NCBI RefSeq assembly: GCF_963853765.1
Contig: NC_088853.1
Location: forward strand, 21,142,001-21,206,000
Length of the DNA: 64,000 nt
Reading direction: 5' to 3'
Source of the DNA: Magallana gigas
Taxonomy: Eukaryota
How positions within the stretch are numbered: the stretch's first letter is position 1; each line of letters opens with the position of its first letter. Under the pieces are notes generated by a model. The model did not search any database and was not told the DNA's origin. It saw only the letters and a program-made list of their open reading frames with translations. A program made the translations under genes and the position numbers. Below are positions 1-64,000 of this stretch, piece after piece.

Positions 1-113
1 TATTCAGAACTGTTTTTTTACCTTGGGTATAAATTAAAACTCTCAATACCAGTGGTGTAAATGAATAAATTAGTCAAAGAGATTAAAGAAAAATAATATG
101 ATAACTTTGTTAA

Positions 114-425
114 GGTGGAATATGGGACACCTCCATGTTGTTGATTGAAATAAACAACAAAATGAAGTCTAATTATACAAGTTAGTTTCTTTCTCAATAT
201 TGTCACCTAACAGAATATCGCAGTGGTTTAGATGGTTACTACAAATATGTACCTCATGATTTCGAATCCCGCTGGGGGTTTTACATTTGTCACCTCTCCA
301 GAAAATTAGTTTCAAAAGCTATTTTGTGGTTAAATAGTGTAGAATTTGAAAATTCTAAACTGGTGAAAGTATTCTAAATTTAATGTGCATTAAAACATTA
401 ATATAGACAGGTGTCGCATACCAAC
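114..425 (+). mobile_element. Small non-autonomous TIR element (MITE), TTAA-flanked, Kolobok-like
   Basis: Left end TTAA|GGTGGAATATGGGACACCT (110-132) is an imperfect inverted repeat of right end AGGTGTCGCATACCAAC|TTCA (409-429). Confidence 0.6.
218..282 (+). other. tRNA-derived (Pol III A/B-box-like) segment inside the MITE
   Basis: CGCAGTGGTTTAGATGG (A-box-like) and TTTCGAATCCCGCTGGGG (B-box/T-arm-like) about 35 nt apart; no full cloverleaf. Confidence 0.45.
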
Positions 426-579
426 TTCATTTAACTGCAAAATTCTAATCTTTGTGAGATTCTTATAGAAGTTAAGTTTCACTGCATAAAACATTTTAAA
501 TTTAATAAGACAGTTGATATTCCTTGATAGTCTTTTTATTTACCTAAAACTATGAAAGTGATATATAAATATACTCTTT

Positions 580-945
580 ATTATTGTTATACTTTCATGT
601 TAAATACTGAAATCTGATTGGTTAAGACACAGTTAATAATATTTACTATTACCCTCAGCGTTAGCAACGCACTTGGCAACGGGTAACATTAAAAAATGTT
701 ACATGCGCGAAAATTATGCGCGTACGGTTCGCTGTAGAATTCACGTTATTCCTATATAAAAGCAGTAAAATTTTCTTAAAAAGACATTCAGTATAACAAA
801 ATAAATAGTGCCTGTTTGGGAGGATAACAGTTGAAATTGACACCCTCGAAAACCATTGTCAACCTCCGCTTCGCGTCGGTTGACAATGGTTTTCTCGGGG
901 TGTCAATTTCAACTGTTACCCTCCCAAACAGGCACTATTTATATA
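580..945. mobile_element. Non-autonomous element with long hairpin (Crypton-like)
   Basis: About 64-bp near-perfect inverted repeat 801-864 / 878-942 around loop TCCGCTTCGCGTC; left part carries CTGATTGG. The family label is recalled from similar invertebrate repeats, not proven. Confidence 0.45.
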
Positions 946-1080
946 CTGTATATAAATACAAATTTCAAAAACCATGTTAAGGAAACCCATTAGATTGAGG
1001 TATTTACATTGTTTAATACATGTACTTACATGTAATAAATAATTGTTACATTTAAACAGATATCATTTCATTTCAGAATC

Positions 1081-3507
1081 ATGTCGGGAGTGAATTTCAT
1101 GAACATTGAAAACCAAATGAAGAGCGATGCAGTCAGAAGATATTTCATTTCCCAAAGACAATTCTGCTTTGACATGCAGTTTTGGAACAACCTTCAGGGG
1201 ATGTCTCATCAACATTTTGAAGATTTTCCAGATATAGAAGAGTTCTCACTGAAATGGCATCCCAATCCAAGTGACAATTATCTGAAGGACATATTTTTAG
1301 ACCATTTTCAGAGAGAAAAACTATCCTATGAAGAATCTTTTCAAAAACTGCCGGCCTGTGTTTTATCATGTGACCACACTTTCAAGGTTTCTGTGAATAT
1401 TGGTTTCATGAACCCTAAAACAAAAACTTGGACAAAGCAGTATGATTCTCTTTTCATGATCTTAAATGAATTTGGTCAAGTCTTAAGTTTTGAATTTGTG
1501 AAAACGACTGCCTTCTCAAGTATTGAAAATCATTTTAGATCTCTTGAAACTTCTTTAGGTAATGCTGTGAAATTAATAGTACTTGACAACTGTTGTCACT
1601 GGAAAAGTAAAATTCAAAAAATTTTTGCAAACGCTGATGTAAAACTAGACATATTTCATGCTGTTCAACGCATAACAAAAAAAGTTTCCAAAAAGAATGA
1701 ATTCTGGAAGGAAATACAAAAAAACTTAAGAGTAGTATTCAGGCAATCTAACGATGTCAAGAAAGAAAGAAAACTATCAACACCAAACTCAGAAATAATC
1801 CTCAATTCCTTTGATAATTTTGTAAGAAAGTGGGAAAAGTTGAAAGACAGTACTGACACTCCCATTTTCTCATCTGATGCACTTAAAGCATGCATGAATC
1901 TCAGAAAACACATAGAGAAAGGTTGTTTATCTGATATTCCAACAGGAACGGGGACCAACAGAAATGAAAAGTTACACCATTTTTTGAATAATTCAGCAAT
2001 GGCAATTGGAAGAATTGGTCCAGAACTTGCAAAAGCTCTTTTGTGCATTCTTTTGTATTTTTGGAACTCTTGCAGAAATCCCGACAATAACTTACATGTA
2101 GTTTATCCAGTGTTTACAAATTTTCATTCCGGGAATGCTAAAAGTATATGTTATTTTTCTACAAACAAAGTTTTGCAACCTAACCCAGAGTTAAATGTTC
2201 AGGAAAAAAAAGAAGAAGAAAAGGGCTTCGTGGAATTAAACAAAACAATGACTTTAGATAAATCCGAGGAAGATGTATATTGGTCAACATTAATGTTTTG
2301 TGAAACATTAAAATCTTTTAAGGCAGTAGATTTGAAAGAAACATCAATGGAGTCACTTTTATGGGCTTCATCAAACCGACAACATTTACTTAAGCCTGTT
2401 ATATCTGCCGAGATTCTTGAGCATTTAACTGTTTTAGGAAATAATGCATCTCGACTAAACATGGTGATTGTAGATACTCCTGAAGATGGAGATTGTCTCT
2501 TTTACTCTGTGGCATATGGCTTACAAAAGATATTTCATAATATTCCGAATTGTTTAAATCAGTATGAGAGATTTCAGAATGTCATCAATGATATCAATGA
2601 ATTGTCATTTTTGTGTAGACAGGTAACAGTAGATGAAATCATGAACAACATTAACTTTTATCAGAGTTTCTTTGATATTAATGATGTTTTTCACAATGTT
2701 GAATGCTATCGAGAGAAAGGTACTTTTGAAGGCAACATGGGTGACATTCTTATATCAGCGCTTTGTAATTTTTTGCGCATTCCAATATGTATAATCACTG
2801 CAAGAGTAGACACTGAGATAATCCTGATACAAAGTAATAGTATGCATATTGTCTCAACACCACTTTTTGTTGCATACAACCACATAGGACCTGGCCATTA
2901 TAGCGCCATGAACGAATGCTCTCAGACTGTTGATTTAAAGGAAGATGCTGAACCAAAATCCAGTGAAAAGAGAGAATGTGTCCAGAGGAAATGTAGATGT
3001 GGAAGATCAAAGCCCAAAATGATGCTTCAAAATCAGAAATTTTGCAGCAAAAGCAGATGCCCATGTCACAAAAATAAATTGGCATGCACAATTGACTGTG
3101 ATTGTGTTAATTGTGAAAACCCTCATGGATCTACACGAGGCAACATAGTAGGTGGACAGAGGGCTACAAGTAGAAAAAGACGAAGAGCCCATATTAACTT
3201 TTTCAACCAAACAGGACATTCTTATCTGGAAAAACAGAAAGAGAAAATTTCCCAAGGAAGATGGTCAAGAGAGGAAACATTTCTTTTACGGAAAATAGCC
3301 ATGAGATCAACAAAAAGAAATAACAGAAAGCCAACAGCCACTTCCCTATGTGCTCAATATAACAAACTGGTAGACACTTTCATTAAAAGAACTGGTTCTT
3401 TGAGCATAAGAAACAAAACTATTCAGCAGGTTCAACAAAAGATTCAGCATATTGTGAAGTCAAATGCTAAATGCGAAACAGTGCAACTGAAAAGTAAATG
3501 CGAGTGA
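1081..3507 (+). CDS. DDE transposase (KDZ/Zisupton- or Mutator-related) fused to OTU-like peptidase, tesmin/TSO1-type CXC and Myb/SANT-like domains; probably the 3' exon of a spliced gene
   Basis: Uninterrupted 808 codons. Transposase motifs CDHTFK (D98), LDNCC (D169), LDIFHAVQRI (D190/H193), GTNRNEKLH (E296). OTU motifs DGDCLFYSV (C472) and GHY (H606). 9-Cys cluster CRC...C...CPC...C...CDC..C. Basic RKRRR. GRWSREETFLL. Splice acceptor TTTCATTTCAG ends at 1076. Confidence 0.8.
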   Translation: MSGVNFMNIENQMKSDAVRRYFISQRQFCFDMQFWNNLQGMSHQHFEDFPDIEEFSLKWHPNPSDNYLKDIFLDHFQREKLSYEESFQKLPACVLSCDHTFKVSVNIGFMNPKTKTWTKQYDSLFMILNEFGQVLSFEFVKTTAFSSIENHFRSLETSLGNAVKLIVLDNCCHWKSKIQKIFANADVKLDIFHAVQRITKKVSKKNEFWKEIQKNLRVVFRQSNDVKKERKLSTPNSEIILNSFDNFVRKWEKLKDSTDTPIFSSDALKACMNLRKHIEKGCLSDIPTGTGTNRNEKLHHFLNNSAMAIGRIGPELAKALLCILLYFWNSCRNPDNNLHVVYPVFTNFHSGNAKSICYFSTNKVLQPNPELNVQEKKEEEKGFVELNKTMTLDKSEEDVYWSTLMFCETLKSFKAVDLKETSMESLLWASSNRQHLLKPVISAEILEHLTVLGNNASRLNMVIVDTPEDGDCLFYSVAYGLQKIFHNIPNCLNQYERFQNVINDINELSFLCRQVTVDEIMNNINFYQSFFDINDVFHNVECYREKGTFEGNMGDILISALCNFLRIPICIITARVDTEIILIQSNSMHIVSTPLFVAYNHIGPGHYSAMNECSQTVDLKEDAEPKSSEKRECVQRKCRCGRSKPKMMLQNQKFCSKSRCPCHKNKLACTIDCDCVNCENPHGSTRGNIVGGQRATSRKRRRAHINFFNQTGHSYLEKQKEKISQGRWSREETFLLRKIAMRSTKRNNRKPTATSLCAQYNKLVDTFIKRTGSLSIRNKTIQQVQQKIQHIVKSNAKCETVQLKSKCE

Positions 3508-4844
3508 CACTGCAGAATGTGAAATACCGGTAGTATGCTAATCTATATAGCTTGTGTATATGATTTGCTGGACTAAAATTCAATGAACATTTGCGTGTAA
3601 TTTGAACTGACCCTAGAGAAATGCTTCATGAGTACATATATTGAGCCAAGCGCTTCAACATGTTTGTTTGTAATATTTATTGCATGGTTTATAACTAAAT
3701 TTCAAATGTGTTTGATCTGATTAAAGTTCTATATAATGAAATTTGTTTATCTTAAGTCTTTATTTGTAATTCAGATAGAAAAAGGTGTTGGTAATTTTTG
3801 CAACTATCATGAAGAATATGTCAAATATTTACATAATATTGAAGTTAATATACAAAAATATCAGAGGTTTCATTTCTGGTTGTCATAGACGGAAGTGCAG
3901 GGTTGCAATAAACTGGAAGTAAAGATTACCGTTATGGCCAAGTTAATAGATATATTCTGTCATCTTTAAAGCCACGCATGGAATAGCACAAAGCATCTTT
4001 TCACTGGCGAGGATAATTCCAACATGTCTCATAACTAATCAATGTACTAAGTGGCTTCTTTCATCATTCAATGTAAAACACATGCTTGAAAACTTATCAT
4101 TCACCCAGTTTAAAAAGCGTTTCTATGCCCTCAATTCAGGTCACACTATTTTTAAAATATGACAAGATTTTGGGATCACAATGGCTTCCAAAGTGGCCTA
4201 CCAAAACAATGAAAAGTAGTATATTTTTTTTAAAAAGTGGTAGATAGGTGACAGGGCCAAGAAGCGGTATACTTCCATGTAAAGCGGAAGAGTAAAGCAT
4301 GTACGGTTTGTGGTCATAAATGTACTATATATGGTTGTAAACAAGCAGCTTGAAATGTGCATGACATGTAATGATATGATACTATACATTACATAGTGTC
4401 TGCTAGAGACTGTCCCTATGAGAGTCATGCATAGAGTGGGTTAAACATTCCAGGGGCATGTCAGAAATGTCCGAAATAAATCAACATATGCAAGAGTTAT
4501 GTAAAATTAAAGAAAAATACCCAAATTTAAATGTTTAAATATATGATTGTTTTGTTTATCAAAATAAATCATATCATAAATTTGTATGTTAATCTGATGG
4601 TTAATTTGTTGACCATCCAACCTCTTAGATTAATCTTGCTATTACATCATGTACTGGTAATAGAGATGAAATACATTAAAGTGCTATTTCTTTCCATTAC
4701 TGAATGTAGAGAAACAATGGCTATTTCTTTTCTATCCAAACTAAGTAAACATTTCTGAATATTGAAAAACATTTTGAGAACAAAGATTTTAATTTGATAA
4801 TTTTTAAATCTCTGACTGTGGGACAGGGCTAAAGTATAATAAAA

Positions 4845-5730
4845 GATTTGGTGCTATTTGTCGCCAACTCTGGGAGAGAGTTTAGGTGTAGGAGATTTGG
4901 TGCTATTTGTCGCTGACTTTTTTTTAAGTTAAGGTATGGGAGATTTGGCGCTATTTGTCGCAGACTTTGGGAGAGAGTTAATGGTGAAGGAGATTTGGCG
5001 CTATTTGTCGCTGACTTTTGAAGAGGGTTTAGGTATGGGAGATTTGGCACTATTTGTCGCTGACTTTTGAAGAGAGTTTAGGTGTAGGAGATTTGGTGCT
5101 ATTTGTCGCTGACTTTTGAAGAGGGTTTAGGTATGGGAGATTTGGTGCTATTTGTCGCTGACTTTTGAAGAGGGTTTAGGTATGGGAGATTTGGCGCTAT
5201 TTGTCGCCAACTTTGGGAGAGAGTTTAGGTGTAGGAGATTTGGTGCAATTTGTCGCTGAATTTTGAAGGTACATGTAGTTTAGGTATGGGAGATTTGGCG
5301 CTATTTGTCGCTGACTTTGGGAAAGAGATTAGGTGTAGGAGATTTGGTGCTGTTTGTCGCTGACTTTTGAAGGTAGTTTAGGTATGGGAGATTTGGCGCT
5401 ATTTGTCGCCAACTTTGGGAGAGTGTTTAGGTGTAGGAGATTTGGTGCTGTTTGTCGCTGACTTTTGAAGAGGGTTTAGGTATGGGAGATTTGGCGCTAT
5501 TTGTCGCCAACTTTGGGAGAGAGTTTAGGTGTAGGAGATTTGGTGCTATTTGTCGCTGACTTTTTTTGAAAGTTAAGGTATGGGAGATTTGGCGCTATTT
5601 GTCGCTGACTTTGGAGGGAGCTGAGGTATAAGAGATTTGGTGCTATTTGTCGCTGAGTTTAGGAGAGATTTTAGGTATGGGAGAATTTGGTGCTATTTGT
5701 TGCTGACTTTTCAAGAGAGTTTATGGAGGC
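4845..5730. repeat. Tandem array of alternating 47/49-bp units
   Basis: About 18 copies of core GGAGATTTGG(C/T)GCTATTTGTCGC with alternating TTTAGGTGTA / TTTAGGTATG variants. Confidence 0.9.
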
Positions 5731-5789
5731 TATCAACCAGCTACCCCCCTTCCCTCTTTTCTTTCGTGACTTCTTACATGAAAGATGAA

Positions 5790-7830
5790 CCAAACTGTAA
5801 TTATGTGTATTTTGATGGGAGTTTTCATTCGGGGGCGGTAATTGTCCGCTCCAAAATCTGTTTTACATTTGAAATTGTGATTATGTAATTTTGTTGGGAG
5901 TGTTGATTCGGGGGTTGTAATTGTCCGCTCCAAAATTTATGTAACGTTTGAAATTGTAATTATGTGTATTTTGATGGGAGTGTTCATTCGGGGGCGGAAA
6001 TTGTCCGCTCAAAAAATTTGTGTAAGGTTTGAAATTGTAATTATGTGTATTTTGATGGGAGTGTTCATTCGGGGGCGGAAATTGTCCGCTCAAAAAATTT
6101 GTGTAATGTTTGAAACTGTAATTATGTGTATTTTGATGGGAGTTTTCATTCGGGGGCGGTAATTGTCCGCTCCAAAATCTGTTTTACATTTGAAATTGTG
6201 ATTATGTAATTTTGATGGGAGTGTTGATTCGGGGGCGGTAATTGTCCGCTCCAAAATCTGTGTTACATTTGAAATTGTGATTATGCGTAATTTTGTTGGG
6301 AGTGTTGATTCGGGGGTTGTAATTGTCCGCTCCAAAATTTATGTAACGTTTGAAATGGTAATTATGTGTATTTTGATGGGAGTGTTCATTCGGGGGCGGT
6401 AATTGTCCGCTCCAAAATTTGTGTAACATTTGAAATTGTAATTATGTGTATTTTGATGGGAGTGTTCATTCGGGGGCGGAAATTGTCCGCTCAAAAAATT
6501 TGTGTAAGGTTTGAAATTGTAATTATGTGTATTTTGATGGGAGTGTTCATTCGGGGGCGGAAATTGTCCGCTCAAAAAATTTGTGTAATGTTTGAAACTG
6601 TAATTATGTGTATTTTGATGGGAGTTTTCATTCGGGGGCGGTAATTGTCCGCTCCAAAATCTGTTTTACATTTGAAATTGTGATTATGTAATTTTGTTGG
6701 GAGTGTTGATTCGGGGGTTGTAATTGTCCGCTCCAAAATTTATGTAACGTTTGAAATTGTAATTATGTGTATTTTGATGGGAGTGTTCATTCGGGGGCGG
6801 AAATTGTCCGCTCAAAAAATTTGTGTAAGGTTTGAAATTGTAATTATGTGTATTTTGATGGGAGTGTTCATTCGGGGGCGGAAATTGTCCGCTCAAAAAA
6901 TTTGTGTAATGTTTGAAACTGTAATTATGTGTATTTTGATGGGAGTTTTCATTCGGGGGCGGTAATTGTCCGCTCCAAAATCTGTTTTACATTTGAAATT
7001 GTGATTATGTAATTTTGATGGGAGTGTTGATTCGGGGGCGGTAATTGTCCGCTCCAAAATCTGTGTTACATTTGAAATTGTGATTATGCGTAATTTTGTT
7101 GGGAGTGTTGATTCGGGGGTTGTAATTGTCCGCTCCAAAATTTATGTAACGTTTGAAATGGTAATTATGTGTATTTTGATGGGAGTGTTCATTCGGGGGC
7201 GGTAATTGTCCGCTCCAAAATCTGTGTTACATTTGAAATTGTGATTATGTGTATTTTGATGGGAGTGTTCATTCGGGGGTGGTAATTGTCCGCTCCAAAA
7301 TTTATGTAACGTTTGAAATGGTAATTATGTGTATTTTGATGGGAGTGTTCATTCGGGGGCGGTAATTGTCCGCTCCAAAATCTGTGTTACATTTGAAATT
7401 GTGATTATATGTAATTTTGTTGGGAGTGTTGATTCGGGGGTGGTAATTGTCCGCTCCAAAATTTGTGTAACATTTGAAATTGTAATCATGTGTATTTTGA
7501 TGGGAGTGTTCATTCGGGGGCGGTAATTGTCCGCTCAGAAATTTATGTAACGTTTGAAATGGTAATTATGTGTATTTTGATGGGAGTGTTCATTCGGGGG
7601 CGGTAATTGTCCGCTCCAAAATCTGTGTTACATTTGAAATTGTGATTATATGTAATTTTGTTGGGAGTGTTGATTCGGGGGTGGTAATTGTCCGCTCCAA
7701 AATTTGTGTAACATTTGAAATTGTAATCATGTGTATTTTGATGGGAGTGTTCATTCGGGGGCGGTAATTGTCCGCTCAAAAATCTGTGTTGCATTTGAAA
7801 TTTTGATTATGTAATTTTGTTGGGAGTGAC
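5790..7830. repeat. Satellite array, ~80-bp monomer, with higher-order repeats
   Basis: About 25 copies of AATTATGTGTATTTTGATGGGAGTGTTCATTCGGGGGCGGTAATTGTCCGCTCCAAAA...TTTGAAATTGT. Identical ORF translations recur at offsets of 803 bp (5881/6684, 5962/6765, 6090/6893) and 241 bp (7329/7570). Confidence 0.93.
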
Positions 7831-7856
7831 CTTTCTGTGAAATTTTCGTAACGGTC

Positions 7857-9102
7857 TAGCATTGTAATAGTGAGAAATTTGTGAGAATAAATGTTTGATA
7901 AACAAATACGTTGGTTTTGATATTTTTATCTTCGCTAGAATAGTGGGTTTTGATATTTTTATCTACGCTAGAATAGTGTTCAAGTAAAAATGGCGCGATA
8001 TTGAAAAACAGACCAGAGGAAATTCAGACTACCATATCTTTTTTTCTGATTCATTGACATATGAGTCTCTCATTTTCCAGTGAAAGCAGAACATTTGAAC
8101 ATTTAATTTCAGTTAAAAAATAAGACTTTGAATTATATCAAAATATATTATTTGACGATTTTGCATTTAAGGTCAACACAAAAAGCAACAAATTAGCACC
8201 ATACAGAGGAAATTGGGTTGCAGTTTGTAAAATACTTAGGAGGTGTTGACAATTTTTTTGGGGGGGAAAATCATTTTCTTTTAGTGTGTTAGGAATAGCG
8301 TATAAGGAAAATGAAATCAAATAATTGCAAACACTGTAGCATTACCGAATGGCTTAAAATTAAATTCACCCTTTGTACTTTGCATATTGTACATACGTAA
8401 TGCTGATTTCGATCCTTTTATATGTTTCAGAGTTGAAAAAATAATTATGAGATACATGTAGCAAATCATAAATTAAATATTTATTTGTTTATACCTATTG
8501 GAATTATTTTGTTCCTACCTGGTATCTTGTTATAAGGTGCAGATAGTTTAAAAATGTGTACTTTAACAGAGGAATTTCAAGTTAAACAGAGGAAATTTGG
8601 GATTTAAATGAATATTTTTGTACTTTTTTGGTGAATTTTATAAAGTACTAGCATTGTAATAAAGATATTATTAATTGACTGAGTGTTTATTGAACAAAAA
8701 GTTGGTATTGATTATTTTATCTACATTAGAATAGTGTTTAAGTGAAAATGGCGCGAAATTGTAAAAACAGACCAGAGGAAATTCAGACTGCAATATCTTT
8801 TTATCTAAGTCATTGACATATGAGTTTCTCCTTTTCCAGTGAAAGCATAACGTTTGAACTTTTAATTTCAGTTAAAAAATAAGACTTTCAATTATATTAA
8901 ATAATATTTTTTGACCATTTTGCATTGAAGGTCAACACAAAAAGCGACAAATTAAAACTATGCAGAGGAAATTCGGTTGCAGTTTGTAAAATACTGAGAA
9001 GGCGTTGACAAAATATTTTTGTAAAAAATCATTCTTCTGTTAATGTGTTATAAATAGCATATAAGAAAAATGAAATCAAATAATTGCAAACACTGTAGCA
9101 TT
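7857..9102. repeat. Two diverged copies of a ~470-bp direct repeat
   Basis: 7857-8343 and 8648-9102 both run from TAGCATTGTAATA through AAATGGCGCG...CAGACCAGAGGAAATTCAGACT to AAACACTGTAGCATT. Confidence 0.8.
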
Positions 9103-9300
9103 GCTTCATTTCTGTTGTAAGCGGTGTATTTTAATGAGCTGGAGCATTTCCAACAAGGGTATGTTTGGGTACCGTTACCATGGAAACAAACATATTGACC
9201 TATTAATTTTTTTTTATATTCTGTTAGAGGAAATACAGTGCTATCCGTTGAACCAAGTTTTAAAATTTTTTAATTACTTTCATGTGTGTCCCATACTCCC
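9103..9300. mobile_element. Right end of a TTAA-type non-autonomous DNA transposon
   Basis: Ends GTGTCCCATACTCCC|TTAA (9286-9304), related to the MITE termini at 114/425; contains GTTACCATGGAAAC. No matching left end found. Confidence 0.4.
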
Positions 9301-9634
9301 TTAAGGAAAAAAAAGATGGATATTTAAATGCATTTTAAATTGACTAAAATTATAGTGACAATGTACCACTTGATTTAAAAAAAAACCAAATTTCATAAAA
9401 CACTAGTAAAATGTACTTAAAAAAGGCATCCACTCACATGTACGACTCATAATTAAGTTATTCTGCCATTTCAGATAGCATAGTGTATTATTTCATCTTG
9501 TGCTGATCGCATTGTTTTAATCAAACGTAGCCTTTTAATTATATTTCGACTTTACCAAATTCTGAAAGAATACATGTACACATTGAATATATTTATACTT
9601 GCACATATATCATATGTTCATTATATATAAAGCA

Positions 9635-9733
9635 CCGACGATGAATTCATATTCTACTTCGCGATGACCGGGGTTGAAACTCAGAACCCACTCTCCTAGC
9701 AGTTAGCGGTAAACGCGCTAACCACTCGGCTAC
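9635..9733 (-). mobile_element. tRNA-derived SINE head
   Basis: Minus strand reads GTAGCCGAGTGGTTAGCGCG (A box)...GAGTTTCAACCCCGG (B-box-like); no CCA end or full cloverleaf. Confidence 0.5.
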
Positions 9734-9839
9734 TTGGAAGACAAAAAACTATAATTTTAATGACGAAAAAAGAGACAGTATGCATACAATGCTGATATTC
9801 ATACATTTTTCAGTAAGGATATAGACAACAGTATATTCC

Positions 9840-12800
9840 TAGAGGTGTTTCTCATGGAAATAAGGGGTCTTTCTATTTCATACTCATCTCATAAGAAAAA
9901 GGAAAGAGAGAAGATTGAAATCTCCCTAGTTAATGAAATAACATCCTTAGAATCTCAAGAAATATTTTCTAAATTTGGAGTCTAGGAATTTTCTGAACAA
10001 AACTATCAAAAAAGTAGAACTTGAAGAAGGGGAAATTATATACAAGCAATCGAATATATTGAATCACGTCAAAGAATTTTATGAAAATCTATATACATGT
10101 GCTGATTCAGATTTAATAAATATTAACCATGGAGAAATTATTAAAGGAGAAATTCCTAAGTTAGAACCAGATATATCTAGCTCGTTAGAAGCTGAAACCT
10201 CTGAAAAAGAAGTTCTTGAGGTTCTAAAAAATATGAAAAATAACAAATCACCAGGAAGTGATGGTTTTACAGTTGAATTCTTTAAATTCTTTTGGAAGGA
10301 TCTAAAACTTTTTATCTTAAATGCAATCAACCTTATTTTTCTGAAAAAGGAACTTCCTATTTCCCAGAGATTGGGAATTATATCATGTTTACCAAAAGGT
10401 GACAAACCAAGACAGTATTTGAAAAACTGGAGACCCATCACTCTTCTGAATGTTCTCTATAAGCTTATATCAGGATGTAATAGTTATCGAATAAAGTCTA
10501 CACTAGACTATATTATATCTGATACACAAAAAGGCTTTCTTAAAGGAAGATATATTGGAGAAAATACTAGAATTATTTATGATTTAATGTCATTCACTGA
10601 AAATGAAAACGTACCAGGTCTTTTAGTTCTTATTGACTTTGAGAAAGCCTACGATTCTGTTTCATGGTCCTTTATATACAAAGCTTTAGAATACTTTGGA
10701 TTTGGAAATAATATTATAAATTGGATAAAGATTCTCAACAAAGATTTTAAGGCTTCTGTTTTACAATGTGGCTTCCTGTCAGAACAGTTCAAAATCCAAA
10801 GAGGATGCAGACATGGTGACCCAGTAGCTCCTTACTTATTTTTGATATGTGCAGAAATTTTAGCTATTCTCATAAAACAAAACTTTGATATTAGAGTTAT
10901 AATTGTTAATGGCAATGAACATAAGATTTCTCAGTATGCAGATGATACTTTGCTTATCTTAGATGGTTCACCAATGTCACGTTTCACAGCTCTTGATACT
11001 TTAGAAATTTTTTTCACACATTTCAGGTTTGAAGATAAACAGCTCTAAAACAAAAATTGTATGGATAGGTTCTTAAACATTTTCTAATGAAGTTTTTCAC
11101 CATTCACGTTGGAAACTCGATTGGGGCTCCACTTCTTTTAATTTACTTGGAATAGAATTTTCTGTTGACTTAGATAAAATGACATCACTAAATTATAACA
11201 AACCACTGCCAAATGTTTTTTCTCTAATTCAACAATGGAGGAGGAGAATTTTAACTCCCATTGGTCGCATCACTGTTGAAAAAAGTTTGATTATTCCAAA
11301 ACTTAACCACCTGTTTATTTCACTTCCAAATCCAATACAAGATGTCATTCTATCTCTAAGTAAGAGCCTGTTCGAATTCATTTGGAATTCAAAGTGTGAT
11401 AAAGTTAAGAGAGAAATTGTTACTCTCGATTACCTAAAGGGTAGTTTAAAAATGGTTAACATTTCTAATTTCATGGCATCTCTTAAATGTTCATGGATTA
11501 AGAAATTAACTCAAGGCTACAAACCATGGATGGACTTTTTTTTTATCAATAAATGGTAATGATTTTGCAAAAAAACTTATTGATTTTGGTGATGATTTTC
11601 TATCATGCATGGTTGTTCAAAGAAACAATATTTTTTGGCAAGATGTTTTTAATTCTTGGCTCTGCTATACTAAGAAAATGATTAAAAGCTCATTAAATAC
11701 CAAGAATGTTTTCAATATTCCTGTGTGGTACAACCCAAATATAAAAATTGCATGTTAATATGTATTTATCAAAGATTGGTATATGAAAGGGGTCAAAATC
11801 ATTGGTGATCTTTTGAATGAAAATGGAAACATATTGTCAAGAATAGATTTTACTGAAAGATTCCATTTTTCATATATACCTCCAATGTTATATAATAGTG
11901 TTATATGTGCAATATCAAAATACTTGACATATTTGTCTATTGATAAGTCTACTTTGAAGAGAGACTTCACTATATTTATGCCATTTTATTATGAGTTTAT
12001 TTTTTTGAAAGAAAAAGTAACAAATCATATATACATATGTTTAACCTTAAATGATTGTGTACCTACAGCTATCAACAAATGGAATGCTGAGCTATGTGAT
12101 ATTTTGCCAAATGATCTCTGTGTACATGATGTGTTTAAAATATGTTTTAGAACTACCAATGATTCAACTATTAATTGGTTACAATATATAATTCTCCATA
12201 GAATTCTTCCTGTTAAATATTATCTTAAGAAAATCAGAATTACTACCTCTGACTGCTGTACTTTCTGTAACGATATGCCTGAACCTATAAAACATGTTTT
12301 TGCAACTTGCAAGAAAATCCAGCCTCAATAGTATGCACTTAGTATACTTATATATGAGAAATGCAACAAAAATGTTAACTTTGATGTTTGTAATGTATTA
12401 TTTGGTGTTTATCCCCTTGTTTGGGAGAACAGAATTCTAAACTTTGTAATCCTATATACAAAACAATATATATTTTTATGTTTAAAACAAAGTAAGACAC
12501 CACATTTTTTAGGGCTTTTACACTATTTAAATCAAAGATACAAGACTGAAAAGTATATTTATATTCAGAAATCAGAAATTGATGAATTTGAAAAAGCATG
12601 GTCTCCTTGGATTGATTTTATTAATCATCTGGCAGTTTAGAATTAACATGTGTACAATAATGCATCAATTTAATATTTTTATGTTTTTTGTTTTTTGGTA
12701 TTCTGTTTTTTTTTTCTTTCTTTGGTTTGTTTGTCTGGGTTTTTTTTCACATGGATTGCAGTTTTACTGCATAGGCATAACTATCACAAGCAACTACCCA

Positions 12801-12920
12801 ACTCTTTATTTTATATTACAATATGGGATGAAAATGTGAGTATGTGAGAAGTGAGAGAGTAAATGTTTCATAAAATGATTTATATATTTAACTTTTGTTT
12901 ACAATAAAAAAAAAAAAAAT
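9840..12920 (+). mobile_element. 5'-truncated, degenerate L1/Tx1-clade LINE (ORF2: RT and C-terminal zinc-binding region)
   Basis: LMEIRGLSISYSSHKKKE, KSPGSDG, NWRPITLLN, LIDFEKAYD, GCRHGDP, SQYADDT, CTFC...HVFATC spread over frameshifted ORFs 9975-12331; AATAAA and poly(A) at ~12903-12918. Confidence 0.92.
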
Positions 12921-13512
12921 GTTGACGAAAAAAACCTAGCGCGCTGGCCGCGCACTACACGTTGCACATAAGTTACATGGTCAATATTAGGTTTATGAAT
13001 CTGACAGTGAAAATTTCGGAAATATTTTTTTTCTCAAAATTTGATGAGATAAATTCAAATTCAACTGAATGGTGCATTTACTTTTTCATTATCATATTTA
13101 TATCTGAATATTTACATTTCCAACTGTCTTCGACTGTGATAACAACACGAATTTGAAGCCTAATAATTTCGTAAAAGATGAACAATACAAAATTGGCGTT
13201 TCTTAAAGCACAACCAAAATAACGGTAATGGCTGAGCTGCGTAGTAATGCACAGCATGTGCTACATAAAAAAAATATTGGTTTTAAAGTATTGTTTTAAA
13301 AAATGAAAAAAATGGAAATAATATAAATATAAGTATAAGGAATCAGAGCAAGGTGGTGGTTACGCTTTGGCGGATTCAATTCAGTGGGAGTTTGTGTTGA
13401 AATATACGCTTGCAATGAAATGATATTAAATTATTACGTAAAGAGTGAATATATTTCCTGGGGACTTACTTGGAGCACACAGAAAAGTTAAGACAGACGT
13501 TAAGTAATAAAG

Positions 13513-14410
13513 ACAAAAGGCCCATTAGTCACATCGCTCACCTGAGGAGGAACAATAGGTATGATAAAATCAGCTTCATGGAGTCATAATACAAACTATC
13601 TAAACAATGTACAATAATGCATGTAGATCCTGTATAAATAAAATCCATTTTCCCCTGGATATTCTTATATTTTTAATCATTAGTCTCTTTTCTAACAGGA
13701 TGATTTTATAGTCATATCACATGTTAAGTATTGCAGTTCTCAAAAAGATCCTTAACAGTTTTTAATATATAGGATATAAACATACATCAAACCCTGAACC
13801 TTCTTGTGAGGCCGAAGAATTGTCCTGAATCTACACTACCTGAGGATACTTCCAGACAAGTTTCAGCTTTCCTGGCTGATTTTAAATATTTACTCTATAT
13901 ATTAAACTGTAAAACTTCGACCCCCCCCCCCTCCATGGTGGTCCCACCCTACCCCTGGGGGTCATTATTTCACAACTTTGAATCTACACTACCTGATGAT
14001 GCTTCCACACAAGTTTCAGCTTTCCTGGTCTTCTGGTTCGTGAAAAGAAGATTTTTGATAATTTCTCGAAAATTTTAATAAATTCCTAATTATCTCCCTT
14101 TGCAAACAGGCGACACAGGATTAATGACCATCTTTAAGTTCTCCTTAAAGAAAGCTTAAAGGCGATCTTTAAGCTATATGTGTTGCTTAAAGAAAGCGTA
14201 AAGATGGCTTAAAGACTATATTTAAGCCACCTTTAAGGACAACTTATAGGTCCTTAATGTCCAAACTTCTTTAAGCCACCTTTAAGCTACCTTTAAGCCA
14301 CCTTTAAGCCATTAATAAAAAAATAATTCCATATTGTGCTTTATTTACCAACCGACAGACAAAATGTGATCAGGATAGCTCACTTAAACTTTCAGCTCAA
14401 GTGAGCTAAT
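13513..14410 (-). mobile_element. Helentron-associated non-autonomous element (HINE/CvA-type)
   Basis: Ends ACAAAAGGCCCATTAGTCACATCGCTCACCTGAG and GCTCACTTAAACTTTCAGCTCAAGTGAGCT are the reverse complement of the ends of the element at 27323-29974. Contains an internal (CTTTAAGCCAC)-like array at ~14130-14312. Confidence 0.7.
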
Positions 14411-15120
14411 TAGGCAATTCGTTTCTTAAATGCGCGTTTCTGGTTTTGATATATAAAACGCCTGTTTAGCACGACCTCTCGTGAGAGTTCTAGAACGGGG
14501 TAACCAAGACCTGGAATTCAAAAAAATAATTAAACGGTATGGCGAGAAGCGTAGGACGAGTTCATCATTTATCGCGGAAAGATACACATACCATGGGTCG
14601 GACTTCTTTGCTTTAATTAATGCAAAAAAATCAATTAATAAAATGGAATAAATTGATGCGATTACAGTTTTGATAGAAATAACTTTTTAAAACGCGGTTT
14701 GACTAATTAGCGTCATACCGGAAGGAGTAGGGCGAGTTAACTAGATACTCTGAATCTGTATATGCAAATACATGCAAATATTCATACACTAGCGGTTTTT
14801 TTAAAATTAATAATAAAAAAATATGGTAACTATTAATTTCAGAGAAAAGCACAAGGTTATGTTTTTCTTTGTTAATGTCAGTTAGAGGCATAATTATCAT
14901 TACATATATTTAGAAATCCTATAGACGCTAGTGCAAGTTATCCCATTTATCAACATAAATTCATCTATTTTGAAATAAAAAATAGTTTACGATAAAATAC
15001 AGCCCAGCCCTCTTATTTAGTTTGAAAGACCTATTTGAAAGCTTTTCTTATTTTGTTGTTAATATTCATTTATTTTCATCGTCAATAATTTCATAGAACA
15101 ATTTTAATATTAAAATACCT

Positions 15121-17278
15121 CTATGACAGCAATAGTCTTTTGAGATTCATGTGCGATGAATCTGGCATCCGGATATCCACTGACTGTGTCCTTCTTTATA
15201 TCATAGGACAGCTTAAAAGTATGTCCAGGTCTGCAAAGAACAGTTTTAATGAATACATGGACTCGCATATTGTAAACTGCTATCAACATTTGTCTGAACA
15301 TAGGTTTTGTTATGCAGTAGCTTGAGATAACAATTTAGTATGGTCTGCTTTAATCCAGATGGTCTTGTTTTGTTCTCGTTACACCGACACAAAGTGTTCT
15401 AAGAGTTTGGCGGTCTAGTGTTTCTAGTTATCTTCCGTCTAGATCTTATGCCTCGTTTTCTTCTAGGTTCACCTTTATGGTTATCATCTTTGTAAACATC
15501 GAAGACAATAGCCTTGCGCAACCGAAGTGCGCTAGGATAATGGCATTGGCATAGTTATCAAAGGTTTGACATTGGTCGGTTGTTTTGAATTGACTATAAT
15601 GATTGGCCGTCAATAACAAGTGAGGGAACTGTCGGTACACTGTTTTGCAATACTTGACTAGCTTCCAAAATAGGCATGGACTGAGATTTCACACCAGTAT
15701 TTAAAAAACATTTTGAGAAAGCAAGGGGGGGGGGGGATTTCTGGTTTCATATTCCAAAAATTCTTGTAAATCACATTGCTCCGACAGGAAATAAAAGTCT
15801 AGATAACAGGCTACAGTCATCTTCTAAATTTGCTAACTATGTCTTTGAAGAATCAGCTTTTTGTTTGGAAACTTTACCATTAGAAAAACTGAATCACTGA
15901 ATTTTTCAAGCATGGCCATTGCACAAGCCCATGAGCAGAACAGTGCAAGTGTAAAAGGTGATGATGGTACGATATTGCTAACTGTCAAAGAATCTAGAGG
16001 GTAAGTAACTGGAAACAGTACACTTGGAACTCTTTTCTTCGGTGTATCTAGAAAAAACTGAACTATTGGGTTTTTAGCAAACAAAATCGTATCTGTAACT
16101 ATAACGACAGAAACTACTATAGTTGTAACAAAGGAAAAAATGTTGTCGGTAACAGAGCTATAGATACAGACTTTGTATCATCTTTAAACCATGAAGAAGA
16201 TGACATTTGTATGTGCCTACATACAAAACATGCAGCCTTGGGTAGTATCAAATAATCGGATACAGATTGTTGATGTTATTGGTGTGGGTGTTTTTGATGA
16301 TTTGAAAGTTGATGCGTTATGAGTGAAAGGGCAGGAATTTGCGATCGATACCAATTCATGATAATGTTTGATCAGTGGGTCCAAGATCAAAAGCACTTTA
16401 ATTCTTTCTTGCATTCACGGATTGTGATACAGAGTCCGTATTTGATGGGACATGTAAAATGACAGCATGGCAGGCTGAAATGTGTTTGAGAGCGTGGCAG
16501 AGGTATTCGGATTCTTAAGTTCTCCTTGTGACTGTGTGACAGAACATATAATCAATTTGTACACATCATGTACGTTCGGTCCAGCACTGCCAATAGAGTA
16601 AATGACACGCGCCTTGACCTCTTTGCTCGTAAGCAGCGTCCGTACAATAGCATCCCTCGATCCCTCAGAAGCTGCTCTTGTAGAGCATATTAAAAGATAT
16701 GTATTGCAAGCTCAACATACATTGGGTCAGTCACTATACAAGTGACAAAACTCACCATCCCCTTCCAGATGGGGTTGGGATAAAGATTACGGTTTTCAGA
16801 TTTCACACTGGACATCCTTACCATCAATGGCGGCTTCATGTTAAGAACTACTGAAATGCTGATGTAATATTAGTTGTTCTGGGGAATGCAAATGTTGCAT
16901 GTCCGAATTATTTTGCACTGCTCTTTGCAGTGCAACTGCTTAGACGATTAGATCATGTACATTCAAAATTGAGCTGCAGTATCTTTTTAAACGGATGCAC
17001 AGAGTGTTCATATGAAATTAACATCAAATTATATCATACAACAAATTCTTCTTCATAATTTCACAGAAAATTAAAACATTACCCAGAAATATTTAAAATA
17101 TCTTGAAAACATCATGAAAAAAGACGCCATTTTGAAATAAGATGCGGCCATCTTAAAAATGACCAGAACTTGAATGGCCAACGATATTTTTTGATCAAGT
17201 AATGTTTAGTGAACCTTCATGCAAAATTTGGTGCTTGTCTCCACAAGTGAAATATTCCATCCACTATCTGCTACACTA
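15121..17278 (+). mobile_element. Degenerate, internally deleted Academ DNA transposon (transposase with XPG/PIN-like and Cys-rich C-terminus)
   Basis: Plus-strand relics: FSSMAIAQAHEQNSASVKGD (~15900-15965), NHEEDD...LHTKHAA...SDTD (~16187-16265), AFTDCDTESVFDGTCKMTAW (~16410-16470), RLDLFARKQRPYNSIP..EAALVEHIKR...WGW...HWTSLP...C.C...C...CKC....LFCTALC (~16610-16940). Right end CCACTATCTGCTACACTA (17261-17278) reads TAG... on the minus strand, as Academ termini do. Confidence 0.75.
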
Positions 17279-18984
17279 ATAGGGTTGAAAGATGCTTTGT
17301 GTTCATATCACAGTTGTAATTAATAATCATTATTATTAAGGTCTTCCGTGTAACGGGAGATATTCTATCATTTGTGCTGAGAAATGTAGAAAAACTATTT
17401 TTTTTAAAAAATCTTTTTTCTTTGACGTTAAGTTTGAGGCTTTGTTTTACTCAAATTTATATGATTGCGCCCATGAGAAAAGGGTCCTTATGGCATTTTT
17501 TTCACAATTCAAGATTTTTATGGATTTATACTTATATATGTCAGAAGATTAAAGTTATGAAGTTTCATGAAGATCCAATTACTATACATATCTTTATTTG
17601 GCATTTAAAATTAAGGATTTTTTTTTTTACCTATGACGTTGTTCACCTTGCGACGTTACGTAATGATTTTATCAACGTCATTTTTATGTAAAGTACTTAG
17701 CCCCATTGTTTTATTTGTTATAATTTATGCTTTTGAAGATATCATTATAAAATTCTTATTACATAACTTATTGATAACTTTTAATAATAATGCATATACA
17801 TGTATATCAATACATAATTATTTTTTTATATAATCCCGGGCGGCTCCGTACACGTGCACATTGAAAATGTAACTGTCACGAAAACTATGAGGTCTTTTAA
17901 CGCACTATCATTTTTTCCTGAAAAAAATCATATCTTAGTCTAGTAAAGAACTGATTTTATAAACTACATGTGCAATTCAAAGAATGTTTTTAAAATTATT
18001 CATTATCAATAACTAAGTACAATGAACATGGCATTTAAATAAATGTTTGGTGCCATTTATGCGCATTGGATTCCTGTGCATGCTTTATGAAAAAAGAAAC
18101 TAAAGAAATAAAATAGAGTATAAATATTTTTTTAAGCCATATCTCATCAATAATTTTGCGCAAATGTTTGTGAGTAAGTACGCTTTAAGGACCTGATGTA
18201 TCAAAATTGAATACAAAAAATGCACTGCTAGCATCGCGTTTGGTAATTTTTTAAACTATTTTATGGACTCAAACTTAAATTCATAGTGTTTATTCTATAG
18301 ACTGACATCTTAGAAAAAAGATTTGGTAAAATATATTATATGTTGACGGATTACTTTTACGCTATAAGCTCTAAACCAAGTAGACCCTGACGAAAAAATC
18401 CGTAAAAATCACATTTTGCTACAGTTTTCTGCCTAGATCTGTCAACAATGTTAGATATCATTTAAACATTAATTAATTGACGATTGATTAAATTCAAAAT
18501 AGCTTCTGTCTCTAAATTTAAACCGGTTTTAGTAAAAGAAAAAGAAAAATTCGGCCGGGGGGGGGGGGGGGGGGCAAAACAAAGAAGATAAAAGCATATC
18601 TGAGATCCTGGTTAATCAAAAACTTCGTTTTTCATTTTACTTTAACAGAATCGAGTTTCTCAACATTAGTCATTTCTATCTCTCATAGAATACATATAAT
18701 GATACACTACCGTTCTAATTGCTTATTTTTGCCATTGTTTACAACAGTGATGTAGAGCAAAATCAATACCGGGTATCAAAAACACTTTGTAAAAGTCGAT
18801 CCAATATTGTAAATTCCATATTATGACGTAGTGCGATACTCGGACTACTTTAAAGTAATCTTTTCGTAGTTAGTTCTATCGTCGATCCAATGATCTTGTC
18901 AGCAAATACAATCTTTCACTGATCGAGCCGCACGCTAACTGATATTGTTTGTACCTATTGCTAGTTTTTAATTAATAACCTAAT

Positions 18985-19180
18985 TGTCTACGGATTCTTC
19001 CGTTTTCCCTATGGCGACAAAGAGCACACGGCTCGTGTGACCGGTCAGCAGAGGATATCCATTCCTCAATGGCATCTGACCCTACCTCCTTTTTAGACAG
19101 GTCCGTGTTTGCTCTGTTCCTGGTTTGTATTTTCCTTTTGGTCTTTTGATTCTGAACACTGTTAGTTATCACCACATGTC
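18985..19180 (+). mobile_element. Probable Penelope-like element 3' terminal fragment
   Basis: ACACGGCTCGTGTGACCGGTCAGCAGAGGAT...CCTCAATGGCATCTGACCCTACCT...GGTCCGTGTTTGC resembles a recurring bivalve PLE 3' repeat; recalled, not aligned. Confidence 0.4.
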
Positions 19181-20059
19181 ATTCAGAAATAATAAGGGTT
19201 GACATCCCACACTATGGGCGCTGTAAAGTGATCAGTATGTCGTTTCTTCACCTCTGTCCACCCAACTTACTCTTCACAAAGAATTTTTTCTGTATTTGGT
19301 TCTTTTCAACTTTCAAATGCTTTAATACTTCACTCAAAGAGTGCATTTTTGTAAAGAGTTTGCAGTGACCTTGAAGTCTTTAACGTAAAAGGATGAAGCT
19401 TTTAGTAGATTCACTTTAATTTGTGTAAATCTTGTATTCAAATATTGCTTAAATATTCATATTAAAGCAGGGTCACTATTTCGATAAAGTAAAGTACGTT
19501 TCAGCAAAAGTCGCAGATTGCTTTTAGTGCATACTTAAATGCATAAGTAGAGAGCAATGGCCATTGAATACAGTACAGGTCAGACCCAAGCAAACACCAG
19601 AGAAGACCCAAACTAAACCAATGGTGTACTTTCGGGGTTTATTTCTGGACTGTTTTTTGTAAATGTGCGAATTCTTGGGGTTAACTTTAGGTTTACTTCA
19701 AGTTTACTCGGGGTTTACTTTTGGGGTTCACTTTACGAACTGAACAGTAAAGCAGACCAGTCTTTTGTCGTAACCATCTTGCTACCTATAATTTCTGTCC
19801 CCTGTTTATTCTTAATACACATGCAGGGTGTATACTATGGTTCTGATAGGGGTTTACTCTCTGTGTCCAATCTAGGCTTACTTTGGATTTTCTCAATAGC
19901 AACTCTGGGTCGGAGTGAACCCGGAGTAAACAGAGTAAACCTAGGGTTTAGTTTGAATCCAAGTTCTGCTAGGTTGAATCTGATCGGTTATGTACAACAG
20001 TATAAACTGTTGTATGGGTCCTATAATCTTTTGTATTCAAGAACATTTACATTCATTCG

Positions 20060-21200
20060 ATATTTTAATAAGAGAAAGTTATCAAATTAAAGTCATTTAC
20101 GCAGGCTAATAACGGAACCACCTTCTCTCAAAAAATTAATAATGAAAACATTATTTTTATCAAACCATTCCTTATAAAAAAAATGTCCTTCCAACTAAGA
20201 TATTTTTGTTAAAGAAATTAGTAGTTCCAATGCTATACCGCTATTTCTTTCTAGCTCTAAAAATAAAATAATCATTATTTTTCTTTTCTTAATATATATT
20301 CTTTCCCCCACATAGAGCAGTTTGCTTAATATCTAAGTCTAAAAGTGAATGAATATTGATGTTTTTGTGATATGATGTTCTTCATCTAAACCAGTTTCAA
20401 TTATATAATGAGTTCGTTGATCAAAATCATCTTTAAACCGCCATCTTTAATTTTTTTTAAACACACAACCTTTTTCAATCGGATATGAATAATTCCCATT
20501 ACAATTGAGTAAAAGTCAAAATCTAAATCTTTGAAAATTAGAGATAAAGGAGCAAAGCAAAGATTTGGTTTAGAGTTGGCAGTAAAAGAGTTTTGAAACC
20601 GTTAAACCACTCAATGCTGTAAGATTTCTATTTTTCCAATGTCTCATTGTTTTATTTTTTTTTTTACATTTTGATATTAAATTCACATCAAGGATATTTT
20701 CCAGATTTATTTATTTATTTAACATTCTCTAACAAAGGATTTAAAAGTTTTCTTGCCCACTCTAGAGCTGAACATATATTATCATCACAATGTGTTTGCA
20801 TCATATCCAAACAATTTGTGCTTTGTTGAGGCAAACACGAAGACCAGATATTGGTACAAAAGGTTTCAAAGTATTACGACTTGATTGTAAAGATTTCTCA
20901 ATTTTTCAACTACCATCCAATGTCAATGAAGTATCATCAGCAAGCAAAGATATTTTTTCACCATCAATAAAATGAATAACCTTGACATAACTTCTTTTTC
21001 GAATTTAATTAGAATTTCAGAACGTATTAAAACAGATATAATGTTAATGGATCACCTTGTAGACATCCACAGCACAAATGAAAAGTGTCTTATATGTTTT
21101 CTCCCTGATTCACATCTAATGTCATGTTTGTTATAAAAATGCCAACCCACTTTCTAATTGATCACCAAAATTGAAACATCTAAGTGATTTTTCAATAAAA
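20060..21200 (-). mobile_element. Degenerate L1/Tx1 LINE RT fragment
   Basis: Minus strand gives SFIEKSLRCFNFGDQ, GCLQGDPL and LLADDTSLTLDGS, with many stops and frameshifts. Confidence 0.75.
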
Positions 21201-21214
21201 GACAAATTCTTAAA

Positions 21215-21780
21215 AGATGTTCTGGTTTTGGTTTCTCGGACACTCTATTGTCCATCGTTTCCATCATTTCTTTTTAACGATGAAGCTTTAAGGTATGTTG
21301 ATGATCTGGGTATTTCCTCGCATGCAATAAGGCACAAAGGAACATAGGGTCGTACCTATGGTGGCATTTTATGTCATAATGTATCTTTCATTAAGACATT
21401 CCAGCCGGATCATATCATTCTTATGGTAGGGGACAATTACGTAAAACTAGTATATGCATCAGAGAAACTTGCATGCAAACTCTTAGCAGTTGTATCAGTT
21501 TTGCATAAAAGGTGTAGTGTTTCACAGATTCATGTATGTAAATTACTTCCAAGATTTCGACAGTCATTTGATTATAATAAACTTGTCGATGCAGCCAACT
21601 CTTTTATCAAAAAAGACATAACCAATTTGGATTATGCGTCCTTTAGGGAGCATAATAGATTGTTTCCTTAACGAGCATAAGACAAATATTGCGACCATAA
21701 ATTCTTAGCAGACGGCGTCAATTTAAACAAGCAAGGCAATGTTCATTTGTATCGCGGCTTGCTTGGTCTCATTCTTTCCA
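21215..21780 (+). pseudogene. SGNH/GDSL hydrolase relic of the type carried by Ngaro/DIRS retrotransposons
   Basis: LGHSIVHRFHHF (GHS at 21238-21246), GRT, PDHIILMVGDN, KLLPR, LADGVNLNKQG (DGVH-like, H>N); stops and frameshifts present. Confidence 0.65.
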
Positions 21781-21912
21781 GGGCATGCTTTGTTAAATTG
21801 GTCGCATTTTGTCATCACCAACACTTCGGAATTTTTCTACAAATTTTAGTATACTTTCACATTTGCAGAGCAATAGATAGGATTAAAAAATGTAAACATT
21901 TAAATCTAATAA

Positions 21913-23453
21913 TAACTAGTGGGTATTGTTTTTTTTTTTTACAAAAAAACACATGTCTCCCCTTCTCCCCATGGATTGTATTATGGGGCAAATTTAACGA
22001 TTGTAAAGAATAATGTCAGCTATATGTTACCCAGACCCATCTTTTTCTTAATTTGACCTTGAGTAAAACATGGTCAAGGTCATATATAAATCAAAAGTAC
22101 ACCTAAGTGTATTATTATTGTTCTTTGTTTAAAGTTTGAACTCCTTTTGTCAAAGTATATTCAGGAGTTGAACAATGAAGTTTTTTCTAATTTGACCTTG
22201 AAATAAAAATTTTAAGGTCAAGGTCAAATTTTTTGGTAAGGTTCAACTAGTTATATACCATCTATCCATGATACAAGTTAAAAGTCTGTATGTTAAAGGA
22301 GTCTTGTGTTATGGTCAGGACAATGTTTTTTATGAAAAGCTTGACCTTGAAAAACAAAATAGGTCAAGGTCAAAACTTTTGGTGGCGTGCACTCATTCTT
22401 AATACCATCTACCTATGTTCTAAGTTTGAAGTCTTAATGTCAAAGGGTATTAAAGTTATGACCCAGACAAAATTTTATTATTTTTTTCTGTTTTCTTAAT
22501 TTGACCTCGAGTAAAACAAGGTCAAGGTCAAATATTATCCAATAGTACAACTAAGTGTATTATTATTGTTCTCTGTTTAAAGTTTGAACTCCTGTTGTCA
22601 AAGTATATTCAGGAGTTGAGCAATGAAGGTTTTTCTAATATGACCTTGAAATAAAAATTCTAGGTCAAGGTCAAAAATTTTGGTAAGGTTCAACTAGGTT
22701 ATATACCGTCTATCTATGATACAAGTTTAAAGTCTGTATGTTAAAGGAGTCTTGTGTTATGGTCCGGACAATATTTTTTAAGAAAAGCTTGACCTTAAAG
22801 AACAAAATAGGTCAAAGTCAAAACTTTTGGTTACGTGCACTCCTTCTCAATACCATCTACCTATGTTCTAAGTATGAATTCTTAATGTCAAAGGGTATTA
22901 AAGTTATGACCCAGACAGAATTTTATAATTTTTTTTCTTAATTTGACCTTGAGTAAAACAAGGTCAAGGTCAATTATTATTCAATAGTACACCTAAGTGT
23001 ATTATTATTGTTCTCTGTTTAAAGTTTGAAGTCCTTCTGTCAAAGTATATTCAGGAGTTGAACAATGAAGGTTTTCCTAATATGACCTTGAAATAAAAAT
23101 TCTAGGTCAAGGTCAAAACTTTTGGTAAGGTACAACTAGGTTATATACCATCTATCTATGATACAAGTTTAAAGTCTGTATGTTAAAGGAGTCTTGTGTT
23201 ATGGTCCAGACAATATTTTTCATAAAAAGCTTGACCTTGAAGAACAAAATAGGTCAAGGTCAAAACTTTTGGTGCCGTGCACTCCTTCTAAATACCATCT
23301 ACCTATATTCCAAGTTTGAAGTCTTAATGTCAAAGGGTATTTAAGTTACGGCTTGGACAAATTTGGATGAAGAAGAAGAAGAAGAAGAAGAAGAAGAAGA
23401 ATAAGAAAGTCGACAAAAACAATATGTCTCCCCTTTGAAAGGGGAGACATAAT
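21913..23453 (-). mobile_element. Helentron-associated non-autonomous element with three ~450-bp internal tandem units
   Basis: Terminal hairpin TATGTCTCCCCTT-TG-AAAGGGGAGACATA (23423-23451), (AAG)n microsatellite next to it, subterminal ATGTCTCCCC (21953-21962) and ACTAGT end. Units start TTAATTTGACCT at ~22028, ~22497 and ~22938. Confidence 0.8.
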
Positions 23454-23559
23454 ACAATTGAAAAAAAAACCCAAAACAAAACAAAACCAAAAACACTCTG
23501 TAAACCACTCATTTTTTTTTCTCTACATGAGGTAATTTTTATGCGTAGCTTCGGATCCT

Positions 23560-23940
23560 GTTGATCATTCAATAGTTTGTTTTTTGAATTGCTCTTCTTT
23601 TTTGAATTTTTTTTTTTGTTTTCACGAAACGAGACCGTATTTTGGTCTTTTAAATGAAGCCGTCTGGGTTCTCTTAACGAGATTGCATTAGTCCTCTTAA
23701 CAAGGATGTTTTTGGTTCTCTTAACGAGGCCGTTTGGGTCCTCTAAATGCGACTGCATTGGTCCTCTTAACGAAGGAGTTTAATTTCTCTTAACGAAGCC
23801 GTTTAGATTCTCTTGACAAGGCCGTTTGGGTTCTTTTAACGAGACCGCTTTGGTCCTCTAAACGAGGCCTTTTTTTGTTCTCTTCACGAGACCGTATTTG
23901 GTCCTCTTAACGAGGCGGTTTTTGTTCTCTTATCGAGACT
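23560..23940. repeat. Degenerate ~25-bp tandem repeat
   Basis: About 13 copies of (GAGG/GAGA)CCGTTTGG(G)TCCTCTTAAC, immediately upstream of the DIRS gag. Confidence 0.75.
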
Positions 23941-23999
23941 GCAACAGTTGTTGCGTTCATTCATACAAAAACATTCTATCTTTTCTTGTAATAGTTACG

Positions 24000-26900
24000 T
24001 TGCACTTATGCTGTATGATTTAAGCCATATTTGTGCAATTAATTTAGCCAACAAAATCCATAAGTATCACCTTCTTTAAAAGGCGTTCTTAAATACCATT
24101 TGTTCATACCAGCACAGCAATTATTTAAATAGTGTTCACAATGGCACCTAAGTGGAAATCTACAGATTTGACGAAACGAACATCTTCCAAAAGAGGAAAA
24201 CTATCTCAGGATAACACATTACCACAATCCAGTTCTCTTCTACCATCTCTCCGGAGATTTTGGAAACCATTACAAAAGAGGTCACGGAAATGTCACCCCA
24301 AAGCTGAAGGAGGACATTTCTAATATGTTCAATGCTCTCCAGCCAACCGCCATCACAAGTCAGGGGAGTATTGCATGTGCATCTAGTAATTATTCAAATA
24401 TCAGTAGGGATAACGCAATTCAGGAAACTATCGAGTCAGCAATTGTTAATCAATCTGATAAAATAACATCAGGTAGGTCCTGTAGTGGTTTTGTTAGTAC
24501 ATTGGTCTCCAATTAACCTAGTGTACCTGATAAATTGAAAACAAAGATATGGTTAAAGCACAACGTGGATTTTGGTAATCTGCTACTTCGGAACAAACAA
24601 GGTAAGGAAAACTTTCCATTCATGTATAGAAACCGATGAAGATCGGCATGCTTATAATTCACCAGGTGCAGAGAGAGGACACTGATGGAGAATTGTCTTT
24701 TATGAACGACTAGCTTACAGCTTGGAATAGGTATATGGCTATTTATTGCATAAAGCATCCACACAAACAAGCAAAACTCGCAAAGACATCTAAAAGCGGT
24801 CAGGGACTTTGCAGATGCAAAAGGTAGCTGGTATAGTTACGATACGGACTTCCGATCATTAACTAATCAAGGCCATGTGCAGTGGGGAGATGTTCATATG
24901 GAACTGTACGTAAACGCACGTCATACTCCTTCTTAATCTATCAACACAACCAACCCACACAAAGAATTGAGTAAAACATTCCAGAGGAGCTTGTTTCCAG
25001 TTACATTTCAGGTAAGCAGTGCAATACAGGTCTTGATTGTCGTTTGCAGCACAGGTGTTACAACTGTGGTGGCTCACACCTTTTCATCCAGTGCACAAAA
25101 CAGGTTCAGCGTCCCTTTCGTGTCTTACAAACATTTAAGTATCAGTCACCACAACCAATCAAATTCGCCAATCCGTCTAAGTCACCCCCTCTTACCAAGC
25201 AAGTACCCAACACCAATGAAACCAAATAGCCTTGCAGGTTGGCTGTCTGGTTACGACGAAACTGAGACAAACTATTCAAAAAATAGTTTGTCAAATGGTT
25301 TTTCATTAGGTTTTGTTGGTGAATGCCCATGGTGTATAATCTCAAAATCTTAAATCAGCTTTTATTTGTCCGGATATAATTGAAGAAAAGATTCTTAAAG
25401 AAAGTTAATCGGGAAGAGTGTTAGGTCCATTCCATTATAAATCATTTGTTGACATACAATGCTCCCCATAAGGTTTGGTAGATAAAAAGGTAACAGGTGA
25501 ATATAGAATGATTCATCATTTATCTTATCCTTGAAACAAATCAGTTAATGATGGAATTCCACGCGAGGAATCATTTGTTCCATATTCTTCGGTTGGAGAT
25601 GCCATCAGTCACATCAGGAACTCGGTATTTCGTGTATTTCTCATGTGTTAGACGATATTATTATTATCTGCAATTGTCCATTTACATGTGTTAGACAGTT
25701 GAAGGCATTTTTATCAATGTGTTTTGACATAGGAGTTCCAAAATCACTGGAGTAAACGTGTGGTCCTCTTCGGACTATAATTACTTAGGTTATGAGCTGG
25801 GTTCGGGCAAGATGGAGTCTAGGTTGACTCTTGACAAAATAGTAAAGTGCAAAGATAATTTTTTTTTGAAAAAGACACAACATAGCTTGACACTTACACA
25901 ATTACAGTCACTCATAGGTTTACTCAACTTTGCATGTAATGTTGTTTTCCCAGGCAGAGCATTTCTTAGAAGATTAATAGACCTTACCATTGGTATCATA
26001 GCAGTTTTTTAAAAAAAACATGACAAAAGAGGTTAATAAGGATTTGAAAGTTTAGGAATGTTTTCTTGATAAATTTAATGGATCCTCTATTTTCCTCCCA
26101 GATAAGTGGTCAAGTTCGCATGAGCTTAAGTTGTATACAGATGCTTCGGGTTCTATCGGTTATGCAGCGGTAATCGGTATTCAGTGGTTTTAATGGAAAC
26201 TGAGATTGTAGTTGGCAATATAAAAATATTGCAGTCTAAGAACTTTACCCAATAGTTATGGCATTAAAAGTGTGGGGGAAATTGTTGACTTACAAATGTA
26301 TATTATTTAATACTACTAATCAGGCATTGGTGCATGTTATAAACAAACAAACATGTACGGATAGAGATAGCATGTCTCTGGTTCGCCAGCTCCTTGTTAA
26401 TTGTCTTGAATTTAATATAAATTTTAAAGCAAAACATTGAACATCAAAAGAAAATACCGGTATACTATGTGACTTGCTTTCTCGTTCCAATCGTACATCA
26501 AACTTACAATTAGCACATTGGGCCGACACACAACCACTCGAGATTCCCAGTATTCCGCTCTTTCTAAGTTGACCCTGGTTGTGTACAAACTCCTTGACTC
26601 CAGTTTGACTGCGTCACATCATCATCATACACTTACGCATGGTCGTCGTTTAGGAAAGTACAGTTTACGAACGGATATCCCCGTCCAACAACACTTCTCA
26701 ATGTTGCTTTCCTTTTCTCACAAGACTGCCCACCGTCGACGATATCATCTTATGTTTCGGCCATCAGTCACGTCCATAAACTCAACGGCCTCCAAAATCC
26801 ATGCTTATCATTTGTTGTACGGAAAGTATTAACAGGAGCTCGTAAGCTGAAACCGACAACTTATGTGGGAATACCAATAACTGGGGCCATCTTGCACAAA

Positions 26901-27469
26901 CACCTTGATTCTTTACAACATACTAAATCCAATCTATATGAAACAATTCTATTTCGAGCAATGTTTTTGTTAGCCTTTCATTTGTTTTTTAGAATCAGCG
27001 AAATTAAGTCCAATTTAACCATCCCAAATAAAAATCTGCTACATTTTAACCACATTTCTATCGTAAATGACACAATATTTATTAAATTTGTTTCATATAA
27101 GCATAGTCCGGGTAAATTTTTTTTCTAACAATACATGGGGCTAAGGATTCAGATTATTGCCCAGTGCAGTGCCTTGAAAATTATATTAATCAAAGAGGAG
27201 TGCAAGATGGTCCTTTATTTTGCTACGTACCATGCACACCTGTGACGAGGATCAAATTTTCGGTGATACTGAATAATTGTTTATCTTTCGCTAATATCCG
27301 AAAGGGAAAAATTTCCTAGACATTTTTAGCTCACCTGAGCCAAAGGCTCAAGTGAGCTTTTCTGATCACAATGTGTACGTTGTCTGTCGTTGTCAACTTT
27401 TCACATTTTCATCTTCTTCTCAAGAACCACTGGGCAGATTTCAACCAAATTTGGCACAAAGCACCACCA

Positions 27470-27515
<46 letters not shown>

Positions 27516-30075
27516 TAAAGGGGAGATAATTGAGAATTATTGAAAATTTGTTGATATTTTTCAAAAATCTTCTTCTCAAAAACTATTTGGCCTGAAAAGC
27601 TAAAACTTGTGTGGAGGCATCTTCAGGTATTGTAGATTCAAGTTTGTTCAAATCATGGTCCCCGGGGGTAGGGAGGGGCCACAAGAAGGAGATCAAGTTT
27701 TACATAGGAATATATAGAGAAAATCTTTAAAAATCTTCTCAAAAACTATTGGGCCAGGAAAGCTCAAATTAAAATGGAAGCATCCACAGGTAGTGTAAAT
27801 TAAAATTTGTCTAAATCATGGTCCCCGGGGGTAGGGTGGGGCCACAATTTGGGGATCAATTTTTACATAGGAATATATAGAGAAAATCTTTAAAAATCTT
27901 CTTCTAAAAAACTATTAGGCCAGGAAAGCTCAAATTTGAGTGGAAGCATCCTCAGATAGTGTAAATTCAAGTTCGTTCAAATCATGGCTCCGGGGGGTAG
28001 GGTGGGGTCACAATAGGATGATGAATTTTTACATAGGAATATATAGAGAAAATCTTAAAAAATCTTCTTCTCAAAAACTACTGGGCCAGAAAAGCTCAAA
28101 TTATAATGGAATCATCTTCAGGTAGTGAAGATTCAAGCTCATTAAAATCATGGTCCCCGGGGGTAGGGTGGGGCCACAATGGGGGGGGGGGTCAAGTTTT
28201 ACATAGGAATATATAGAGAAAATCTTCTTCTCAAAAACAATTAGGCCAGAAAAGATCAAATTATAATGGAAGCATCCTCAGGTAGTGTAGATTCAAGTTT
28301 GTTCAATTTATAGTCCCTGGGGGTAGGGCGGGGCCACAATGGGGAGATCAAGTTTTACATAGGAATATATATTAATCAAAGTACTGAAGAACTGATGGGA
28401 GTTGATTTTGTCGATGTTTATTTTATTTTAAAATCAATGATATGTTATTTTGCATGACAGGTACATGTATTTTCTAATTTGAATTACGCACATTTTTATA
28501 ATATGAATTTTTGCACTTTTTCGACAAGAATGTCGAGAAACCCTCATGTGAATAATGTTAAATTATTTTAAAGATGAAATTAATTCAATCAAACTATGTA
28601 TCAGTGATAAAAATATTTCTCGAAAATTGTATGGATCCAGTCTCATTCAACCAAACGCTCGGCTGACACCGAAAATCTCCGACAAGGATTTACGGAGACA
28701 GCCGAGCGTCGAGTTGACCGAGACTATATTGAACTCTGGCGTAGGAATACATACGACTACAAAACATATTTAAACTGTTCGTACCATTTAAAATCTGACT
28801 ATTTTCAAGGTTTTTATAAATAATTTTCCTTAAAAACAATGCTTTAGCATACATTACATCGAATTCATAAATTATTTTCAAGAACTAAGTCTTGTTAGCA
28901 GCAATGATTTGTGCTGTGGTCCAAACACAGTTTCACCTTCGGTTTGTCTGAGTAACTGCACAGGAGAGTTGATTGAAATCAACTCCAAAAAATCTTCTTC
29001 TCAAAAACTATTAGGCCAGAAAGCTCAAATTTTAATGGAAGCATCCTCAGGTAGGGTATATTTAAATTTGTTCAAATCATGGTCCCTGGGGGTAGGGTGG
29101 GGCCACAATTGGGGGATCAAGTTTTACATAGGAATATATAGAGAAAATCTTTAAAAATCATCTTCTCAAAAACTGTTTGACCAAGAAAGCTCAAATTGGC
29201 GGGTAACCATCCTCAGATAATGTAGATTCAAGTTTGTTCAAATCATGGTCACTGGGGGTAGGGCGGGGCCACAATGGGGATAAATTTTTATACGTAGAGA
29301 AAATCTCTAAAAAATCTTCTCAAAACTATTAGACCAGAAAAGCCCAAATCTGAGTGAAAGCATTTCAAAATCGTATAGATTCAAGTTTGTTAAAATAATA
29401 GTCCAGTGGTATGGTGAGGCCACAGTGTGGGGATGAATTTTTACTTAGGAATATATAGAGAAAATCTTTAAAAATCTTCTTTTTAAAGACCATTTGGCCA
29501 GAAAAGCTTTAACTTGTGAAGAGGCATCCTCGGGTAGTGTAAATTCAAAATCACAGTCCCCAGTGGTAGGGCGGGGCCGTGATGGCGGTTTGAATTTTTA
29601 CATATATCGAGAAAATCTTTAAAAATATTCTGGGAAAGAATTTTCGGTTCAAAACTCAGTACTTAGTGTGAAAGCACAAGTTATGCAGATATAAGTTTGA
29701 TGAAACCATGATACCCTAGAGAAAAGTGGGGCAACAAAATGGGGGGGGGGGGTGGTATATAGGAAAAGAGAAAAATCATCTTACAGGTACAACAACAAAA
29801 GGGGCCTGGTATTAACCAAAAGAAAGAGGTGGATAAAAATTGGTAGATTTTCAATTTTTTTAGCAAGATCTACTGTACTTAGTTGTCAAGATATTTTGAT
29901 ACTGTAATGCTTATTTGATCAGAATCAAGGCAATTGTTGCTCAGGTGAGCGATGTGGCCCCTGGGCCTCTTGTTTTCGAATTGGCATGGCTTCTCACTGC
30001 GAAATGAGCAACGGTAAAATTAGACTTCTGGGAATTGGAAATTAGATGCCTTAAAATCGTTCATCAGACCGGTTG
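24000..30075 (+). mobile_element. Degenerate DIRS/Ngaro tyrosine-recombinase retrotransposon (gag, RT, RNase H, YR), interrupted at 27323-29974
   Basis: gag MAPKWK..., VPDKLKTKIW, CYNCGGSHLFIQC; RT LSGYD...GFSLGF, YRMIHHLSYP, SVNDGI, YLGYEL; RNase H LYTDASGSIGYAAV; YR FLLAFHLFFRISE, YCPV, H|FRIG and WKLDALKSFIRP. Confidence 0.88.
27323..29974 (+). mobile_element. Helentron-associated non-autonomous element carrying a Cg170-like ~166-bp satellite array
   Basis: 5' TTTTTAGCTCACCTGAGCCAAAGGCTCAAGTGAGCT hairpin; about 10 units of GATTCAAGTTTGTTCAAATCATGGTCCCCGGGGGTAGGG...TTTACATAGGAATATATAGAGAAAATC; 3' CTCAGGTGAGCGATGTGGCCCCTGGGCCTCTTG; T-runs on both sides. An unrelated ~600-bp insert sits at ~28372-28985. 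Confidence 0.88.
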
Positions 30076-31104
30076 ATTCGTGTAATTAGATGCAATTACC
30101 CAGTCTAGTCAACACTGTGTTTACTTTGTTTACGCTGTATCCAGAGCATATGTTTATATCCGTCGACATTATTGTATGGCTAATGTTTATCCCTCCAGTT
30201 ATATTGTTGTACTTTATTATTTTGTTGCATTGAATATATGTTTATTTCACTGTATCTTTAGCTAGGTTAATGGTAATTAATTTGTATTTCTAATATTGAA
30301 ATAGCCCAGGGTATATGTGTATCCCATTAGCTATGAGGTAATAGCTCTTTCCCACCAGTATGTCTTTTCTCCTTTTATTTTTCCTTTGGGTCTGAACTTA
30401 ATTAATACATTTAATCAAGTCCATGGCGTTTTCAGACCACAAGGAATTTGTTTGACGACATCACGTATCCAATTTTCAATTTCACTTTGTCAATACGGCC
30501 AATTCATAAAACTCATATTTGTATATGATACGTAAATACTATTCGGAAATTAATTATAATTACATCACATTAAGATCAAATGCAGAATAGTGACATAATT
30601 CTATCAAATTTCAAAATTAGTATCACGAAATATTATTTTATATAATTTTAAGCAATGTGTTACAATGTTATGAAACAATTAAAGTCAGAGAATTAAAGTA
30701 GAGAGTGCTCTGTTTGGTCACGTAATGTTGGTGTCATTATTTGACCAATGAAACTAAACGCGTGAATTCGAGCGACTATCTTTGTTTAGAAAGACGCGCT
30801 AATTCACTTTCTTTCAGGACGCCGCATGGCTTACATCTTGGATTCATGATTCCGTTCCTTCGGATCAATGTATTTTATTGTAGATGTACATACCACAAGA
30901 AATCTGTTTGGCGATATTACGTAACCAATTTTCGATTTCAGTTTCCTAATACAGCCCATAAATAAAATGCATATCTGTATATGATTATAAGTTACCATCC
31001 GGAAATAAATTATAATTACATCATTTTAAATCAAATGCAGAATTGCGCAATACATATGTACATATGTAATTCAATCAAATTTCAATTGTAGTATTACGTA
31101 ATAA

Positions 31105-31818
31105 TATGTAAACGGTGTGACTGTTGGACCGAGCGCAGATTTAACACAGTGCAGTTTGATTTTTGTATAATAAAATCTATTTAAAACGCACAAAGTAGGA
31201 TCCGCCTGCATGGTTGCCTACTCAAATCATTCCTCAAAGTTCAAATAAACGTCGCGTGTTCAGTCTACATTATGACGTCATATTTCAGACGTAAAACGTA
31301 AAATGAAGTTTTGTCTTCGGAAATAGCCGAAGAGAGTTACGTGATTTCGATTTTTTTTTATATTTCTTCTTTCATTGTTTATCAATTTAATTCATATAAA
31401 TTCCACGGTAAAAAATGAATACTTAATTAAGTATCTAAAAGATCAGTTCCTTGACGTGAATGTTTTTATTTTTCATCTGATAATTTGATAAGATATACAT
31501 AGAACTAGTCGTGTTTCTTAATTGAAGCACTATTGAAACTTATCTGGTGTCCTTTTTTATTACTTTTCATTCAAATTTCCTTCTATTGAAACACCGGAGT
31601 ATTTTAATCGAGTTTAGGGGCAATAAACATCGATAAGTACCAGTCAAGCAATGATCGAACTAACTTTTTAAAGACAAAATGGCTGCCAATATGGCGGCGC
31701 CCAGGGCTGGAAGAATTTTTTTTTGGCACTTTCATTTTTAACTGATTTTCTTATATATACGTGTTACCATTAATCCTCGCTTCGCGAGGCGGGCTTCGCC
31801 CGCCTCTCGCTGCGCTCG
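31105..31818. mobile_element. Non-autonomous insertion with terminal multi-hairpin (Crypton-like)
   Basis: Splits the second copy of a local repeat (intact copy ~30545-30687; split copy ~30998-31104 plus ~31819-31876); ends CCTCGCTTCGCGAGGCGGGCTTCGCCCGCCTCTCGCTGCGCTCGG. Confidence 0.5.
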
Positions 31819-33921
31819 GTATTATTTTATATAATTTTACGCAATGTGTTACAATGCTATGTAACAATTAAAGTCACGCTGGTGGCAAAGAGCAACATAT
31901 ACCATGTATTGCTTAGTTTATATACATTGTATTTTGTATTGAAAGATGGAGTTAATGGTCGTACGTCAAGTAAACTAAACAAGTTATAGCCCCTTCATAC
32001 GGAAATTAATTATAGATAAAAAGACATATATATATTTCCAAAATGAATTTTAAAAAATAGAATAAAAAAACAACTCTGGTGTGAAAAACCAGATCCTTCT
32101 GATTGATTTGATTTGAAAGGATATTTATATGGACATTTATTTATAACATTGTCATTGTGTTTTTAAACCGCTAAGCATAGCTGCAGCGCTTTTTTGTCGC
32201 CAGATTTCTAAACCTATTTCCACTTTCGTTTTTGCGTTTCCTATATATCGCCACCTACTGGCGGATGCTGGAGAAGTCGTATCATGGGGAAGTCGTACTC
32301 TGGAAAAATCACAACTATGCAGTAGAGAGATCTTAATTATCTTCAAGTTATCATGCATGCAGATGCATTTGTTCTACCAGTATTAAATTAACAATAAGTT
32401 TCATTTAAAATGTCATTATTATATATCAGAAACATTGGTGGATCAAGGGGGGATTCCGGGTGTCGGACCGCCCCCCCCCCCCCCTTTTTTCTCTGGGTCA
32501 TATGAATTTTTTTGAAAACGTATAATGTCTATTTAAAGGCGTGTTTTTCCATTTATAATAGAAATACTGTAATTATCTCAAATAAATGCTTTAAAAATTG
32601 CTTAATATTTAAAGAATTCCGCACTACGTCCCATAATGTTGTTCTTATATGAAAAACCCTATCGATTTTTATCGAAATAAAGTACATTGTACTCCCCTTC
32701 AGAGTCCGGTGTTTATTATACTGAGTAAACATCTGGAAAATTAAATTTTATTAATGATTTAATTTATGTGCAGTATGGACATATTACACAGCAATAAAAA
32801 CAGTTAGTAACAGTAAATATTGAAAGTGATGTGTAACATTCAACATTGCTATGAATTAAATATAACTATTATTTAAAGTTATCTATAAAGTTATTGTAAA
32901 GATATTTAAATGAATTCGAGTATTATGTGATAACTGTACCCATTATATTGGTATATATGAAATGAAACTTTTTGCCAATTTAACATTGCTTGTAAACGTC
33001 GAATATATACTAAAAGTTTTCTATCTGAGTTCAATTATTCTAAAAGAACCCATACCCTATTACATGCTATGAGTTTTCTTTAATACGACCTCTGATACGC
33101 TGGTAAAAACAGTTCTTTTATCCAATGGCAACTTCTCGGGCCTTTCCGGCAACCTTGTATGTATTGCAGGTGTCACTGCAGTATTAGGGTTTACTATATA
33201 CTCCTACCATAAATGCGCATCTTCAGATACAAGTTATAAAAAAAAAAAAACTTCTGCGAAAATCCTTTAGATAGTTTTTAAAACAACACTTCTTTTCCAA
33301 TTTAGTATAAAAACACAGGTACATCCAGCAAGGCACGAGAGTTTGTTTACGTCGAAGTTACACGTGTGCTTGAAAAGCACTAGACCACAAACCAAGAACC
33401 TATCACCCGTCTTACCATAAAAAACAACACACATCACAAAAAATGACCTAGCTCGCATTATTACAAAACGTGAATAGTCGAACATCTTGCACACTTATTT
33501 CATCTCACAAAAAGGTAGCCCCTGTTGCAGGCGGAAACGGCCCAAATTCGAAGGAGAATTACGGTGAAATATATTGACATCTGCATAGGCGTCCATGACA
33601 ACATCCTTTTAATAAAACTTGTAAAAAACACGAGACTTTTTACGTCTGATGAGATGTTAGTTAGACTTAATCAACTTCAATGATATACCCTAAAATATAC
33701 CCCTAGAAGAGACCGTCTAGTTGATGCTTAAATGAAAAGAAGCGACTCCATTTTGATATTCTAACATCAGGTAAATGTTAATACATTAGGGGTCTTTGCA
33801 TGGTGTATTGTAAAATGGTTTGAATACCAAAGCTTATATTTTGTAGAATAAGTAGCATTCCCTGCAAGGCAGATCTGTAATGCGATTAGTATTATTTTAC
33901 TTCTGTAAAAACTTTTTGGCT

Positions 33922-33924
<3 letters not shown>

Positions 33925-33957
<33 letters not shown>

Positions 33958-34560
33958 GTACTGATTCTGATGGTTCTTCTTCATTATTATTTTTCTTCTT
34001 CTAGACATTTTTAAATCCTCAATAACTTTTTTGTTTGTCATCTGATTTCATTCAAATTGTCACGGTATATTGTAAATTGAATTAGGTTTCTAGAGCACAA
34101 AAAAAATTGAAATCGCAACTTCCGGTTTTGAGTTATTCCCCTTTATCTAAAATTTTAGGGGCGTTAGTTTCCAAACAAAGGCTCCATAATGGTCCTTAGC
34201 AAATAATTTATAGTTAAAAATCTTAATTATTGACACTTTGAACATTGTCCTCTGATTTTTGGATTTTAGTTTCTTCCAATTATTCCACTCGAATTAATCA
34301 ATCAAAATCTATGTTTTAAAAATAGCAGAATTTATCTCATGTTTTAGCTTCGTAACTTTTTAGTTTGAAATATTTCCTAAATACATGTTGAACAAAAGTT
34401 GTGCATAATGTTAAGGGCTTTCATTTGACACCAATAAAAAAGGGCTGGCCCCTTAAATTAAGGGCCAGTAGCCCTCAACAGATTTTGCTTAATAACTCAA
34501 AAACGGTTAGGATTTCGATATTGCTGTCGCTGGAAAAGTTGTTTGTTGGGATCTCATAAA
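33925..34560 (+). mobile_element. 5' part of a Helentron-associated non-autonomous element
   Basis: TTATTAAGGTCTTCCGTTTCCAACGGAAGACCTT hairpin followed by a (CTT/ATT)n microsatellite. A weaker copy of the same start occurs at ~17335. Confidence 0.6.
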
Positions 34561-37111
34561 GGTCGTTACAATGTTATTTTGTAAGTGATTTGTGTATTAT
34601 GAGTGTAAAAAGCTTTACTTGTTAACATGTTCCTGCTTTCATTTGGCAAGTTAACGAAAGTCTTTGCGCGTAAAACTGGCAAAAAGTTACCACAGAAAGT
34701 ATGATGGCTTATACAGGAGGCTTTCATTCATGAGAAAAAAATTAGAACACATGCTTTTTTTTTTATAGAAGTTAAAGTCATTGTTGTTTAGTTCTTATAG
34801 TGCACAATCCTTAAAGACGAGAATCGAAAAATAAAACATTCTTTTTCTTTTCTAGTAAAACACAAAATACTTATTGAAAAAAAATTCCATGCATTACATT
34901 TAAGTTATCATAGTGCATGCATTTAAAAATCCACCTTGAATCAGAGATGTGTATTATTACGTAAGCTATCCCTCGCCCACGGCGGTCAGCGGTTATCTAA
35001 TACACGAGAGTTGCGTCTCTCATATATGAGTTAATTTAGCTGCGAACTGAAGAATTATTTCAGTTTTGATTACACATAAAGGTTTATTCTTCAATTGGAT
35101 TAAACGATAGGGTGTCAATTAAGAAATCGTTCAGTTAATTAATAAAAGCAATGCCATTCTCAATCTAATGCAATATCAGACATATATATCAATTGCGGGT
35201 TTTAAGTAAAAAAAGAATTTCTATTTTATAGAATTAAGTCATTAAATTGCAAACTTTTCAAATCTTCCTAGGTTCTGAGCTGTGCGTGTGTATGTTTTAA
35301 ACCTTTATGTAATCTATCCTTCGCCCGCGGCCGAGGAAATCATCCACGGCTGCACTACCTAGCGGTAAACGGTTATCTAATACACAAGATTTGCACCCGC
35401 ACACTTACATGAATATGAACGTGTTTGATTTTTTATAGCCGTTAATACACTGTACACTGTTTTAATTTTATGTTGTAAAAGATTGTTCATCTTGTATTTA
35501 GTTAAATTAAACATTGGAGAGTAAATTAAAAAGTCGTTCTGAAAATTAATAAAAGCTATATTACTCCAAATCGGAAATACTCGTGAGACATATTTGAATG
35601 TTTGGTTTGTATGTCTTAAATGTTTTAAAAACTGTACAAATAATGTTTTCAATCAACAACAAAAAAAACAACAACACAAATATTAAAACCTTTAAATAAT
35701 GATCATCCCTCGCACATGGCTCTACATGTACCTTATCACGCGTGCATGTTTGGAATTTTGTACGAACGCAACTATTTTTATTATGTTTTAAACTATTATA
35801 TTGGTTTCAGATGAACAGATGAATTTATTTTACTCGTACAGTTGATTTAGCATTGATTTATACGACAGCGTACAAGGTAATTTAAAAAATCAAATCAAAT
35901 TATGATCAAAGTGCCATGTTTGCGGTAGGTGCTGACACGATAAAAAATGCCCGGAATTTAGGCATTCGGTGATTATTTTAAAGAATATTCACACGAGTTT
36001 TGAAACAAGTTTTGTTTGGATTCTATCGGTCACATATTCTGTAGTGTTTCTACATGGTCGTTAGTTTCATTGTGAAAACGAACTTATTTCTGTGTTGCCC
36101 TCCAACCGCCCCGCTGCAAAGTTTTGTTTTTTTTTAACTCCAGATCTGTCGAAAATCATTTGATAGTGACTTCTTCTTATGTGTAACATTTTCTCCTGAG
36201 CGTGTTTCTCTTTCCCACCCGTTTTTTTATTCGGTCAGTCTTTGTAAATTTCAACTTTTTTTATTGCGTAAATTCAATCGCCACGTGCTACCGAAAATCT
36301 TGTGTCACATTGAACAGCACAAACAGCTCAGAACATATATAGCCCCAGCTTATTTATGGCTGCAGATCATCAATTGTTATGTAATTAATCAAAAGTTCGA
36401 AGGGTGCTTTCTTCAAAGTTGTCAATTATCAAACAACAAGACTTTCATTTTCACATTAAAGGTGCGAGATCGTAATCTGAGAACGTGGCTATAATAAATT
36501 AACATGTCGAACACGCTAAACTTCTATTATATATAGTTATGAACAGAATAATATTATATATTATAATTAAAAGTTTTAAGTCAAATGTAATTTTTCTTGG
36601 GATAAGATGTTATGAAATACGACTACATTATGCTATGCAGGTGGTCGCCATAGAAATCATCAAAGTATTGCAAGTTAGGACAGATTAGTTTACTTGACTT
36701 ACAGACTATAATATAGCGACATATCTGCCTCCAAAAAATATATGCGCTTCTCAAAGTTACACTTCAGTGAGATGGACATGTGTTCTTGGGGATTTTCTTT
36801 ATTGCTAATTATATGAAAATTGATTTTAAAAAAAAGTTTTATTGAAGTTGTGCGGTATGAGGATGTCATGCAACTTAATTTACTTACAAGGTTAGCTACA
36901 GCCAATGGAATACTAATTTTAGGTCAAAAATGATTACCCAATCTATTAAAATACAAGATAAATAGAGAAAGCAAATATTGCTTGTGACATGTACGTAGTT
37001 TTTTGATATATCTTTATGATAAAGCAGAGAAAAGCAAAAAAATTAAAAACTAAAAAAAAAACTTTCATTCCAGGTCTAAAAAACAAATCATAATTAAATT
37101 AATATACATAT

Positions 37112-37680
37112 TGTGACAATTAAAGGTCGGGCTCGGAAGAGTCGGGCTCGGAATGTTTCAAGCTATTACGTAAACCGGACTTTATTCTTTTGTATAATGA
37201 TAGCTCCCGAGGGTAGTTCGGGTGCGTATTAGTATATAAGGCGCTGCTTAGCTGATAGTCGACAGTTTGCAGTTGAAACTCCAAGTGGGAAGATCGAAGC
37301 AGAAGTGGTGAGGTTATAAAGTTACCCTGGTATTAGGTATACGGTGGCTAGTATACTGGTTAATAGGGGAATTGTATTTAATTAAATTAATTAGATTACT
37401 TCCACAAAATCTATTGAGATCTATCTGTGTACAGGACAGATGTCTGGATAGGGACACATCCGAGACCCGTACTCGCGTAGGACAGGTGCCTACGGATACA
37501 TACCTGCCCGGACACATACCCAGTCGCCCAAATTACATTTATTTGCCTTATAAATTAAGGATAGATAATCCTAAGACTAAATATATGTATATACTGACTC
37601 GTGCTTGTTAACAAATCATTTTCTTAAATCATTGTCCTGATTACGGATCTATCCAAATCTACGGACCCAAACACGTTACA
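37112..37680 (+). repeat. 5' LTR
   Basis: TGTGACAATT...CACGTTACA; TATATAAG at ~37233; about 10 substitutions relative to the 3' LTR by eye. Confidence 0.95.
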
Positions 37681-37685
37681 TAAAT

Positions 37686-37703
37686 TGGTGGCAGCTGCGG
37701 GAT
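37686..37703 (+). promoter_or_regulatory. Primer binding site, tRNA-Leu-like
   Basis: TGGTGGCAGCTGCGGGAT 5 nt after the LTR; close to the complement of a tRNA-Leu 3' end (TGGTGGCAGCGGTGGGAT). Confidence 0.7.
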
Positions 37704-37748
37704 TTGGGTTAGATCTAATTGATTAGTTTATTATATGCTTCTTTCACA

Positions 37749-49648: not shown

Positions 49649-52600
49649 CCCCTGCGAGATGAAATTCATGATTTTAAGAACTTTAATGAACCGTTCATGA
49701 AGTTTCATGATGTATTCATGACTGGTTCATAACTGGTTCATAAACGTGGTTCATGAATTTTATTCATGAATATATTCTTAAAATGTAATTCATGAACAAA
49801 TTATGAATATACAAGAATACAGGAAATACCTGGTATTCAATAGTTCTAGGTATTGAACATTCATGAATTTTCATGAAGTTCTAATTTATGAAATATATAA
49901 TTAATTTGAAATACTTTTATAAATAACATAGTTTACTCTAGTATTCAGAACACTATCTTTTTAAAAAAAAATTATACATCTTAAAATATTAATATTAAAA
50001 CACAGTCTTCATGAACATTCATGAATATTCATGCAAACACCGATATACATGTGGCATCTTTAATTTTGAAAAAGAAAGATCTGATATATTATAGTTACTT
50101 TATTTATTCAATTCTAAGAAACATGTAAATTCATTGACAACAGCGAAGATCTCAGACATCATGATCAAATGGTCATTACTAGATCCTAAATTTAACGCTT
50201 AATTTCTTCATTGTTCAATTTATGGGTTTTTTTTAAAATGACATAATTTATTAGTGAATAATCAGTCTTTGCAGATGATACATTATGGCTTTTTTATGTT
50301 GCTAAAAGTCTTGTAAACTAAACTGAAAAAGTGAAATAATTTAAAACTTTGCATATTTCTTTGGAAAAATTTTTTAGTATACGTTGAATTCCAACTTGTT
50401 TGAAGTACATTGTATATCAAGTTTATTAAAGACGTGGTAGGTTGTCAGTCTATCATAGAAGCATAAATACACACAAGACGAAGTGCGTCTGTTCCTGGGA
50501 GAATGACAGAGAAAATGTTCCGAGCACATTCGGTTGAAATTCGGACCCCGTCGAGTTTAGAACCTTTGCGGTTTCTTTGTAAAGGGTATTACTGTTGCAC
50601 ACATTTGAAAGCGATTCATTCTAAGAAGATAAATCCGGTATGTAAATATTACGTTGAGAACTTCCAACAATTCATTTATGATTAGCTGTTTAAACTCAGA
50701 CAACTACCGTTACTACACTCAGAGTTTCGAGGTGTCCACCATTGTTTATGAGGTGTCATGTCGATTCGCCTCCGTTACAAAAACACACTGAACTTCAATT
50801 TGTCAATTAACTTAATGATAAGCAATAATGAAAATATTACTTTAAAACATTAATGCAGATTATAGAAATTAAGTATGAAAGAATATTTAATTGAGTGTAA
50901 ATTATTTTTTAAGTTCCAAAACATTGAGGGTTCAAAAACGAAGGGGGTTGAAGTTTAACAGACACAACTTGTGTAAACCGAACGATATTAAATCGTACGT
51001 TTCTTCAATCTCTGAAAATATAATAATGAAAACTTAAGCATTTTATAATTAGTTTCATTTAAAGATATTTTTTGATCATTATTAACATATGTTAAAAAAA
51101 TTATTTAACTAAGTGAAAGAGTCTCAGAATACACAGTCAGCGAGTTGTTTTGATTCTATTACGTCACTTCCGCCCAGTAATTACGCGTTTTGAATGAAAG
51201 CAGACGGATCTTCAACATGAGCGATGGATTAATTAAGCATGGAACATGCAAGAAGATAATGCAGCAGATGTAGTTCAAAGTTATGGTATTAAAGGTAATA
51301 TAGTATGTATATTGAAATAACTTTTATGAGGGAGTCAAAACGTAAGATTAAGTTTTGTTCATTTTTTCAAACATTTCAAAATGGCGGTTTTTAATTTGTA
51401 GTGAAATTCTTTTTTGACTAACTTATAAGTTTTAAGATCAATTCTATGTAAGAATCAATGATTTATAAAAGGGTCTGGCCACGCATAGTCACCAATTTTC
51501 CTTATATTTCATACATGGACACACCTAGGCGTAAAACGCAAAAAACCACTAAAAGTTGGTTGCTGGGGGTAACCGTTGCCATGGTAATCGAGGCTAAAGA
51601 TGGGAAAATAGCAAAACTTACCTACTTTGAAGCCATATTAGAAGGTTTTGCCCACTAATGTAAACTATCAAAGACATAAAACAGCCTTTGTCCTATTTTC
51701 AACTATTTAAATATAACAGAAAATTGATGGAGAAACCAACACTTTTAAAATGTTACCATGGAAACCGTTACAAAATTTTGAAATCAGTTTTCTGCGGTTT
51801 TCTTATAAGCCAAAATGGGAAACTGTTAAATTTTTACATCTATATCAATGTCCATGCAATATATATTTTGTCATGAAAATTGACATCCGTTGCCATGGCA
51901 ACAAGGCCAAAAATTAAGAAAAACTGGGGAATTGAAGTTTATTTTGATATGCTTTCATTCCTGATTTTAGAATTCATTTGCAATTGTTTTAGTTGGAACT
52001 TGTAAAAATATATTTAAATTTTCATTATACACCACAAAAACCTTTGTTACGCAACAGAGAAGTGTTGTTGCTATGGAAAATTAAGTTGCGTAAAAAATCA
52101 CACAGAAATTCTTACTTTTTGAAAAGTCCATAGCAACGGCAGTTATTTTTAGAAAATTTCAGATTTTTTTCAAGTGTCATTAAAGTTTAGGACATACTTT
52201 ATTTTTTCTCACCATTTGATTTTATATATTTATTCATGATAAGTGAATAATATCCATTTAAAGATGCCTAAAAATATTATAATTTTCCTTAAGCCTAAGC
52301 TTGTTACCATAGCAACGGTTCTCAATTTTCATATTTAAATTCTTAATTGCACCATCATAATAGTGTTTTCCAAAAAATCCAAGATTTGCACTTTTTATTC
52401 AAATTAGATGAAGAAAACAGATTTTAGAGTTTCTGTTTAGTAACCATGGAAACGCTCTAAAAATATGCGTCTCTCCATGAATTTTTTTTCTTTCTTTTGA
52501 AAAATGACAACCATTTTTAATAATATATTCTACCCTGGAAACCCCAAGTTCTGCACATTACTCACAATATGTTCTCAAATAAGCATTAAAATGCCATTTT

Positions 52601-54260
52601 TACATCTTTACCATCGGTTACCATGACAACGGGACCACATAGCAACAAACAAATGGTGTTAGGCTTTATAACTCACCAAAGTCTATCAAATTGTCAGTTA
52701 TGAAGAAAATCCGTGACTATCCGTGGCCACCGAATTTTGATTCTTACATAGAATTGATCTTAACTACATAATTGATAATAAATTACACATTTGGTATACC
52801 TAAATCGGTTAAATTACAAGGTAAAGGTATATGCTGATGTCATTTGAGTTAATACAATTTTTTTTAACTCTAGAATTAAGCAGTGAAACCAGAATATTGG
52901 ACAGCCCTAAAGATAGTGATCATTGAACATAAATTTCAGTAAGTAATAAATAAATGCTATTGCAAGTAATTGAAAATTTATAATAGAATGGCCAGTATCA
53001 TTTACAAATTTGAAAACAGTTATAGTTTCATCGTAATAAATTAAAGAAGTATTTTATTCGAGTATATAGATACATTGAAATGGATTGAACAGCAGGCATA
53101 ATGTCTATTTATGTTTTCTCCTGAATTTTTCATCTTGTTTCATCTTGAGTTGTTTTATTTTTCTGCGATATCACTTTTTCTAGGGTAGGCACTCTCATTC
53201 TTAAGCTCTAGTGCAATTTCAGCATTATCATTTGATAAAAATATTTGAAATAAGAAATAAATGAGATGATTGAATGATTAGTTGATGTTCCAAATGTTTT
53301 AAACGACATGTCATAATTATACTGCTATTTGTCATATTATATTTGTACAGTACAGAGGTACGACTCTTCTGCCACCGAAGGGGCTATATGTGAAGCCTGA
53401 AGAATTGCCACCAAGAAGTATTGTCATCAAGACACTCTGGGTTTGTAGAAAATAATCATTTAAAGGATGGAGCATTTTACCTACCATGCAGTAAATGCAC
53501 TTTGCAATATATGGAATACAAGTGAAATCAACATGAGCAGAGGCAAGGAAGATGCAACAAAGGAAGATTTCATAAAGAACATATTGATAGTTATCATCTA
53601 GTAATCATATTCTAATGTCGCTTATATTTCAAATCATGGCATATTGGTATGTCAATTCTAATATTGTAACATTCCTTTAAAGCTAATGAGTTAGTATTGA
53701 TATCATTACCTGTTGTTTTTTAAAACAACTTTATTAAACTTGCTGATTATTTAAAATGATAGTCAGTACATAAGAATTATGTGATACTTAAGATATTGTC
53801 TCATTCTTCTTCAATTTATCATAATAAAGTATTTTATATTTGATTATTTAGGAGATTTTACCTTTTTATATACAAAATGTAAAAGGTAAGAATTTTCATG
53901 AATAGTTCATGAATTTTATTTATGAATTATTCATGAATAAAATTCATAATGATATTCATGAACAGTTCATGAAGATTCATTAAACTTATTCATGAACAGT
54001 TCATGAAGATCCGATGAACTTATTATTGGACATTCATCAAATGATGAAGCTTCATTAATATAACTGTTCATGAATTATTCATGAAAAATTATATTCAGGA
54101 ATATTCATCAACATTTTTTCATGAACAAAAATTCATGACTTTAAAATGTCCAATAATAAGTTCATTGGATCCTCATGAACTGTTCATGAACATTTCATGA
54201 ATATAATTCATGAATCATTCAAGGGAAAATCATGAATTGTTCATGATCATCTCGCAGGGG
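49649..54260. mobile_element. Non-autonomous EnSpm/CMC-like DNA transposon
   Basis: 14-bp TIR CCCCTGCGAGATGA / TCATCTCGCAGGGG, 2-bp TSD CT (49647-49648 / 54261-54262), dense subterminal TTCATGAA arrays at ~49660-50040 and ~53890-54250. Confidence 0.8.
51471..52733. mobile_element. Non-autonomous TIR element rich in GTTRCCATRGHAAC motifs (Kolobok-like)
   Basis: Imperfect TIRs GGGTCTGGCCACGCATAGTCAC / GTGACTATCCGTGGCCACCGA; target site not clearly preserved. Confidence 0.55.
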
Positions 54261-54959
54261 CTAGACACATTTTGGAATTAAGTCCCCGTCTTTTGAGGAA
54301 AATGTATTTGTTAACAGGAAAAACTATCAATCAATTAACACTATGGCTGTCTGTGATGCCAAATTAAAGTTTATTAATTTGGTAGCTAAATGGCCGGGAT
54401 CATCCAATGATTCATTTGTATGGAAAAATTCTACACCTTGCTAACTTTTTGAATACAAGAAAATACCAAGAGGATGGCTTTTAGGTGATAGTGGATATCC
54501 CCTTAGGCCATATTTGCTTACATCTGTCTTAAACCCCCAAAAACCCCAAAAGAACATTCCTATACTATGGCACATGCGAAAACAAGGTGCGTCATTGAAG
54601 GGTGGCTTTTAGGTGATAGTGGATATCCCCTAAGGCCATATTTGCTTACATCTGTCTTAAACCCAACAAGAATATTCCTATACTATGGCACATGAGAAAA
54701 CAATGTGCGTCATTGAAAGATGCTTTGGAGTGTGGAAAATGCGGTTTCTTTGTGTGGACACATCAGGCGGTGCACTACAGTTCTCGCCGAAAAAAGCCTG
54801 CGATATCATAGTGGCAACTGCAGTTTTGCACAATATCTGCATTGATAATAAAGTTCGAGATCCAGAAGTAAGAATTGTTATTAATGACTTTGGGCATCGT
54901 GGGACACTGAGTGATGGATCAGAAAACAAAAGACATTTAATTGAAGCTAGATTTTAAGT

Positions 54960-55748
54960 AGCATGTTTGTATTATTTCATGCGGTGGGAAATATTTGGCA
55001 TACAGAAAGTCGTATATAGACATGTACATAATTCGTTCTTGAACTGTAAGAAATAAAGCATTCATAGTTGAGTTATACATTAATTGCTGTAAAGTGATTG
55101 TGGCATTGGAAATAATTCCAAGCTGACAAAGTGTTATGCTGTGTTTCTCTTGCTCCAACTGCAGCAACTGTGCAACTGTTTGTTCGATAACGAGCCTTTG
55201 TTCTTCAATATTTAGCCTTCTCTGTTCAACTTCCAGTCTATTTTTCTCTATTTCTAATCTTTCTTGTTCATCTTCAATCAGTTCTAGTGATGGCGTTTTG
55301 TAAATCTTACGTTTCTTTGCTGATAAATAAGGAATCATGAATATATTATATGCAAACAATTTGAAAATTGCTATTGATCGTATGTGATTGATAATTTTAT
55401 TGCACAAAACTTTGAACTTGCGTTATAAAGATAAAAGCAACAAAACGTTGATAAATATGCTTGCAGGTATCAATTATATACAACCATCCTTTTAAAAATT
55501 AAATTTAAAGCTTTAATATCAAAAAACAATTTTACCGCTTATGAAGGTTGATGTAGATTAGATTGAACTTGATGTTGGTGTATCATTCAGAGAAGGGTGT
55601 GCTGGTGATTCCGGTAACTCCTCGGCTGCTGGAGCTTCTGTTATGATGAGCCGACCTCTTCTTTGCATATCATCGGATTCATCTTGAAATAAAGCGCATA
55701 GGGATATAGATTCAGAAACGTACATTTATATAATTTCATAATAACCTT

Positions 55749-55819
<71 letters not shown>

Positions 55820-56451
55820 GAAGATGATGTGGAGATCACATATGATTTGCATTTGGTTTAATCATTTTGTTTATTTAGTAAAATACACATTTGTTACAAT
55901 AAAATCAAATTAACTTTATTACAGTCTGCATGAAAATTTGTCTTCCTAAACCAAATGCACTTTTAAATATGTAGCATTATGTTCTAAATTTATCGTATTT
56001 GTTTTGTATGATTCATTGGATGATCAATTATTTTAAACTTTAAATAATGTTTATGTAAATTATATGAACCAACTTTGCTCCTTGTCTACAACAAGAGAGT
56101 CTATCCCTGATATCGCAGGTTATCCAATGATTGGCAGGATTTTGTCCTCTACAGGGGTAACAAAATAATCCGCCGGCAATTAACCACCACCAGTTTTTCT
56201 TTCTTCTCGTTTAATTTTTGAAAATTTGTTCTGTGTGTCACTGCAGAGGACACTCCATTTCTCTTTAAGGTCGTCTGCTGTACGTGAAAACGAGCTGTTT
56301 TGTACAAATTAAGTCCCATTCCTGTTTTTTTCGCCTGATTTGTCACAGTTAAGTTGTGTTTTGAGAATATAATTTCTTTTCTCCACTTCTTCTGTTAAGA
56401 TGATAATATTTGCGCGTTTGTAAAATTCGGACTTCTCTTTGGTCCAGACAT
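54960..56451 (-). pseudogene. Harbinger Myb/SANT-like DNA-binding gene (spliced, frameshifted)
   Basis: ATG at 56451 gives MSGPKRSPNFTNAQI, then IILTEEVEKRNYIL...TNQAKKQEWDLIC across frameshifts; Pro/Ser-rich exon at ~55540-55690; coiled-coil exon KKRKIYK...EQERLEIEKNRLEVEQRRL at ~55130-55325. Confidence 0.75.
55753..55815. repeat. Compound (TA)n(GA)n microsatellite
   Basis: Read directly from the sequence. Confidence 0.95.
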
Positions 56452-56797
56452 TGTGGTGTGATTTTGTAAATAGGAAAGCATGTATACGTGTAAGCACGGA
56501 CTTTTTACAAGGACTAGACAAAGAAGTGCATCCATTCATGACGAAGTCACTGCTGACTGTCCAGAGTGTTCGATTGAGGTTGACCGAAAACAACGACCGA
56601 AATGTTCATATAATAGCAATTAAAAGCTGCTTGATTAGTTTTATGAAATGAAAAAGCAAAAATCAATAACTCAAAGCTACTCTTATTTAAAACTTAGCCC
56701 CTCCCTTCTGACCACATAATCACTGAGTAAATGATTGTAATTACTCACTATAATGCTCATAATACAATTTACGTATCATAACGAAGTATTTGGGTTT

Positions 56798-56802
<5 letters not shown>

Positions 56803-56868
<66 letters not shown>
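56803..56868. repeat. (TA)n microsatellite
   Basis: Read directly from the sequence. Confidence 0.95.
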
Positions 56869-56870
<2 letters not shown>

Positions 56871-57261
56871 AGATTTAGCATCAGTTTTTTTTATACTAAG
56901 AAATCAACCTCCAATAAAAAAAAAATGACGTATTAACTCTATATCTATAAAAGATAAGTGGATGTTGGAAACCGTTAACTTATAATGATTGCAATAACAT
57001 GGCTCTTTAGATATGTCCTAAGATAGATTTACAATAAGAACGTTTTGTGAAACAGCTATGACAAATCTTAGGAACTTCCTAAGTTATAACTTAGGCATAT
57101 CTTAAGTTTATCTTAGGAAATCTTTGTGAAACGGGCCCCTGGTCTCTAAAAAAATATATTAATCTAGAATGAAAATTATTCCTTATAACCAATTAATAAA
57201 TTGATCGCTAAAAGTATGTAAAATTAACAAAATTACTGTTAAATTAATTTACATCAGTACT

Positions 57262-57835
57262 TTAAAAGAAACAGCCAAATCGTCTCCTATAGGAATTTGA
57301 GAACGTCGTCATCATGATTATCTCAAGCACTCCATAATTTGTGTTAGGTCGCTGTAGGTAACGAAGAATCAATAAGCGGGCTGTGTACATTTCAGTCCTA
57401 TATGTATCCATTTCTACAGAACTATGAACTACAATAAGTAAGAATTGCAAGGAATCATATTGGGTAAATGTAAATATTTCACATTTTACCTTTCCATTTC
57501 AGTCGCAGACATGACATCATGCTTTTTTTGTTGCTTTTTAAGTATCCGAAAAACTCTCTTTATATCTTCATACGCTCTGTCAATGTTTTCTTGTTTATCG
57601 CTCGCATTATCAAGTTTCCTTAAATCGAAATCAAATGAAAATGTCCAAAGTTTTGTAATACCATCTACAATAAGATTGTGTTCCGGAGGATACGCTGTGT
57701 CTGACAGCCCCAACATCAACATAAACTCCGGAAGGCCCGTTTCATCGCTGTTATAAGATATGCCAATTTTATAAAGATCGCTATATGTCCAGTATGATGC
57801 ATTAGATTTAAAGGTGTCATCTGTCATATCTTCTG
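57262..57835 (-). CDS. Putative last two exons of a host gene, possibly death-domain-like
   Basis: Acceptor TTCTTTTGCAG before 57835; open frame to donor AG|GTAAAA at 57489; a 68-bp intron to TTCATAG (57422) restores frame into SSVEMDTY...FGCFF*. No transposon motif recognised. Confidence 0.4.
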
Positions 57836-58179
57836 CAAAAGAATGATAAGTTTATTTTTAGTATTTTTCTTGATTTATAAACAAACTAAAATAGGCTTTG
57901 GTAGTCCTTTATTCGACTCTAAATAATGGAAACGTTTTTAGCTTTAAACGATAGGTTTTCTATTCTAACAAAGTATATAAAATTGTTCCCATGTTCAAAT
58001 GCTAGTTTTTTCCACTACCTCACTAGCCAAAAATGTGTAAACCTTATGTAAAGTATTGACAAAAAATATAATATGATACAGTCTTCTGCTCTGTTAATTT
58101 AATACATTTTTTCTTATATTCAACTGGTTTGCAGACAAGAGAAAAATCTTATTTCAAAGAGGCACTTATCATTCAAAAT

Positions 58180-59260
58180 AAGAATCACATGTGCCACATC
58201 GCTCATCGGAACATTATTCCTTTAACGATTCTGATTGAAAATGTTTAAAAATGAAACTTTAAAAAAAGATATTGGAAAATTATTATACATAACATGAGTT
58301 GACAATCCATTAAACAGTTAATAAAATTAAAGCCTACTTTTTTAAACATTATATTCTAAGATCTTAAAATACGAGGATGCTAATATAGTTAAACTAATAC
58401 ATGCATGTTATCGTAGCATTGGTTTTCCTGAACAGAACAATTTCTTTGTATCATAGCCAACTAAACTTTATCTTTTAAATTTGAATTAGGAAAATAAAAG
58501 AAAGTAATTGTGGTAGGGTTTTAGACCTATTAACCAACAGTTAATCACATTAAACATTTGTTATACAATAATATTTCAACAGGAAATTAAAAGGAAGTAT
58601 TGAATATCAATAGCAACTGAAAAATGTTAAATTCGAAACATTTCCAGTAATGTTTAGACTGATTCCGAACAAAATCATGTAAAGTTGGAATTTATGCTAT
58701 CTGTAAAATAGGTTTAAAATTGTTATTTTAAGGATCCTTCATCTTTGTATGCGTATGCATTGCAATTGCTCAGAATAATTTAAATACCTAAACGGGTTGA
58801 AGAGAAGTTGCACTTAAAAGCTCTCATAACAATTTTTTTTAAAAGGGTAACAATTATAAGTTCAAAAGGTTCGAATCGAAATTCACAGAAAAGGAGTGAA
58901 TCTAATTGTGTTTTTATCATGCACGTCTGTACATCTTGTCCTAATTTCCTACAACTTTTCACTAAATTCCGTGCAGCGGTTGAAGAGGAGTTATGCTTAC
59001 AAACTAATCTTGATTATGGTTAACATAGTGCCAAATGTATATGTTCAAAAGGGCCGAAACTCCCCAGAATATGACGTAATCGAAACATCTTGGTAATTTC
59101 AACATCTACTTATTGTTTCCTAATTATTTTCAAAGTTTCATTAGAAGCAATGGTTTAAGAAGAGTTGCTCGTACAAAAAATATACAGATAAGATGGACTG
59201 CTGAATTACTGACGGACGGATAATCAAAAATATTACGCCCCTCACAACTTTATTGCTTTT
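58180..59260 (-). mobile_element. Old Helentron-associated element
   Basis: GCCACATCGCTCA-like end at ~58190, two diverged ~160-bp units at ~58860-59180, GACGGACGGA microsatellite and terminal TATTACGCCCCTCACAAC. Confidence 0.45.
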
Positions 59261-59749
59261 TGTATTGTAGTTTCAATTAATTTATTTACAATCAAATCAC
59301 CCGCATTAAAATCGAGCAGATACTAGTTGACGATCGACAGAGATGACAGATCAGCACATAAAGATACAGGCCACACCTCTAATCTGAAAGCACTGCCCAC
59401 TGAATCTATTCATAGATAAACGAATACAAGAAACACTTCTTAATCAACAAACTGTCAAATCATCAGGGTCATTCAATAGCTAGAGCTAATAAGCACAGCG
59501 AGATCTAGAATGTCTCGACGTCATTAGATGAATTTTGTCCCGTGATTGCTTTATAAATGTCTTACAAAATTTATACGGCAACATGGCGGACGTAACGTTA
59601 TTTAAGCTGATTTTTTACACAAACGTTCAACCATACCTTTATTTCTTTTTTAAACCCAAAATATTTAGAGTGACCCACCTCCCTCCTTATTTTGCACGTC
59701 ATGTAATATCACGATCCTACAATAGCATCCAGGTTTGCACAGACGACTG

Positions 59750-60480
59750 ACGAGGAAGGTGAAGAATTAAGCGATGAATTTATTTGTTATATATTATCTT
59801 TTGTTTCTTAACATATCAGTCTTTAGGTCCTCGACAAAACAAAACACTTATCAGGTTTGTTACTGACTGTTAACGGTGAGTCTCGCCTTCTTGGCCAAGG
59901 TCGACACCATTATGGTGACTAAAATCGGAGCTCTCTACTTTTTGCGTGTAGTGCATCAAATATCATGAATTGAGTGTTTCTAATTGTTCCATGGACTTTT
60001 AAGTGTTTTTGGAGTGTCCTTTTGAAACGTGAGTCAATATTAGTTAGCCTTTCTTGACTATTTTTTTCTGTGAACATTGTATAAAACACAGACCAATTAA
60101 TCCTCAACCTATGTAACAAAGTAATCCTGAAGTCCACTGGCACCACCTTCAACCCATGGACCATCAGTAACTCACACCGCCTTGGGCCAAAGCCACGCTC
60201 CAGCAACGACCCACCGAGGGAAATCATCGTAAAGTTCGTGCGGTACCGTGACCGTGTCCTCGTGTTTGGTAATAAGAAAAATCTCAAAAACTACAACAAC
60301 AACCCCTCGAGTGGATATAAGGTTTTCGTCAATGAGGCACTGATCAAGACTCGCGCCAAGATGTTTTCGCGTCTGCGTAGGTGTAAAAGAGATGGCCTAA
60401 TTGAGTCGTGTTGGACATATGAGGGAAATATCTTCGTCAAAAAAAACGCGAGGTGGTCCCAAATCAATGATCCGAAGTGA
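59750..60480 (+). mobile_element. LINE ORF1 (L1 transposase_22-like RNA-binding region, CR1/L2 type) fragment
   Basis: NSHRLGPKP...PPREIIVKFVRYRDR...KVFVNEALIKTRAKMFSRLR...GLIESCWTYEGNIFVK (~60125-60450); no RT follows. Confidence 0.7.
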
Positions 60481-60913
60481 TGATGACGTGCTGTCCATTG
60501 AATTTCTTGGTGAACAGCGTACAGATCCTGGAAACTTCGGAAGTGTAATCGCCATTCCTTGTCAGCTGATTATCAGCTGTTTAAATCATAATGTCAAGGA
60601 CATTCTCAAAACTCTTTCATTTCTCATTGTATAGGTAAACGATATGTCATTTTCATTACACGTAAACATTTCTTCATGCTTCTATCATTGCTATTTTGTC
60701 ATGTATATATGTTCATTTTTTCTTTGTTTAATATTTCCTCCCAAATTTTCCATTCCGGAATTTGTTGCTCTGTGTTGGTACCGGTTCCTATATTTTCTGT
60801 CTTATGTATACATCCGACTAATACTTGTGTACATAGCCATACTGACTAACATGTTCATCATTGTTTTTGATACTTTTGTTATGATAATCAGCTGTTTTGT
60901 GTTTATGTTTATG

Positions 60914-61355
60914 TGTGACGTCATAGCGCGCGACAGGATATGAAGTGTCGTCTGCGAAGTTAGAGAGACGCCAGAGATCGGTGAGGAAAGACACCGAGGA
61001 ATCCTCGGTAATTCGGCCGTGCCGTGCGGGATATAGATATAACTGTGACTGTTGGACCGTCATTTACTTTCGGTGAACTGTGATCCGCCTGTTAACTGTG
61101 ATTCGTCCGTGTGCGCGTACCGACCTGTAAAACTGCACCGTCCTGTCGCCATTCAATCACCTGAGTATCTGTGAAACTTTGTTAAGATTATTTGATTCTG
61201 TATTTGTTTATCGTTTGTGTGTTTTTATATATGTGTTATCTATTAAATGTGTAAACGTTAATTGTTTTGACTGGTGTCTTTTGTAAGTGTCGCTATATTT
61301 AGAATTGGGGAAAGTTTTGGGCTAATTTTAGATTTCTAGTTCGGCGCACGTTACA
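60914..61355 (+). repeat. 5' LTR
   Basis: TGTGACG...CGTTACA followed by the PBS; left boundary unconfirmed because the second LTR is outside the window. Confidence 0.75.
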
Positions 61356-61358
61356 AAT

Positions 61359-61376
61359 TGGGGGCTCGTCCGGGAT
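61359..61376 (+). promoter_or_regulatory. Primer binding site, tRNA-Pro
   Basis: TGGGGGCTCGTCCGGGAT, the 18-nt complement of the tRNA-Pro 3' end. Confidence 0.9.
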
Positions 61377-61470
61377 ATCGAACGTTCGGCATTTTATTTG
61401 GTAATTACTATTTTTGATTAACTTTGTATAATTTGTTGAAATTTTTTTTTGTTTGTAAACGCCAGTCAAA

Positions 61471-62698
61471 ATGGTTTTTAGCTTAGAGGATTTTTTGAAA
61501 TCTCCTGACGCAAGCAGGCTTCAATATCTGACAAAAGATGAACTGTTTTTGTTTGTAACAAAGTTTGGCTTGAATGTGAAACGTAGTTCTAGGAAAGCAG
61601 AAATAAGAAATGTTGTTGTGCAGTATCTGGTAGAAGAAGAGATTTTAGAGTCAAGTGCTATGTCATTAGTTGTTGTCGTAGAAAAGCCTGTGAAAAAAGA
61701 TTATGAATTTGAGTTGCAATTTAAACAATTAGAGATACAGCAAGAAAGAGAAAGACATGCATGTGAAAGGGAAAGATTTGAACGTGAGAGAGTATGAACA
61801 AGAGAAAAGCGAGAGAGAACATGAGTATGCATTAACAATGAAGCAATTAGAATTTGACACTCAAAAATTGAAACGAGAAGAAGCTGAGGCAAATGCTAGA
61901 TCTAAACCTGACTTTGATGTTGCAAAAAATATAACACTTGTTCCTAGATTTCAAGAGAAAGACGTTGACAAGTATTTTATTCATTTTGAGAAAGTGGCAC
62001 AAAATCTAAATTGGCCTAAAGAAATATGGCCACTTCTGCTTCAAAGTACATTTATCGGAAAAGCTCGTGAAGTTTATGGTGCATTGTCACTGCACCAAAG
62101 TTCAGATTATGATATTATCAAAGAGAATGTCTTAAAAGCATATGAACTTGTGCCAGAAGCTTAAAGACAAAAGTTTCGCAACTATAAGAAATTCAATGAA
62201 CAGACTCGTGTCGAATTTTCTTGAGAAAAACAGAATTTGTTTGAAAGATGGTGCTCATCTAAGCATGTGGGTTCAAATTTTGAAAAGTTAAAGCAAATTA
62301 TTTTGATTGAAGAATTAAAAAATTGCATTCATCCAGAAATTAGAACATATTTAGATGAACAGAAAGTTGAAAACTTGGAGCAGGCTGCTACTGCAGCTGA
62401 TGATTATGCACTAACTCATAAAGGGTCATTTACAAAACAGAGAAATTCAAATAATGACTATTCTCGTGGGCGACCAGACAATTCGCAGGTAACACTTGGT
62501 TCGAAATCAACTTCATCCGAGCAAGTGAAAGTCACTGACAAGAATGACATGACTACCAAGTCAAGTCTTATATGTAATTATTGTAAGAGAAAAGGCCATA
62601 TTAAATCAGAATGTTGGGCATTACAGGGAAAGGAGTTAAATTCTGATAAGTTTGTCTGTAGCAAGTTTGAGGGAGGAATTTATACCATTTGTGTTTGA
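61471..62698 (+). pseudogene. gag with SCAN-like capsid region and CCHC knuckle, frameshifted
   Basis: MVFSLEDFL..., coiled coil, VPRFQEKDVDKYFIHFEKVA, GKAREVY, AYELVPEA, CNYCKRKGHIKSEC; broken into three ORFs. Confidence 0.85.
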
Positions 62699-63959
62699 TG
62701 GTTCTGTGTCTTTAGATGGTACTGACTTGCATCCTATTAAAATTTTGAAGGACACAGGTGCTTTTCAGTCTTTGTTTCTAGAGGGCGTGCTGCCACTGTC
62801 TGAGAAGTCATATACTGGTTCCGATGTGTTGATTCAGGGTGTAGAGTTGGGATTTGTGAAAGTTCCTCTTCATGAGATAGGTTTGAGATCAGATTTAGTC
62901 TCTGGAAATGTAGTAGATGGGGTTAGACCTACTTTACCTGTTAAGGGTGTATCTCTTCTGTTAGGAAATGATTTGGCAGGGGGCAAGATTGTTCCTGACC
63001 CAGTTGTTTGTAATAGGCCTAGTATCATAGGGGAGGAGGAGAATACAGAGTTATTTCCTTCTTGTGCTGTCACTAGAGCCATGGCTAAGAAACTTAGAGA
63101 TCCTGATCTGAAGGTAAGTCGGGAAAAGTTAGGTATGGGAAATGACTTAAATATTGGTCTAAATGAGACATTTATGTCCAATTTGTTAAAATCAGAAAGT
63201 CATACTTCCTCTGAGAACCAACATCAGCATGCATCTAAGGATGATGTGTTGGGTTTACATGAAATGTTTGATAAGACACCTCTTACTAGGGATAGGCTGA
63301 TATCTGAGCAAGAATCAGATTTAGAAAGTAAAGGTCTAACTATCCAGGTCTTGTCTCCTGAGGAGGCAGAAAAGGTCCCTATTTGTTATAATAAAAATCA
63401 AGGTGTTCTAATGAGAAAATGGCGTCCCCGTGATGCTCCTGTAGATCATGAGTGGCAAGTGCACCATCAGATAGTAGTACCTAGGGCATACAGACAAACA
63501 GTCATAGGTCTCGCTCATGACACGCCTATGTCAGGTCACTTGGGCATTAAGAAAACTTACTGTAGGGTTTTGGCTCATTTCTTTTGGCCTAAGATGAGAA
63601 AGGATGTAGTTGAGTACTGTAGGTCCTGTCATGTGTGCCAAGTCGTAGGGAAGCCCAATCAAATGATCCCTCCTGCTCCTTTAAATCCAATCCCTGCTTT
63701 TGAGGAACCCTTCACCAAGGTCATAATAGACTGTGTAGGCCCATTACCCAAAACTAAGGTAGGTAATCAGTACCTGTTGACAATAATGTGTGCATCTACA
63801 CGATTCCCTGAAGCAATTCCTTTGCGCAATATTAAGTCAAGAACAATTGTGAATGCTTTGACAAAGTTTTTCACCAATGTAGGGCTACCCCTGTCAGTAC
63901 AGTCAGATCAAGGCTCTAACTTTACATCCCAAGTCTTAAAACAAGTCATGTGTGAGTAA
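62652..63959 (+). pseudogene. pol 5' part: aspartic protease and integrase
   Basis: ILKDTGAFQSL, LLGNDL, HDTPMSGHLG...CRSCHVC, IIDCVGPLP, QSDQGSNF; premature stop at 63957-63959. Confidence 0.85.
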
Positions 63960-64000
63960 GGTATTAAACATCACACTTCAAGTGCGTATCACCCAGAATC

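Follow-up and report, generated by a model that had tools for sequence, protein, structure and literature searches.

Does a long, intact transposase-like reading frame in the genome of Magallana gigas belong to a mobile element, or has it become a host gene? We addressed this question for a 64,000-nt stretch of chromosome 1 (NC_088853.1, positions 21,142,001 to 21,206,000 of the forward strand; hereafter, the window). An initial annotation of its letters had described an 808-codon frame that combines a DDE transposase with OTU, CXC and Myb parts. It had proposed either a young transposon from a poorly described DDE family, bringing its own deubiquitinase to chromatin, or a domesticated transposase gene. 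Our analyses indicate that the frame is very probably the second exon of the only transposase gene in a 15,049-bp cut-and-paste DNA transposon, which is structurally complete and potentially autonomous.

A predicted two-exon transposase gene

Translation confirmed that the 808-codon ORF at window 1081..3507 (plus strand) is present and intact. It had been called the only long undamaged ORF in the window. Undamaged it is, but it is not the only long one: an 879-codon reverse-transcriptase ORF lies elsewhere in the window, at 38133-40772. All of the residues originally listed for the protein were recovered (D98, D169, D190xxH193, E296, C472, H606, nine cysteines, RKRRR and W728..E732), and these motifs recur in conserved form in over 100 relatives.

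The splice acceptor noted before the ORF (tttcag|A at window 1076/1077) is real, because a matching exon exists upstream; the ORF is thus exon 2 and not the whole gene. With 28 relatives as queries, tblastn placed this upstream exon, for which a search had been suggested, at window -517..-3, that is, 5' of the window; it comprises 171 codons plus 2 nt. The GT..AG intron is 1079 nt long in total and starts at window -2 (donor AG|GTATAT), with its 3' 1076 nt occupying window 1..1076 (plus strand). Exon 2 (window 1077..3507, plus strand) consists of the split-codon base, one isoleucine codon, the 808-codon ORF and the stop. At the predicted junction the end of exon 1 (..ACTCAAAG) is joined to AATCATG.., and the spacing of conserved residues across it is identical to that in intronless relatives.

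One relative, P0201 (977 aa, 43-51% identical), spans both exons gap-free. Its genomic contig is interrupted at the same split codon as the oyster gene by a GT..AG intron of 4.85 kb, and an RNA-like Logan contig of P0201 corresponds to the genomic contig minus that intron. A conserved intron in the P0021 family was also considered and rejected: the P0021 gene is intronless, and its 808-aa call reflects a late ATG only. Prokaryote-style gene callers cut genes of this kind in two at the intron, which matters for their annotation.

The oyster intron sequence is restricted to two gene copies, with the exception of a young, high-copy, palindromic MITE-like insertion at window 582..943. Its arms are 45 nt long and 98% complementary. 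The genome holds 2782 candidate loci for this MITE, and those scored are 94-99% identical. It is missing from the chromosome-4 copy of the gene, where the alignment has a 362-bp gap.

As judged from the sequence, the two-exon gene would encode about 980 aa. The predicted protein has, in order, a hydrophobic N-terminus, a DUF6729-type cysteine/histidine region (formed by exon 1 and the beginning of exon 2), the DDE core, an OTU domain, a CXC domain, a basic stretch and a Myb/SANT-like tail. A signal-peptide-like N-terminus is found in 18 of the 25 full-length members of the family.

Element ends and target site

The initial annotation found no terminal inverted repeats (TIRs) around the ORF. 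This is correct for the near flanks, where an inverted-repeat scan within ~4 kb of the gene returned weak AT-rich pairs only, but it does not hold further out. The proposed study of copy number and flank alignments did lead to the termini: by comparing the two gene loci and their satellites, we located 30-bp TIRs 8.7 kb upstream of the gene, outside the window (C1:21132743-21132772, where C1 is the chromosome of the window), and 2.3 kb downstream (window 5762-5791, minus strand). Left and right TIRs are identical at 28 of 30 positions and both begin with GG. They delimit the element at C1:21132743-21147791, which corresponds to position 743 of the upstream locus L011 through window 5791. The 25-nt core of the TIR occurs eight times in the 564-Mb genome and zero times in a reversed control.

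A perfect 8-bp target site duplication (TSD), AAACTGTA, flanks the element, with its left copy at L011 735-742 and its right copy at window 5792..5799 (plus strand). The surrounding DNA is a host 80/241-bp satellite that runs through window 5792..7828 (plus strand) on the right and, in the same orientation, through L011 103-742 on the left. The consensus of this satellite has one single AAATTGTA at the insertion spot, and joining the flanks without the element gives one unbroken satellite unit.

Inside the termini lie two arrays of 49-bp repeats, inverted relative to each other: 31.6 copies on the left (L011 824-2372) and 17.8 copies on the right (window 4844..5723, plus strand). Their common core, AAAGTCAGCGACAAA..CCAAATCTCC, is similar to the inner TIR motif AAGTCACGAAA. 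The 3' non-coding interior between the gene and the right array (window 3508..4843, plus strand) includes an old interspersed repeat (window 3893-4307) and a subterminal stretch common to the non-autonomous copies (window 4498-4843). This old repeat, remnants of a DUF3987 gene and the intronic MITE are apparent passengers inside the element and may impair it.

Other copies in the oyster genome

Profile searches of the whole genome returned one intact and one decayed transposase. The decayed copy, on chromosome 4, is broken by 10 stops in frame and 15 or more frameshifting indels, whereas the window copy has none. A TIR pair on chromosome 5 (C5:13926075/13931237) encloses a copy that is internally deleted to 5.15 kb and has a perfect 8-bp TSD of its own (GAGGATCG), and solo ends of the element are present elsewhere. 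Homology between copies ends precisely at the GG termini, and the sequence outside is unrelated. Because of the deletion derivative with its own TSD, the decayed copy on another chromosome and the solo ends, we conclude that the element has transposed in the past. The other copies diverge from the window copy by 4-20% in DNA, and none in the assembly is more than 96% identical to it; the description of the element as young was not borne out.

We considered whether the region could instead be a segmental duplication that holds a dead transposase relic, with arrays and 'TIRs' belonging to another element. C1 and C4 are homologous and collinear across more than 11 kb, unrelated repeats included, and the DUF3987 part is also found without the transposase at three loci (C1:10.55 Mb, C4:48.948 Mb and C6:37.06 Mb), both of which would fit such a duplication. 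Against this, in derivatives on C5 and C6 the stretch window -1280..-452, which covers the promoter of the transposase gene and 65 nt at the start of exon 1, is fused to the right subterminal region and TIR; the gene thus belongs with these ends. The chromosome-4 copy reaches the same right TIR and then continues into an unrelated flank, and a distant relative likewise has its gene between inverted arrays. A segmental duplication is thus a quite improbable explanation.

The second proposal of the initial annotation was domestication, in which the host has co-opted the gene for a cellular function and it is no longer mobile. Such a history could account for a sole intact copy in 564 Mb, an intron, a dN/dS of 0.39 against the decayed paralogue (the previously suggested check, made here over 891 codons between the two oyster copies) and the lack of TIRs within ~3-4 kb of the gene. 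However, both introns and dN/dS values below 1 are usual for autonomous DNA transposons. The gene also sits between matched TIRs and a perfect 8-bp TSD in a satellite, other parts of the genome hold solo ends and a deletion derivative of this element, and the relatives are multicopy elements of the same layout. Domestication therefore appears very improbable, and the TIRs, the 8-bp TSDs, the deletion derivative and the solo ends support the first proposal, a poorly described DDE transposon family with its own deubiquitinase.

Three features of the class II TIR order are present in the element: TIRs at both ends, an 8-bp TSD at independent insertions (two in the oyster and one in a distant relative) and an RNase H fold with Asp-Asp-Glu.

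The DDE core and its placement

One check suggested for the transposase call was whether aa 95-305 model as an RNase H-like fold. They do so in the AF2 model, in which pLDDT exceeds 90 across aa 1-340. The model and structure comparison place the catalytic core at aa 90-335 (window 1348..2085, plus strand), with D98 on beta1, D169 after beta4, D190xxH193, then an insertion composed entirely of helices, and a helix bearing E296. A 65-sequence family alignment shows no variation at D98, D169 or D190 and at least 90% conservation of H193 and E296.

Structure comparison was needed because a PDB sequence search with the DDE profile gave nothing meaningful. The best match to the core was ISCth4 of the IS256 family (Foldseek E 2e-7; VIA Z 16.7 over 252 aligned residues, rmsd 3.1, within model residues 1-335). 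Other DDE enzymes scored about 5 Z units lower, with generic integrase cores at Z ~11.6. The nearest named Atlas folds were the Transposase_mut/MULE clusters (PF00872/PF10551). At the sequence level, the only hints to a superfamily in Pfam searches of the query and 32 relatives were to ISL3 and Mutator, with matches just below the curated cut-offs (PF00872, 16.4 bits vs cut-off 21). PF10551 had no match in the query or the 32 relatives, and no member reaches the Pfam cut-off for MULE or Transposase_mut. PHD fingers were likewise not matched in these proteins. Comparison with canonical oyster MULEs by hhalign gave a 37% probability (E 3.6e-4), in an alignment that puts the DxxH/CxxH motif and the second Asp in correct register.

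We interpret these proteins as a little-described, Mutator-like animal lineage that may lie either within MULE proper or beside it. Alternatively, the family is not Mutator-like and belongs to Zisupton/KDZ or to an unnamed superfamily. Zisupton likewise makes 8-bp TSDs (PMC12730594), whereas MULE TSDs are mainly 9-11 bp (PMC6446971 Table 1), and both the absence of any member above the Pfam MULE cut-off and the weak hhalign result would agree with a placement outside Mutator. However, the KDZ model PF18758 matches neither the query at E<=1 nor any of the 32 relatives at E<=0.01. This model also found no match in the oyster genome, a result of little weight since the control was equally silent. 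The top solved and predicted structural neighbours are IS256/Mutator, far above other DDE enzymes; the sequence-level hints are to ISL3 and Mutator only; and hhalign aligns the catalytic motifs properly. On this evidence, a placement outside the Mutator-like enzymes is unlikely, though it keeps appreciable weight.

OTU, CXC and C-terminal domains

The OTU-type cysteine peptidase domain spans aa 441-615 (window 2401..2925, plus strand) and includes C472 and H606. The stretch singled out earlier for a folding check, aa 455-615, does fold as an OTU, with VIA Z scores of 17-19.5 (Otu2 19.5, OTUD1 17.8, OTUD3 17.1), and the region matches OTUD3 by profile (E 1e-9) and by Foldseek (E 3.6e-7). In Pfam, the query scores 22.8 bits with OTU (PF02338), 0.5 bit short of the cut-off of 23.3 that relatives pass, and 17 of the 32 relatives match. 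D469, G470, C472, F474, H606 and Y607 are nearly invariant, with C472 kept in 46 and H606 in 47 of 48 relatives. The residue two positions after the histidine is Ser608 in the oyster protein, and Asp in 33/48 and Ser in 6/48 relatives. An acidic or amide third catalytic residue is thus absent at this position of the oyster OTU; the earlier phrase 'full catalytic set' is in this respect slightly generous.

The CXC domain (aa 635-683, window 2983..3129, plus strand) is of the MSL2 type. It exceeds the Pfam cut-off (PF16682, 28 bits vs 26.7), reaches E 6.5e-5 in a profile comparison and aligns with PDB 2lua. Its nine conserved cysteines (638, 640, 655, 660, 662, 669, 673, 675 and 678) are each kept in 43-47 of 48 sequences. 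MSL2 reads DNA with the same kind of CXC domain. The basic RKRRR stretch that follows (aa 698-702, window 3172..3186, plus strand) falls within a linker modelled with low confidence and looks like a candidate nuclear localisation signal.

The C-terminal module (aa 723-808, window 3247..3504, plus strand) has three helices, at model residues 290-307, 313-331 and 341-367 (pLDDT 86-98), with W728 and E732 in the first. Its VIA matches are the ARR1 DNA-binding domain (Z 7.5), LUX (7.3), PHR2 (7.2), Chd1 SANT-SLIDE (6.6), GT-1 (6.6) and RAD Myb (6.2); Z scores of 6-7.5 are middling and inside the range seen for small helical folds. The tail had no Pfam match in the query or 32 relatives. A Myb/SANT-like fold is plausible from the model. 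Of the domains assigned originally, the DDE, OTU and CXC calls were thus upheld by structure, the last as MSL2-type, and the Myb call is plausible only.

Relatives and known systems

Two family searches gave 70 and 64 matches, in which the domain order recurs, and the same order is found across cnidarians and a sponge. The named cnidarian relatives are Hydractinia, Clytia, Oculina, Paramuricea and Dendronephthya. One 90%-identity cluster, distant from the oyster element, has 27 members, full-length and broken, spread over many large contigs. Its copies are ~95% identical across 4.4-5.4 kb and have inverted tandem arrays on their flanks, and one copy has an 8-bp TSD (CTAATAAT) and a GG terminus. 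This distant family shares the element layout, with its gene between inverted arrays. The inverted repeat arms in relatives translate as long 'collagen' ORFs.

The initial annotation did not recognise the four-domain order. The order is family-wide rather than unique to this locus, and an OTU in a MULE is already known: the Hydra element MuDR-6_HM in Repbase is a precedent, recorded among the MULEs as carrying an 'Ovarian Tumour' domain by Dupeyron et al. 2019 (PMC6446971 Table 1). Like the oyster protein, whose named relatives are also cnidarian, this hydrozoan element combines a Mutator-class transposase with an OTU. It is listed at 5227 bp with TIRs and TSD unrecorded, whereas the oyster element has TIRs, a TSD and minisatellite arms, in a comparison made by description only. 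The signature motifs of the oyster family were not found in the supplementary alignments of PMC6446971. In the literature found, OTU was linked with MuDR nowhere beyond Ginger, Helitron and Table 1 of PMC6446971, DUF6729 (PF20499) was not mentioned in any paper, and the MSL2 CXC was not linked to transposases.

The element resembles MULE/MuDR and the related bacterial IS256 (ISCth4, PDB 6xg8/6xgx) in the all-helical insertion before the Glu, in the D/CxxH after the second Asp and in its TIRs. TSDs of 8-9 bp are known from IS256 and some MULEs; in Table 1 of PMC6446971, most MULE groups have 9-11 bp and one has 8 bp. Unlike MULEs, the oyster protein is without a SWIM, FLYWCH or MuDR DNA-binding domain and has an N-terminal DUF6729 region and a C-terminal block of OTU, MSL2-type CXC and Myb-like domains, and its TSD is 8 bp instead of the usual 9-11. 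Rehavkus, a MULE-related group in Repbase, likewise combines a Mutator-like DDE with a minisatellite beside the TIR (PMC6446971). However, Rehavkus, reported from arthropods and annelids, encodes a PHD finger, makes TSDs of 9 bp and has its minisatellite at one end only, ahead of the 3' TIR, whereas the oyster element has no PHD match, an 8-bp TSD and inverted arrays at both ends. Ginger1 is also a DNA transposon with an OTU peptidase in its transposase protein (PMC2836005), but its transposase is a Gypsy-integrase-like DDE, and integrase cores reach Z ~11 against the oyster core, a generic RNase H level compared with the 16.7 of ISCth4.

The oyster genome itself contains a canonical OTU-bearing MULE (C4:12302458-12305790, equal to L050:1458-4790, minus strand), in which an OTU (39.6 bits) and a DDE transposase occupy one open frame. 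Mutator-type elements of the oyster therefore carry OTU peptidases. This MULE differs from the 15-kb element in its order (OTU, C2H2 finger, MULE DDE, with the OTU N-terminal), in its clear MULE domain (PF10551, 60 bits), in being without a CXC, Myb-like tail or DUF6729, and in having several near-identical open copies. By hhalign it is remote kin.

Zisupton/KDZ elements are large, can carry accessory enzymes including peptidases and have cysteine-rich CxC-type modules. They share the 8-bp TSD with the oyster element but differ from it in the KDZ transposase model, which matches neither the query nor any of the 32 relatives, and in the Mutator/IS256 folds nearest to the oyster core.

Proposed mechanism and implications

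We suggest that the CXC domain, the Myb-like tail and the N-terminal region would bind both the TIR and the 49-bp core repeated in the arrays, and that the DDE core would cut the element out and reinsert it across an 8-bp stagger. The OTU might deubiquitinate chromatin, a host factor or the transposase itself.

The oyster locus provides a complete annotated reference copy for its lineage, with ends, target duplication, gene model and non-autonomous partner. Earlier, this lineage was visible only as 'uncharacterized protein' or DUF6729 entries from cnidarians, a sponge, molluscs and fish, and as one end-less Repbase entry. Its transposase unites a DDE nuclease, an OTU peptidase and the kind of CXC domain used by MSL2. 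With the 5.15-kb derivative as a substrate, both the role of a transposon-borne deubiquitinase and the use of the 49-bp arms as landing pads become testable.

More tentatively, the element and its relatives could represent an undescribed group of metazoan DNA transposons, sister to or outside the canonical MULEs. It would be marked by a DUF6729-DDE-OTU-MSL2-type CXC-Myb-like protein with a signal-peptide-like N-terminus, GG termini, 8-bp TSDs and kilobase-long inverted minisatellite arms. If such a group exists, its minisatellite arms may act as multivalent binding sites, and the built-in deubiquitinase would be a family-wide device that acts on host chromatin or on a ubiquitin-based defence.

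A 15-kb element encloses the transposase gene

Translation of the window confirmed the 808-codon open frame annotated at 1081-3507 (+). This frame lies within an element that measures 15,049 bp from TIR to TIR (C1:21132743-21147791). Protein and profile searches found only two transposase loci in the 564-Mb assembly, this one on chromosome 1 (C1) and another at C4:48.979-48.981 Mb. The C4 copy carries 10 in-frame stops and at least 15 frameshifting indels, and comparison of the two copies over 891 codons gave a dN/dS of 0.39 at a dS of 0.09. The loci align collinearly between window -7353 and +4237, and on the right both run into a 49-bp repeat array. A second 49-bp array lies in inverted orientation on the left side of the chromosome 1 locus, at 824-2372 of the adjoining upstream stretch (L011). 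Outside both arrays is the insertion target, a satellite with an 80-bp unit and a 241/321-bp higher-order period (window 5792-7828 and L011 103-742), which keeps the same orientation on either side.

The initial annotation had reported no TIRs around the frame, but matching ends are present on each side, between satellite and array. The left end reads GGCTAATCTTTCATGTAAGAAGTCACGAAA and the right end, as reverse complement, GGTTCATCTTTCATGTAAGAAGTCACGAAA; both are flanked by AAACTGTA. Since the satellite consensus has a single AAATTGTA at that point, the flanks reconstruct the empty site. Genome-wide the 25-nt TIR core has eight occurrences, against none in a reversed control: both ends on chromosome 1, the right end of the decayed C4 copy, two ends on C5, and single ends on C6, C4 and C3. 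The C5 ends are separated by 5.15 kb and bear a perfect 8-bp duplication, GAGGATCG. In the C5 and C6 copies, which derive from the element by internal deletion, the left end and right subterminal region are preserved along with the promoter region and the initial 65 nt of exon 1, which ties the transposase gene to these ends. Both arrays share a core of about 30 nt (AAAGTCAGCGACAAA..CCAAATCTCC), similar to the inner TIR motif AAGTCACGAAA, and these cores may represent repeated binding sites.

The element also contains fragments of a DUF3987-type (primase/helicase-associated) gene on the minus strand (L011 2949-4676, window -7051 to -5324). Such fragments occur without the transposase at C1:10550593-10552627, C4:48947846-48949365 and C6:37056088-37057779. 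Those in the element may represent a second gene, a passenger or a nested element. In the 3' non-coding part, an old interspersed repeat (window 3893-4307) matches at least 400 candidate loci at about 74% identity.

Relatives share this layout. One cluster at 90% identity comprises 27 members, some full-length (927 aa) and others broken, spread over many large contigs in two assemblies. Over 4.4-5.4 kb, four of the cluster's loci agree at about 95% identity, and past that stretch their flanks differ. Kilobase-long inverted tandem arrays flank the gene, and the ends are long perfect TIRs starting GG, one copy having an 8-bp duplication, CTAATAAT. These relatives behave as transposons of the same layout. 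Of the two readings first offered, transposon or domesticated gene, the former therefore holds, given the TIRs, the 8-bp duplication, the deletion derivatives and the layout of relatives. In a distant relative (L030, ENA ERZ26167708) the arrays at 2443-7680 (+) and 10978-14250 (-) form open frames of 1745 and 1089 codons, with Pfam Collagen matches at E 7e-235 and 1e-152, so the repeat arms of such transposons are open to mis-annotation as collagen genes.

The transposase gene has two exons

Word searches recovered 70 relatives of the open frame, many at 27-31% identity over more than 90% of the query, and profile searches 64 at E ≤ 1e-10; the named ones come from corals, octocorals, hydrozoans and one sponge. 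Relatives are longer by about 150-250 N-terminal residues, and the frame begins in the middle of a conserved block. Tblastn with 28 relatives mapped these residues to sequence directly before the window start (L011 9588-9995). There, a frame on the plus strand runs from an ATG at L011 9483 (window -517) to a donor, AG/GTATAT, at window -3/-2. The splice acceptor proposed earlier proved correct (tttcag/A at window 1076/1077, plus strand), as it now has an upstream exon with a donor. Residue spacing between conserved positions across the junction equals that of intronless relatives. P0201, a relative of 977 aa (43-51% identical), aligns ungapped through exon 1, one codon and exon 2. Taking a 4.85-kb GT..AG stretch out of genomic contig L039 yields the P0201 Logan contig (L037), with an identical split codon; intron position and phase are thus conserved, and the intron is removed in the P0201 species. 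The N-terminal region is Pfam DUF6729 in relatives.

The 1079-nt intron is unique sequence except for a high-copy MITE of 362 bp (582-943), missing from the C4 copy. Genome-wide, this palindrome of about 365 bp has 2782 candidate loci, 94-99% identical among those scored and often in tandem or nested pairs, which suggests an element both very young and very abundant.

Exon 2 fragments at 90-99.5% identity form a Logan cluster (P0169) of 118 members, such as L036 of ERR13913529 and L038 of SRR2015337; one open piece spans 758 aa at 99.5%. Such fragments turn up in many public sequencing runs, so the species or its close relatives widely carry the element or alleles of it. A spliced form was absent from the 15 members listed.

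The protein starts with a signal-peptide-like hydrophobic stretch (MKVLAVFAIFLHLTSA.., L011 9483-9560, window -517 to -440), which is unexpected for a nuclear DDE enzyme. A 15-aa window of mean Kyte-Doolittle above 2.0 lies inside the first 40 residues in 18 of 25 full-length family members; relatives with such a start include P0005, P0008, P0010, P0014-P0016, P0018, P0019, P0022, P0023, P0025, P0047, P0141 and P0152.

Domains, conserved residues and predicted folds

The motifs listed by the initial annotation are real. In family alignments D98, D169 and D190 (numbered from the frame start) are invariant, H193 and E296 are at least 90% conserved, D469, G470, C472, F474, H606, Y607 and nine cysteines within 638-678 are near-invariant, and W728 and E732 are common. 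Conservation across relatives marks these as family features, not chance. The catalytic set was called full, which the motifs bear out except two residues after the OTU histidine, where the usual Asp (33 of 48 relatives) is Ser608 in the oyster. Nor is this the only long undamaged frame in the window, as had been stated: an 879-codon reverse-transcriptase fragment (RVT_1 and the start of RNase H, 38133-40772) exceeds it. Two further retroelement frames encode RVT_1 (357 aa, 9975-11048) and integrase zinc-binding plus rve domains (435 aa, 62652-63959).

Pfam detected an MSL2-type CXC domain at aa 635-683 (28 bits, cut-off 26.7), OTU at aa 468-601 slightly below its cut-off (22.8 against 23.3 bits), and sub-threshold ISL3 and Mutator transposase matches, both over aa 140-236. 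AlphaFold2 models were built from family alignments in two halves, aa 1-440 (mean pLDDT 81.5, above 90 over aa 1-340) and aa 441-808 (mean 84.9). The first half has the strand and helix order of RNase H, with D98 at the end of beta1, D169 after beta4, D190xxH193 after beta5, and E296 on a helix downstream of an all-helical insertion. Among solved structures it lies nearest to ISCth4, a transposase of the IS256 family (Foldseek E 2e-7; VIA Z 16.7, rmsd 3.1, 252 residues aligned). Foldseek ranks the P element next at E 9e-5, then Hermes at E 4e-3; generic integrase cores, re-ranked by VIA, stay near Z 11. The second half opens with an OTU fold (VIA Z 19.5 to Otu2, 17.8 to OTUD1, 17.1 to OTUD3; profile E 1e-9 to OTUD3). 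The Pfam CXC match agrees with the domain first read from the sequence, and the models uphold the initial annotation on both points that could have overturned its call, an RNase H-like fold over aa 95-305 and an OTU fold over aa 455-615. The final 85 residues model as a three-helix bundle whose alignments to DNA-binding domains of the GARP/Myb, SANT and trihelix kinds score Z 6-7.5, a range that common small helical folds also reach; a Myb/SANT-like assignment is plausible.

Placement among known transposons

By modelled structure, the DDE core is closest to IS256/Mutator, and the nearest named predicted-structure clusters are Transposase_mut and MULE. At the sequence level the family did not reach the curated Pfam MULE or Transposase_mut thresholds. 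Profile-profile comparison with canonical MULEs of the oyster genome was weak (37%, E 3.6e-4), yet still paired the second Asp and the D/CxxH motif correctly. KDZ/Zisupton and Rehavkus fit less well. Zisupton makes an 8-bp duplication (PMC12730594), as does the oyster element, but the Pfam KDZ model had no match in the query (E ≤ 1) or in 32 relatives (E ≤ 0.01). Rehavkus has a minisatellite near its TIR (PMC6446971), also in common, but its PHD finger and 9-bp duplications fit less well.

Repbase lists MuDR-6_HM of Hydra as a MULE with an 'Ovarian Tumour' domain and TIRs not known (PMC6446971); compared by description only, it may be of the same lineage. The oyster genome also holds a canonical MULE at C4:12302458-12305790 (L050:1458-4790, minus) with an N-terminal OTU (39.6 bits), a C2H2 finger and PF10551 (60 bits), and near-identical open copies at C8:11.06 Mb, C4:29.22 Mb and C4:54.88 Mb. 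The open frames are 986-1111 aa, and several copies are 99-100% identical, so this OTU-bearing MULE is possibly active. Its domain order and partner domains differ from those of the 15-kb element; the pairing of OTU with a Mutator-type transposase is thus recurrent. The OTU role and DNA-binding assignments of the present transposase are putative. Taken as a whole, the locus is a low-copy, Mutator-like DNA transposon in a structurally intact and potentially autonomous copy, with an unusual transposase and arms of minisatellite.
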